A stretch of DNA of 64,000 nt, from assembly GCF_000009045.1 (NCBI RefSeq), contig NC_000964.3:2852001-2916000 (forward strand), read 5' to 3'. The translations under genes were made by a program, and so were the position numbers. The notes under the pieces were generated by a model. It did no database searches. It saw only the letters and a list, made by a program, of their open reading frames with translations, and was not told the origin of the DNA. Position 1 is the stretch's first letter, and each line of letters starts with the position of its first letter. Shown piece by piece: positions 1 to 64,000 of the stretch. The DNA is from Bacillus subtilis subsp. subtilis str. 168. GTDB lineage: Bacteria > Bacillota > Bacilli > Bacillales > Bacillaceae.

Positions 1-140
1 AAATCAACTTCGCCTGCAACGGCTGCATCTATACACTCCGGAATGGTGCGGTAAGCAACATGTTCGGCGCCGTTTTGAAAACAAGAACTGACTGCTAGAT
101 GTGTAAATGTAGCTGCTGGACCTAAATAACCGACTTTCAT
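1..140 (-). CDS. pheA: prephenate dehydratase, 5' part (truncated by window edge)
   Basis: Manual translation from ATG at 140: MKVGYLGPAATFTHLAVSSCF..., the typical PheA N-terminus; SD GGGAGAG upstream; follows thrR. Confidence 0.93.
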   Translation of the reverse strand, partial: MKVGYLGPAATFTHLAVSSCFQNGAEHVAYRTIPECIDAAVAGEVD

Positions 141-156
141 GACGATTTTCTCTCCC

Positions 157-600
157 TTATGCACCTGAACCTAATATTTCAACCTTTTCTACAAAATCAA
201 ACTTCCTGAGCTTATTCATTAATGTATGAATGTCTTCTTCCATTGCCGACGTACTGATAGACAGTGTCACATTTGCTCTGCCTTGAAGCGGAATGGTCTG
301 GTGAATGGAAAGAACGTTGCTTCCAGAATCAGCTACCGCCTGAAGAAGCTGAGATAACGCACCTGACCTATCCTCCAAATGAAAGAAAAGTGTGATAATT
401 TGTTCTTTTACCATGGTGTAGAATGGAAAAACAGCATCCCTGTATTTATAAAACGCACTTCTACTTAAATCGACCTTTTGAACGGCATCTGCTACTGAAT
501 CTGCTTTTTTTCGATCAAGCAGCTTTTTGACTTCTAATGTTTTTCTCATTGCATCGGGCAATACATCTTCACGGACAAGATAAAATGTCTCCTCTTTCAT
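157..600 (-). CDS. thrR: ACT-domain transcriptional regulator ThrR (PheB)
   Basis: [15 protein letters not shown]..., N-terminal HTH-like segment (LSRSAFYKY) plus C-terminal ACT domain; start moved to ATG 600 behind SD AAAGGGGG. Confidence 0.9.
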
Positions 601-660
601 TTGCATCCCCCCTTTAAAATAGAGAGCCTGGCACCAGGCTCTCTTTTCAGCCAACATTGA

Positions 661-1968
<1,308 letters not shown>

Positions 1969-1980
1969 TTAAAAACTCCG

Positions 1981-2559
1981 CTAGTCCAACCCAATTTCAA
2001 TCAGACATTCGTGACTCGTGATTTCAAAACGCATGATATCAACGTCCTCATATCCATTCTGCCGAATATCATCAAAAGCAGATGGATCGGCAAAGGCGCC
2101 GTGAAAATCAAGGTACAGAATCAGCTGTCTGTCAGGATGATCCGTTTGAAGCGAAACCGTTAAATGATTTTCACTCTCTCTGCTGACTGCTTGATCAAAC
2201 AGATGAAACAGCTTTCTCATCAGTTTCGCCAGCTTTTGATCATAAGCCGACAAATCCTTAATTTCTCCGAGAACTTCATATTCAAGCGTCATATAATGGG
2301 TTTTCCAATTAAACGTAAGAAAATCAAACGCCAAATGCGGTGTTTTCAGGTTTGAGAGCTTTGATTCGTGCTTTGCGTCTATAACCATTTCTTCAATCAT
2401 TTCAAAGACACGGTCATACTTCTGTAAGCTTAAGTTTCCTTTAATCAGCTGCAGCTTATTCATCCAATCATGCCGGGAATGGCCAAGCAGATGAATCAGT
2501 TCGTTTGTTAATGCCGTGTCGCTTATATTTTCTTCTTGATTTTTTGAAACATCCTTCAT
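1981..2559 (-). CDS. spo0B: sporulation phosphorelay phosphotransferase Spo0B
   Basis: HSRHDWMNKLQLIKG phospho-His helix; start MKDVSK at 2559 behind SD GGGAG. Confidence 0.97.
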   Translation of the reverse strand: MKDVSKNQEENISDTALTNELIHLLGHSRHDWMNKLQLIKGNLSLQKYDRVFEMIEEMVIDAKHESKLSNLKTPHLAFDFLTFNWKTHYMTLEYEVLGEIKDLSAYDQKLAKLMRKLFHLFDQAVSRESENHLTVSLQTDHPDRQLILYLDFHGAFADPSAFDDIRQNGYEDVDIMRFEITSHECLIEIGLD

Positions 2560-2618
2560 TTTCGCACTCCCAATCATTTAATTTCTTATTTAGGAGTCTG
2601 TATAAGTGTGTATTATGA

Positions 2619-2647
2619 ATTATAACAGAGAAGGCTTTGTTAGAAAA
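2619..2647 (-). promoter_or_regulatory. sigmaA promoter of spo0B-obg-thrR-pheA (extended -10)
   Basis: minus strand TTTTCT-N17-TATAAT with TG at -15/-14 (TGtTATAAT). Confidence 0.7.
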
Positions 2648-2837
2648 ACAATTGTTTTTCCCAGAAATATCATGTTCCTTTTTTCTGGCTTTGGTTGATT
2701 TGCAGCCAGGCAGAACATTTTATGTATTACTGCTTGGGGAACATATCCAGTGGGTTTGAGATGTTTATTCTCATTCTTGGCGGGGTCTGCTCGCACATAC
2801 TCTGCATTTCATTCTAGGTGTTTACTCCGCATATTGC

Positions 2838-2873
2838 AAAAAAAACTCCAGTCATCATCGACCGGAGTTTTTT
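2838..2873. terminator. intrinsic terminator of rplU-prp-rpmA (A/T tracts both sides)
   Basis: minus: AAAAAACTCCGGTC-gatgat-GACTGGAG-TTTTTTTT. Confidence 0.85.
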
Positions 2874-2879
2874 GAATCA

Positions 2880-3176
<297 letters not shown>

Positions 3177-3515
3177 CTATATTATGTTTGTGGTCACACG
3201 CAAGTTGTCTTTGTAATCCCGTTCGATTGTCTCCAGCGAAACAATCATGCCTTCAATCAGCAGCTGAGCTTTTTGGCGTGCCTCTGGATCAAGAGATTCA
3301 GGGAATTCAAAATAAAAATAACCCCCGTCCTCTCCTATATCAAGAAGCGGCTCGAAGCCCGCGAGCACAATGACCGCGTTAACGGCCCCAAACACAACGG
3401 CTGTCACTCCGGCACAAACAAGATCTTGTCCATGTTCAGCAAAATTCGCATGGCCCGTCATTTCAAAAGACAATATGCCTTTATCATGAGACCTTCTGAT
3501 TGTTGCCTGAATCAT
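3177..3515 (-). CDS. prp: ribosomal-processing cysteine protease Prp (YsxB)
   Basis: GHA...DLVCAGV catalytic His/Cys motif; lies between rplU and rpmA. Confidence 0.93.
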   Translation of the reverse strand: MIQATIRRSHDKGILSFEMTGHANFAEHGQDLVCAGVTAVVFGAVNAVIVLAGFEPLLDIGEDGGYFYFEFPESLDPEARQKAQLLIEGMIVSLETIERDYKDNLRVTTNII

Positions 3516-3517
3516 GC

Positions 3518-3925
<408 letters not shown>

Positions 3926-3937
3926 ATAACATTAAAA

Positions 3938-3966
3938 AATATACCAAAATACAAGGCGTTTGTCAA
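3938..3966 (-). promoter_or_regulatory. sigmaA promoter of rplU operon
   Basis: TTGACA-N17-TATATT. Confidence 0.85.
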
Positions 3967-3972
3967 TCAGTT

Positions 3973-4839
3973 TTAGTAGGGCAGAAGCAGTTCCTCCATG
4001 GAAGAATTCGTCCGCTTATCGGCAAAGTAAGCGTGCAGCACTTCATTCTCGTCAAGCTGGCTGAGCTTTTGGCCTGATTTTTCTATAATAATCGGATGCT
4101 TACAGCCACGTTTGAACTCGGCCATCACATGATAGACTTTATCCTCCGCCTTTACTGTCAGCGGCAGAAGTTTCTCAAGCTCCCTGTTTTTTCCGTAATA
4201 CCTTTCGAGGAGAAATCTCACATGGATATAGTGCCTTTGCCGATATTCCTCAAACAAGGAAACAGCCAGAAAGACAAACAAAACCCATGCGCTGATTTGC
4301 AGAGGAATCACGAATAAAACCCAGCACCCGAGCAGCAGGCAGAAGCAGAGCGACGTTTTTAGATTAAGCCGGTGAGCCTTTTGAAAAGGCAGCTGTTTGG
4401 AAAACAACAAAAATAACAGTTTTCCTCCATCCAGCGGCCAGATCGGCAGTAAATTGACAAATAAGATAGAAAGATTATAAAAGGTGAAGAGTTCAAAGGT
4501 ATGCTGATGAATCACTGAGACTTCTGCAAGCATCCAGGCGGCAAACTGAAGCCAGATGTGCTGAAGAGGTCCGGCAATAATGACCGCAAACTCTTCCTTT
4601 AACGGCCGATTCCCGTGCTCTTCCACTTCGACCGTTCCGCCAAACGGCAGCAAAAAAACACGCTTGATTCTCCAAGAAAAAAACACAGCCAGAGCAGCAT
4701 GCCCCAGCTCATGAATCAATACAATCAGGAGCAGACATAATAATGCTTTCATATGGCCTGTGAGCAAGCCCAGCGCCGCAATAATCCAAAGAAAAGGATG
4801 CACATGGATCTTTAAGATAAGGTCGAGCCATTTATTCAA
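3973..4839 (-). CDS. spoIVFB: intramembrane zinc metalloprotease processing pro-sigmaK
   Basis: HELGH (HExxH) and NLLPIWPLDGG (NPDG) S2P motifs, C-terminal CBS-like domain. Confidence 0.98.
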   Translation of the reverse strand: MNKWLDLILKIHVHPFLWIIAALGLLTGHMKALLCLLLIVLIHELGHAALAVFFSWRIKRVFLLPFGGTVEVEEHGNRPLKEEFAVIIAGPLQHIWLQFAAWMLAEVSVIHQHTFELFTFYNLSILFVNLLPIWPLDGGKLLFLLFSKQLPFQKAHRLNLKTSLCFCLLLGCWVLFVIPLQISAWVLFVFLAVSLFEEYRQRHYIHVRFLLERYYGKNRELEKLLPLTVKAEDKVYHVMAEFKRGCKHPIIIEKSGQKLSQLDENEVLHAYFADKRTNSSMEELLLPY

Positions 4840-5626
4840 ATGAAATCACCTGAATCGGATCAATAAATTTATCGCCGTCTTTCATGGCAAAATAATAGAC
4901 CCCTTTATTATGATCATCAAGCTTAATCGAACCGAGCTTTTTGCCTTTATCCACAAAATCATATAAAGCAACATCCACATCTTTGAGCTCGCCATAGATA
5001 CTATAGGTGTTGTCAGCATGCTGCACCTTAACCGTCAGTCCCGTTTGGCTGTCTTTGCTGACTTCAACCACATAGCCTTCTTTTACGCTATCAATCTTAT
5101 CACTGCTTGTTTCGACTTTAATTCCTTCCCCATTGTCCTGAAAATCCTGCTGTACTTTCCCGGATGCAGGCGCGATCAGATCTTTGCCTACTTCAATCTG
5201 CTGTTCCTTATTTTTGTGTTCAGGAGCCAGGAAAGCAAGCGGATTTCCGAATTTGGTTTCGAACCAATGGCTTGCTGAAGCAAATTGAAATTCAGTTTCA
5301 AAGGTTTTGGCTACGGCGGGTTTAATCTGACTGACGGGTCCAATGTTTGTTTTATAGGCTATAGCTGAAACGAGAACAAGGCAGGCCGACAGAAGACATT
5401 TCAGGATAATTGAATCTGTTTTCACCAATGGGTGTTTTCCGTTGAATGTTGGCATGTTATCTTCGTAGACCGGAAGTGTTCCATGCTTTTCCTGATCCGT
5501 TACCATCACCCAGGACGGGGGTTTCTGCTTTTCAGAAACTGTCTGAGTAGAGAAACGTTTTGAGCCGGAAAGCTGCTTTCTTCTTTTCTCTAATCGTTTT
5601 CTGATTTCATCTGCTCTGTGACTCAT
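4832..5626 (-). CDS. spoIVFA: SpoIVFA, inhibitor of SpoIVFB (TM plus degenerate M23/LytM domain)
   Basis: MSHRADEIRKR start at 5626; one TM; 8-bp overlap with spoIVFB. Confidence 0.95.
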   Translation of the reverse strand: MSHRADEIRKRLEKRRKQLSGSKRFSTQTVSEKQKPPSWVMVTDQEKHGTLPVYEDNMPTFNGKHPLVKTDSIILKCLLSACLVLVSAIAYKTNIGPVSQIKPAVAKTFETEFQFASASHWFETKFGNPLAFLAPEHKNKEQQIEVGKDLIAPASGKVQQDFQDNGEGIKVETSSDKIDSVKEGYVVEVSKDSQTGLTVKVQHADNTYSIYGELKDVDVALYDFVDKGKKLGSIKLDDHNKGVYYFAMKDGDKFIDPIQVISFE

Positions 5627-5659
5627 TGCCATCATCCTTTGCATTCGTTGGGTTTGTAC

Positions 5660-5688
5660 ATCATATGTCTTGTCCATGGCAAATATTC
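5660..5688 (-). promoter_or_regulatory. sigmaE promoter of spoIVF
   Basis: minus GAATATTT-N13-CATATGAT (ATA-N16-CATA spacing). Confidence 0.75.
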
Positions 5689-5718
5689 GGTTTAGTCAAG
5701 AACAAAGCAGGCAAAAAC

Positions 5719-5754
5719 AAAAAAAACCTGACACAGCATATGCTTTGTCAGATT
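5719..5754 (-). terminator. terminator after minD
   Basis: TCTGACAAAGC-atat-GCTGTGTCAGG followed by T8. Confidence 0.8.
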
Positions 5755-5775
5755 CTTCTCTTTGATTCTATCACA

Positions 5776-6582
5776 TTAAGATCTTACTCCGAAAAATGAC
5801 TTAATCTTAGCCATCATTCCTTTGTTTTGCTCTTCAAGCACCTGTAAAGGAACAGATTCACCTAAGATGCGGCGGGCAATATTGCGATATGCAATGGAAG
5901 CGCGGTTTTTAGGGTCCATCGCAATCGGTTCGCCATGATTGGAAGCTTTAATGACTTCATCATCATCAGCCACGATTCCGAGCAAATCGATCGACAGATG
6001 CTGTACGATTTCGTCGATATCCATCGTGTCACCGTTTTTCATCAGGTGATTTCTGATTCTGTTAACAACGAGCCGCGGCGGTTCAATATTTTCCTCTTGC
6101 TCCAGCAGTCCTATAATACGGTCAGCATCACGAACAGCTGAGATTTCAGGCGTAGTGACCACAATCGCTTTATCAGCTCCGGAAACGGCATTTTTGTACC
6201 CTTGCTCGATTCCGGCAGGACAGTCTATGATGACATAGTCAAATTCCTGTTTGAGCTCTTGGACCATGTTTTTAATTTGTTCAGGAGCAACAGCTGTCTT
6301 ATCGCTCGTTTGAGCAGCGGGCATTAAATAGAGCAGATCATCGAAACGTTTGTCTTTTACGAGCGCCTGATGCATTTTGCATCTGCCCTCTACAACGTCT
6401 ACCAGATCGTAAATAATTCTATTTTCAAGACCCATTACAACATCAAGGTTGCGCAGTCCTATATCAGTATCTACTAAGCATACGCGCTTCCCTAAAATGG
6501 CTAAGGCGGTACCGAGGTTCGCAGATGTTGTTGTCTTACCTACTCCGCCTTTTCCCGAAGTTATTACGATAGCCTCACCCAA
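5776..6582 (-). CDS. minD: septum site-determining ATPase MinD
   Basis: deviant Walker A GKGGVGKT, C-terminal amphipathic helix KIKSFFG; TTG start 6582 behind GGGAGGA. Confidence 0.98.
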   Translation of the reverse strand: MGEAIVITSGKGGVGKTTTSANLGTALAILGKRVCLVDTDIGLRNLDVVMGLENRIIYDLVDVVEGRCKMHQALVKDKRFDDLLYLMPAAQTSDKTAVAPEQIKNMVQELKQEFDYVIIDCPAGIEQGYKNAVSGADKAIVVTTPEISAVRDADRIIGLLEQEENIEPPRLVVNRIRNHLMKNGDTMDIDEIVQHLSIDLLGIVADDDEVIKASNHGEPIAMDPKNRASIAYRNIARRILGESVPLQVLEEQNKGMMAKIKSFFGVRS

Positions 6583-6583
6583 T

Positions 6584-7264
6584 TCACATTCCTCCCTCAA
6601 GCCTTGTTAGATCAGGTCTTAAATGAGCCAAATGTTGAAGGCGTTCAATGACCATATTTCCGTCTGTATCTAAATAAGCACATTCCATTTCGTTCCCTTT
6701 TTGAATGTGGTCTGGGGAGCGATTTAACACATGATTGATTCTTAATTGTGTCGGAAGCATTTCAGAGGCGGCGATGACCGCTTGATTATTTCCATTGAAT
6801 CCAGCATGCGCAATTCCTTTCAGTGAGCCCAGAACAAAAATGTTCCCTCCGGCCCTGACTGTTCCGCCGGGATTCACGTCACCGATCAGGAGCAAGTCGC
6901 CTTTTACCTGCAGCACTTGGCCTGAACGGACAATTTTTGAAACAGAAATAATTTCGGCTTCCTCTCTTATCTGCTGTGCTTCTTTTTTAGTAATGACTTC
7001 ACTGTCAATAGAATGAACAAACAAATCTTTCTTTGACGCAATCAATTCGGTTAGCTGTTCCTCTTGCTCCTTATATAAAAAGCGATTTCCCAGCTTAACA
7101 TGAACGCTGATTTTCTGGCCTTTTCCATCGGTATATTGTTCAATTGACAGCATATTCTGAAGACCATCGAGAAGCTCATCAAAAGAACACGCATCATCCA
7201 GATGCAATGTTAGTCCATTCTTTGTTCCTTTTATTGTTACATATTGCTGCTTTTTGGTCTTCAC
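6584..7264 (-). CDS. minC: division inhibitor MinC
   Basis: VRSGQ...GDVNPGG beta-helix motif; GTG start 7264 behind GAGGTG. Confidence 0.97.
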
Positions 7265-7287
7265 AATATTCACCTCAACAACATACT

Positions 7288-7316
7288 CATTTCGTCAAAA
7301 AAAGATAAAATCCTTT
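7288..7316 (-). promoter_or_regulatory. sigmaH-type promoter upstream of minC with overlapping Spo0A box
   Basis: minus AAAGGATTT-tatcttttttt-GACGAAAT; TGACGAA (0A box TGNCGAA) at 7291-7297. Confidence 0.6.
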
Positions 7317-7835
7317 TTACTCATCTCTCAATTCTTTCTTTAGACTCATAAAAAACAATCTAAATGGCAGAACAAGAATAAGAGCTGCTGCAATATTTAA
7401 TAAAATTGTCGGTATAAACCGGTCAAGCACAAATCCGTTAAACGTCATAATGTCTTTATGAATCAAAGACTGAATGCCGAATACGTAAAATTCGAGCAGA
7501 CAGACAGCCAGAACTGCTATCAATATCACTACAAATGCGTTTGTATGCAACACTTTAAACGCTTTTGAAGCCAAATAGCATAGCCCTGCAAAACCAAACA
7601 TGTAAACGCCTAATAGACTTGTATAGTTCATGTCATATAGAAAGCCAAAAATAAATCCGTAAATCATCGCGTGTTTTTGGTTGATAAAAGCCGACATGAA
7701 TATCAATACAAGCATCAAAAAACGCGGGGCGAGCACTTGGTCATCTGTAACGAAAGGAAAATGCACCAAATCTGTAAAAATGCTTTCCGCAGAAAAAACA
7801 AGCATCATAACGAAAGGGAGAAGGAAACGTTTCAC
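7317..7835 (-). CDS. mreD: rod shape-determining membrane protein MreD
   Basis: multi-TM protein, GTG start overlapping mreC stop (GTGA). Confidence 0.96.
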   Translation of the reverse strand: MKRFLLPFVMMLVFSAESIFTDLVHFPFVTDDQVLAPRFLMLVLIFMSAFINQKHAMIYGFIFGFLYDMNYTSLLGVYMFGFAGLCYLASKAFKVLHTNAFVVILIAVLAVCLLEFYVFGIQSLIHKDIMTFNGFVLDRFIPTILLNIAAALILVLPFRLFFMSLKKELRDE

Positions 7836-8704
7836 GATCCTTCCTCCTCTGTATCGACAGTCGGCACGTCACGGTTAACAACGATCACATTATTTAAATC
7901 TGTAAGGTCAGCCGCAGGTTTTACATAAGCAACCTTCGTTAATCCATAGGAATCTGACTCGATATCAGTCACTTCACCGATTGTCAGCCCTTCTGGGAAA
8001 ACACCGCCTGTCCCTGATGTTTCAATAAGATCGCCTTTTTTCACGTCTTGTTTATCCTTACGCTCAATAATTGTCATCTTAAGACGTTTTTTCTCTTTGT
8101 CATATCCTTCGATCAAGCCGTAGCCTTTGCTGCCTTTTTTTCCGGAAATTTTTGTCGCGACTCTGTTATTGCGGTCAGTATCGCTTAAAAGCTGAACAGC
8201 AGACGTAAAATTGTTAAGTCCGGAGCTTTTGATCTTGCCGATTAATGCGCCTTTTTCGTTTGTAACGGCCATATCTTTCGCTACGTTTTGCTGAGTCCCC
8301 TTGTTAATGGTGACCTGTTTCGCCCAATTATCAGGGCTTCTGGCGATGACCGTTGCTAAAATCGGCTTGTAATCTTTAATCGATTTGACATGGCCAAGCT
8401 CGTCACGCAAGGATTTGTTTTCTTCTTCAAGCTCTTGAAGCTTGGCTTCATATTGTGTCTGTCCGTCAAGTTTTTCTCTTAGACGCTCGTTTTCTTTGTA
8501 TGTGTTTTTTAAATCATTGATGTTCTCAAATATTCCTGCAAAAAATTCGGCAGGCGTATGAAAAATATTTTGAAATACTCCCGTCGTATCGCCGATCACT
8601 TTCTCAGGCCAGGTGGTATTGCGGCCGCCCTTCAGCGAAAATCCAATCATAGCCACCAATATGATAATACACAGAAGTAATAGCATTAACCGCTTATTCG
8701 GCAT
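7832..8704 (-). CDS. mreC: rod shape-determining protein MreC
   Basis: N-terminal TM, coiled coil, ETSGTGGVFPEGLTIG motif. Confidence 0.97.
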   Translation of the reverse strand: MPNKRLMLLLLCIIILVAMIGFSLKGGRNTTWPEKVIGDTTGVFQNIFHTPAEFFAGIFENINDLKNTYKENERLREKLDGQTQYEAKLQELEEENKSLRDELGHVKSIKDYKPILATVIARSPDNWAKQVTINKGTQQNVAKDMAVTNEKGALIGKIKSSGLNNFTSAVQLLSDTDRNNRVATKISGKKGSKGYGLIEGYDKEKKRLKMTIIERKDKQDVKKGDLIETSGTGGVFPEGLTIGEVTDIESDSYGLTKVAYVKPAADLTDLNNVIVVNRDVPTVDTEEEGS

Positions 8705-8734
8705 CGTGTTACACCTCTTCTATTGAACTCCCGA

Positions 8735-9748
8735 TTATCTAGTTTTCCCTTTGAAAAGATGGATGTGCTCCAGTGCTTTCCCTGTTCCGATCGCTACACA
8801 ATCAAGCGGATCTTCGGCGATAAGGACCGGCATTTTTGTTTCTTCGCTGATGACTTTGTCCAAATTGCGCAAAAGCGCTCCGCCGCCGGTTAACACTATA
8901 CCTCTGTCCATGATATCTGCTGCAAGCTCAGGCGGTGTTTTTTCGAGTGTGCTCTTCACTGCTTCGACAATTGTAGATACAGTGTCGCGTAGAGCGTTAG
9001 AAATCTCTTTTCCTGTAATTTCAATTGTTTTCGGCAAACCTGTGAGCAAATCGCGGCCGCGGATTTCCATGTTGTCGGATTCTTCAGGAGCTTCTGCAGA
9101 TCCGATTTCCATTTTAATCGCTTCAGCCGTACGGTCACCGATCATCAGATTGTACGTTTTTCTGATGTAGTTGATAATCGCGTCATCCATCTCATCACCG
9201 GCTACACGGATTGACTGAGACGTTACGATGCCTCCGAGGGAAATAATCGCAACTTCTGTCGTACCGCCCCCGATATCAACAACCATGCTTCCAGTCGGTT
9301 CCCAAACTGGCAGATTGGCTCCGATTGCTGCGGCAAAAGGCTCTTCAATCGGATACGCGTCACGCGCTCCCGCCTGTCTTGTCGCATCGATAACAGCGCG
9401 TTCTTCAACAGCTGTAATGCCTGATGGGACACATACCATTACATATGGTTTTCTGGCAAACATGCCTTTATTTTTTATGGCCTGATTGATGTAATATTTC
9501 ATCATCGTCGCCGTTGTTTCATAATCAGCGATAACGCCGTCTTTCATCGGGCGAAGAGCCACCACGTTGCCCGGTGTCCGTCCAATCATATTTTTCGCAT
9601 CATTTCCGACAGCGACAATCGATTTCGTATCCGTCTGCAAAGCGACAACTGACGGCTCTCTCACAACAATTCCTTTTCCTTTTACAAAAACAAGCGTATT
9701 CGCAGTTCCAAGATCTATACCAAGGTCTCTAGCACCAATTCCAAACAT
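8735..9748 (-). CDS. mreB: actin-like protein MreB
   Basis: [27 protein letters not shown] actin-fold motifs. Confidence 0.99.
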
Positions 9749-9839
9749 ATGTATGTATCTTCCTTTCTTAAAGCAAAAATACCCTAAAGGGAAAAACTCA
9801 TAAACTCTATTATAGCTTAATTCGACGAAAAAAAAAGTG

Positions 9840-10535
9840 TTACAAATATCCTTTTTCCTTTAAACTCACAAATTTTTTATCCCCGATCACCAAATGGTCA
9901 AGCAGCTCGATGCCAATCAGGTTTCCGCATTCAAACAGCCGTCTTGTCACTTCAATATCTTCCCTGCTCGGCGTCGGATCTCCAGAAGGATGATTATGAA
10001 CACAGATAAAGGAAGCGGCAGATCGTTTAAACGCTTCTTTAAACACCTCTCGCGGGTGGACAATAGATGAATTCAGGCTTCCGATAAATACGGTGCGTTT
10101 ATGGATGACTTGATTTTTTGTATTTAAGTATAAACAGACAAAATGCTCCTGGGTTAAAAAGCGCATATCCTCCATGACAAGATTAGCGCCGTCTTCCGGG
10201 GAGCGAATAACGAAATGTTCTTCGTTGGCTAATTTATGAATCCGGCTTCCAAGCTCAACTGCTGCCAGTATTTGAATCGCTTTTACCATACCGATTCCCG
10301 GGATGCTTGACAGCTCTTCAACCGATGCTTCCTTGAGCAGGCGCAGCCCGTCAAATGAGCGCAGCAGCCGGTTTGACAGGTCCAAAACAGATTCGTGTTT
10401 AGTCCCTGTCCGCAATAATATAGCCAAAAGTTCATGATTCGCTAAGTTCTCGGCTCCGACTTTCAGGAGCCGTTCCCTTGGCTTTTCTTTCATTGGGAAA
10501 TCTTTGAGTTTTAATGGCAGATCGTGTATGACCAA
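9840..10535 (-). CDS. radC: RadC-family JAB/MPN protein (YsxA)
   Basis: KPRERLL, Hh[25 protein letters not shown] motif; TTG start. Confidence 0.95.
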
Positions 10536-10571
10536 GCACTCCTTTTCTTTCCCTTCCCGTTTATAGAACCG

Positions 10572-11141
10572 TCATGCCCTTATATCAAAATGGCGAAGAG
10601 CTCTCATTGTTTTTGATATAGGAAGGCCCATGACTGAATAATAATCTCCGTCTATTTTCTTTACAAAAAGCGCGCCTCTTCCTTGGATGCCGTATGCACC
10701 TGCTTTATCCATCGGCTCTTTTGTTTCAATATATGTCCAAATCTCTTCTTCACTGAGGGACCAAAACGCAACTTCTGTCTTATCATAAAAAGTCTCGCTG
10801 TGATTTTCAGCTTGAATGCTGACCGCGGTTATTACTGAGTGACTTCGGCCTGAAAGCCTCCGCAGCATAGAAGCAGCTTCTTCTTGATCCTGCGGTTTGC
10901 CAAGACATTCGCCGTCAAGGCATACCATTGTATCAGCACCGATAACGATTGCATGCGGGTGGAGATCAGCTACAGCCTTAGCTTTTTGTTTTGCCAACCA
11001 TTGGACGTTTTCTTCTGGTGAAAAGTTTCGATTTAATTTTTCTTCTACTTCACTGACAATAATGGAGTAGGGCAGCTGGAGAAGATCGAGGAGTTCTTTC
11101 CTGCGCGGAGATTGTGATGCAAGTATTAGCGGTTTTGTCAT
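10572..11141 (-). CDS. maf: Maf nucleoside triphosphate pyrophosphatase / septum inhibitor
   Basis: [24 protein letters not shown]; start MTKPL at 11141. Confidence 0.97.
11004..11030 (-). promoter_or_regulatory. ECF (sigmaM-type) promoter inside maf
   Basis: minus CGAAAC-TTTTcaccagaagaaaa-CGTC; agrees with my recollection of an intragenic sigmaM promoter for radC-mreBCD-minCD. Confidence 0.55.
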
Positions 11142-11248
11142 GTTCGTCATCCTTTCAGGGTTTGCTTAAGAAAAAAAGATACTCGTTTATCCTACCAAAT
11201 CACGAGGCTTGTCACAATTTCAGAAAAATAACTTTTTCATGACAAAAT

Positions 11249-11279
11249 AAAAAAAGCCTGTCACTAAAGGACGAAGGCT
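11249..11279 (-). terminator. terminator after spoIIB
   Basis: AGCCT...AGGCT stem followed by T7. Confidence 0.6.
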
Positions 11280-11293
11280 CAGGGCACTATCTC

Positions 11294-12292
11294 TTATTTT
11301 ACGACGGCTAACAGCTCCTGCTGAGCCTTCCACCCGGCTTCAGCACTTGGATCCTCTAATTCCTTTAAAGCCTGCAAAATCGCTTTTTTCTCTCCTGTTT
11401 CTGACGCTTTTGTTTCACCAAGCGACTTTTCTATTTTCTCTACACTCGCTTTTGTAATGTCTTCGTCGAGAATCGCCTTTGCTGCAAGCTCCGCTGTTTC
11501 CTTAAAAGAATCTGTCATATCTGACTCTATTGATAAGGAAAGCTCCTTGCCTCCCCAGGCTTCAAAATCACTGTCGATTAAAACCTGTCCTAACTGCTGT
11601 GAGACCTCCTTTTCACTTGCTAAGCCTGCAATAACATACGTATACCCGTCATCCTTTGACAGTGACACGGCGGAATATCCTTTTTCGGTCAATTGTTCTG
11701 TTAACGTTTCGGCGCCCTTTTCATTTGAAAATTTTCCGGCTTGCACAGCGTATGTTTTGTATGTACCTTCAGTTTGTGCCGCTTGTTTTTCTGCGCCTGA
11801 GGTTTGTTTATCAGCAGAAGTATCCCCTGCTTTTGCCGTTTGGCTGCCTAAAGAATCCTCTAAAGAGGCCGGTGCTGACGCTTCTTTATTCCCCGATATG
11901 TTTAACGCGAATAACCCTAATCCAGTGCCAATGACAGCCGCGAAGGCAATCGTCGCGGCCACTCTTTTTACCGGTTTGGCAGCCCCGGTCTTTCCTTTTG
12001 CGTAAAGCTTTGTTTTTTTCTTTTGAAAAGGAGGAACAACTTTAGGGTCCTCTTTAAACACCTTGTCCTCCTCGGAATCCCAATTGAATTCATCTTCATC
12101 AGGGTGTTCCTGGGATGCCGCAACCTCTTGTTCTGCCTGTCTTTTTTCCTCCCAATTTGAAAATGTCATGCTTTTATTCGCCTCTGTCTCAGGCGTCTCT
12201 TGTTCGTAAACCGTCTCTTCTTTTCCATTAATCGTCACCTTGAGGGCTTTTTCTGCGGCTTTACTGTTTTTTTTATTCTTTCTTTTTTTCAA
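11294..12292 (-). CDS. spoIIB: stage II sporulation protein B (TM plus SPOR-like domain)
   Basis: basic N-terminus, one TM (IAFAAVIGTGLGLFAL), YAVQAGKFS SPOR-like motif; TTG start. Confidence 0.93.
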   Translation of the reverse strand: MKKRKNKKNSKAAEKALKVTINGKEETVYEQETPETEANKSMTFSNWEEKRQAEQEVAASQEHPDEDEFNWDSEEDKVFKEDPKVVPPFQKKKTKLYAKGKTGAAKPVKRVAATIAFAAVIGTGLGLFALNISGNKEASAPASLEDSLGSQTAKAGDTSADKQTSGAEKQAAQTEGTYKTYAVQAGKFSNEKGAETLTEQLTEKGYSAVSLSKDDGYTYVIAGLASEKEVSQQLGQVLIDSDFEAWGGKELSLSIESDMTDSFKETAELAAKAILDEDITKASVEKIEKSLGETKASETGEKKAILQALKELEDPSAEAGWKAQQELLAVVK

Positions 12293-12425
12293 TTCCGCTT
12301 CCTCCCTTCATTTGCTTGACCGTTCTTGTCGGCTTTTCATGCTACACACTTTAGCACAGGCAAAGAAAAAAAGAACAAGACTTTTGTCGCCTTGTCCAAA
12401 AAACGTTCGTCAAATTTTTCAGCAG

Positions 12426-13172
12426 TCAGCCCAATGCCATTTTGATATAAAAAGAAATGATAGAGTCACCGTATAAATAGGCTAAAATGCTCCCTGCGGC
12501 TATAGCGGGGGCGAAGGGAAGCGGCTGCCTTTTAGCGAGTCTACCAGTCAGAACAGCTGCCGCTCCATATAATGCACCTATCAAAACTGAAAAGAAAAAG
12601 GCAGCTGCCAGCATTTTCACACCAAGCACAAAGCCAATCACCGCAAATAATTTAATATCTCCTCCCCCTACTCCCCCATGGGTGATTGCGGCAATTACAG
12701 CCAGAAACAAAAATCCGGCTGCCGCACCTAACAGGCCTGCATACCAGGAATCAAGCGGAGAAATCAATCTCGCGGCCGCCAAAAAGGGAAGAAAGAAAAT
12801 CAATATTCGATTTGGAATCAGCATAAAATGAATATCTGTCACTGCAACAATAATGAGAAGAGAGATAAACACCACAGCGGGAAACAGTTCCAGCGATATG
12901 CCAAAGCGTATTCCTGCGGCGGCAAATAAACACGCTGTCACAAGCTCTGCTGCGGGATACATAAAAGAAATCCTATGCCCGCAGCTTTTACATTTACCTT
13001 TTTGAAATAGGAATGACAGGATGGGAATTAATTCTGCAGGAGTTAATGTTCGCCGGCAAAACGGGCATGATGAACGGGGCGCAATAATAGATAGATGTAA
13101 GGGGATACGGCACCCGGCCGTATAGTAAAAAGAACCAAGGATAAGCCCGAAGATAAAAAGAATGGATAGCAT
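12426..13172 (-). CDS. comC: prepilin peptidase ComC
   Basis: PRSSCPFC...CKSC cysteine pairs, GVGGGDIK aspartate motif; start MLSILF at 13172. Confidence 0.96.
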   Translation of the reverse strand: MLSILFIFGLILGSFYYTAGCRIPLHLSIIAPRSSCPFCRRTLTPAELIPILSFLFQKGKCKSCGHRISFMYPAAELVTACLFAAAGIRFGISLELFPAVVFISLLIIVAVTDIHFMLIPNRILIFFLPFLAAARLISPLDSWYAGLLGAAAGFLFLAVIAAITHGGVGGGDIKLFAVIGFVLGVKMLAAAFFFSVLIGALYGAAAVLTGRLAKRQPLPFAPAIAAGSILAYLYGDSIISFYIKMALG

Positions 13173-13244
13173 AGACAACACACCTTTACTCATTGAGTTC
13201 TGGTATGGATTGTAGCAAAATGGACATCCTGAGCTCCAATTGGG

Positions 13245-13288
13245 AATATTCAATTTTACACATGAAAAAAACGGCAGAATCTTTTTTT
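13245..13288 (-). promoter_or_regulatory. ComK binding site (K-box pair, 18-bp spacer)
   Basis: minus AAAA-aaaga-TTCT-N18-AAAA-ttgaa-TATT upstream of -10 TACAAT (13209-13214). Confidence 0.7.
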
Positions 13289-13298
13289 GATTCTGCCG
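13265..13298 (-). terminator. terminator of valS-folC
   Basis: CGGCAGAATC-A7-GATTCTGCCG-T7. Confidence 0.9.
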
Positions 13299-13311
13299 GA
13301 GCCGGATGCTT

Positions 13312-14604
13312 TTATTTCAACCTTTTTCGAATGTCAGAAATAAAGTAAAGAGATCCGGTAATCAGCACAATTTCATTTGAGCCCTTTTTACTTTCTATGA
13401 ATTTGATTACATCGTCTGGATCTTCACTCCAGCTTTTATTGCTGATTTCACTTGCATCATAGAGATCTTTTGCAAGGGAAGCACGCGGGAAATCAAAAGA
13501 AGCAAAATGAATCGCATGAGCAATGGTTTCCAGTCTTTTAATCATGTTCTGATACGGTTTGTCCTTTAACGCGCTAAACACCACAGAAATGCGTGAATTG
13601 GCGAAACGCTGCTTCATCGTTTCCGCCAGCTTTTCAACACCTTCTTCGTTATGCGCACCGTCTAAATATACCGGAGGATGTTCCTGAACAAGCTCTAACC
13701 GTCCCGGCCAAGCAGCCTTCACAAGCCCGCTCCTTAACGCTTCGTCACTGATATGGGCGATATTCTCCTTATTGAGCCACTCCGCAGCCAAAATGGACAA
13801 AGCAGCATTTTGTCTTTGATGGGTGCCAATCAGAGATGTCCGAATATCTTCATAGCATTTCTCTTCCGTTTTGAATGAAAACTGTTCTCCTGCAGGCAGA
13901 GCCTCTTCATTGAAAATAACACATGCATCATGCAATGACTGGAACGGCGCAGCATGCCGTTCGGCTTCATGGCGGATGACCTGTAAAGCTTCCGGCTGGG
14001 TAACTGCTGTAACGATTGGAATACCTTCTTTAATAATGCCGGCCTTTTCTCCTGCAATTTCTTCAATGGTGTTTCCCAAAATGTTCATATGATCGTGTCC
14101 GATGCTTGTAATCACAGTTAAGAGCGGTTCAACCACATTAGTAGAATCGAATCTACCGCCCAGACCTGTTTCAAAAATAACAAAATCGACCTTATGAAAC
14201 TCTGCAAAATATAAAAATGCACAAGCTGTCATAATTTCAAATTCTGTCGGCTGTCCGTATTCCGTTTGATCAAGGGCTTCAACGTGCGGTTTCATTTGAT
14301 TGACGAGTGCTGTCCATTCCTCATCTGAAATCGGTATCCCGTTTACGCTGATCCGTTCATTAAACGTAATAATATAAGGCGATGTAAATGTTCCAACCGT
14401 ATATCCGGCTTCCTGCAGCATAGAACGGATAAAAGCGACAGTTGATCCTTTACCGTTTGTTCCTGCGACGTGGAACGCTCGGATTTTTTTTTCAGGATGT
14501 CCTAACCGCGCCATCAGCTGTTTCATTCGACCAAGTCCGGGCTTCACCCCGAATTTCAGCCTCCCGTGAATCCAGCTGCGCGCATCTTGATATGCAGTAA
14601 ACAA
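13312..14604 (-). CDS. folC: folylpolyglutamate synthase
   Basis: GTNGKGST, ETGLGGRFDSTN, WPGRLE, DGAHN; TTG start. Confidence 0.98.
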   Translation of the reverse strand: MFTAYQDARSWIHGRLKFGVKPGLGRMKQLMARLGHPEKKIRAFHVAGTNGKGSTVAFIRSMLQEAGYTVGTFTSPYIITFNERISVNGIPISDEEWTALVNQMKPHVEALDQTEYGQPTEFEIMTACAFLYFAEFHKVDFVIFETGLGGRFDSTNVVEPLLTVITSIGHDHMNILGNTIEEIAGEKAGIIKEGIPIVTAVTQPEALQVIRHEAERHAAPFQSLHDACVIFNEEALPAGEQFSFKTEEKCYEDIRTSLIGTHQRQNAALSILAAEWLNKENIAHISDEALRSGLVKAAWPGRLELVQEHPPVYLDGAHNEEGVEKLAETMKQRFANSRISVVFSALKDKPYQNMIKRLETIAHAIHFASFDFPRASLAKDLYDASEISNKSWSEDPDDVIKFIESKKGSNEIVLITGSLYFISDIRKRLK

Positions 14605-14663
14605 TGATAATCCCCTCTTTTATAAGACAAGGCGGTTTCTCTAGAAACCGCCCCGGCTTTTCA

Positions 14664-17306
14664 TTAACCCTTCAGCTCAGCCATTCGTTTTTGAACAGCG
14701 TCACGCTTCGCCACATAATCTTTTTCTTTTTCACGTTCTTCATCAATTACGTGTGCAGGCGCTTTTTTCATAAATCCTTCATTTCCAAGTTTCTTTTGGA
14801 CACGCTCAACTTCTTTTGTCAGTTTATCAAATTCTTTTTGCAGACGGGCAATTTCTTCATCAATATTGATTAAGCCTTCAAGCGGAAGAATAACCTCTGC
14901 TCCTGAGACAACGGCCGTCATCGCCTTATCAACAGCCTCAATATCGGTGCCGATTTTAAGCACGCTCGGATTCGTAAAGCGTTCAACATATGAACGGTTC
15001 GCTTCGAGGCGGGACGCTATTTCGTCTGTGCTTGTTTTAATGTACAGTTCAACCTGCTTGCTCATTGGCGTATTGACTTCACTGCGGATATTGCGCACAG
15101 AACGGATCAGCTCAACAAGAAGCTTCATGTCAGCTGCCGCTTCAGTATCGGTATGCTCCGGCACTACTGCAGGCCATTGACTTACTGTAATCGATTCCCC
15201 TTGGTGAGGAAGGTGCTGCCAAATTTCCTCCGTTAAGAATGGCATAAACGGATGGAGCAGACGCATCGTTTGATCAAGTACGTAAGCAAGGATGGAACGG
15301 GTAGTTTTCTTAGCCGCTTCGTCTTCTCCATAAAGCGGAAGCTTCGCCATTTCAATATACCAATCACAGAAATCATCCCAAATAAAGTTATATAAATGGC
15401 GTCCTACTTCACCAAATTCATATCGGTCAGCAAGCTGGGTCACGTGCTCGATCGTTTCATTTAATCGCGTTAAAATCCACTTGTCAGCGACTGACTTTTC
15501 ACCTGACAGATCAAGCTCATCGTACGTCATGCCATCCATATTCATTAATGCAAAACGGGAGGCGTTCCAAATTTTATTGGCAAAATTCCAGGTCGATTCC
15601 ACTTTTTCATAGCTGAAGCGCAGATCCTGGCCAGGAGAGCTTCCAGTCGCAAGGAAATAACGCAGAGAATCGGCTCCGTACTTGTCAATCACATCCATCG
15701 GGTCGACACCGTTGCCAAGAGATTTACTCATTTTCCGGCCTTGCTCGTCACGGATTAAGCCGTGGATTAAAACATCTTTGAACGGGCGCTCGCCTGTAAA
15801 TTCAATGCCTTGGAAAATCATGCGTGATACCCAGAAGAAAATGATATCGTACCCTGTCACGAGAACATCTGTCGGATAGTAGCGTTTAAAGTCTTCAGCC
15901 GTTACATCAGGCCAGCCCATTGTGGAGAAAGGCCATAGCGCAGAACTGAACCATGTATCCAGTACGTCTGTATCCTGTTCCCAATTTTCGCTGTCTTCCG
16001 GCGCTTCAAGTCCGACATATAGCTCGCCTGTTTCTTTATGATACCAGGCAGGAATACGATGGCCCCACCACAATTGACGGGAGATACACCAGTCGCGGAT
16101 ATTTTCCATCCAGTGTAAATACGTTTTTTCGAAACGGTCAGGCACAAAGTTGACCTTTTCTTCTTTTTTTTGCAGCTCAATCGCTGCATCAGCAAGCGGC
16201 TGCATGCGCACAAACCATTGTGTAGAAAGATAAGGCTCCACAACAGCCCCGCTTCGTTCACTATGGCCGACAGAGTGCATATGATCCTCGATCTTGAAGA
16301 GAACTCCCGCCTCCTGTAAATCTTTCACGAGCTTTTTGCGGCATTCAAAACGATCCATACCTTGATATTGGAGCGCATTTTCATTCATCGTGCCATCTTC
16401 ATTCATGACAAGGATGCGTTCTAAATTGTGGCGGTTGCCAAGCTCGAAGTCGTTCGGATCATGAGCAGGCGTAATTTTCACGGCACCTGAACCAAATTCC
16501 ATATCAACATAGTCATCACCGACAATCGGAATTTCACGATTTACAATCGGCAGGATCACCGTTTTTCCGATAAGGTGTTTATAGCGCTCGTCTTCAGGGT
16601 GAACGGCAACAGCTGTATCACCGAGCATTGTTTCAGGACGTGTCGTCGCAATTTCAATTGAGCCTGAACCGTCAGCAAGCGGATAGCTCATATGATAGAA
16701 TGCGCCTTGAACATCCTTGTAAATCACCTCAATGTCGGATAGGGCTGTTTTTGTCGCTGGGTCCCAGTTAATAATATATTCGCCTCTGTAGATCAGGCCT
16801 TTTTCATAAAGCTTAACGAATACTTCCCTTACCGCTTTGCTCAAGCCTTCATCCAGCGTAAAACGTTCACGGGAATAATCTAGGCCAAGACCTAATTTCG
16901 CCCACTGGCTGCGAATAAAGTCAGCATATTCTTCCTTCCACTTCCACGTTTCTTCGAGGAATTTTTCACGGCCTAAATCGTAGCGGGATTTGCCTTCTTC
17001 ACGAAGTTTCGCCTCCACTTTAGCCTGTGTCGCGATGCCGGCGTGGTCCATGCCAGGAAGCCACAGCACATCATAGCCCTGCATGCGTTTCATTCTTGTT
17101 ACAATGTCTTGCAGCGTTGTGTCCCATGCGTGGCCAAGGTGAAGTCTCCCTGTTACGTTTGGCGGCGGGATGACAACAGAGTATGGCTCTTTTGTCTGGT
17201 CACTGCCCGCTTCAAAAAATTTGCCTTTTAGCCAAAAATCATATCGGTCTTTTTCAACCGCTGCCGGATCATATTTCGTCGGCATTGTTTGTTCATTCGT
17301 TTCCAT
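14664..17306 (-). CDS. valS: valyl-tRNA synthetase
   Basis: [13 protein letters not shown] (HIGH), KMSKS, C-terminal coiled coil; second ATG (17306) fits SD spacing. Confidence 0.99.
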
Positions 17307-17343
17307 CATAACCCTCCAGCATGTTTAAAAATGGCTGAGAACG

Positions 17344-17618
17344 AAAAAAGAGCTCTTCATCCCTGTAAAAGGACGAAAAGCTCTTTCGCGGTACCACCTT
17401 TTTTCATGAACTCAATCAGTTCATGCACTTATAACGGATAACGGGTGTTTCCCGAATTTCTCTACTCTTCTTTCAAGAAATTATGCTCCCGGGCGACCTT
17501 CCAATCAGACAACATAAGAAGCCTTTCAGCAAACGGCTTCTCTCTCTGCATGCGCCTTTTTTGTACTCTTCCCGTTCTAAGCAGGTGTATTTATCAGCTC
17601 ATTGTATACATTATTTAT
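17344..17618 (-). ncRNA. T-box riboswitch (Val)
   Basis: AG box CAGAGAG, GCTGAAA loop, specifier GUA (17463-17465), T-box AAAGGTGGTACCGCG (17387-17401), terminator with U tract. Confidence 0.93.
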
Positions 17619-17625
17619 GTTCTTT

Positions 17626-17655
17626 ATTATAGTAAAAGTGTTTTTGATTCGTCAA
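17626..17655 (-). promoter_or_regulatory. sigmaA promoter of valS
   Basis: TTGACG-N18-TATAAT. Confidence 0.8.
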
Positions 17656-17753
17656 TCATCTTTTCCAAAAACACCGCTTTCTATACAGATGGGCAGGCAC
17701 CTATTGCCCAAGTTTACATATGATGCTTGTAAATGCGTAGAGGAGGATGCACC

Positions 17754-17945
17754 GTGAAGAAACGTTTCAGCTCTTATTCGCTGCCGCCATGGGTAAGGCA
17801 AATTCGGCTTGTATCCGCACAAGTGATTATTCCCATTACGATTTTTCAAGGAATCAGAACCATTTTCTTTCCGACAACCTTTGATGTTTTGCTGCTCGCA
17901 ATCCTAATCTTTTTAGCTTGCGCCCTTCATTTAGAATGGATATAA
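17754..17945 (+). CDS. yszA: small membrane protein (63 aa), unknown function
   Basis: strong SD GAGGAGG, GTG start; MKKRFSSYSLPPWVRQ..., two hydrophobic segments. Confidence 0.8.
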   Translation: MKKRFSSYSLPPWVRQIRLVSAQVIIPITIFQGIRTIFFPTTFDVLLLAILIFLACALHLEWI

Positions 17946-17963
17946 ACAAACAAGTCCGCGCCA

Positions 17964-18989
17964 TTAAGACGTGGACTCGTTTTCAGCCTGAAATTTTTTC
18001 TCTTGTTCAATCTGATGAATTTTCATCACAAACGGCTCTATGTTTTTCATTTGCCAATAAGCCTTTAATAATTGTGTACATTCCTCTTTTTCATGCTGTC
18101 TTTTCCCAGTTTGATAACCGTTCAGCACCTTGTACATGGCTGCCGGATATGCCATATAGCTGAGAAAAAGGCTGACTTCCGCTTCACGCAAAGGGAATGA
18201 TTTCGTATATCCATAAAACCATTCGACGCATTCCGGACAAGCTTTCGGAAAGCCTCTGAACATTTTTGTATAAAAGCCGAGCAGGTCGTTTTGCGGCGGA
18301 CCGACAGATGCTCTTTCGAAGTTTGTAAAATATCCGGTCCCGGCATCATTATACAGAAAATGGTGTATAGACAGGCTGCCGTGGTTCATTACAACCCTTG
18401 AAACGTCCTTTTCCTTTGCGGACTCATACCAGTCCTCCAGCCGTTCCAGCGCAAAGTTCACCGCGGAAATGGTTTCAGAAAAATAGGTTATGGCCTGGAG
18501 TTCAAAGGGAGAAAGGTACCATTCCTTCTCCGCTCTATCCACAAACTGCTCATAGAAAATTTTATCTTGTTCCCACTTTTTTTTCGTTTGCCCGTAATAA
18601 CGTTCAATCTCATCACGTCTAACCTTTAGTTCCTGCGCGGTTCTCTCGTGAAGACGGGCTGTTTCTCTAAATAAATAAGCATGTTTTTGATCCCGTTCTT
18701 CCTCTTGGTCAAATTGGAGCCAAGGCATTAAATAGTAGATATCTCCGTATTGTATGCCTGCTGAGAAAAACTCACCGCTATTTGTTCTGTAAACGGGAAC
18801 GAATGAACGAAAGCCTTTTTCCTCAATCGCCACCATATGATCTGTAAAATGCTTGCCGCGACCTTCTTTCAATTTTTTCAGGGCAAATATGCCGTAGTCT
18901 GTATACACTTTCCAAACAAGAGGACTGACAGGCTCAATAAATTGAGCAGTCAGTCCGTATTCCTGAAGAACCGATTGGGTATCTTCCAT
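17964..18989 (-). CDS. ysxE: spore coat protein, CotS/choline-kinase-like fold
   Basis: kinase-like N-lobe (VWKVYT..FALKK), degenerate Brenner motif [11 protein letters not shown]...NFE; downstream of spoVID. Confidence 0.88.
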
Positions 18990-19021
18990 TTCATTCACCA
19001 CATTTTCCGATCACTTACGGT

Positions 19022-20749
19022 TTACGCATGGCTATTTTTATATTGAGGAATATAGAGAATCTGTCCTGCTTTTAATTCATCATCCAAGGCTAAAGAATTC
19101 ATCCTGATCAGCTGCTGGGATGTAATTTCATACCGTTCGCATAAACGCTCGATCGTATCTTCCTGCTGCACAATACAAATTTTCATTCTCGAAAACTCAT
19201 CCGCTTCTTTTGTAAAGAGTTTTGTTAAATAAAGAGAATTATCACTTTCCTTTGTTTGAGGTTCCTTCGTTTCAGCAGCAGGAGCAACCCTAGGAACAGC
19301 ATCCGTTTCCTTCCTTTCAGTCTCAGAAGATTCAGGCAGCTGGAAGGATTGAAAAGGTGTTTCTTCCTTAGGCTCTTCAGCTGATGGTGTTTTTCTCACT
19401 TCAATTTCGAAGCTCTCTTCCTCTTGTTCTTCCTCCTCCAGCAGCTTAGGCGCTGAATAAAAAGAATCCTCCTCTTCTTGTTCAGGCAGGAAGGTACGGT
19501 ATGCCGGTTCAGGCAATTCTTCTTGAGATGCCTCCTCCGAGCTTGTTTTTTGATTGAAATGGAAATGTAAATCGGCATTGTCATTCTCCATATATACAGC
19601 TGAAGCTGTTTCTCTGCTATCTTCTATGGAGAGAGCGGCCTCTGATACACTCTCCAAAGCTTCATCCGGTTCCGCCTCTTCTTGGCAAAGCGCAGGATCA
19701 GCCTGATCCGATTGAGCTGCTTCTTCATTTTGAGCCTCTTGGCGCAGCGCATATTCATGATTAGGAGACACTGTTGTTTCCTCTTTTTCCTTTGCAATCA
19801 CAGTCTCTGAATGAAGCTCAGCTTCCAAAGCAGGCGATTCTTCTGCTCCAACGTGTTCACGAAGCTCAGTCTCCGCTGGAGAGTCTGCTTCTTCACGAAC
19901 ATCCGCTATTGCAGCTGCCGGCTCTGCCGTTTCTTTTTTTGCTTTAACGATCTCTTGAATCTCTATTTCTGAAGGATCAGGTTCTGGCTCAGATTCTTCT
20001 GTTTCCGATTCAGCACGAACCTCCGTTTCCGGCACAGCAAGCTCTTCTGACTCTTCTTCCTCTTTCACATCTTCTCTGGCCTCTGGTTCTGAAGCAACCG
20101 ATTCAGGCGGCTCAGATTCTGCTTTTTCTGTCTCCAGTTCTTCACGGAGCCCCGCTTTCGAGATAAAAAGTTCTGGCGGTTCGGCTGGCGGTTCATGCTG
20201 AAGAACTGCTTCCTCTGCCGATGATGCACCCGGTTCTTCTACTACACTATGTGCCGGCGGCTCTGAAAGCTCTTCCTCCCTGAATGCCGCAGGAGCTTCA
20301 TATAAAGGTATCTCCGGCTCTTTGTCTTGCGTATCGTCCAAAAGCCCTTCGATCGCTAAATCAGCTTGAATTGTTAAAATGCGCGAATCCGTCAATTGAT
20401 AGTCAAATGCGTCAATAAAGACGAAGACATCCTGTAAATGGCTCACTTTATTTTTCGGAATGGTAATATCCACAGGAAAACAGTGAGTCAGTTCCGCACT
20501 TCCATCCTCTCTCTTTCTGACTTGTTCAACAAACCGCTTATCTGTATAAATCTCTTCGGTATGTTTGTTTTGATCTATGTTGTACTCACCTGTAAGTTCA
20601 AGCGATCCTATGATTGATACATAATCATTTACTTCCTGAACCCTAATATCAGGATCTAATGAAATAGAAAGCAGTTCAGAAACTTCCTGTCCTTTTTGGA
20701 AACAGATCGATTCTTCTACAGAAAATTGCAATCGATGATTTTGCGGCAA
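19022..20749 (-). CDS. spoVID: spore coat morphogenetic protein SpoVID
   Basis: N-terminal coat domain, long Glu-rich linker, C-terminal LysM (IVQQEDTIERLCERY); TTG start fits SD AGGAGG. Confidence 0.96.
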   Translation of the reverse strand: MPQNHRLQFSVEESICFQKGQEVSELLSISLDPDIRVQEVNDYVSIIGSLELTGEYNIDQNKHTEEIYTDKRFVEQVRKREDGSAELTHCFPVDITIPKNKVSHLQDVFVFIDAFDYQLTDSRILTIQADLAIEGLLDDTQDKEPEIPLYEAPAAFREEELSEPPAHSVVEEPGASSAEEAVLQHEPPAEPPELFISKAGLREELETEKAESEPPESVASEPEAREDVKEEEESEELAVPETEVRAESETEESEPEPDPSEIEIQEIVKAKKETAEPAAAIADVREEADSPAETELREHVGAEESPALEAELHSETVIAKEKEETTVSPNHEYALRQEAQNEEAAQSDQADPALCQEEAEPDEALESVSEAALSIEDSRETASAVYMENDNADLHFHFNQKTSSEEASQEELPEPAYRTFLPEQEEEDSFYSAPKLLEEEEQEEESFEIEVRKTPSAEEPKEETPFQSFQLPESSETERKETDAVPRVAPAAETKEPQTKESDNSLYLTKLFTKEADEFSRMKICIVQQEDTIERLCERYEITSQQLIRMNSLALDDELKAGQILYIPQYKNSHA

Positions 20750-20796
20750 GTTCATATCCTCCTTTCATCTAATCCTTAAAATTAGATGTCACTAAA

Positions 20797-20825
20797 GGTG
20801 TATGTATGAACTGGAGAAAATATGA
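20797..20825 (-). promoter_or_regulatory. sigmaE promoter of spoVID-ysxE
   Basis: TCATATT-N14-CATACACC. Confidence 0.75.
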
Positions 20826-20838
20826 GTGGGAGAGCACG

Positions 20839-20874
20839 AAAAAACCGGCACAAGGAGTCCTTGATACCGGTTTT
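20839..20874 (-). terminator. terminator of hem operon
   Basis: AAAACCGGTATCAAGG-actc-CTTGTGCCGG-T6. Confidence 0.8.
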
Positions 20875-20879
20875 CACTC

Positions 20880-22172
20880 TTATCTGCGGCTGATCTCAGC
20901 AAATACTTTCTCAGCTGCCTGGATTGTGTTTTCAATATCTTCATCAGTATGGGCCGTTGAGAGGAAAAGACCTTCGAATTGTGATGGCGGAAGGAATACC
21001 CCTTCATTTGCCATCCCTTTATAATAGCTTGCGAACAGCTTCAAATCAGATGATTTCGCTGTTTCATAATTGATGACTGGTTCGTTTGTAAAGAAGAAAC
21101 CGATCATCGAACCTGCACGGTTAAAGGTATGCGGAATGCCATGAGCCCCGGCGGTTTTTGAAATTCCTTCTTCCAGTCTGTCGCCTTTTTTGATGAAATT
21201 CTTGTAGGATTCAGGTGTCAGCTGTTTCAATGTCTCTAAGCCAGCCGTCATCGCAAGCGGGTTGCCTGACAATGTACCAGCTTGATAGATCGGACCGCTT
21301 GGAGCGATCTGCTCCATGATTTCTGCCTTTCCGCCATAAGCGCCGACAGGAAGTCCGCCCCCGATTACTTTTCCTAAACAAGTCAGATCAGGCGTTACGC
21401 CGAAGTAGCCTTGAGCGCAGTTATAATCGACCCGGAAGCCAGTCATCACTTCATCAAAAATCAGCAGGGAGCCGTACTGCTCAGTGATATCACGCAGACC
21501 CTGAAGGAAACCTTCTTGCGGCGGAACAACACCCATATTTCCGGCAACTGGCTCTACAATGACTCCCGCAATGTCTTCACCGAATTGCTGGAAAGCAAGC
21601 TTTACACTTTCTAAATCATTGTACGGAACGGTGATGGTGTTTTTCGCAATGCCTTCAGGCACCCCCGGGCTGTCAGGCAGACCGAGAGTGGCAACACCTG
21701 AACCAGCTTTAATCAAGAGAGAATCGCCGTGTCCGTGGTAGCAGCCCTCAAATTTTAAAATCTTGTTGCGGCCCGTATAGCCCCTTGCCAAACGGAGGGC
21801 ACTCATTGTAGCCTCTGTTCCGGAGCTTACCATTCGTACAATTTCTACAGATGGCACACGATCAATGACGAGCTTAGCCAGTTCATTTTCTACTTCAGTC
21901 GGAGCACCAAAGCTTGTCCCGTATTCAGCCACTTTTTTGAGGCTTTCTACGACGCGGTCATTTGTATGCCCTAAAATTAAAGGCCCCCATGACAAGACGT
22001 AGTCAATATATTCATTCCCGTCAATATCAAAGATTTTCGAGCCTTTTCCGCGCTCCATAAAAATCGGGTCCATGTCTACCGATTTAAATGCGCGAACGGG
22101 ACTGTTCACACCGCCCGGCATGAGTTTTTGCGCTTCTTTAAAAGCCGTTTTTGATTTTTCATAGCTTCTCAT
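20880..22172 (-). CDS. hemL: glutamate-1-semialdehyde aminotransferase
   Basis: [31 protein letters not shown] lysine. Confidence 0.99.
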
Positions 22173-22201
22173 CTGCCTCAACTCCTGTCAACTGAATAAA
22201 A

Positions 22202-23176
22202 TTACTCCGCAAGCCATTTCGCTGCGTCTTTCGCATGATACGTAATAATCAGGTCGGCACCCGCGCGCTTCATGCTTGTCAAAATTTCCAACACAATTTC
22301 TTTTTCTTTGATCCAGCCGTTCTGCGCTGCAGCCTTCACCATTGAATACTCTCCGCTTACATTATAAGCGACGAGCGGCAAAGTAAACTCATTTTTTACG
22401 TCACGCATGATATCCATATAAGAAAGCGAAGGTTTGACAATCAAAAAGTCCGCGCCTTCCTCAACATCTGATTGTGCTTCGCGGAGTGCCTCCATACGGT
22501 TGGCAGGGTCCATCTGATATGTTTTGCGGTCTCCGAATTGCGGTGTGCTGTTTGCTGCATCACGGAACGGACCGTAAAACTCACTTGAATATTTAACAGC
22601 GTAAGACATGATGGGAATATTGACGAATCCTTCTTTATCAAGTGCTTCTCTGATCACTGTAACAAATCCGTCCATCATGTTTGATGGCGCAATGATATCC
22701 GCACCTGCTTTCGCTTGGCTGACAGCTGTCTGCGCCAAAAGCTCCAGCGATTCATCATTGAGAATGACTCCGTCTTTGACAAGTCCGCAATGGCCGTGGT
22801 CTGTATATTCGCACAGGCACGTGTCAGCGACAACAACCATTTCAGGGAAGTGTTCTTTAATTTCTGTGATGGCTTTTTGGACAATTCCGTGATCATGGTA
22901 CGCTTGTGTTCCGCAATCATCTTTTTCTTCCGGGATGCCGAACACGATAACAGATTGAATGCCCAGTTTGACCAGCTCCGCTACTTCATCCTTCAATAAA
23001 TCTAATGATACATGGTGAACATCAGGCATTGACGGAACAGCTTTTTTGCCTTCCAGCCCTTCAACGACAAAAATCGGATATATAAAATCTGATGGATGCA
23101 AACGTGTTTCCTTTACCATTTCTCTCATTGCTTTTGATGTCCGCAGGCGGCGGTGTCTATTAAATGATTGACTCAT
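22202..23176 (-). CDS. hemB: porphobilinogen synthase (ALA dehydratase)
   Basis: [14 protein letters not shown] zinc site, MSYAVKY, IVKP; start MSQSF. Confidence 0.99.
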
Positions 23177-23961
23177 ATTCTCTCTTCCTCTCTTGACATG
23201 CTGCACATTAACTCAAGCATGCCATCTATTGTAAATGTATCAGGCGTATGCGATGTGATGCCGTACGTCAGAAGGGCATCATTTGTTAAAGGCCCAATGC
23301 TGATACAGGCCGTCCCATTCGCCTTCCACTTTTTTAATTCTTCTCCCAAGACATGCATAAACGTATGTACGGTTGATGAACTCGTAAATGTTACATAGTC
23401 AAAGGAATATTGACCCGCAGCGTCTTTCAATGCCTCAATGCCTTCTTCATCCGGAATCGTTTCGTAGAGAACCCATTCCTTTACTTCAAAACCGAGCGGG
23501 ACAAGCTCTTGTTTTATCACATCACGTGACAAATTCCCTTTCATCACGGTAATGGTCTCCCCCGGTTCAGCATGCTGCTTAAGAGCGTCAGCCAATTGTT
23601 CAGCAATATACTCCTGTGGCATCACATCAACCGATACGTTATGCATTTTTAAACGGCGCGCGGTTTTTTCACCGACGGCTGCAATTTTTTTATGCGCAGG
23701 GAGAATAAGCTGATTTTCCTTCAGATAAGAAAAAAAGAAGTCTGCCCCGTTCACACTTGTAAAAACAAGCCAGCCTGGCGCGGCAAGATCCTCTCTTACC
23801 TGTTCCGCAACATCATTCGGCAAAGCGCGGCGAAACGTAATCAAAGAGGTTAAAACCGCTTTACCGCCAAGCGCCTCCACTTTTTGCTGAAATGATGCTG
23901 CCTGTGCCTTATTCCGGGTGACAAGCACTGTTTTTCCTTTCAACGGAAAATCATTTTCCAT
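23173..23961 (-). CDS. hemD: uroporphyrinogen-III synthase
   Basis: VLVTR, FTSVNG, VGEKTA, FTSSSTV; operon position. Confidence 0.96.
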
Positions 23962-24895
23962 CCTCGTCAAGCTCCCGTTTTACACGATCAATTAAATCTT
24001 TTGCTCCTTTGTCAGCCATAAGAGCGGCACAGCGCTTTCCTACTTCCTCCGGATCGTTTCCGGTGACGGTTTCTTTAAAAATGATTTTGCCGTCAGGTGA
24101 AGCGACAAGACCTGTCATTTCAATTTCATCCTGTCCATTTAACACGGAGTAGCCCGCGATCGGAACCTGGCAGCCGCCCTCCATCGCGTTTAAAAAAGCA
24201 CGTTCCGCTAAGACAGTCCGTTTTGTATATTCATCTGTAAACTGAGAAAACAACGCCAACAGCTCTTCATCCGATTCTCGGCACTCAATCGCCAGGGCTC
24301 CCTGCCCCACAGCAGGCAAACAGCGCTCAGGCTCAAGGAATTCGGTTACGACATCTTGCTTCCAACCCATTCTGGAAAGGCCGGCAGCCGCTAAAATAAT
24401 TGCGTCATAATCCTCTGTTTCCAGCTTTTGAAGTCTTGTATCTATATTACCTCTAATCCATTTAATTGTAAGGTCAGGGCGCTCAATCAAAAGCTGCGCG
24501 CTTCTTCTTAAACTGCTTGTGCCAATGACAGCACCTTTCTTCATTTCTGAAAGCTTTACGCGATTCTTTGAAATAAGGGCATCACGCGGGTCCTCCCGTT
24601 CAGGAATACAGCCGATCACAAGGCCTTCAGGCAAAACAGCAGGCATGTCCTTCATGCTGTGCACTGCCATATCAATCTCTTCGTTTAAAAGCGCCTGTTC
24701 AATTTCTTTGACAAAAAGCCCTTTTCCACCCACTTTTGAGAGTGTAACATCGACAATCCGGTCGCCCTTTGTCACGATCTCTTTAATTTCAAAAGCAAAC
24801 GAAGGATTGATTTCCTTCAGTTTTTGAATAACCCATTTTGTTTGAGTCATAGCGAGTTTGCTCCGTCTGGAACCTACTTTAATCGTTCTCATCAT
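23951..24895 (-). CDS. hemC: hydroxymethylbilane synthase
   Basis: [31 protein letters not shown]. Confidence 0.99.
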
Positions 24896-24927
24896 TTCTT
24901 TCCTCCCGAATCTGCTTGGGACATCGT

Positions 24928-25758
24928 TTAACTGAACCAATGGAATTGCGACAGGCTTCCAAGCAGGAAATAATTGATCATCAGCACCAGAAAACAAGCC
25001 GTATTCCACAGTGCAGCGACCTTTCCTTGCAGCTCCTTAATCAGCCTGATATAAAGATAATAGCTGTACAGCAGCAGGACGACAAACGAACCAAGCACTT
25101 TGGCGTCAAACCAATACAGCGTTTCTAGTGAGACATACGCCCAAATGACGCCGAGAATCAAACTCAGCAGCAGCATCGGAACCCCAATGACATTTAAAAC
25201 ATACGCCATATAATCAAGCTTAGATAAATCTTCTATTCTCAACAGCCATTTTCCCCACTTTTTCTTTTTCAGCAGATGATATTGAAACATATATAGCACA
25301 GAAAAAACGAAAGAAAGGGAAAAAGCGCCGTATGAAAGAATCGCCATTGTAATATGAATCACCAAAAGCTCGGATACAAGCTGCCCGGAAAAAGCAGCTG
25401 ACTGCTGCTCTGTCGGTGAAAATGTGTGAATGGCGATCATAGAAAATCCTATAACATTTGTAAAAAACACGATAAAGTCAACACGTAAAAGCTTTGTCAG
25501 TACAAGTGACAGCGTGACAAGCACCCAGGCATAAAAATAAAGTGCCTCTGTCACATTTAATACCGGAAACCGCCCCGTCACCCACATAAAATAGGCCAAA
25601 TACACGGTTTGCAGAGTCCAGACAATAGAAAGCAACCAGAAGGCCATTTTTCCAGCCTTCCGGTTGTGTTGAAGAAAATCTATAAAATAAAAGAGTACAC
25701 TTAACGCGTAAATGACGATTGTCCCCTCATTAAGTCTTGCCATTGCAGTATCAATCAT
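24928..25758 (-). CDS. hemX: HemX membrane protein (CcsA/cytochrome c assembly family), negative effector of HemA
   Basis: 8 TM-like segments, WFDAK WWD-like motif. Confidence 0.93.
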
Positions 25759-25765
25759 TCAGCTT

Positions 25766-27133
25766 TCACTCACTTACAAGTGGGCTAAAGCCCGCTTTTG
25801 ATTCAGCCTTCTTAAAAGAGTGGACCTTCTGGCTGCTTTCAACGGTTTTCATCATTTGACGGCCCGCAGCTTCTTCAATATCAAAAATCTGCATAAACAA
25901 CGCGAGCTTTTCTTCAGAATCAGCATCTGCCGCAAGCTCTTTCACCTTTAAAATCGGATCACGAAGCATTTGGTTAATAATACTTTTGGTGTGTTTGTTC
26001 AACAGTTTTTTCTCTCTTGTGCTTAAGTGAGGCAGCTTACGCTCAATGCTGTCCATCGTTTCTGACTGGATGGCAAGCGCCTTTTCGCGCAATGCAGAAA
26101 TAACAGGCACAACACCAAGTGTATTCATCCATTGTTTAAATTCCACAATGGTTTCTTCAATTAACAGTTCAACTTTTTCAGCTGTTTCTCTCCGCTCTTT
26201 CATGTTCGCTTCTACAATGCCTTCCAGATCGTCGATATCATAAAGAAAAACACCTTCAAGATCATTCAGCGCCGGATCAAGATCTCTAGGCACGGCAATG
26301 TCGACCATAAACAGCGGACGTCCCTTGCGAAGCTTATTCGCGTTTTCCATCATCTCTTTGGACACGACAAATTCACTTGCACCGGTTGAACTGATTAAAA
26401 TATCAGCCTCCGCAAGCGCGCTTTCAAGCTGATTCAAGCTTCTCGCTTCACCTGAAAAACGGTCTGCAAGCTCCTTCGCTTTCAAGTATGTTCGGTTAAT
26501 GACAGTGACCTTGCCGATTCCCTGTCCGTGCAGGTTTTCCGCAGCAAGCTCGCCCATTTTTCCCGCACCGAGAATCAATATGTGCTTGCTTGAAAGATTT
26601 CCGAAGATTTTTTTGGCAAGTTCAACTGCAGCATAGCTTACTGACACCGCATTTGAGCCAATGTCTGTTTCGGCGTGAGTCCGTTTGCCCACTGTAACTG
26701 CCTGCTTAAACAGCTCATTAAAAATAGTCCCGATCGTTTTTTCTTGCTGAGCTGTTTTAAAGCTGTCGCGTACCTGTCCGAGAATCTGCGTTTCGCCAAT
26801 CACCATAGAATCAAGTCCGCAGGCTACACGGAATAAATGCTCAACAGCGGCATCGCTCTCATAAAACGTTAAGAACGGTGACAGCTCTTCTTTGCTTAAT
26901 TGAAACCAATCAGCTAAAAACTTTTTTATATAATAACGGCCGGTATGAAGCTGGTCGACTACCGCATAAATTTCAGTGCGGTTGCAGGTTGAGACAATGA
27001 TGTTTTCAAGAATGCTTTTCTCTTCTTTCAGCTGCACCATTGCTTCTGCCAGCTCATTCGGCTGAAAACTTACTTTTTCACGTATCTCAATAGGGGCGGA
27101 TTTATAATCTACTCCCACAACAAGTATATGCAT
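25766..27133 (-). CDS. hemA: glutamyl-tRNA reductase
   Basis: [28 protein letters not shown]; start MHILVVG at 27133. Confidence 0.99.
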
Positions 27134-27167
27134 CGCTCTAATTACACCCCCAACACCCAATCTTAAT

Positions 27168-27212
27168 TTATAATCATTCTAACATAGAACTCATTATTTA
27201 TAATAATTATAA
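27168..27212. promoter_or_regulatory. two PerR boxes upstream of hemA
   Basis: TTATAATCATTCTAA (27168-27182) and perfect TTATAATAATTATAA (27198-27212) vs consensus TTATAATnATTATAA. Confidence 0.85.
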
Positions 27213-27362
27213 CATAGTTTCTTTCACAAAATGTGAACAGATTTTAAAATTCTTATGCTATATTAGAAAAAGCTTCAGGGAAAAGAAGCATTCCTATTGA
27301 CAATACCAAAAACAGCAGAAATTTACTACACATCAGCTCTAAAAAACAAGAAGGTGATATGC

Positions 27363-27860
27363 ATGAAACAAAAATCAATTTTATTCCCTTGTCTGCTGCT
27401 TGCCGCTTCTGTATATGCATGGCTAGAAAGCGGCCAAGCCGAACTGTTTTCAGGGCAGGATCAATGGCCTGTTCTCCTCATGCTGTTAGGCGCAGCCTTT
27501 GTATATCAAGGAAAAAAAGAAGCCGTCACACCCCATTTTTTTATCGGTTTGCTTCTCTTCGGGATCGGTTTACACTTTTTTGCCAAGCCGAAATGGGTAT
27601 GGTGGCCGGATGATTTTGAAATGCTCCTCTTTATGATCGGCTTCTCACTTCTCGTTTCAACCGTTCAAAAAAAAGAATATGTATATGAAGCTGTGTCGAT
27701 GATTTGTTTTTCCCTGTTTTTGTACTTTTTCAAACAAATTATGGCATGGCTTGAGTCTGCGCATATTCCAACAGCGCTTCTGAAGGAGTATTGGCCGTTT
27801 GTCTTTATTGGAATCAGTTTATTGTTATTATTGATAAAACGAAAAAAATCTATACGATAA
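27363..27860 (+). CDS. ysxD: multi-pass membrane protein of unknown function
   Basis: SD AAGGTGA; about 6 hydrophobic segments; divergent from hemA. Confidence 0.85.
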   Translation: MKQKSILFPCLLLAASVYAWLESGQAELFSGQDQWPVLLMLLGAAFVYQGKKEAVTPHFFIGLLLFGIGLHFFAKPKWVWWPDDFEMLLFMIGFSLLVSTVQKKEYVYEAVSMICFSLFLYFFKQIMAWLESAHIPTALLKEYWPFVFIGISLLLLLIKRKKSIR

Positions 27861-27863
27861 ATA

Positions 27864-27891
27864 AAACCGGTAGAGGATCCTCTACCGGTTT
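27864..27891. terminator. hairpin/bidirectional terminator between convergent ysxD and engB
   Basis: 28-bp perfect palindrome AAACCGGTAGAGGATCCTCTACCGGTTT. Confidence 0.7.
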
Positions 27892-28469
27892 ATCATTTTT
27901 TTGATCGCTCCCCAAGCTTCGTCTTTTCCCTTTTTCGTTTCTGAAGAAAAGAGGATCAGCTCGTCTTCCGGATCAATATTTAATGTTTGTCGGACAACCT
28001 TCGCGTGTTTGTCCCATTTACCTTTCGGGATCTTATCCGCCTTTGTAGCGATAACAATAACAGGAATGCCGTAATACTTTAAAAATTCATACATCTGTAC
28101 ATCATCATTAGATGGCGCATGCCGCAAATCAACGATCTGCACCACAGCTTTTAATTCCTCGCGTGTCGTGATATAGGTTTCAATCATTCTGCCCCATGCT
28201 TCACGCTCAGACTTTGACACTTTGGCAAAACCGTAGCCCGGCACATCCACAAAATGCAGCTCATCATTGATAATGTAGAAATTAAGCGTTTGTGTTTTTC
28301 CCGGCTTTGATGACGTTCTCGCAAGATTTTTGCGATTGATTAATGAATTGATAAAAGACGATTTTCCTACGTTCGATCTTCCGGCCAATGCGATTTCCGG
28401 AAGCCCCCCTTCAGGGTACTGTTCCGGTTTTACTGCACTGATCACGATTTCTGACTTTGTGACTTTCAT
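27882..28469 (-). CDS. engB: ribosome biogenesis GTPase YsxC/EngB
   Basis: [19 protein letters not shown]; ATGA overlap with lonA. Confidence 0.98.
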
Positions 28470-30790
28470 TTCTTCTCTCCTACTAAGGCATGTTCCAAAA
28501 CCTCGTCTAAGTGGGACGCCAATATAAATGTCAGCCCCTCCCTGACGCTTTCCGGAATATCCTCTATATCTTTTTCATTATCTTTAGGCGCAATAATGGT
28601 CGTTAATCCCGCTCTATGTGCGCCAAGCGCTTTTTCCTTTAAGCCGCCGATCGGCAGCACGCGCCCGCGAAGCGTGATTTCCCCAGTCATGCCGACTTCA
28701 CGCGAAACCGCCCGTCCCGTTAAAGCAGAAACAAGCGCTGTTGCCATCGTAATACCGGCTGACGGACCATCTTTTGGCACCGCACCCTCTGGTACATGTA
28801 TATGAATATCATACTTCTCATGAAAGTCAGGTTCAATGCCAAGTTCTTCTGTTTTGGATCGCACATAGCTGAATGCAGCCTGAGCAGACTCTCTCATAAC
28901 ATCTCCGAGCTTTCCTGTCAGGATTAATTTCCCTTTTCCCGGTGAAAGCGATACTTCAATCGAAAGCGTATCTCCGCCAACGGTTGTATACGCAAGCCCT
29001 GTCACTACACCAACTTGATCCTCTGTTTCAGCTTGTCCATATCTGAAAATGCGTTTTCCGATAAAATCTTGAAGGTTCTTCTCAGTAACCGTAATTCGTT
29101 TTCGCTCTTCAGCAACAATGGCTTTTGCAGCTTTACGGCAAATTGCGGCAAGCTGGCGTTCAAGGCTTCTTACACCCGCTTCTCTCGTATAGTAACGAAT
29201 AATATCAAGAATCGCCTGATCACGCAGCTGAAGATTGCTTTTCTTCAGCCCGTGTTCTTTGATTTGCTTTGGAAGCAAGTGATCCTTTACAATTTCAAGT
29301 TTTTCTATTTCTGTGTAGCCTGCGATATTAATAATTTCCATTCTGTCTCTGAGCGGGCCCGGGATTGTGGCCAAATTGTTCGCCGTTGCGATAAACAGCA
29401 CTTTGGATAAATCAAAGGTTTCTTCAATATAGTGATCACTGAAGCTGCTGTTTTGCTCTGGATCAAGCACTTCAAGCATAGCGGATGATGGGTCTCCTCT
29501 AAAATCAGATGACATTTTGTCAATTTCGTCTAATAAGAAGACCGGATTCAGCTTGCCCGCTTTTTTCATCCCTTGAATAATACGTCCAGGCATTGCTCCG
29601 ACATAGGTCCGTCTGTGTCCGCGTATCTCTGATTCATCCCGAACTCCTCCGAGTGAGATTCTGACGAATTTGCGTCCCAAGCTTTTTGCAATTGATTTGG
29701 CTAAAGACGTTTTTCCGACACCTGGAGGTCCTGCCAAACAGAGAATCGGGCCTTTCAGGGATTTTGTCAGCTTCTGGACAGCCAAATATTCTAAAATACG
29801 TTCTTTTACTTTTTCAAGCCCGTGGTGCTCTTCGTCCAAGAGACGTCCTGCTTCTTTCAAATCAAGCTTATCATCTGTTTCATCCGTCCACGGAAGAGCA
29901 ACCAGCCAGTCGATATAGTTGCGGATCACAGAGCTTTCCGCAGAACTTGACGGAATTTTTTCATATCTGTTCAATTCTTTAAGCGCTGTTTCTTTCACAT
30001 GATCAGGCATGCCTGCTTCTTCGATTTTTTCCGTCAGCGTCTGAACTTCGCCAGTTTTGCCTTCTTTATCGCCAAGCTCTTTTTGGATCGCCTTCATTTG
30101 TTCACGCAAGTAGTATTCCTTCTGCGTACGCTCCATCGAACGTTTGACGCGCTGGCCGATTTTTTTCTCAATCTCCAGCACTTCTTTTTCATTATTAATA
30201 AAATCAATGACCTTGTTCAGCCTGTCTTTGACATCAGCCGTTTCTAAAATATCCTGCTTATCCTTTAGTTTAAGGGGCAGATGAGAAGCAACGATGTCTG
30301 CCATTCTCCCCGGCTCTTCGATATCAGTAACCGCAGCGTACGTTTCGGCCGAGATTTTTTTAGAAATTTTTATGTACTGATCAAAGTGGTCTAGCAAAGT
30401 CCGCATCAATGCTTCGTCTTCTGTATCTTTTGAATCATCTTCATGAATAAGTTGAATGTCAACCGACGTGTAATCCTCGTGTTCATTGTATTTGACGATA
30501 TGGGCGCGCTTGAGGCCCTCCACCAACACACGAATCGTACCGTTCGGAAGCTTCAGCATTTGCTTAATTTTTGTATAGGTGCCGACAGTGAAAATCTCGT
30601 CTTCACCAGGTTCGTCTATCGAAATATCCTGCTGAGTGGCTAAAAATATCATATGATCATGCATCATTGCCTGTTCAAGAGCCTGAACCGACTTGTCACG
30701 TCCTACATCTAAATGCAAAACCATCGTCGGGTACACTAATAAACCTCTTAAAGGGAGGAGCGGGATGCTGCGTTTTAATTCTTCTGCCAT
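28466..30790 (-). CDS. lonA: ATP-dependent Lon protease
   Basis: N-domain, [16 protein letters not shown] catalytic Ser. Confidence 0.99.
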
Positions 30791-30943
30791 GTGACTGACA
30801 CCTCCGTGACTTTAGTATGAACCATTATAATACAACTTTTTCATCCTTGTACAATAAACGGCATGGTTCCATTTTCTATAAAACAGTCTCCTCGTAGTAT
30901 ACCCTTTCTTTCTGATATGAAAAAGGAAAAGATGTCCTTCATG

Positions 30944-30972
30944 AAAAAAACCCTATTATCAAAATAGGGTTT
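30944..30972 (-). terminator. terminator after lonB
   Basis: AAACCCTATT-ttgat-AATAGGG-T7. Confidence 0.8.
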
Positions 30973-32629
30973 AAACGGATTCTTTATTGATTTCGATATG
31001 AAACGGTTTTTGTTCCGTTGGCGGATTCACCAAAATTTCATCAAGCACTTCTTGGAACGTCTTCACTGCAATAATCTCGATCCCGTCAATCTGCTTTAAG
31101 ATGGCCTGCTGATTTTCATATGGGATAATCACCTTTTTCGCACCGGACTGCTTGGCCGCTTTTATTTTCGGAATGACGCCTCCGATGGGTTTCACAAGAC
31201 CGTTCAGGCTGATTTCGCCCGTCATCGCAACGGTATTGTCAATAGGAATTTTGTGTATCGCCGAGAAAATCCCCGCCGCCATCGCAATGCCTGCTGACGG
31301 CCCATCAATCGGAATCCCTCCTGGGAAATTGATGTGAATATCATAATCAGAAGGCTTCATTCCCATTGTCCGGAGCACGGTTAATACATTTTCAACCGAA
31401 CCCTTCGCCATGCTTTTTCGCCTGATCGATTTTGATTGGCTGCCGATGCTTTCTTCTTCAGCTATTCCTGTGATGTTAATTGATCCTTTATCTTGAGCCG
31501 CGGTTACACTTACTTCGATTTCCAGAAGCGATCCGCTGTTAGGCCCATAGACTGCAAGCCCATTTACAATGCCAACCTGTGGTTCAACACCGATTTTTTG
31601 CTCGTGCTTTGGAGTAAGCTGACTGGAGTGAATGACCCATTCAATATCCTCAATCGTAATGTCCTTTCGATTCTCCGTTACAGCCATCCCCGCTGCGATT
31701 TGAATCATATTGACGGCTTCCCGCCCGTTCCGCGTGTAGCTGGTCAAAAGATCCAGTCCTTCTTCGGAGATATTTTTTTCAATTTTATCCGCTGCTGTTT
31801 TGGCAACCGTTTTCAGCTCGTCCTTTTCAAGCTCGCGGAAAAAAACCTCCAAACAGCGGGACCGGATAGCTGGCGGAATTTCGTTTGGCATTCTCGTGGT
31901 CGCGCCAATCAAGCGAAAATCAGCCGGCAGCCCATTTTGAAAAATATCATGAATATGATTCGGAATTTGTGTATTTTCCTCACTGTAATACGCACTGTCT
32001 AAAAAGACTTTTCTGTCCTCAAGCACCTTCAGCATTTTATTCATTTGAATAGGATGCAGCTCCCCTATTTCATCAATAAACAGCACACCGCCATGGGCAT
32101 GGGTGACAGCTCCCTGCTTCGGCTGCGGAATCCCAGCCTGTCCCATCGCTCCGGCCCCTTGGTATATCGGGTCATGGACAGAGCCGATGAGCGGATCGGC
32201 AATTCCTCTTTCATCAAAACGGGCTGTTGTCGCATCGAGTTCCACAAAGACAGCCTGCTCTTTAAACGGTGATTGTTTATGTTTTTTTGCTTCTTCCAAC
32301 ACAAGCCGCGCAGCAGCCGTTTTCCCAACTCCCGGTGGCCCATAGACAATCACATGCTGAGGATTTGGCCCGCATAAAGCCGCCTTTAATGCTTTAATGC
32401 CGTCTTCCTGTCCGACGATATCTTTAAAGCTTTTGGGGCGGACCTTCTCAGATAATGGCTCGGACAAGCTGATAGCGCGCATTTTCCGAAGCTGCTCCAT
32501 TTCCTTCTTTGATTCTTTATCTATCGTGACCTTTTGTGTCCTTTGATTTTTAAGCAAATTCCAAAAATACAAACCGATGATGATCCCAAAAAACAGCTGA
32601 ATAAATAACGCGATCCCTGTCCAACTCAT
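30971..32629 (-). CDS. lonB: forespore Lon-like protease LonB
   Basis: N-terminal [18 protein letters not shown]. Confidence 0.97.
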   Translation of the reverse strand: MSWTGIALFIQLFFGIIIGLYFWNLLKNQRTQKVTIDKESKKEMEQLRKMRAISLSEPLSEKVRPKSFKDIVGQEDGIKALKAALCGPNPQHVIVYGPPGVGKTAAARLVLEEAKKHKQSPFKEQAVFVELDATTARFDERGIADPLIGSVHDPIYQGAGAMGQAGIPQPKQGAVTHAHGGVLFIDEIGELHPIQMNKMLKVLEDRKVFLDSAYYSEENTQIPNHIHDIFQNGLPADFRLIGATTRMPNEIPPAIRSRCLEVFFRELEKDELKTVAKTAADKIEKNISEEGLDLLTSYTRNGREAVNMIQIAAGMAVTENRKDITIEDIEWVIHSSQLTPKHEQKIGVEPQVGIVNGLAVYGPNSGSLLEIEVSVTAAQDKGSINITGIAEEESIGSQSKSIRRKSMAKGSVENVLTVLRTMGMKPSDYDIHINFPGGIPIDGPSAGIAMAAGIFSAIHKIPIDNTVAMTGEISLNGLVKPIGGVIPKIKAAKQSGAKKVIIPYENQQAILKQIDGIEIIAVKTFQEVLDEILVNPPTEQKPFHIEINKESV

Positions 32630-32681
32630 GGTGGTCCCTCCTGAAAAACAATTTATGTATCCAATTCATTCCTCTGATTGC

Positions 32682-32711
32682 TAGTATCTCCCATAGAAGA
32701 CGGGAATAAAC
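32682..32711 (-). promoter_or_regulatory. sigmaF promoter of lonB
   Basis: GTTTA-N15-GGAGATACTA. Confidence 0.8.
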
Positions 32712-32734
32712 GTTTTTCCGGAAGAGTTGCATGC

Positions 32735-32770
32735 AAAAAAACCTCCTGAGTGTTACCACTCAGGAGGTTT
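32735..32770 (-). terminator. terminator after clpX
   Basis: AAACCTCCTGAG-tggtaaca-CTCAGGAGG-T7. Confidence 0.88.
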
Positions 32771-32780
32771 GTGCTTATCT

Positions 32781-34043
32781 TTATGCAGATGTTTTATCTT
32801 GGCTTACCTCAGTGCCGTCTTTTAATAAGAGGCGAGGAGGCTCTCCGTGTGTCACAGTTGCCCCGGTGATTACACATTTTTCAATGTCATCACGAGAAGG
32901 CAGCTCAAACATCACATCAAGCATGATGCCTTCAATGATAGAACGGAGTCCGCGTGCTCCAGTCTTGCGTTCAATTGCTTTTTTAGCAATTTCAGAAAGC
33001 GCTTCTTCTTCAAACTCAAGCTCAACGTTGTCAAGCTCAAGCATTTTCTTGAATTGCTTAACAAGAGCGTTTTTCGGTTTTGTTAAGATCGCAACCAATG
33101 CTTCTTCGTCAAGCTTTTCAAGGCTTGCAATAACCGGAAGACGTCCGATAAATTCAGGAATTAACCCGAAACGGAGCAAATCTTCTGGAAGCACTTTTGA
33201 AAGAAGATCTTCTTTCTCAAGATCAGCAGCTTTATTGTCGGCACCGAATCCAATCACTTTTTGGCCTAAACGGCGTTTGATGATTTGTTCGATACCATCG
33301 AAAGCTCCGCCGCAAATGAACAAAATATTTGTTGTGTCAATTTGAATGAATTCTTGATGAGGATGCTTACGTCCACCTTGAGGCGGTACGCTTGCCACTG
33401 TACCCTCAAGAATTTTAAGCAATGCCTGCTGTACACCCTCACCTGACACATCACGTGTGATAGACGGGTTTTCAGATTTTCTAGCCACTTTATCGATTTC
33501 ATCAATATAGATAATGCCTTTTTCGGCTTTTTCCACATCATAATCAGCAGCTTGGATGAGCTTCAAGAGAATATTCTCTACATCTTCACCCACGTATCCA
33601 GCTTCAGTCAAAGATGTAGCGTCCGCAATCGCAAACGGCACATTTAAAATGCGAGCCAATGTTTGCGCCAGAAGGGTTTTACCGCTTCCCGTAGGGCCGA
33701 TTAATGAAATATTACTTTTTGAAAGCTCAACATCATCAACTTTGCTGTTGGAGTTAATGCGCTTATAGTGGTTATACACAGCAACAGCAAGTGATTTCTT
33801 CGCTTGATCTTGGCCGATGACATATTCATTCAAAATTTCGCGAATTTCCTGAGGCTTTGGTACGTCTTTAAATTCTACTTCTTCTTCTGTTCCGAGTTCT
33901 TCCTCTACAATTTCAGTGCAGAGTTCGATACATTCGTCACATATATATACACCAGGTCCAGCTACAAGCTTACGAACCTGATCTTGTGTTTTTCCACAGA
34001 ACGAGCATTTTAATTGTCCTTTTTCCTCGTTAAATTTAAACAT
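32781..34043 (-). CDS. clpX: ClpX ATPase
   Basis: C4 zinc finger [19 protein letters not shown] loop; start MFKFNEE at 34043. Confidence 0.99.
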
Positions 34044-34314
34044 TCTTTCACCCCTTAATCTTGTCTCACTTTTTCTTTTACCGGCAGAGCAAAAGAAAAT
34101 GATTCTTGAAACGAACGAGTATGTATTGCATTTTACCATACTTTCCAAAAAGACGGTAACAATGTGTTTCTGACTTGCACATTCTATATGTATGACAAAA
34201 AACAGCCCTGCATTAACTATATTGCCCCAAGAAAAAGAGATAACTCATAATTGTACAAAACAAGGCACGAATGATTCGCGCCCTGTTTTATTAGTACTAT
34301 TATTATGCACCATA

Positions 34315-35589
34315 TTAACGGTTTTCTACAAGAAAATCAATTGCTTTGCGAACTTTTAAATCTTCTTTCATCGCGTCAGTAGAACCGATGGCTTGTTTAA
34401 TATTTTCAACAGGCATGTTGTATGCTTCAGCCATTTTTGTAAGCTCAGCATCAACTTCCTCATCTGATACTTCAAGGTTTTCCGCTTTCGCAATCGCCTC
34501 AAGAGTCAGGTTAGATTTTACGCGTTTTTCAGCATCTTCTTTCATTTGCTCTTTAAGCGCAGCTTCATCTTGGCCTGAGAATTGAGTGTAAAGCTCAAGG
34601 TTCATGCCTTGCATTTGCAGACGCTGTTCGAATTCTTTCAGCATGCGGTCAAGCTCAGTGTCGACCATTGCTTGAGGCACATCGATTTCAGCATTTTCAG
34701 AAGCTTTCAGAACAAGCTCTTCACGCAATTTAGCGTCAGCTTCGTTTTCTTTTGCTTCTTCTAAACGTTTCTTTGTTTTTTCAGTTAATTCAGCAAGTGT
34801 TTCCACTTCTTCATCGATATCTTTTGCGAATTCATCGTCAAGCTCAGGAAGCTCTTTCGCTTTGATTTCGTGAATTTTCACTTTAAACACAGCTGGTTTG
34901 CCTGCAAGATCTTCAGCGTGGTACTCCTCAGGGAATGTCACTTCAACATCCTTCTCAGCACCTGCTTCAAGGCCAACTAATTGATCTTCGAAGCCAGGGA
35001 TGAATGAACCAGAACCTACTTCTAGAGAGTAGTTTTCAGCTTTTCCGCCTTCGAAAGCTTCGCCGTCAACGAATCCTTCGAAATCAAGAACAACTGTGTT
35101 TCCTTCTTCAACGGCGCCTTCTTCTTTTACAACAAGCTCAGCTTGACGCTCTTGAAGGGCTTTTAGTTCGTTTTGAACATCTTCGTCAGTTACAGTTGTG
35201 TCGTCTTTTTCAATGCCCAGGCCTTTGTATTCGCCAAGCTTCACTTCAGGTTTTACTGTTACTTTCGCAGTGAAGATTAAGCTTTCGCCTTTTTCGATTT
35301 TTTCAACATCGATTTCAGGACGGTCTACAGGCTCGATTCCAGCTTCTTCAACCGCTTTAGGGTATTCTACAGGAAGAAGAATATCCAAAGCATCTTGGTA
35401 AAGAGCTTCTACGCCAAAGCGCTGTTCGAATAATCCGCGAGGAATTTTACCTTTACGGAATCCAGGAATTGAAACTTGTTTTACTACTTTTTTAAATGCA
35501 TCATCAAGTGCTGTTTTAAACGTTTCAGCATCAACTTCAACCGTTAAAACGCCTTCGTTGCCTTCTTGTTTTTCCCATTTTACAGACAT
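34315..35589 (-). CDS. tig: trigger factor
   Basis: GFRKGK ribosome-binding loop, FKBP domain FIPGFEDQL. Confidence 0.99.
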
Positions 35590-35774
35590 GTGTTTCCCTC
35601 CAAAAATCTATTCAGGTTGTGTCGGTCTTCCATTCTAAAGCAATCATTCGGCTTCGTCCAACAAAAACAAAGCTGCCAAAGATCAGAATCATTATGTATA
35701 GATGTTAATAATGAACTGCAAAGCCTGTCCAACCGTATTTCTTATAACCCGTTATACACAAATACAACCACTAT

Positions 35775-35802
35775 ATTATAACATAACACATAGCGCTTTC
35801 AA
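35775..35802 (-). promoter_or_regulatory. sigmaA promoter of tig
   Basis: TTGAAA-N16-TATAAT with TG at -15/-14. Confidence 0.7.
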
Positions 35803-35816
35803 CTATATGGCGCGAT

Positions 35817-36821
35817 TTACAAATAAGAAATTTCTTCAATATCTTTTAACATTGTGCAAGCTTCATCGAGTTCTCTGTCTGTAAATTCATACATCATATG
35901 AAGTTCTTCGCTTTCAATTTCAATCCCGTGCATCTCGTAACCGACTTTATGAAGGGCAGCCGCCCAAAGGTCAGCCGACAGCAATTTCGGCTGGAACGGA
36001 TATAAAACGTACAAATGTCTTCTCCACAATTCTTCTACTGCTGCATATAAGGTTGGATTTTCATTTCCAAGTGTCTCATCTAGCACCCTGAGAACACGGT
36101 GAAGAATCGGCGCGGCATCAGGCGGAACAATCTCTGACGGTTCAATTGTCAACGACTCGCCAAATTTACTAATGTGTACAGGTTTACTGTACTCATGCTC
36201 AGCCAACAGCATGACAATCATCGTTTTGATAATCGGATGGGCTGAGGGGTCTTGGAGGATTGTTTTGAGCAATCCTGTATACTTTGCTACGTTACGGTCT
36301 TTTAAGGAATGAATGAGATTCATTTGCTCCTCAGGGCTTGCCAGCACTTTCTCGGTGTCAATTGTATCCTCATATTCTTCGGCCCAAGCCTCGTCCTCAC
36401 GATCCGGATCGGTCATTTTCCGGCTGAAATCCAGCAGCTTATAAAATTGCTCGGCACTTTCTGCCGGCAGCTGATTTTCTTCCAAAACGGCTTCAATGGT
36501 GCTTTTGACTTCTTCGTACTTTTTGAGCTGAATTAAGATGGTCATGTACACCTGCAAAACCGTAAAATAATGGCCATAACCTTCTTTGAGCATCTTCTCG
36601 CACACGCTTTCTGCCTCTTCCAGCTCGCCCAGCTCTAAAAAGCAGATGGCCATCCCTAAGTGAAGATCGGATTCAGTATCATCATATTTCATCGCTTCTG
36701 AAAACAGTTCAAGCGCTTCTTGATACTTTTTTTCCTTGAGTGATGACATCCCTTTTTCCACAAGGCGGTCTTTCAGATGAGGAAAAGGAATAATTTTTGC
36801 GTTTTTCTTGTCATGCGTCAT
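35817..36821 (-). CDS. ysoA: tetratricopeptide-repeat protein
   Basis: YQEALELFSEAM...LGMAICFLELGELEEA TPR pattern; start MTHDKK behind AAAGGA. Confidence 0.85.
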   Translation of the reverse strand: MTHDKKNAKIIPFPHLKDRLVEKGMSSLKEKKYQEALELFSEAMKYDDTESDLHLGMAICFLELGELEEAESVCEKMLKEGYGHYFTVLQVYMTILIQLKKYEEVKSTIEAVLEENQLPAESAEQFYKLLDFSRKMTDPDREDEAWAEEYEDTIDTEKVLASPEEQMNLIHSLKDRNVAKYTGLLKTILQDPSAHPIIKTMIVMLLAEHEYSKPVHISKFGESLTIEPSEIVPPDAAPILHRVLRVLDETLGNENPTLYAAVEELWRRHLYVLYPFQPKLLSADLWAAALHKVGYEMHGIEIESEELHMMYEFTDRELDEACTMLKDIEEISYL

Positions 36822-36905
36822 ACCTATATTCCTTTCAGGCATTTATTTTGTTCAAGTGTATCAACACCTGTGAACAAAAACAAGAAATGAAAGGTTTCAC
36901 CAGGC

Positions 36906-36940
36906 AAAAAAAGCCGCCGGACAAATACCGGCCGCTTTTT
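36906..36940. terminator. terminator of ilv-leu operon
   Basis: AAAAAGCGGCCGG-tatttgt-CCGGCGGC-T7. Confidence 0.82.
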
Positions 36941-37539
36941 CAGGCTTGAAGCCAAGAGCTTCTTTGTGATTCAAATTGCTTGATTTCATCTTCCAGCAGC
37001 AGCGTTAATGAAATTTCATCATATCCGTTGATCAGCATCTCTTTCCAATGCGGATCAACTTCAAATGAAATTTGATTGCCTTCACTGTCATGAATCAGCT
37101 GATTTTCAAGGTCAACAGTCATTTGCAATGACTGGTTTTCATACTGGCCGACAAGCTGTTTCCAATTGTCATATGGCATGCGGATCGGAAGCATGCCGTT
37201 TTTAAAGCAGTTCTGATGGAAAATATCAGCGAATGACGGCGCAATGATAATTTTAAACCCATAATCATCAAGTGCCCACGGAGCGTGTTCACGCGATGAC
37301 CCGCAGCCGAAGTTTTCTCCTGCTATTAAAATGGAAGCTCCTTGATAAACAGGCTGGTTTAATTCAAATTCAGGGTTCGGTTCACCATTCGCATCATATC
37401 TCCAGTCAAAGAATGCAAAACGTCCGTAGCCTGTTCTTTCAATCCTCTTCAAAAATTGCTTAGGAATAATCTGGTCTGTATCCACATTGATCCGATTTAA
37501 TACGGCTGCTTTCCCCGTATGTGATTTCAAAGGTTCCAT
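36940..37539 (-). CDS. leuD: 3-isopropylmalate dehydratase small subunit
   Basis: NVDTDQIIPK, NFGCGSSREHA, SFADIF. Confidence 0.99.
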   Translation of the reverse strand: MEPLKSHTGKAAVLNRINVDTDQIIPKQFLKRIERTGYGRFAFFDWRYDANGEPNPEFELNQPVYQGASILIAGENFGCGSSREHAPWALDDYGFKIIIAPSFADIFHQNCFKNGMLPIRMPYDNWKQLVGQYENQSLQMTVDLENQLIHDSEGNQISFEVDPHWKEMLINGYDEISLTLLLEDEIKQFESQRSSWLQA

Positions 37540-37551
37540 CTCGCGCACTCC

Positions 37552-38970
37552 TTACACAACTGTTTTTTCCTGATAAAACTTTCTGACATCAACGAAGTGT
37601 CCGTGAATGGCAGCCATCGCAGCCATTGCCGGGCTGACGAGATGTGTTCTTGCACCTTTTCCTTGTCTGCCCTCGAAGTTGCGGTTAGAGGTTGATGCAC
37701 AGCGCTCTCCCTCAGGAACAACATCATTATTCATACTCAAACACATGCTGCAGCCTGACTCTCTCCATTCAAATCCAGCTTCCAAGAAAATCTGGTCAAG
37801 CCCTTCTTTTTCAGCCTGAAGCTTCACGCTTTGGGATCCGGGCACGACGATGGCCCTTACGCTGTCAGCTACCTTCTTCCCTTTGATCATGTCAGCAGCC
37901 TGTCGAAGGTCAGTCATGCGGGAATTTGTGCAGGAACCGATAAATACGTGCTCCACTTTAATGTCTTCAATTTTTTGGTGAGGAGTCAATCCCATATATT
38001 CATAAGCACGAATCGCTTCTTTTTTATCGTCTTCTGCAGAAAAGCTTTCCGGCGCAGGAACTTCAGAATCGACAGGAAGAACCATTCCCGGGTTAATGCC
38101 CCATGTCACCATAGGGGAAATTTTGTTGCCGTCAAGGACGATAGATTTATCGTAAACAGCGCCCGGGTCTGTGCGCAGCGCCTTCCATTCCTCTACGGCC
38201 TTGTCAAATTCTTCGCCTTTTGGCGTGTACTTGCGATTTTTGCAATATTCAAACGTCACCTCGTCAGGTGCAATCAAACCTGCTCTTGCTCCTGCTTCAA
38301 TTGACATGTTACAAACAGTCATTCGTTCATCCATCGTCATATTTCTGAATACTTCCCCAGTGTATTCAATGACGTAGCCTGTGCCGAATTTCACACCGTA
38401 TTTGCCGATGACAGCAAGGATGACATCCTTTGCCGTTACCCCTTTTTGAAGCGTTCCATCTACGCGCACTTCAAGTGTTTTTGGACGCTGCTGCCAAAGT
38501 GTCTGTGTGGAAAGGACATGTTCAACTTCACTCGTCCCGATTCCAAATGCAAGAGCGCCGAAAGCGCCATGTGTTGATGTATGACTGTCACCGCACACAA
38601 TCGTTTTCCCTGGAAGCGTTAAGCCTAGTTCAGGTCCGACGACATGGACAATCCCTTGATCCACACTGTGAAGATCGGCAAGGCGCACGCCAAATTCCTC
38701 ACAGTTTCTTTCAAGCGCCGTTACCTGGCGTTTCGCAACTTCATCCTTTATCTCAAAACGATTGACAGTCGGGATGTTGTGGTCCATTGTCGCAAATGTG
38801 TTTTGGGGTCTTCTGACCTTTCTTCCCTTTTGTCTCAAGCCTTCAAATGCCTGAGGAGACGTCACCTCATGAATGAGGTGCAAATCAATATAGAGAAGAT
38901 CCGGCTTTCCCTCACCATGTTTTACAATATGCTGATCCCAAATCTTTTCGATGATTGTTCGAGGCATCAT
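37552..38970 (-). CDS. leuC: 3-isopropylmalate dehydratase large subunit
   Basis: [28 protein letters not shown] Fe-S cysteines. Confidence 0.99.
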
Positions 38971-39019
38971 CTTTTATTTCCTCCCTCTACCTAGAGCTAA
39001 GACCGCTTAACGTAAGCTG

Positions 39020-40117
39020 TCACACATTAGAAATTGTATTTTCACTCATGATTGCTGCCTTAACTTCCTCTGTAATGGCCTGAGTGCTGCTGAACTCTTC
39101 ACTCCGTGCCAAGTCTCTTGTTCTTTTTCCAGAAGCCAAGACTTTGTTTACCGCATCTTCTACAGCTTTCGCTTCCTCTTCAAGCCCGAAAGATGTTCTC
39201 AAAAGCATTGCCGCTGACAATATGGCTGCGAACGGATTTGCCATCCCTTTACCGGCAATATCAGGCGCGGAGCCATGAACAGGTTCAAACAGATGAAGGC
39301 CAGAGCTTGATAGGCTGGCTGACGGGAGCATTCCGAGCGAGCCTGTAAGCATGGACGCTTCATCGCTTAAAATATCACCGAACATATTTTCAGTCACCAC
39401 GACATCAAATTGATTCGGTGCATAAATTAGCTGCATGGCCGCGTTATCCACAAGCATGTGCTCAAGCTTCACATCAGGAAATTCTTGTGCAACGTCCTCA
39501 GCCACTTCACGCCACAGCCGGCTTGATTCAAGAACATTCGCTTTATCTACAGAGGTCACTTTGCCTTTTCTGGCTGCCGCCATTTTGAAGCCCTCTCTGA
39601 TCACTCGTTCAATTTCCGTTCGCTTATAAAACAGTGTATCTACTGCTTCCTGCTCACCTTCAGTGTTTACATAACGTTTGCTCGGCTGGCCGAAATACAA
39701 GCCGCCTGTGAGCTCACGAACGATAACGAAATCAACATTATCTATATATTCTTTTTTCAAAGGCGAAGCGTCAGAAAGGCTTTCAAATACCTTCACAGGC
39801 CGCAAATTCGCAAACAAATCAAGCTGTTTTCTGATGCTGAGCAGCCCTTTTTCCGGTCTCAGTTCCGAAGGATTTTGATCCCATTTCGGTCCGCCGACAG
39901 CACCAAGCAATATCGCGTCTGCATTTTTACAAGCAGCAACGGTTTCCTCCGGGAGGGGGTTATGATGTTCATCAATAGCCGCCCCTCCAATCAGGCCATA
40001 TTCAAATTCAAATTCATGGTTAAAGCGTTCGGCAACACTTTTCAGTACGTCTGTCGCTGATTCTAATACTTCAGGGCCGATCCCGTCTCCGGGCAATAGA
40101 GCAATACGTTTCTTCAA
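39020..40117 (-). CDS. leuB: 3-isopropylmalate dehydrogenase
   Basis: GDGIGPEV, VDKANVL, ENMFGDILSD, EPVHGSAPDIAG. Confidence 0.99.
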   Translation of the reverse strand: MKKRIALLPGDGIGPEVLESATDVLKSVAERFNHEFEFEYGLIGGAAIDEHHNPLPEETVAACKNADAILLGAVGGPKWDQNPSELRPEKGLLSIRKQLDLFANLRPVKVFESLSDASPLKKEYIDNVDFVIVRELTGGLYFGQPSKRYVNTEGEQEAVDTLFYKRTEIERVIREGFKMAAARKGKVTSVDKANVLESSRLWREVAEDVAQEFPDVKLEHMLVDNAAMQLIYAPNQFDVVVTENMFGDILSDEASMLTGSLGMLPSASLSSSGLHLFEPVHGSAPDIAGKGMANPFAAILSAAMLLRTSFGLEEEAKAVEDAVNKVLASGKRTRDLARSEEFSSTQAITEEVKAAIMSENTISNV

Positions 40118-40137
40118 GTTAACCGTTCTCCTTTCTT

Positions 40138-43247
<3,110 letters not shown>

Positions 43248-43251
<4 letters not shown>

Positions 43252-44972
43252 GGTTTCACCCCCACCATTTCATGCAGCCCTTTCCCCGGAGCCACCATCG
43301 GGAATACTTTTTCTTCGCTGGCAACCCGCACGTCAATGACAACAGGTTCTCTTGATGTTAATGCCTCTTCCAGCTTTTCCTTTGCTTCCGCTTCTGATGA
43401 AATTCTGATGCCTTTAATGCCGTATGCTTCGGACAATTTGACGAAGTCAGGCTGAGAAGCGAATTTAGATTCTGAATAACGTTCTTCATAGAAAATTTCC
43501 TGCCACTGTCTGACCATTCCGAGACAAGCGTTATTTAAAATCACTACCTTGACCGGAAGATTTAATTCGCGAATAACATCGAGTTCTTGAAGCGTCATTT
43601 GGAATCCGCCGTCTCCGACAACCGCGACAACAGTAGCATCTTTTTCGGCCAGCTGTGCGCCGATCGCCGCCGGAAGACCGAATCCCATCGTTCCAAGTCC
43701 GCCTGACGTGACCCATTTATCTGCTTTTTGGAACGGATAAAATTGCGCTGACCACATTTGATGCTGGCCTACATCCGTTGCGACAATGGCCTCTCCTTTT
43801 GTAAATTGATGAATATATTCAATCAATTTCTGAGGTTTAAAACCTTCTTCTTCATTATCTACATACCAGAGCGGATACTCTTCTTTCCATTCTGCGAGCT
43901 GTTTTTTCCATTCGCTTGAATCGCTTTGTTTGCCGTCTTGTTTGATCAGCTCCTGCAGGACAATTTTGCTGTCTCCGACTACAGGAATCTGTGTTTTCAT
44001 GATTTTTCCGATTTCAGCTGGATCAATATCGATGTGGGCTATCTTTGCGTTTCTGGCAAAGTGTTTCAGGTTTCCTGTGACACGGTCATCAAAACGGGCG
44101 CCGATACTGATTAATAGATCACATTCATGAAGGGCCATATTGGCTGTATAAGTACCGTGCATTCCCGCCATCCCTAGGAAAAGCGGATGGTCAGCCGGGA
44201 AGCCTCCGAGCCCCAAAAGGGTGTGTGCCACAGGGATTTGCTGCTGTTCAGCATAATTTTTTAATTCTTCTGACGCTTTTCCGTGCAGTACGCCCGCACC
44301 CGCCAGGATCACCGGTTTTTTCGCACTGCTCACGGCTTCCACAAGCTTGCGGATCTGCAAATAATTCGGCTCTGTTGTCGGCTGGTATCCCGGGAGATTC
44401 ATCTCATGATCGTAGCTGAATTCTCCTTCAATTGTTGCTACATCTTTCGGAATATCAATCAATACAGGTCCGGGTCTTCCAGTTGTTGCAATATGGAACG
44501 CTTCTTTAATGATGCGCGGCAGATCTTCCGGCTGGCGAACCTGGTAGCTGTGTTTTGTTACTGGCATCGTAATCCCTAAAATGTCTGCTTCCTGAAATGC
44601 ATCGCTCCCGATTACAGAGGTTGCTACCTGCCCTGTAAAGACGACTAACGGCAATGAATCAATCATGGCATCAGCAAGGCCTGTAACAAGGTTTGTCGCT
44701 CCCGGCCCTGACGTGGCAATGACGACACCCGGTTTTCCGGAGACCCTTGCGTATCCCTCCGCTGCATGAATTGCTCCTTGTTCGTGACGGGGAAGGATAT
44801 GTACCAACCCTGAATTGTATAGCTTATCGTAAATCGGAAGCACAGCCCCGCCCGGATAACCGAAGATCATTTCTACTTTCTCTTTTTTTAATGATTCAAT
44901 CAGCATTAATGCTCCGCTCATCGTCTGTGTACATTCGGCAGATGCTGAATCCACCTGTACATTAGTCCCCAT
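43248..44972 (-). CDS. ilvB: acetolactate synthase large subunit
   Basis: [25 protein letters not shown]...NN TPP motif. Confidence 0.99.
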
Positions 44973-45044
44973 TTTAGTTCCTCCTTTTGGATTTTCATCC
45001 TTTAAAGATCATCTTTTCATTAGCTAGATAGCTGATTATTCAAT

Positions 45045-45452
45045 AAAAAAAGCCCTTCCGCCCACAATCAGCCGCGCAGTAACTGCGATAGCTAAAAGGG
45101 GCGAAAAGGCTTTTCTTTCCGCGGTACCACCCTTGTTTACGGCCTGTTAATCGGCCGTCTCATGGATATTTCTATCCGCTTTAGTAACGAGTGAATCAAG
45201 TTCACCCGGCCAAGTCCTACTGTCATTTCAGACTGGCACTCTGAGGCGAGTTCACCTTGTAAAGCTTCGCCGGTTCTCAGCTAACCCGGTTCTCTGTGGA
45301 AAACTTTATCAAGGCTACTTATCCTCATCTGCGCTTTTCATATTCAGCCTTCGGAACGGCTTTCCAGCTGTTCAAGAAGGTCGTTTGTTTTTCATTTTTT
45401 TAGAATCATACTGCGATGATTTTCGCTTGTGAAGCTTGCATTTATCTTTTGT
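45045..45452 (-). ncRNA. ilv-leu leader with T-box riboswitch (Leu)
   Basis: CAGAGA AG box, GCTGAGA loop, specifier CUC (45248-45250), T-box AAGGGTGGTACCGCGG (45119-45134), terminator with U7. Confidence 0.93.
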
Positions 45453-45459
45453 TGAACTC

Positions 45460-45488
45460 ATATTACGCCGCTTTGGACGCAGTGTCAA
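45460..45488 (-). promoter_or_regulatory. sigmaA promoter of ilv-leu
   Basis: TTGACA-N17-TAATAT. Confidence 0.88.
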
Positions 45489-45535
45489 CAGCATTTTTTA
45501 AAATTATTAGACAATTTTGATTAATCAATCTATAT

Positions 45536-45550
45536 TGTATACGCTTTCAT
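45536..45550. promoter_or_regulatory. cre site (CcpA) upstream of ilvB promoter
   Basis: ATGAAAGCGTATACA matches WTGNAANCGNWWNCA. Confidence 0.8.
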
Positions 45551-45646
45551 TATTGGTACAAAAGGAATTGCAAATGTTAAAAGTTTTTATAATTTTTTTA
45601 TTAATCTATCAAGAATACACCAGAATTATTTAATTTTATATAAACA

Positions 45647-45663
45647 TGGAAGATTTTATAACA
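45647..45663. promoter_or_regulatory. TnrA box between ilvB and ysnD
   Basis: TGTTA-N7-TTCCA vs TGTNA-N7-TNACA. Confidence 0.65.
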
Positions 45664-45730
45664 CGATATGGTTCGTATATGGATTGAGTCTGACAGATCA
45701 TCTTGCAATCCATTTCAATTTCGGATAGGC

Positions 45731-45757
45731 ACTTCTCTTGTTCCCTCGGCATACATT
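45731..45757 (+). promoter_or_regulatory. sigmaK-type promoter of ysnD
   Basis: ACT-N16-CATACATT, same geometry as the gerE promoter. Confidence 0.6.
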
Positions 45758-45787
45758 AATGATATCTTGCAAAGAAAAGGTGATACG

Positions 45788-46123
45788 ATGAATAAATCAT
45801 TTGCAGACATGCAAGGATTTCCTGCGGGCTTTCCAAGCTTCCCCAACTTTCCGCAGCAGTACTATCCTGCTGTCCCTCCCTTTTACCAGCAAAGCCAGCA
45901 GCCATTTGGAGGCTACGGATACGGACAGCCGTTCAGTCAGGCATACAGCCCGTTAACCACTCCCTCTGGAATGTACTCCTCATTCCCATACGCTTCAGGA
46001 TTTTACGGACAGCAATTTTCAGGTGCAGGCTTTAGCGGCCATGGCGGCAGCTTAAGTGCTCCAGCGATACATGCCGGCGGATTCAGCGGGGCGCCAGGCG
46101 TACACGGAGGCTTTAGATATTAA
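45788..46123 (+). CDS. ysnD: Gly/Pro/Tyr/Phe/Gln-rich low-complexity spore coat protein
   Basis: SD AAGGTGA; repeats such as [24 protein letters not shown]. Confidence 0.85.
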
Positions 46124-46291
46124 AGAATACCACAAGGGCCGAACATCTATTGCGGTCCTTTTATTGTTTTAAAACGACTTCACAAGTACAGTCACATTTT
46201 CTGTCTTTATATTTGGAAACAGGATGGAATATGATTAAGATGAATTGAACGATATTCTGCACAATCCGTAAGTTTTCGAGGAGGAATAAAA

Positions 46292-46747
46292 TTGCATATA
46301 AAAATAGACGATTTAACTGGACGTCAGGTGGTTTCACTGGTGAATGAGCATTTACATAGCATGACGCTTATGTCCCCGCCAGAAAGCATTCATGCCTTAG
46401 GTCTAGAAAAACTAAGAGGGCCTGAAATAACATTTTGGAGCGCATGGGAAGGTGATGAACTAGCTGGCTGCGGAGCGCTAAAAGAACTGGACACCCGGCA
46501 TGGAGAAATCAAATCAATGCGAACATCTGCATCACATTTAAGAAAAGGCGTTGCCAAACAAGTTCTCCAGCACATCATTGAAGAAGCCGAGAAGCGAGGC
46601 TATGAGCGGTTAAGCTTAGAAACGGGTTCAATGGCTTCATTTGAGCCGGCAAGAAAATTGTATGAAAGCTTCGGTTTCCAGTATTGTGAACCGTTTGCAG
46701 ACTACGGTGAAGATCCAAACAGTGTGTTTATGACGAAGAAATTGTGA
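46292..46747 (+). CDS. ysnE: GNAT-family N-acetyltransferase
   Basis: EIKSMRT...LRKGVA acetyl-CoA motif, ARKLYESFGF; SD GAGGAGG, TTG start. Confidence 0.92.
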   Translation: MHIKIDDLTGRQVVSLVNEHLHSMTLMSPPESIHALGLEKLRGPEITFWSAWEGDELAGCGALKELDTRHGEIKSMRTSASHLRKGVAKQVLQHIIEEAEKRGYERLSLETGSMASFEPARKLYESFGFQYCEPFADYGEDPNSVFMTKKL

Positions 46748-46855
46748 GACGGCTTTATAAGGATAGATAAGTGCAGGGGAAGGTCTGTCTTATCTATCTT
46801 TTTTTATATTCACACATTTTTCACCTTTATGATACACGCCAATGTTTTCAATTTT

Positions 46856-46880
46856 GTTTAATTCAAAGAACAGCGGGAAT
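46856..46880 (+). promoter_or_regulatory. sigmaB promoter of ysnF
   Basis: GTTTAA-N13-GGGAAT. Confidence 0.85.
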
Positions 46881-46930
46881 TACAAACGACATGAACGATA
46901 TCATGCAAATTCATAAAGGAGGAGATTGAT

Positions 46931-47752
46931 ATGAAAAGCATAGTTGGTGTATATGAAACTCCGCAGGAAACCATCGCAGCGATTGAAGGCTTACTTACAA
47001 AAGGCTATGATTCTGATGACATTTCTGTTGTGACAAGCCGGCGAGATACAGATTATTTGGAGTCACGTACAGGAACAGAAGTCAATCAAGCTATCGATGC
47101 ACATCAGGACGAATCTGAATCTTTTTTCGATAAACTGAAAGATTATTTCACAATGGATGATACTGCTACACACAGCAAAGCATTATCCGACTTGGATATT
47201 AAAACTGATGAAATAGACAAGTATCAAGAAGATTTGGATGACGGAAAACTTCTGGTAGCCGTCGATACAGATGCAGATGTAATTGCTCCTATTGATAACG
47301 GCAATGCCCTTTCAGGCGGCTTTTCAAGCACAAATGAATTGGATTATACAACGAAAGAAGAAAAAACGATGCCGCTCCGGGAAGAACAGCTGAAGGTCGA
47401 TAAGGAAGACGTTCAAACCGGCGAAGTAGAAATAGGAAAAGAAGTGAAAACAGAAAAAAGAGATATGGACATTCCGGTGAGACATGATGAAATTTATGTC
47501 GAACGCCGTCCAGTGGATGAAAATAAAACGGACGCTGCTCCCGTCAACGATTCGGAAGAGATCAGAGTTCCAATCGTTGAGGAAAAGCTGGAAGTGACTA
47601 AAAAACCGGTTGTCACTGATGAAGTGGTTGTCGGCAAACGCACTGTTGAAGAAAATGAACATATTTCTGAAACTGTGAAAAAAGAAGAACCTCGTCTGAA
47701 TAAAGAAGGAAAAGTTGACGGCTTGGATGATGATCCGTTAAATAACAAATGA
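46931..47752 (+). CDS. ysnF: general stress protein (YflT-like N-terminus plus two YsnF/DUF2382-like repeats)
   Basis: repeats PLREEQLKVDKE..EVEIGKE and PIVEEKLEVTKK..EVVVGKR; sigmaB promoter upstream. Confidence 0.9.
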   Translation: MKSIVGVYETPQETIAAIEGLLTKGYDSDDISVVTSRRDTDYLESRTGTEVNQAIDAHQDESESFFDKLKDYFTMDDTATHSKALSDLDIKTDEIDKYQEDLDDGKLLVAVDTDADVIAPIDNGNALSGGFSSTNELDYTTKEEKTMPLREEQLKVDKEDVQTGEVEIGKEVKTEKRDMDIPVRHDEIYVERRPVDENKTDAAPVNDSEEIRVPIVEEKLEVTKKPVVTDEVVVGKRTVEENEHISETVKKEEPRLNKEGKVDGLDDDPLNNK

Positions 47753-47770
47753 AAATCATAGACCGACAAC

Positions 47771-47806
47771 AAAAAACCTCAAATCCTAAATGGATTTGAG
47801 GTTTTT
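47771..47806. terminator. bidirectional terminator shared by ysnF and tRNA-Arg
   Basis: AAAAACCTCAAATCC-taaat-GGATTTGAGGTTTTT. Confidence 0.9.
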
Positions 47807-47815
47807 CTTTTGGTA

Positions 47816-47889
<74 letters not shown>

Positions 47890-47936
47890 ACGTTTTGTTT
47901 TTTTGTTTTTCGCTTTAACTATCAGCGACAAGATTT

Positions 47937-47965
47937 ATTATATATGGGATGCAATAATAAGTCAA
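47937..47965 (-). promoter_or_regulatory. strong sigmaA promoter of tRNA-Arg with A-tract UP element
   Basis: TTGACT-N17-TATAAT; A tracts directly upstream. Confidence 0.88.
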
Positions 47966-48019
47966 CGGTTTTTTAGAATTTTTTTCATGAGGAAGAAAAT
48001 TTTCTTCCTCATGACATTT

Positions 48020-48529
48020 TCATAGTGTGACTCGATTTTGCAGATCCTCAATTTCATTGCCTGCTTGGTCGTAAAAACGGACTGTCGCAGCATCATTTTC
48101 TAATGTCAGTATAGCATAGCTTTCTGTCCTGCGCACCCTCGGAAGCCGGATGCTGCCTGGGTTAATCATCAGTTTTCCGCGCAGCACTTCGCTTCCCGCG
48201 ATGTGCGAATGCCCGAAGCAGATAACATCCGCCCCGAGCTCCTCTGCACGATAGTATACGTTTAACAAGGTCTGTTTTATACCGTGAAGGTGGCCGTGTG
48301 TGACTAGTATTTTTCTTGAGCCGGCAGTCAGAAGAAGCTCGTCCTTAAAATCGCCGGCAAAATCGCAATTGCCTTTTACAACCGCATAAGGCTCCAATGC
48401 AGGATGCCTCGTCTCAAGCTCAGAGTCCCCGCAATGAATCATGAGATCAACTTCTGCCTCATGCCGTTTCGCAATGGTTTGGAGTTCTTCTTCAAGCCCA
48501 TGGCTGTCACTGATAATCAGCACGTTCAT
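48020..48529 (-). CDS. ysnB: metallophosphoesterase (YfcE/MJ0936 family)
   Basis: ISDSHG, HCGD, GNCD, HGH, FGHSH, NPGS. Confidence 0.93.
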   Translation of the reverse strand: MNVLIISDSHGLEEELQTIAKRHEAEVDLMIHCGDSELETRHPALEPYAVVKGNCDFAGDFKDELLLTAGSRKILVTHGHLHGIKQTLLNVYYRAEELGADVICFGHSHIAGSEVLRGKLMINPGSIRLPRVRRTESYAILTLENDAATVRFYDQAGNEIEDLQNRVTL

Positions 48530-48544
48530 GTACAAGCTTCCTCC

Positions 48545-49141
48545 TTATGCCTCCAAAAGCTTAGACAGCTTTTTAAGCGCGTCAGCCCTATGGCTGATTT
48601 TATTTTTTTCATCACTTGTCAGTTCAGCCATCGTCTTATCTTTATCTTTCACGATAAAAATTGGGTCATAGCCAAAGCCATATTCTCCTCTCGGTTCTTC
48701 AGCAATATACCCTTCAACATGGCCTTCGACTGTTTTTGTTTCCTCTCCGGGAATACTCACGGCCAGTGCGCAGCGGAAACGGGCGGTGCGCTGTTCTTTT
48801 TCGATACCTTTCAGCTCGCTGAGCACTTTTTCGATATTTGCCTGGTCGTCTTTCTGTTCCCCTGCATAGCGGGCTGAATAAACCCCGGGTCTGCCGCCAA
48901 GATTATCGATGGATAGTCCGGAGTCATCCGCAATCACCATTTTGTTCACTGCTTTGGCAACAGCTTCCGCTTTCATAATGGCATTTTCTTCAAATGTATG
49001 GCCTGTTTCTTCAATTTCCTCTGTGAATCCAATTTCAGCTAAAGATTTGACATCATAGCCTCTTGGCTCAAGAATTTCTTTGAATTCCTTCACTTTTCCC
49101 GGATTATGTGTTGCAATAATTGCTTCTTTCATGATGATCAA
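48545..49141 (-). CDS. rdgB: non-canonical purine NTP pyrophosphatase (RdgB/HAM1; YsnA); alternative ATG at 49132
   Basis: ATHNPGK, DDSGL, PGVYSAR, GFGYDPIF, SHR. Confidence 0.96.
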   Translation of the reverse strand: MIIMKEAIIATHNPGKVKEFKEILEPRGYDVKSLAEIGFTEEIEETGHTFEENAIMKAEAVAKAVNKMVIADDSGLSIDNLGGRPGVYSARYAGEQKDDQANIEKVLSELKGIEKEQRTARFRCALAVSIPGEETKTVEGHVEGYIAEEPRGEYGFGYDPIFIVKDKDKTMAELTSDEKNKISHRADALKKLSKLLEA

Positions 49142-49153
49142 GCCTTTCTGTCT

Positions 49154-49891
49154 TTATTTCAGTTCTGGCAGAGAATCACCCAGCACTTCTTTTTGCTTGT
49201 CAATCAGCTCTTGGATTCCTTTTTCCGCAAGACCCAGAAGACCGTTCAGATCCTCTCTAGAAAAAGTTGCCTCTTCCCCGGTTCCCTGCAATTCCACAAA
49301 ACGGCCGCTGCCTGTCATGATGACATTCATGTCAACTTCAGCAGAGGAATCTTCTTCATAATTTAAATCTAACAAAATTCCCTGTTCCTTATCAATTCCA
49401 ACAGAGATTGCAGCAAGAAAATCAGTGATCGGATTTGTCTTGATTGTTCCTGCTTTGATCAGCTTGCCAATCGCAATCGCCATAGCAAGAAATGCGCCTG
49501 TAATGGAAGCTGTTCTAGTTCCTCCATCAGCTTGAATGACATCACAGTCAATCCAAATCGTCCGTTCACCGAGCTTTTCCAGATCTACAACAGCTCGAAG
49601 CGCGCGGCCGATCAGGCGTTGGATCTCCATTGTTCTGCCGGAAATTTTCCCCTTAGAAGATTCTCTGATTGTTCTTTGGTTTGTTGCCCGCGGCAGCATG
49701 CTGTACTCTGCTGTAATCCAGCCTTTCCCTCCGCCCCGCAAAAACGGCGGTACGCGGTCCTCAACAGACGCGTTGCAGATTACCTTTGTATTTCCCGCTG
49801 TTATTAGAACAGAACCTTCCGGATGGCTGATAAAATCCAAATCGAATGTGATTGGACGCAGCTCATCGTGTTGTCTTCCGTCATGTCTCAT
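49154..49891 (-). CDS. rph: ribonuclease PH
   Basis: [33 protein letters not shown]. Confidence 0.99.
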
Positions 49892-50001
49892 GTTTTACCT
49901 CCGATTGTATGTACATAAACCATTTTTGTCCCGGAATTGAATAAAGAAAGAGGCAGCCGGAACGCTAACCTCTTTCTTCCTAGTATATCAAAAATCCCAA
50001 T

Positions 50002-51102
50002 TTAAAAACTACCCGTATTCACTTGAGATGGTCTGGAGACCGGTTCTGTGAGCTTTTCGCCTTTTTCATTTACCAGCTCTGATTTTCCGTTCACTTTAAC
50101 AGAGACGCTTTTTACATCCGGCTGCTCCGTTAACGTCAGCACAATGCTGTTCAGCACTTCTGAAGAAATCATTTTCGTCTTCTCATCGGCGCTGCCGAAT
50201 ATAGATTGATTGAAATCCAACGTCACGCGCCCGTCTTTGATTTTCGGTTTGCTGACCAGCTTTACATCTTCACTGAAGTCTGTTAACAGCCCGCTCACCT
50301 TGCTCGGCCCTTTAGCCAATTCATTAATGGCTGCTGTGATGTCGTCTTTTTCCGAATTGTCGATTCGTTTGGTCACCGGCACGTAGTATTCACTGTCTTC
50401 ATTTTCCGCCAAATAGTAGACTGTCAGCGGATGGGTAGCAGTGAGATCATTTACACCGGCTGTTTCCAAATTAATGCCGTCTTTGCGGCTTAAATCATCT
50501 GAGATCGGCGTCCCTCCTACAGGCATCTCCTTCAGTTCATGCCCGTTTATTCTCAGCTTCACTTTATCTATCGAACTAAATTGCGTCAGCGTCCACGTCA
50601 CAGATTGAACGATTTTCTGTTCGTCTTCTTTCTTATAATTTTTGAACTCATTAGAGAAATCAGCTATCGCCGTTCCATCTTTTTTGATGTCAACGTTAAC
50701 GGTGGTGTCAGCCGGCAATACAGCTCTGAAGCCATTCGGAAGAATTTCAGACACAGGCCCGCCCTGTACGAGGTATTCAAGCGCCTGCTTAGCCGTGCTC
50801 TCACTTTTAGGAAGAGGCAGCGTTTGCGCAACAACATACCCGTTTTTATCAATGAGATAAAGCTCCCTCATAACAGTAGATGAGGCTTGATCCGCTTTTG
50901 CGGTATCGCTTTTTTCACTTTCTGTTTTTTTGGCTGCTGTTGTATTTGAATTGGCACCCGCTTCATCGTTCACGAATGTAACGTCTTGAGGCGGATCAAT
51001 TTCCTCGGCTGCCTTATCAGATTGAAACAAACCGCATCCGGATAAAAGCAAGGCAGAGGTGAGACAAGTGGCACCAATGACTGCAGGTCCTTTTTTCAGC
51101 AT
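50002..51102 (-). CDS. gerM: germination/cortex lipoprotein GerM
   Basis: lipobox LLLSGC, two GerMN domains. Confidence 0.95.
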   Translation of the reverse strand: MLKKGPAVIGATCLTSALLLSGCGLFQSDKAAEEIDPPQDVTFVNDEAGANSNTTAAKKTESEKSDTAKADQASSTVMRELYLIDKNGYVVAQTLPLPKSESTAKQALEYLVQGGPVSEILPNGFRAVLPADTTVNVDIKKDGTAIADFSNEFKNYKKEDEQKIVQSVTWTLTQFSSIDKVKLRINGHELKEMPVGGTPISDDLSRKDGINLETAGVNDLTATHPLTVYYLAENEDSEYYVPVTKRIDNSEKDDITAAINELAKGPSKVSGLLTDFSEDVKLVSKPKIKDGRVTLDFNQSIFGSADEKTKMISSEVLNSIVLTLTEQPDVKSVSVKVNGKSELVNEKGEKLTEPVSRPSQVNTGSF

Positions 51103-51183
51103 ACTTTTCCCTCCTAAGGATGTTTGTACTATTATGTATACGAGCCTCTTTAGGAAATAGACCGAAGAATTCCGGCAAAACAG

Positions 51184-51212
51184 AAAAAAACCCGCAACAT
51201 ACCGTTGCGGGG
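51184..51212 (-). terminator. terminator after racE
   Basis: CCCGCAAC-ggtat-GTTGCGGG-T7. Confidence 0.88.
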
Positions 51213-51216
51213 AAAA

Positions 51217-52035
51217 CTATCTTTTAATCGGTTCTTGCAGTGAGATACATTCCACATGCCCGACTTCATGGCCAAACCAATCGTCTGCGATTTTTGCAAA
51301 CTGATCACGCGCCCCTGTTGTCAGGAACTGATGATCCGGGGCAATCGGAGACTGGTTCAGCAGCCCTTTATAAGAGAGAATTGTGCTGACTTCCCGGGCT
51401 GTTTCATCGCCGGACGAAATAATGTTTACGTGCTCTCCCATATATCTTTGAATGGCTTCTTTTAAAATAGGGTAATGGGTGCAGCCTAAAATCAGCGAAT
51501 CAATTGATGTGTCTTTTAACGGATACAGCGAGGTTTTAACAATCTCGTCTGCTGTTTTGTCGAGAAACTTCCCGCTTTCCACAAAAGGCACAAGCAGCGG
51601 GCAGGCAAGGTTTTCAACCTTCAAATCAGGGTTTAATGCCAAAAGCGCTTCTTCGTATGCATTGCTCTTAATCGTATTCTCTGTGCCGATGACACCGATA
51701 TGCTGATTATCCGTCACTTTTATCGCTGCTCTCGCACCAGGCTGGATGACTCCGACCACCGGTATACCGACGCTGCGCTGGATGTCATCCAAAGCGATCG
51801 CTGTTGCTGTATTACAGGCGATCACGAGCATTTTGATGTGGTGGTTTTCGAGTAAATAATTCGTCAGCTCCCACGTATATTGAAGCACCTCTTCTTCAGG
51901 GCGCGGCCCGTAAGGACACCGTTTCGTATCCCCGACGTAGATAATATTTTCTTTAGGTAGCTGTCTCATGATTTCCTTCGCAACGGTTAAACCGCCAACC
52001 CCGGAATCAATGACTCCTATTGGTTGTTCCAACAA
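51217..52035 (-). CDS. racE: glutamate racemase
   Basis: DSGVGG, VIACNTA, LGCTHY. Confidence 0.99.
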
Positions 52036-52042
52036 AATCGCC

Positions 52043-52483
52043 TCATTTTCTCTTCATTTCATGCTGCAGTTTCATCAAAGATTTTTCGAAGATGGCTATT
52101 TCTTCATCTGTAAACGATTCGAACATATCACGCAGATATTCCTGTCTTTTTGTAATGACCTCTTGGATAATCCGTTCTCCTTCAGGCAGCAGATGTATCC
52201 TGACAACACGTCTGTCCGCCGGGTCCTTGACCCGCTCAACAAGCTCATTTTTTTGCATGCGGTCGATTAAGTCCGTTGTCGTGCTGCATGCCAGATACAT
52301 TTTGCCCGATAATTCACCGATTGTCATATCTCCTAATTCATAAAGCCATTGCAAGCCGACAAATTGCGGCGGCGTAATCGCATATTGGTTAAGGATTTCT
52401 CGTCCTTTTTGCTTAATGATCGCGGCAATGTGGCGGAGTGACTTTTCAATATCCGCAACATGCTCCAAAGGTTTTGATGTCAT
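52043..52483 (-). CDS. ysmB: MarR-family transcriptional regulator
   Basis: [30 protein letters not shown] winged helix. Confidence 0.93.
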
Positions 52484-52726
52484 TTGTCCATCCCTCACTC
52501 AAGGATCTCTTACGCACAAAAGCGTTCCGTGTCTATTTTCCTTCTTTTTTGAAGAAAATGCAAGACTCGCAGGAGAGAAATAGAGGACTTTAGTCAAACA
52601 ACATCAAGAAATAAAATTTAATTTATGACTTGCCTACGTTTTGCACAGCATTCCAAATATGGTTTCGAATGTTCCAAACAAACAGCAATAACCGGCTCCT
52701 TCCAAAAGAAGGAATACCGGCAAGGA

Positions 52727-52951
52727 TTAAAGCTCTAGCTCACCCATTCTAAGAAGCTCAACAACGGCTTGCGAACGCCCTTTCACACCCAATTTCTGCA
52801 TGGCATTTGAAATATGGTTTCGAACGGTTTTCTCACTGATAAATAGCTCGCTTGCAATCTCCTTTGTTGTCTTATCTTGAACGAGCAATTCGAACACTTC
52901 TCTTTCTCTTTTCGTTAGCAGCGGCTTCGATTGAAATTCTTTCTCCTTCAA
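52727..52951 (-). CDS. gerE: late mother-cell LuxR-type regulator GerE
   Basis: [26 protein letters not shown]. Confidence 0.98.
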
Positions 52952-53018
52952 GTATTGTAACCCTCCTTGCTAAGGTGAGAGCGAATCAGAAACGAATGGG
53001 TTTTGATATAGTCGAGAT

Positions 53019-53045
53019 ATCATATGTAAGAAGGGCGCAGGAGGT
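53019..53045 (-). promoter_or_regulatory. sigmaK promoter of gerE
   Basis: ACC-N16-CATATGAT. Confidence 0.8.
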
Positions 53046-53066
53046 GACGTTTACAAGATAATTAGT

Positions 53067-53510
53067 TTATCGTGTATGAAGAAGCGTTTCTTTCTCCTCA
53101 TCCGTCCAGCTGACAGCCTTGCCGCTTTCCTTTGAGACTTGAACCATCACGACTGCCCCGGTGAAGCAGGGTTCGCCTTCGAGGTTCTCTCCGAGATAGT
53201 GCAAGGTAAGAGATGAACTGCCGACTGCGCTTGTTTTCACATAGATGCGCAACTCTTCATAAGGCATGACTTGGCGCAAATAATCGCATTGCTGGCTTGC
53301 CACGACTGTCATGGTCTGTTTGTTTTCACTCATCATATTCAGCTTTTTAAAATAAGAAATCCGCACCTCCTCAAAATATATAAAAGGGGTTACATTATTC
53401 ATATGCCCAAACATGTCTGTCTCGGAAAATCTTACGGATACCTTATTGAAAAAAGAAAAGGATGTTTTCCATTCTTGAAACGGCATATCAATATAAGCGG
53501 GAAGCTTCAT
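53067..53510 (-). CDS. ysmA: 4-HBA-CoA-type acyl-CoA thioesterase
   Basis: VRFSETDMFGHMNN hotdog-fold motif. Confidence 0.88.
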   Translation of the reverse strand: MKLPAYIDMPFQEWKTSFSFFNKVSVRFSETDMFGHMNNVTPFIYFEEVRISYFKKLNMMSENKQTMTVVASQQCDYLRQVMPYEELRIYVKTSAVGSSSLTLHYLGENLEGEPCFTGAVVMVQVSKESGKAVSWTDEEKETLLHTR

Positions 53511-53533
53511 CTTTTTTCATCTCCTTATTGTTT

Positions 53534-53566
53534 AAAAAAACCTCTCCCATGCGGAAGAGGTTTTTT
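53534..53566. terminator. terminator of sdhCAB
   Basis: AAAAAACCTCTTCC-gcat-GGGAGAGG-T7. Confidence 0.88.
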
Positions 53567-53570
53567 CTTC

Positions 53571-54332
53571 TTATACTCTGTCGCTTCCGAAGAAATTGCG
53601 GAACGCTTGTAAGTTTGTATCTCTATTCAAGGCTGCAATCGAAGTGGTAAGCGGAATCCCCTTCGGACAGGATTGAACACAGTTTTGCGAGTTGCCGCAA
53701 TCTGCAAGGCCGCCTTCATCCATTAATGCTTCTAATCGTTCAGATTTATTCATGGCGCCTGTCGGATGCGCGTTAAACAGGCGGACTTGCGACATCGGTG
53801 CAGGCCCCATGAACTTCGATTTGCTGTTCACATTCGGGCAAGCTTCGAGGCAGACGCCGCATGTCATGCATTTTGATAATTCATATGCCCATTGACGACG
53901 TTTTTCCGGCATTCTCGGCCCCGGTCCTAAATCGTACGTACCGTCAATCGGTATCCACGCTTTTACTTTTTTCAATGAATCAAACATTCTGCTGCGATCA
54001 ACCTGCAAATCACGAACGACTGGGAATGTTTTCATTGGTTTTAAACGGATTGGCTGTTCAAGCTGGTCAATAAGCGCCGTACAAGACTGGCGGGGTTTTC
54101 CGTTTATAACCATTGAACATGCGCCGCATACTTCCTCAAGACAGTTCATATCCCATGTGACAGGGGTTGTCTTCTCACCTTTGACATTAACCGGATTCCG
54201 GCGGATTTCCATCAGAGCGGAAATGACGTTCAGATTCGGGCGGTATGGAATCTCAAATTCTTCATCATAAGGCGTGCTGTCAGCTGTATCTTGACGTGTG
54301 ATAATAAATCGTATGGTTTTTTGTTCACTCAT
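53571..54332 (-). CDS. sdhB: succinate dehydrogenase iron-sulfur subunit
   Basis: CLEEVCGAC, CMTCGVCLEACP, CGNSQNCVQSCP. Confidence 0.99.
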   Translation of the reverse strand: MSEQKTIRFIITRQDTADSTPYDEEFEIPYRPNLNVISALMEIRRNPVNVKGEKTTPVTWDMNCLEEVCGACSMVINGKPRQSCTALIDQLEQPIRLKPMKTFPVVRDLQVDRSRMFDSLKKVKAWIPIDGTYDLGPGPRMPEKRRQWAYELSKCMTCGVCLEACPNVNSKSKFMGPAPMSQVRLFNAHPTGAMNKSERLEALMDEGGLADCGNSQNCVQSCPKGIPLTTSIAALNRDTNLQAFRNFFGSDRV

Positions 54333-54334
54333 GA

Positions 54335-56095
54335 TTATTTCGCCACCTTCTTCTTCGAGTAATCCCGTTTCCGAGGCGTTATCAGTGATACATCGACATC
54401 CTGATACTCAAATTCCGGCGCTTCATACGGGCTTACATGTTTAGCCATTGTTGTTTTGAGCCATTCATCATCATTACGTTCAGGATAATCCGGTTTATAA
54501 TGGGCGCCCCGGCTTTCATTACGGTTGTATGCGCCAAGGGTAATCACCCTCGCAAGCTGAAGCATGTTCGAGAACTGGCGTGTGAACATCGCTCCCTGGT
54601 TGCTCCATTTTGTCGTGTCATTGATGTTGATCTTTTTGAAGCGCTCCATTAACTCCTGAATTTTGTCATCCGTTTTCAAAAGCTTGTCATTATGGCGGAC
54701 AACCGTTACGTTCGCCGTCATCCACTCACCGAGCTCTTTGTGAAGAACATAGGCATTTTCGGTTCCGTCCATACTCATAATATCAGCCCATTTTTCTTCT
54801 TCTTTCTTAACGTGAGCGTCGAATAAAGATGAAGACATGTCTTCCGCTGAAGATTCTAAGCCGTTTACATATTTCACCGCATTCGGACCGGCCACCATGC
54901 CTCCGTAAATCGCAGACAGCAGGGAGTTCGCTCCCAAGCGGTTGCCGCCGTGCATAGAATAATCACATTCCCCAGCCGCAAACAGTCCAGGGATATTTGT
55001 CATTTGATCGTAATCCACCCATAAACCGCCCATAGAATAATGGACCGCCGGGAAGATTTTCATTGGAAGCTTACGCGGGTCGTCTCCCATGAATTTCTCA
55101 TAAATCTCAATGATGCCGCCAAGCTTAATATCAAGCTCTTTCGGATCTTTATGAGACAGATCGAGATATACCATGTTTTCACCGTTAATACCGAGCTTCT
55201 GGTTCACACACACATCAAATATTTCGCGTGTCGCAATATCACGCGGCACCAGGTTTCCGTATGCCGGATATTTTTCCTCCAGGAAATACCATGGTTTGCC
55301 GTCTTTATATGTCCACACGCGCCCGCCTTCACCACGCGCTGATTCACTCATCAGTCTTAGTTTGTCATCGCCCGGTATGGCTGTCGGGTGGATTTGAATG
55401 AATTCTCCGTTTGCATAATACGCTCCCTGCTGATAAACGATTGACGCAGCAGATCCTGTATTAATCATGGAGTTCGTTGATTTTCCAAAGATGATTCCCG
55501 GTCCGCCCGTCGCCATAATGACAGCGTCTGAACGGAAGGATTCAATTTGCATGTTTGTCAGGTTTTGTGCAACAATTCCGCGGCAGGTTCTGTCATCATC
55601 TAAAACAGCGCCAAGGAATTCCCAGCCTTCGTATTTTGTGACCAGACCCGCAACTTCGTATCTGCGCACTTGCTCGTCCAGTGCGTAAAGCAGCTGCTGT
55701 CCCGTCGTCGCACCAGCATAAGCAGTTCTGTGGTGCTGTGTACCCCCGAATCGGCGGAAATCAAGCAGGCCTTCAGGCGTCCGGTTAAACATGACGCCCA
55801 TCCGGTCTAATAAGTGGATGATCGAAGGCGCCGCTTCACACATCGCCTTGACCGGCGGCTGGTTGGCAAGAAAGTCTCCCCCGTATACCGTGTCATCAAA
55901 ATGTTCCCACGGAGAGTCACCTTCCCCTTTTGTATTGACCGCTCCGTTTATGCCGCCTTGCGCACAAACTGAATGAGAACGTTTGACAGGAACGATGGAA
56001 AACAATTTAACCGCCATTCCTGATTCCGCTGCTTTAATTGTCGCCATGAGGCCGGCAAGACCCCCGCCGACTACGATAATGCTTGATTGACTCAT
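54335..56095 (-). CDS. sdhA: succinate dehydrogenase flavoprotein
   Basis: GGGLAG, RSHSVCAQGG covalent-FAD His, HYSMGG, GGNRLGANSL. Confidence 0.99.
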   Translation of the reverse strand: MSQSSIIVVGGGLAGLMATIKAAESGMAVKLFSIVPVKRSHSVCAQGGINGAVNTKGEGDSPWEHFDDTVYGGDFLANQPPVKAMCEAAPSIIHLLDRMGVMFNRTPEGLLDFRRFGGTQHHRTAYAGATTGQQLLYALDEQVRRYEVAGLVTKYEGWEFLGAVLDDDRTCRGIVAQNLTNMQIESFRSDAVIMATGGPGIIFGKSTNSMINTGSAASIVYQQGAYYANGEFIQIHPTAIPGDDKLRLMSESARGEGGRVWTYKDGKPWYFLEEKYPAYGNLVPRDIATREIFDVCVNQKLGINGENMVYLDLSHKDPKELDIKLGGIIEIYEKFMGDDPRKLPMKIFPAVHYSMGGLWVDYDQMTNIPGLFAAGECDYSMHGGNRLGANSLLSAIYGGMVAGPNAVKYVNGLESSAEDMSSSLFDAHVKKEEEKWADIMSMDGTENAYVLHKELGEWMTANVTVVRHNDKLLKTDDKIQELMERFKKININDTTKWSNQGAMFTRQFSNMLQLARVITLGAYNRNESRGAHYKPDYPERNDDEWLKTTMAKHVSPYEAPEFEYQDVDVSLITPRKRDYSKKKVAK

Positions 56096-56128
56096 GATAG
56101 CCCCTCTCCCTCTAGTAATCTAGTACTC

Positions 56129-56737
56129 TTAAACAAATGCAAAAATCGCTTTTAAGCCTACGTATGACAGTGCAACAAAAATAATCAGCGTAACGTATGT
56201 CGAAATTCTTTGAGAACGAGGCGTTACCGTGATGCCCCATGTAACAGCGAAAGACCATAAACCGTTCGAGAAGTGGAAAATTGTTGATAAAACACCGACA
56301 ATGTAAAAACCAAGCATAGCCGGAGAGCTCAAAATATTCGCCATCATGTCGAAATTGACCTCAGCACCCATTTGTGCGGCAATGCGGGTTTCCCACACGT
56401 GCCAGCTGACGAAAATGAGGGTGATGATACCGGTTACACGCTGCAGGACGAATAGCCAGTTTCTCATGTAGCTGTATTGACCGGCGTTATTTTTCGCAGT
56501 AAACGCTATGTACACACCATAAACTGCATGATAAATTAATGGTAAGAAGATAATAAAAATTTCCAAGGCATACCTGAAAGGCAGGCTATCCATAAAATGA
56601 GCAGCGCTATTGAATGCTTCAGCGCCCCTTGCGGCAAACTGGTTGACGACTAAATGCTGAATAAGAAAGATGCCGACCGGTATGACGCCAAGCAAGGAAT
56701 GCAATCTTCGAAAATAAAACTCTCTGTTCCCAGACAT
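56129..56737 (-). CDS. sdhC: succinate dehydrogenase cytochrome b558
   Basis: 5 TM with heme-ligand His (RRLHSLLG, YHAVYG, SWHV, IFHFSNG). Confidence 0.98.
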   Translation of the reverse strand: MSGNREFYFRRLHSLLGVIPVGIFLIQHLVVNQFAARGAEAFNSAAHFMDSLPFRYALEIFIIFLPLIYHAVYGVYIAFTAKNNAGQYSYMRNWLFVLQRVTGIITLIFVSWHVWETRIAAQMGAEVNFDMMANILSSPAMLGFYIVGVLSTIFHFSNGLWSFAVTWGITVTPRSQRISTYVTLIIFVALSYVGLKAIFAFV

Positions 56738-56833
56738 TACTTTACCCCCTGTTTGATAAGTGCGAAATGTGCTAAATCTCTTCCCCCACTTCTTTCAATT
56801 GTAAGCACTTTATTAAGATTTATTGACAATTTC

Positions 56834-56862
56834 ATTTTACTCCTCCCTCAAAAGGGCGTCAA
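56834..56862 (-). promoter_or_regulatory. sigmaA promoter of sdhCAB
   Basis: TTGACG-N17-TAAAAT. Confidence 0.85.
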
Positions 56863-57029
56863 GAAAACGCGTACATAAATTATAATTTTCCGAATTGATT
56901 AGTTGATTGAAAAATTTTATTTTATCAATATATATTTCTTGCTTAATTTTTCATAAGAATTACAGGATCATTCTGTAATCCTCCCCCCTGTTTGAGCTAT
57001 AATATACGCAGGAGAGAGGGGAGACAGAT

Positions 57030-57476
57030 ATGAAGTCTAAATTTGAAGCATCTATTGACAACCTAAAAGAAATTGAAATGAACGCTTATGCCTACGAACT
57101 AATACGAGAGATCGTTCTCCCAGATATGCTTGGCCAAGATTACTCTTCCATGATGTATTGGGCAGGAAAACATCTCGCCCGTAAGTTTCCTCTTGAATCA
57201 TGGGAGGAATTTCCGGCCTTCTTTGAAGAAGCGGGCTGGGGAACCCTCACCAACGTAAGCGCTAAAAAACAGGAGCTTGAATTTGAACTTGAAGGGCCGA
57301 TCATTTCCAACCGGCTTAAGCATCAGAAAGAACCTTGCTTTCAGCTGGAGGCTGGTTTTATCGCTGAACAAATTCAATTGATGAATGATCAGATTGCCGA
57401 ATCATATGAACAAGTGAAAAAGAGAGCCGATAAAGTGGTTCTGACTGTGAAATGGGATATGAAAGACCCAGTGTAA
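57030..57476 (+). CDS. yslB: conserved protein of unknown function (V4R-like/DUF2507-like by inference)
   Basis: SD GAGGGGAG; YWAGKHLA, FFEEAGWG, CFQLEAGFIA pattern resembles V4R ligand-binding folds. Confidence 0.82.
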   Translation: MKSKFEASIDNLKEIEMNAYAYELIREIVLPDMLGQDYSSMMYWAGKHLARKFPLESWEEFPAFFEEAGWGTLTNVSAKKQELEFELEGPIISNRLKHQKEPCFQLEAGFIAEQIQLMNDQIAESYEQVKKRADKVVLTVKWDMKDPV

Positions 57477-57478
57477 TC

Positions 57479-57511
57479 AAAAAGGCGGTGACTGCATAGT
57501 CCCGCCTTTTT
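57479..57511. terminator. bidirectional terminator yslB/lysC
   Basis: AAAAAGGCGG-TGACtgcataGTC-CCGCCTTTTT. Confidence 0.88.
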
Positions 57512-57519
57512 GATTGTCA

Positions 57520-58011
57520 TTACACAGCTGAAGGGTGTTTTGAAAGCTCAAATGCATCGTGAAGCGACTCGACTGCTTTCACCATGTCATTTTCGCTTAC
57601 GACTGTTGACACTTTGATTTCAGATGTGCTGACCATTTTGATTAAAATGTTTTTTTGCGCCAGTACAGCAAACATTTCAGCCGCTACACCGGGATTTGAG
57701 ACCATGCCGGATCCAACAATAGATACTTTAGCCAATTTGCTTTCTGTCTCGATTTTCTCAAATTCCAGCGCGTCTTTATACTCTTCAAGCACCGCAACGG
57801 TTTGGTCTGCATCTTCTGTTTTGACAGAGAAGGAAATTCCAGTCTTGTCCTCGGCCTGCGTTTGGATAATGATATCCACGTTTATGTTTCTTTTGGCAAG
57901 TGTTGTAAAAATAGTAGACAAAGTTGTCAGGCCGCTAGTCAGCCCGTAAATGGTTACTCTTGTGATTTGATCTTCAAATGCAATGCCTCTGACAATTAAA
58001 TTCTGTTCCAT
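57520..58011 (-). CDS. lysC: aspartokinase II beta subunit, in-frame internal start (MEQNLIV..., 163 aa)
   Basis: internal SD GAGGAGG 8 nt before ATG at Met246; established alpha2beta2 organisation. Confidence 0.88.
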   Translation of the reverse strand: MEQNLIVRGIAFEDQITRVTIYGLTSGLTTLSTIFTTLAKRNINVDIIIQTQAEDKTGISFSVKTEDADQTVAVLEEYKDALEFEKIETESKLAKVSIVGSGMVSNPGVAAEMFAVLAQKNILIKMVSTSEIKVSTVVSENDMVKAVESLHDAFELSKHPSAV

Positions 58012-58746
58012 GGATGATTCCTCCTCAATTAATGTTCCCGCTTCGGTTTCTGTACTTGAACGCACTTCTAACGGCACTTGGTAATTTTTCGCGAACTCAA
58101 CTGCTCTCGGATGAAGAACACCGGCGCCTAAATTGGCAAGCTCAAGCATTTCATCGTATGAGATGCCCTCAAGTTTTCTCGCTGATTTCACATAGCGCGG
58201 ATCGGTTGTAAACACGCCTGGCACGTCTGTGTATATGTCACATTTATCAGCTTTTAAAGCGGCAGCCAAAGCAACTGCTGTTGTATCTGAACCGCCCCGG
58301 CCCAATGTCGTAATTTCACAATCCTCTGTCATGCCTTGGAATCCTGCAACAATGACAATTTTTCCTTTTTCAAGCTGGTCTGCTAAAACCGAAGTGTCGA
58401 TATCTGTAATTCTGGCGTTTCCGTGAATGGCCTCCGTACGGATTCCCGCCTGCCAGCCAGTATAAGACACAGCGTCATAGCCTTTTTCCTGCAATGCCAT
58501 TGAAAGGAGTGAAATCGTGACCTGCTCGCCTGTCGCCAGCAGCATATCCATTTCGCGTTTGCTCGGCTGGTCAGAAATAGCTTTTGCAAGGCTGACCAAT
58601 TCGTCAGTGGATTTTCCCATTGCTGAAACGACGACAACGACTTGATGGCCTTTCTGTTTTTCTGCAATTGCGCGGTTTGCCGCATTTTGAATTTTTTCGA
58701 CTGAGCCGACGGAAGTGCCTCCGAATTTTTGTACAATAAGACCCAT
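57520..58746 (-). CDS. lysC: aspartokinase II alpha subunit
   Basis: VQKFGGTS, GRGGSDTTA, TDVPGV, two ACT domains. Confidence 0.99.
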   Translation of the reverse strand: MGLIVQKFGGTSVGSVEKIQNAANRAIAEKQKGHQVVVVVSAMGKSTDELVSLAKAISDQPSKREMDMLLATGEQVTISLLSMALQEKGYDAVSYTGWQAGIRTEAIHGNARITDIDTSVLADQLEKGKIVIVAGFQGMTEDCEITTLGRGGSDTTAVALAAALKADKCDIYTDVPGVFTTDPRYVKSARKLEGISYDEMLELANLGAGVLHPRAVEFAKNYQVPLEVRSSTETEAGTLIEEESSMEQNLIVRGIAFEDQITRVTIYGLTSGLTTLSTIFTTLAKRNINVDIIIQTQAEDKTGISFSVKTEDADQTVAVLEEYKDALEFEKIETESKLAKVSIVGSGMVSNPGVAAEMFAVLAQKNILIKMVSTSEIKVSTVVSENDMVKAVESLHDAFELSKHPSAV

Positions 58747-58807
58747 GTATTACCACCCTTTACATTTTGGTTCGTGCGGGTGAGGAGAAAGAGCGCTTTG
58801 TCCACAA

Positions 58808-59051
58808 TAAAAAAAGCAATGAGAGGAATACTCTCATTGCTTATCAATTAATCATCATAAATGATTATGAACAACGAGATAGCCCTCCAAGAAAATGATT
58901 TCTTGACAGCCTTACATTTATTCAATGCACGGCCAGCAAATAATACCGATGGGGTTTTATTTGCTTCGGCGACGCTCCCCTTTCAGCCTTTTTCACAGAA
59001 TCCATCTTTCTCCAAAGGCATACTCTTGAAGTTCGCACCTCTATCTTCACC
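58808..59051 (-). ncRNA. lysine riboswitch (L-box) plus terminator
   Basis: GAAGATAGAGGTGCG...CTATCTC P1, AAAGGGGA, CGCCGAAG, GGCTGTC motifs; terminator AAGCAATGAGAG/CTCTCATTGCTT-T. Confidence 0.95.
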
Positions 59052-59084
59052 ATATAACACGATCTAACTATGAAATTAGTTCAC

Positions 59085-59113
59085 ATTTTATCAGATCTTA
59101 TTTAAAAGGACAA
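59085..59113 (-). promoter_or_regulatory. sigmaA promoter of lysC (abuts uvrC stop)
   Basis: TTGTCC-N17-TAAAAT. Confidence 0.8.
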
Positions 59114-59115
59114 CA

Positions 59116-60888
59116 TTATTTTTGCAATTTGTCGTAAAGGAGCTGAGCCGCCGCTGCGGGAACACCGGCTTTTTTGATGTCCTCAAGGCTTGCTTCCTTC
59201 ATTTTTTTAACGGAACCGAAATGCTTTAACAGCATTTTCTTTCTTTTCTCTCCGATACCCGGGATGTCGTCCAAAACGGATTGAAACGCGCTTTTTCCCC
59301 GGATTTGCCTGTGAAAACTGATTGCAAAACGGTGCACCTCGTCCTGAATGCGCTGCAGGAGGTAAAATTCCTGGCTGTTTCGTTCCAGATACGCCACCTC
59401 CAGCGGATCACCGATCAGTAAATTTGAGGTTCTGTGTTTTTCATCTTTCGCTAAACCGGCGATCGGGATATCCAAGCCGAGTTCATTTTCAATGACATCC
59501 CTTGCTGCGTTGATCTGCCCTTTTCCTCCGTCAATGATAATCAGATCGGGCAGCGGCAGATTCTCACGAAGCACTCTCGTATAGCGTCTTCTGACAACCT
59601 CTCTCATAGAACCGTAATCATCCGGCCCTGTAACAGTTTTGATTTTATATTTGCGGTATTCCTTTTTGTATGGTTTGCCATCGATAAACACAATCATCGC
59701 GGAAACCGGGTTTGTCCCCTGTATATTTGAGTTATCAAACGCTTCAATTCTGTGCGGCGTATAAATATTTAATGCCTCACCTAGTTTCTGCACTGCCCCG
59801 ATTGAACGCTCCTCGTCCCGTTCGATTAAAGAGAATTTTTCTTTCAATGCGATTTTCGCATTTTTATGGGCAAGCATGAGCAGTTCTTTTTTCGGGCCTT
59901 TTTTCGGCTGGTGAACGTTTGTTTCCAGTAGCTGCTCGATCATAGATTGATCTATGCTGTCCGGAACTAAAATCTCCTTCGGAAGGAAGTGGTTGTTTTT
60001 TGAATAGAACTGCCCGATGAACGTGAGGAACTCTTCATCTGCTTCCTGATAAAGCGGGAACATGCTGACATCGCGTTCAATGAGCTTTCCTTGGCGGATG
60101 AAAAAGACCTGCACGCACATCCAGCCCTTATCGTACGCGTACGCGAACACATCACGGTCGACTAGATCGTTCATCGTCATTTTTTGTTTTTCCATCGTTG
60201 ATTCAATATGGGCAATTTGGTCACGAAGCTCTTTTGCTCGTTCAAACTCAAGATTCTCAGCAGCTTCATGCATTTTCTCTTCAAGCTCTTTTTTGACCTC
60301 ATTATAGCCGCCCCTTAAGAAACGTGTAATGCTTTCAACCAGCTCTCTGTTCGTCTCTTCGGAAATATCCTTTACACACGGAGCAAGGCATTGGCCCAGA
60401 TGATAGTAAAGGCACACTCTGTCCGGGAGCTTGGAGCATTTTCTGAGAGGATACAGACGGTCGAGCAGTTTTTTTGTTTCCCTTGCTGCCTGTACATTCG
60501 GATACGGCCCGAAATAGCGCCCTTTGTCTTTTTTGACATTGCGGGTGACAATCAGCCTTGGGTGGCGTTCATGGGTGAGTTTTATGAAAGGATAGGTTTT
60601 GTCGTCTTTGAGCATGACGTTGTATTTCGGATCATGCTTTTTGATCAGATTCATTTCTAAAATAAGCGCTTCAAGATTGGAGGACGTCACAATATATTCA
60701 AAATCCTCGATTTCCGTCACAAGCCTTTGGGTTTTCGCGTCGTGAGAACCGGTGAAGTAGGAGCGCACTCTGTTTTTCAGCACTTTTGCTTTCCCTACGT
60801 AGATCACAGTCTGCTGCCGGTCCTTCATGAGATAACAACCCGGTTGATCAGGAAGGAGGGCGAGTTTTTCTTTCAGTTGTTTGTTCAT
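59116..60888 (-). CDS. uvrC: excinuclease ABC subunit C
   Basis: GIY-YIG (GCYLM..IYVGKAK), UVR domain, RNaseH-like DNS..DGG, HhH GIGEKR. Confidence 0.99.
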
Positions 60889-60932
60889 ATGTTACCCTTC
60901 CTTATGTTTAATCCTTTATTTCCAGTTTAACA

Positions 60933-60946
60933 CGAACGTTTGTTTT
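60933..60946. promoter_or_regulatory. SOS (LexA/DinR) box upstream of uvrC
   Basis: CGAACGTTTGTTTT vs CGAAC-N4-GTTYC; adjacent to extended -10 TGtTAAACT. Confidence 0.62.
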
Positions 60947-60971
60947 TCTCTATGGTTCACAATTGGCGAAT

Positions 60972-61001
60972 AAAAAAAGCGATCCCTCAATCGGAATCGC
61001 T
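60972..61001 (-). terminator. terminator after trxA
   Basis: AGCGATTCC-gattga-GGGATCGC-T7. Confidence 0.85.
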
Positions 61002-61023
61002 CTGGCATGTAAGCAGCGGAAAA

Positions 61024-61338
61024 TTAAAGATGTTTGTTTACAAGCTCTTGAAGCGCTTCTTTTGGTTTGAAGCCGACTGAAGTTTCAACTACTTCGCCGT
61101 CTTTTAACACAAGAAGAGTCGGGATGCTCATAACGCCGTATTTTCCGGCAGTTTCTTGGTTTTCGTCTACATCGATTTTTACGATTTTCAGTTTGTCTCC
61201 CATTTCTTGATCCAATTCTTCAAGAACAGGTGCAATCATTTTACAAGGTCCGCACCAAGGAGCCCAGAAGTCTGCCAGTACGACGCCTTCGCTTGTTTCA
61301 GCTGAGAAAGATTGATCAGTTGCTTTTACGATAGCCAT
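61024..61338 (-). CDS. trxA: thioredoxin
   Basis: WCGPCK, MSIPTL; start MAIVKA behind GGAGG. Confidence 0.99.
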
Positions 61339-61372
61339 TATTGAATTCCTCCAATGTGAAATGATGATTTTT

Positions 61373-61411
61373 AGTATAGCATCTCCCATTCGTTCACGCT
61401 ATTTTAATGCT
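61373..61411 (-). promoter_or_regulatory. sigmaA (Spx-activated type) promoter of trxA
   Basis: TAGCGT-N17-TATACT with AGCA element just upstream of -35. Confidence 0.7.
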
Positions 61412-61482
61412 TACAAATTATTTTTTCCTGATCACAGCCGGTTTACTCATTTTTATATGGTTGAATGGGATATGCTCTTTTT

Positions 61483-61554
61483 TTAAAACACAAATCTGAT
61501 AATGGCCCCGATCACTACAATTGCCCCAATAATCATTAAAATGGTACGAAGCAT
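61483..61554 (-). CDS. candidate 23-aa hydrophobic small protein MLRTILMIIGAIVVIGAIIRFVF
   Basis: SD GAAGAGGAGATGTGATC, ATG start, TAA stop, single TM-length hydrophobic core flanked by Arg; lies just downstream of a sigmaB promoter. Confidence 0.62.
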   Translation of the reverse strand: MLRTILMIIGAIVVIGAIIRFVF

Positions 61555-61591
61555 AAGATCACATCTCCTCTTCACTGTCATGTACTTTACC

Positions 61592-61617
61592 ATGCCCTGC
61601 CGGAGCTGTTTTAAAAC
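61592..61617 (-). promoter_or_regulatory. sigmaB promoter upstream of the small ORF and trxA
   Basis: GTTTTA-N14-GGGCAT. Confidence 0.78.
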
Positions 61618-61620
61618 CTG

Positions 61621-61654
61621 AAAAAGAGCGCCGGCATGAAGCTCCGGCGCTCTT
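61621..61654 (-). terminator. terminator after xsa
   Basis: AAGAGCGCCGG-agcttcatg-CCGGCGCTC-TTTTT. Confidence 0.85.
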
Positions 61655-61660
61655 GCGCGA

Positions 61661-63148
61661 TTAAGAATCAGCACGCAGCGTAAGTAAGACGACTGACATT
61701 GGCGGGAGTTTTACTTTCAGTTTGTTTTTGCTGAGCGTGTATTGTCTGAAGGATTCCGGTTTGACATGATGAGGATCGTCAAACGTGTTATGCGCATTCA
61801 TTTTTTCTGCCGTAAGAATGACTCCGGAATGGTCCGCTGCCTTGTGTAGGCCCCTCAGCTCGATTTCCGCCTCTGCTTTGTTTTGGTGATCGATGTTGCA
61901 AATTGTGATATTGATATCGCCTTCAGCTTGTTTCGACGCTGAAATGCTGATTTGCGGAAGCGTTTCACCGTTCCATTCATAGTCGGCAGACATTGTCTCT
62001 GTGGCTAAAAGAGAAGCGTCCTGGTGCACCTTAAACATATTGAATACATGGTACGTCGGTGTCAAAAGCATCCGCTCTCCCTCAGTCAAAATCATCGCTT
62101 GAAGAACATTTACTGTTTGGGCGATGTTGGCCATTTGCACCCGGCGGCAATGCTGATGGAAAATGTGGAAATGAGAAGCCGCCACCAGTGCATCACGAAT
62201 GGTGTTTTGCTGATATAAGAAACCGGGATTCGTGCCTGGCTCGGGATCAAACCACGTGCCCCATTCATCAATAATCAGCCCGACCCGCTGCTCCGGATCG
62301 TACCGGTCCATAATCGTGCCGTGTTTTTGAATCAATTCATCGATGTATTTGGCTTTTTTCATCGTAATAAACCATTCATCTTCCGTGAATTCTGTGGCTG
62401 ATCCTTTGCCCTTCCAGAAATCCCCCGGAATCGTGTAATAATGAAGACTCAACCCGTCCATCAGGCCAGCGGCTTTTTTCATAAGCACGTCCGTCCAATT
62501 AAAATCATCCACATTTGCGCCGCCTGCAATTTTATAAATGTCATTCCCGCTGTAATTGCGGACATAAGTCTGAAAACGCCGGTACAGATCTGCGTAGTAT
62601 TCGGGATGCATGTTGCCGCCGCAGCCCCAGTTTTCATTGCCCACGCCGAAATATTTCAGCTTCCAAGGCTCTTCTCTTCCATTTTGCTTTCTCCAGTCTG
62701 ACATCGGCGTGCCTTCTTCAAATGTCATATACTCAATCCACTCCGACATTTCCTGAACGGTTCCGCTTCCGACATTGCCGCAAATATATGGCTCGCATTC
62801 AAGCAGCTCGCAAAGCATCATAAATTCATGCGTTCCGAATTCATTTGATTCAATTGTACCGCCCCAGTGAGTGTTCAGCATTGTCTTACGGTCACCGACA
62901 CCGTTTGCCCAATGGTATTCGTCCGCAAAACACCCGCCCGGCCACCTAAGGACAGGAATGTGCAGCTGTTTGAGCGCCTCCAGCACGTCCTTTCGTATCC
63001 CGTTGATATTGGGGATGTCTGAGTCCGTTCCGACCCAGATCCCCTCATAAATCCCTCTTCCTAAATGCTCAGCAAAATGACCGTATATATTTTTGTTAAT
63101 GGTTCCTTTTGCGATATCTGTTTGAATCACTGCTTGATGTTCAGACAT
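61661..63148 (-). CDS. xsa: alpha-L-arabinofuranosidase, GH51 (Xsa/Abf2)
   Basis: [22 protein letters not shown] acid/base, DEWG nucleophile. Confidence 0.96.
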
Positions 63149-63233
63149 GCCTCTGATCATTCCTTTCATACGGATATGAAAAGCACCACAGTCAAATATG
63201 TGATCTGTCGTTTGCCTGAGGAGTCAGCATGAA

Positions 63234-63319
63234 TGTAAGCGCTTTTAAAGTAACCATATTATATATGTTCGTACATGTCAACGACATTTTCTATTGTTTT
63301 TATATTTGTACGTATGTAT
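63234..63319 (-). promoter_or_regulatory. xsa control region: cre, sigmaA promoter and two AraR operators
   Basis: cre TGTAAGCGCTTTTA (63234-63247); TTGACA-N17-TATGGT (63253-63281); AraR-like ATATGTTCGTACATGT (63263-63278) and ATTTGTACGTATGTAT (63304-63319). Confidence 0.75.
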
Positions 63320-63330
63320 TTATAAATATG

Positions 63331-63357
63331 AAAAAACCCGGACTTTTAAAGTCCGGG
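63331..63357 (-). terminator. terminator after etfA
   Basis: CCCGGACTTT-A-AAAGTCCGGG-T6. Confidence 0.88.
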
Positions 63358-63364
63358 ATTTCCT

Positions 63365-64000
63365 TTATGAGTGTATATTCAGCTGTTTGAATTCCTCAGT
63401 TAATAACGGGACAACTTCAAATAAATCACCGACGATGCCGTAATCCGCTATTTTAAAGATATCGGCTTCGGGGTCTTTATTGATGGCGACGATCACCTTG
63501 CTGTTTGACATGCCGGCCAAATGCTGGATGGCGCCGGAAATGCCGCATGCAATGTACAAATCCGGAGTAACGACTTTCCCGGTCTGCCCGATTTGGAGAG
63601 CATAATCGCAATAATCAGCGTCACATGCCCCGCGAGAAGCCCCGACTGCGGCCCCTAGCACCTCTGCAAGCTCCTGCAGCGGCTGAAATCCTTCCTTGCT
63701 TTTGACTCCTCGGCCGCCCGCAACGATAATTTTCGCTTCGGAGAGATCAACACCGTCCGCCGTTTTTTTCACGACCTCTTGGATAACAGTGCGGAGGTCA
63801 GTAAGAGAAACATCAATGCTTTCGATGCTCCCCGATCTGCTGGTGTCTTTTTCTGAAGCTTGAATGTTATTGGGGCGAATTGTTGCAAAGATCATCGGAT
63901 CGGTTGAAATGACGCGTTCAAAAGCTTTCCCCGAGTAAATCGGCCGTGTGAACACAACATTCCCTCCGGTAACGCTTACATCTATAGCATCAGAAATTAA
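63365..64000 (-). CDS. etfA: electron transfer flavoprotein alpha subunit, 3' part (truncated by window edge)
   Basis: [41 protein letters not shown]. Confidence 0.97.

Follow-up and report, generated by a model that had tools for sequence, protein, structure and literature searches.

The essential thioredoxin of Bacillus subtilis is a textbook case of gene regulation, yet the transcript that carries trxA under stress appears to hold a second, unannotated gene. The question raised by this locus is whether the short open reading frame (ORF) located between a distal, sigma-B-type promoter and trxA encodes a protein and, if so, whether it travels on the same message as thioredoxin. The ORF was analysed within a window of 64,000 nucleotides of the strain 168 chromosome, where it lies on the minus strand in the etfA - xsa - trxA - uvrC stretch. 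Adding 2,852,000 to a window position gives the strain 168 position, since the ORF recorded at genome 2913554-2913483 by Friedman et al. 2017 (PMC5521070) matches window 61554-61483. We put at roughly three in four the probability that this ORF is a genuine gene for a 23-residue, single-helix hydrophobic microprotein, and that it forms the first cistron of the sigma-B-initiated trxA mRNA. The features of the locus are, in order of transcription:

63169-61661, minus strand: xsa, a GH51 arabinofuranosidase-like gene
61621-61654, minus strand: intrinsic terminator of xsa, with an 11-bp stem (61654-61644 / 61634-61624) and a U tract (UUUUU) at 61625-61621
61592-61617, minus strand: sigma-B-type promoter, with -35 GTTTTA (61617-61612), a 14-nt spacer and -10 GGGCAT (61597-61592)
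61583, minus strand: transcription start (A), 9 nt past the -10, at the published 5' end of the RNA ncr2299
61565-61573, minus strand: Shine-Dalgarno site GAAGAGGAG, 10 nt ahead of the small-gene ATG
61483-61554, minus strand: small gene of 23 codons plus TAA (ATG at 61554, TAA at 61485-61483), predicted product MLRTILMIIGAIVVIGAIIRFVF
61424-61448, minus strand: degenerate second sigma-B-like element, GAGTAA-N13-AGGAAA, from alignment with the licheniformis group
61373-61411, minus strand: proximal Spx/sigma-A promoter of trxA, with AGCA at 61411-61408, AGCG at 61400-61397 and a TG-extended -10, TATACT, at 61378-61373
61024-61338, minus strand: trxA, encoding thioredoxin (104 aa; Pfam PF00085 on orthologues)
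60976-61003, minus strand: trxA terminator, with no terminator-like site between it and the sigma-B start

The distal promoter and its transcript

Scharf et al. reportedly assigned trxA a distal sigma-B and a proximal sigma-A promoter in 1998. The original prediction had likewise named a distal sigma-B and a proximal sigma-A/Spx promoter, and the promoters found here match that description, are conserved across species and agree with the two-promoter architecture in the literature (PMC2801614; PMC7824861). The names of the AGCA and AGCG elements in the proximal promoter follow PMC2801614, and this promoter is nearly invariant in all genomes compared.

The stem of the xsa terminator has a predicted free energy of -20.7 kcal/mol (RNAfold); its 9-nt loop hid it from a consensus terminator scan. 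Three bases (CAG) then separate the xsa U tract from GTTTTA, so that the element GTTTTA-N14-GGGCAT begins 3 nt past the U tract, at 61617-61592, exactly as had been predicted. It matches the sigma-B consensus GTTTAA/GGGTAT at 10 of 12 positions, with a spacing inside the accepted range of 12-15 nt. Both strands of the 64-kb window (128 kb) were scanned for at least five of six matches per hexamer, an obligatory GGG and a spacer of 12-15 nt. This returned six matches at five independent sites, only one of which falls within the xsa-trxA interval, and the match of the distal promoter exceeds chance. Furthermore, GGGCAT and the 14-nt spacing are invariant across 10 aligned species and the GTTT of the -35 is retained, the hexamers and their spacing being conserved from B. 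subtilis through B. pumilus.

The original prediction had called for the 5' end of the message to be mapped, and a published end exists. Irnov et al. 2010 (PMC2965217) listed an sRNA candidate, ncr2299, at genome 2913485-2913583, between trxA and xsa and on the same strand, using a TEX-enriched (primary-transcript) 454 cDNA library of strain 168 cells that had been grown for ~20 h in glucose minimal medium and had entered glucose-starved stationary phase. The 5' end of ncr2299 (genome 2913583, window 61583) is an A located 9 nt past GGGCAT, in line with initiation at the distal promoter. Its length of 99 nt is the span of a 454 read from that 5' end, not a mapped 3' end. In addition, a 2021 study (PMC7824861) relied on a PCR fragment of this region as the standard template in its in-vitro assays of SigB-dependent transcription. 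From window 61830 the fragment extends to 61427 in its short form or to 61380 in its long form, and both forms end ahead of the -10 of the proximal promoter; the short one (61830-61427) ends before any of the proximal Spx/sigma-A elements. The distal element is the sole sigma-B-like site that the fragment contains. Sigma-B dependence has indirect support from the promoter sequence together with the use of this fragment as a SigB standard.

From the small-gene stop to the ATG of trxA (61338) there are 144 nt, a gap that contains the Spx/sigma-A promoter. No terminator-like site was found between the small ORF and trxA in B. subtilis, B. atrophaeus or B. zhangzhouensis, which agrees with the claim that none intervenes over the ~145 nt to trxA, and the only terminator on that strand is the one that follows trxA (61003-60976). 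The 262-nt leader RNA folds no better than shuffled sequence (z = +0.91). Because there is no terminator and the leader before trxA is unstructured, the long sigma-B transcript is predicted to be a two-gene mRNA of ~610 nt that ends at the trxA terminator. We infer read-through into trxA from the promoter, from its use as a SigB standard and from the absent terminator. The Spx/sigma-A transcript, which would start downstream of the small gene, is predicted to carry trxA alone. Earlier work (PMC2801614; PMC7824861), by contrast, describes the sigma-B transcript as trxA with a long leader and not as a two-gene mRNA.

A conserved reading frame of 23 codons

The strong Shine-Dalgarno site, the ATG, the 22 further codons and the TAA that had been described for the ORF are all present at 61573-61483. 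In 14 species the duplex between the small-gene Shine-Dalgarno site and the 3' end of 16S rRNA ranges from -9.5 to -16.5 kcal/mol, compared with ~-10 kcal/mol for trxA, and the small-gene site is equal or stronger in all 14 genomes; the published Shine-Dalgarno score for the ORF is -12.32 (PMC5521070). The encoded peptide, MLRTILMIIGAIVVIGAIIRFVF, has 23 residues and a GRAVY of 2.36. Its Arg3 and Arg20 border a 16-residue apolar core containing the tandem hexapeptide IGAIVV / IGAIIR (window 61501-61536, minus strand), which bears out the earlier description of a core of transmembrane length with an internal IGAI-VV-IGAI repeat and an Arg at both ends. One transmembrane helix has been predicted for it (PMC5521070), after which only the tail RFVF follows. 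A core of 16 residues is short for spanning a bilayer, and this counts against reading it as a membrane helix. The conserved pairs Gly10/Ala11 and Gly16/Ala17 may form a packing face by which the helix associates with itself or with a partner. At the DNA level the two halves of the repeat, ATTGGGGCAATT and ATCGGGGCCATT, lie 18 nt apart and are identical at 10 of 12 positions, a hint that the small gene could have grown by internal duplication.

The conservation and substitution analysis across Bacillus that the original prediction had proposed was then carried out on the regions upstream of trxA from 80 species genomes, 14 further loci reached via UvrC orthologues and 8 metagenome contigs found by a degenerate DNA pattern. 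This gave 22 copies for the coding comparison, 14 from genomes and 8 from metagenomes. These fall into 15 nucleotide alleles and only 3 peptides; the variant peptides carry I19V and, in one strain, G10V. At least 36 substitutions are needed to connect the alleles, 4 at first, 1 at second and 31 at third codon positions. Three of the four at first positions are silent (Leu/Arg), as are at least 34 of the at least 36 overall, and two alter an amino acid. Variable sites number 4, 1 and 18 by codon position, with an excess at third positions (binomial P = 1.3e-5). Between the subtilis and pumilus groups pS is 0.82-0.93, that is, saturated, and yet the peptides are identical or one residue apart (I19V). 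Such a substitution pattern, combined with saturated silent sites, is what one expects of a gene that is translated and whose product is constrained in its amino-acid sequence. The comparison indicates that the 72-nt ORF is a genuine gene and that purifying selection on its peptide is strong.

The sequence around the ORF behaves differently. Outside it, most intergenic sequence cannot be aligned between the subtilis and pumilus groups; as the flanks diverge or are deleted, what is retained is GTTT, GGGCAT and the N14 between them, a purine-rich Shine-Dalgarno site, the ATG, the TAA and the Spx/sigma-A promoter. Between the small gene and trxA lie 144 nt in B. subtilis, against ~96 nt in the pumilus group, and this spacer cannot be matched up between the two. 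Loss of the Shine-Dalgarno site in relatives had been named as grounds for rejecting a coding role; the site is present in every copy found, as are GGGCAT, the 14-nt spacer and most of the -35. Rare database alleles include a 6-nt deletion in one B. subtilis lineage that removes ATG-CTT, and with it the start codon, a frameshift following Ile15, and three alleles extended to 29-31 aa by stop loss or a late frameshift; these would be either real variants or sequencing errors.

Gene callers have met this ORF many times. Versions of 63, 45, 43, 36 and 32 aa stand as 'hypothetical protein' in more than 200 assemblies, the 63-aa form (from GTG 61674; window 61483-61674, minus strand) in more than 200 from B. 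subtilis, the 45-aa form in B. altitudinis and the 43-aa form in B. vallismortis. The N-terminal extensions differ among species, and the 23-codon form alone is conserved. We rejected the 63-aa reading, which begins upstream of the mapped 5' end and crosses the promoter as well as the stop codon and terminator of xsa. The 32-aa reading (from ATG 61581) was also set aside: its start lies 2 nt from the RNA 5' end and has no Shine-Dalgarno site ahead of it; in B. mexicanus this start falls out of frame, and in B. atrophaeus a stop comes after it. The exact 23-aa sequence was not found in a collection of 15 billion proteins that does include the 26-aa SpoVM; no annotation in that collection therefore has the correct gene. 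A HMMER scan of 1.84 billion representative proteins returned three matches, all of them over-extended calls of the same locus. In Pfam and NCBIfam nothing scored above cut-off, the best being SA1362_fam (12.8-14.5 bits; cut-off 42) and DUF5775 (12.5 bits; cut-off 28).

The suggestion that this is an overlooked small protein stands in part. The gene is unnamed and is annotated only as over-extended hypotheticals, but its transcript was published as ncr2299, and in 2017 the exact ORF was scored as coding with a probability of 0.99 (PMC5521070, supplement 5, 'ORF prediction details'), with q 0.04, a PAML lnL of 56.45 and no BLAST hits. Thus Irnov et al. 2010 (PMC2965217) and Friedman et al. 2017 (PMC5521070) had the same locus and the same ORF in hand, genome 2913554-2913483. 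Neither links it to a sigma-B promoter or to trxA, traces its distribution and losses, or reports a test of it. No ribosome-profiling or mass-spectrometry record of the peptide was found in the supplements of PMC5521070, and full-text literature searches, among them one for B. subtilis small-protein ribosome-profiling studies, found no paper in which the gene is named or tested.

The small gene is present in B. subtilis, B. inaquosorum, B. spizizenii, B. rugosus, B. tequilensis, B. mexicanus, B. vallismortis and B. atrophaeus, and in B. pumilus, B. safensis, B. altitudinis and B. zhangzhouensis of the pumilus group. All 22 copies are single-copy and sit between a sigma-B-type promoter and trxA; none was found elsewhere or in viral contigs. 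It is absent from the licheniformis group, from B. gobiensis and B. changyiensis and from all 72 more distant Bacillaceae loci (L009-L080), and a scan of 80 Bacillaceae trxA loci for an analogous hydrophobic small ORF with a Shine-Dalgarno site recovered only this family. In B. velezensis-type genomes (L005 and L006, about 2880-2960) the small gene is missing along with its start site and Shine-Dalgarno site. The gap covers ~130 aligned columns, from just past the -10 to ~30 nt beyond the stop codon, whereas the distal promoter region, with its -10 changed to GGTTAT, and the downstream leader are retained. It amounts to a clean natural deletion that spared the leader. Its distribution marks the small gene as accessory: it either arose or persisted as the subtilis and pumilus groups radiated, and at least two losses followed. 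It is dispensable in whole lineages, which, like the start-codon deletion or frameshift in a few B. subtilis assemblies, counts against the explanation that we favour.

Possible roles and alternative readings

If the ORF is a microprotein gene at the head of the trxA message, general or energy stress would lead sigma-B polymerase to initiate at A61583, giving an mRNA of ~610 nt that bears the small gene with its own strong Shine-Dalgarno site and, 144 nt later, trxA with its own site. The proximal Spx/sigma-A start, lying downstream of the small gene, would yield trxA only. The peptide would enter the membrane after translation, since the whole chain fits inside the ribosome exit tunnel and insertion would have to follow release. 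There it would most likely act by helix-helix contacts, either with itself or with a membrane protein. We infer translation of the peptide in vivo, its membrane location and any partner; its action on such a partner is speculation on our part.

Small stress-induced membrane proteins of E. coli and Bacillus are often missed by annotation, are made from stress promoters and are frequently co-transcribed with a larger gene; Hemm et al. reportedly gave examples in 2010. The membrane proteins and modulators AcrZ, MgtS, KdpF and CydX are likewise shorter than 50 aa, with one hydrophobic helix. The small gene shares with such proteins a length below 50 aa, one hydrophobic helix, a stress promoter, a history of missed annotation and a larger partner cistron. 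The likeness is one of kind and not of homologous family: it has no sequence relationship to them. With 23 aa and a 16-residue core it is among the shortest of this kind, and to be linked to the gene of a cytoplasmic thioredoxin is unusual. We rate it as uncharacterised and as belonging, on present analysis, to this kind. A more specific proposal is that the microprotein works in the membrane specifically under stress and is produced in a fixed ratio to thioredoxin. It might tune, for example, the TrxA-fed membrane thiol-disulfide relay (CcdA to ResA/StoA), a transporter or a respiratory complex; the sigma-B message of trxA would then be a two-part redox and membrane module absent from the Spx form. 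We consider this improbable as it stands.

Hydrophobic toxins of only 18-30 aa exist (Ibs, ShoB), and the peptide might instead resemble type I toxins, being induced by stress and active at the membrane. Such an orphan or domesticated toxin would slow growth or depolarise the membrane while sigma-B is active, and would have no dedicated partner protein. It is indeed small, extremely hydrophobic and single-helical, and its 'type I toxin prediction' score of 0.6 lies between those of BsrG (0.4) and the BsrH locus (0.8) in the same table (PMC5521070). The B. subtilis toxins BsrG, BsrE, BsrH and TxpA (PMC2965217) also resemble the small gene in being short, with one predicted transmembrane helix and a good ribosome-binding site, and in having first been seen as 'sRNA'. 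They differ from it, however, in being located in prophages, in being overlapped by an antisense RNA and in ending with a charged tail; no such feature was found for the small gene. There is no antisense promoter-like site in the window, antisense matches in B. atrophaeus do not exceed chance and lack conservation, and Irnov et al. (PMC2965217) list a sense transcript only. The tail after the helix is only RFVF, and the gene is single-copy, always syntenic with trxA and never in viral contigs. Type I toxin families, moreover, vary widely, whereas this peptide is near-invariant. Taken together, these features make a toxin unlikely.

That the peptide has no function, and that the act of translating the ORF tunes trxA expression or stability in cis on the sigma-B mRNA, would accord with a position inside the trxA 5' leader on the long transcript, Bacillus leader ORFs being common. 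Such a simple upstream ORF does not need the selection on amino-acid sequence that is seen here at every position, and the spacer to trxA is variable (144 versus ~96 nt) and unalignable. Neither a terminator/antiterminator nor a stable fold was found, trxA has its own strong Shine-Dalgarno site, and the velezensis group has dropped the ORF yet kept the promoter and leader. We therefore hold a cis-acting role to be quite unlikely. Finally, a non-coding RNA that acts by base pairing, with the ORF incidental, recalls the first report of ncr2299 as a 99-nt sRNA candidate (PMC2965217) but is very hard to sustain, given that the 4/1/31 pattern by codon position is the opposite of RNA-level constraint, that the leader and small-gene RNA has no Rfam match and no stable fold, and that 99 nt matches the 454 read length where no terminator is present.

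The reading that thus fares best is the structural one with which the original prediction began, namely a sigma-B-type promoter, a peptide gene and trxA, with the Spx promoter between the last two; it is supported by the conserved promoter, the mapped 5' end, the SigB fragment, the selection on the peptide and the absent terminator. If confirmed, it would bring a conserved microprotein into the sigma-B regulon, a set of genes with physiological roles that remain poorly understood, and hundreds of over-extended 'hypothetical protein' annotations would be corrected. It would also provide a clean natural comparison of small-gene presence and absence, because the B. velezensis and B. licheniformis lineages that are without the gene keep stress control of trxA. 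The practical gain would be modest, as the ORF had been flagged computationally already in 2017.

History of the promoters and of xsa

Genomes without the small gene have a sigma-B-like element, GTGTAA-N13-GGGAAA, directly upstream of the Spx element, and in the licheniformis group (L083, about 1945-1975) it is the only sigma-B-like element before trxA. The GAGTAA-N13-AGGAAA element of B. subtilis (61448-61424) aligns with it and is probably a decayed remnant. The GTGTAA-type element may represent an ancestral stress promoter in proximal position, one that decayed after the distal promoter had come into use.

The upstream neighbour has had a history of its own. B. mexicanus FSQ1 (L004, 2550-2700) has lost xsa, and etfA is followed there by a remnant of the xsa 3' end and its terminator; the promoter and the small gene persist in this genome, so the latter is tied to trxA and not to xsa. 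The pumilus group (L007, L008 and L090-L094) has no terminator between the xsa stop and the sigma-B-type promoter, which are ~20 nt apart, and read-through from xsa could reach the small gene and trxA in these species. In one B. pumilus genome (L091, 325-1801) xsa is split into ORFs of 213 and 270 aa and is probably a pseudogene; the same genome has the only Gly10-to-Val change seen in the peptide.
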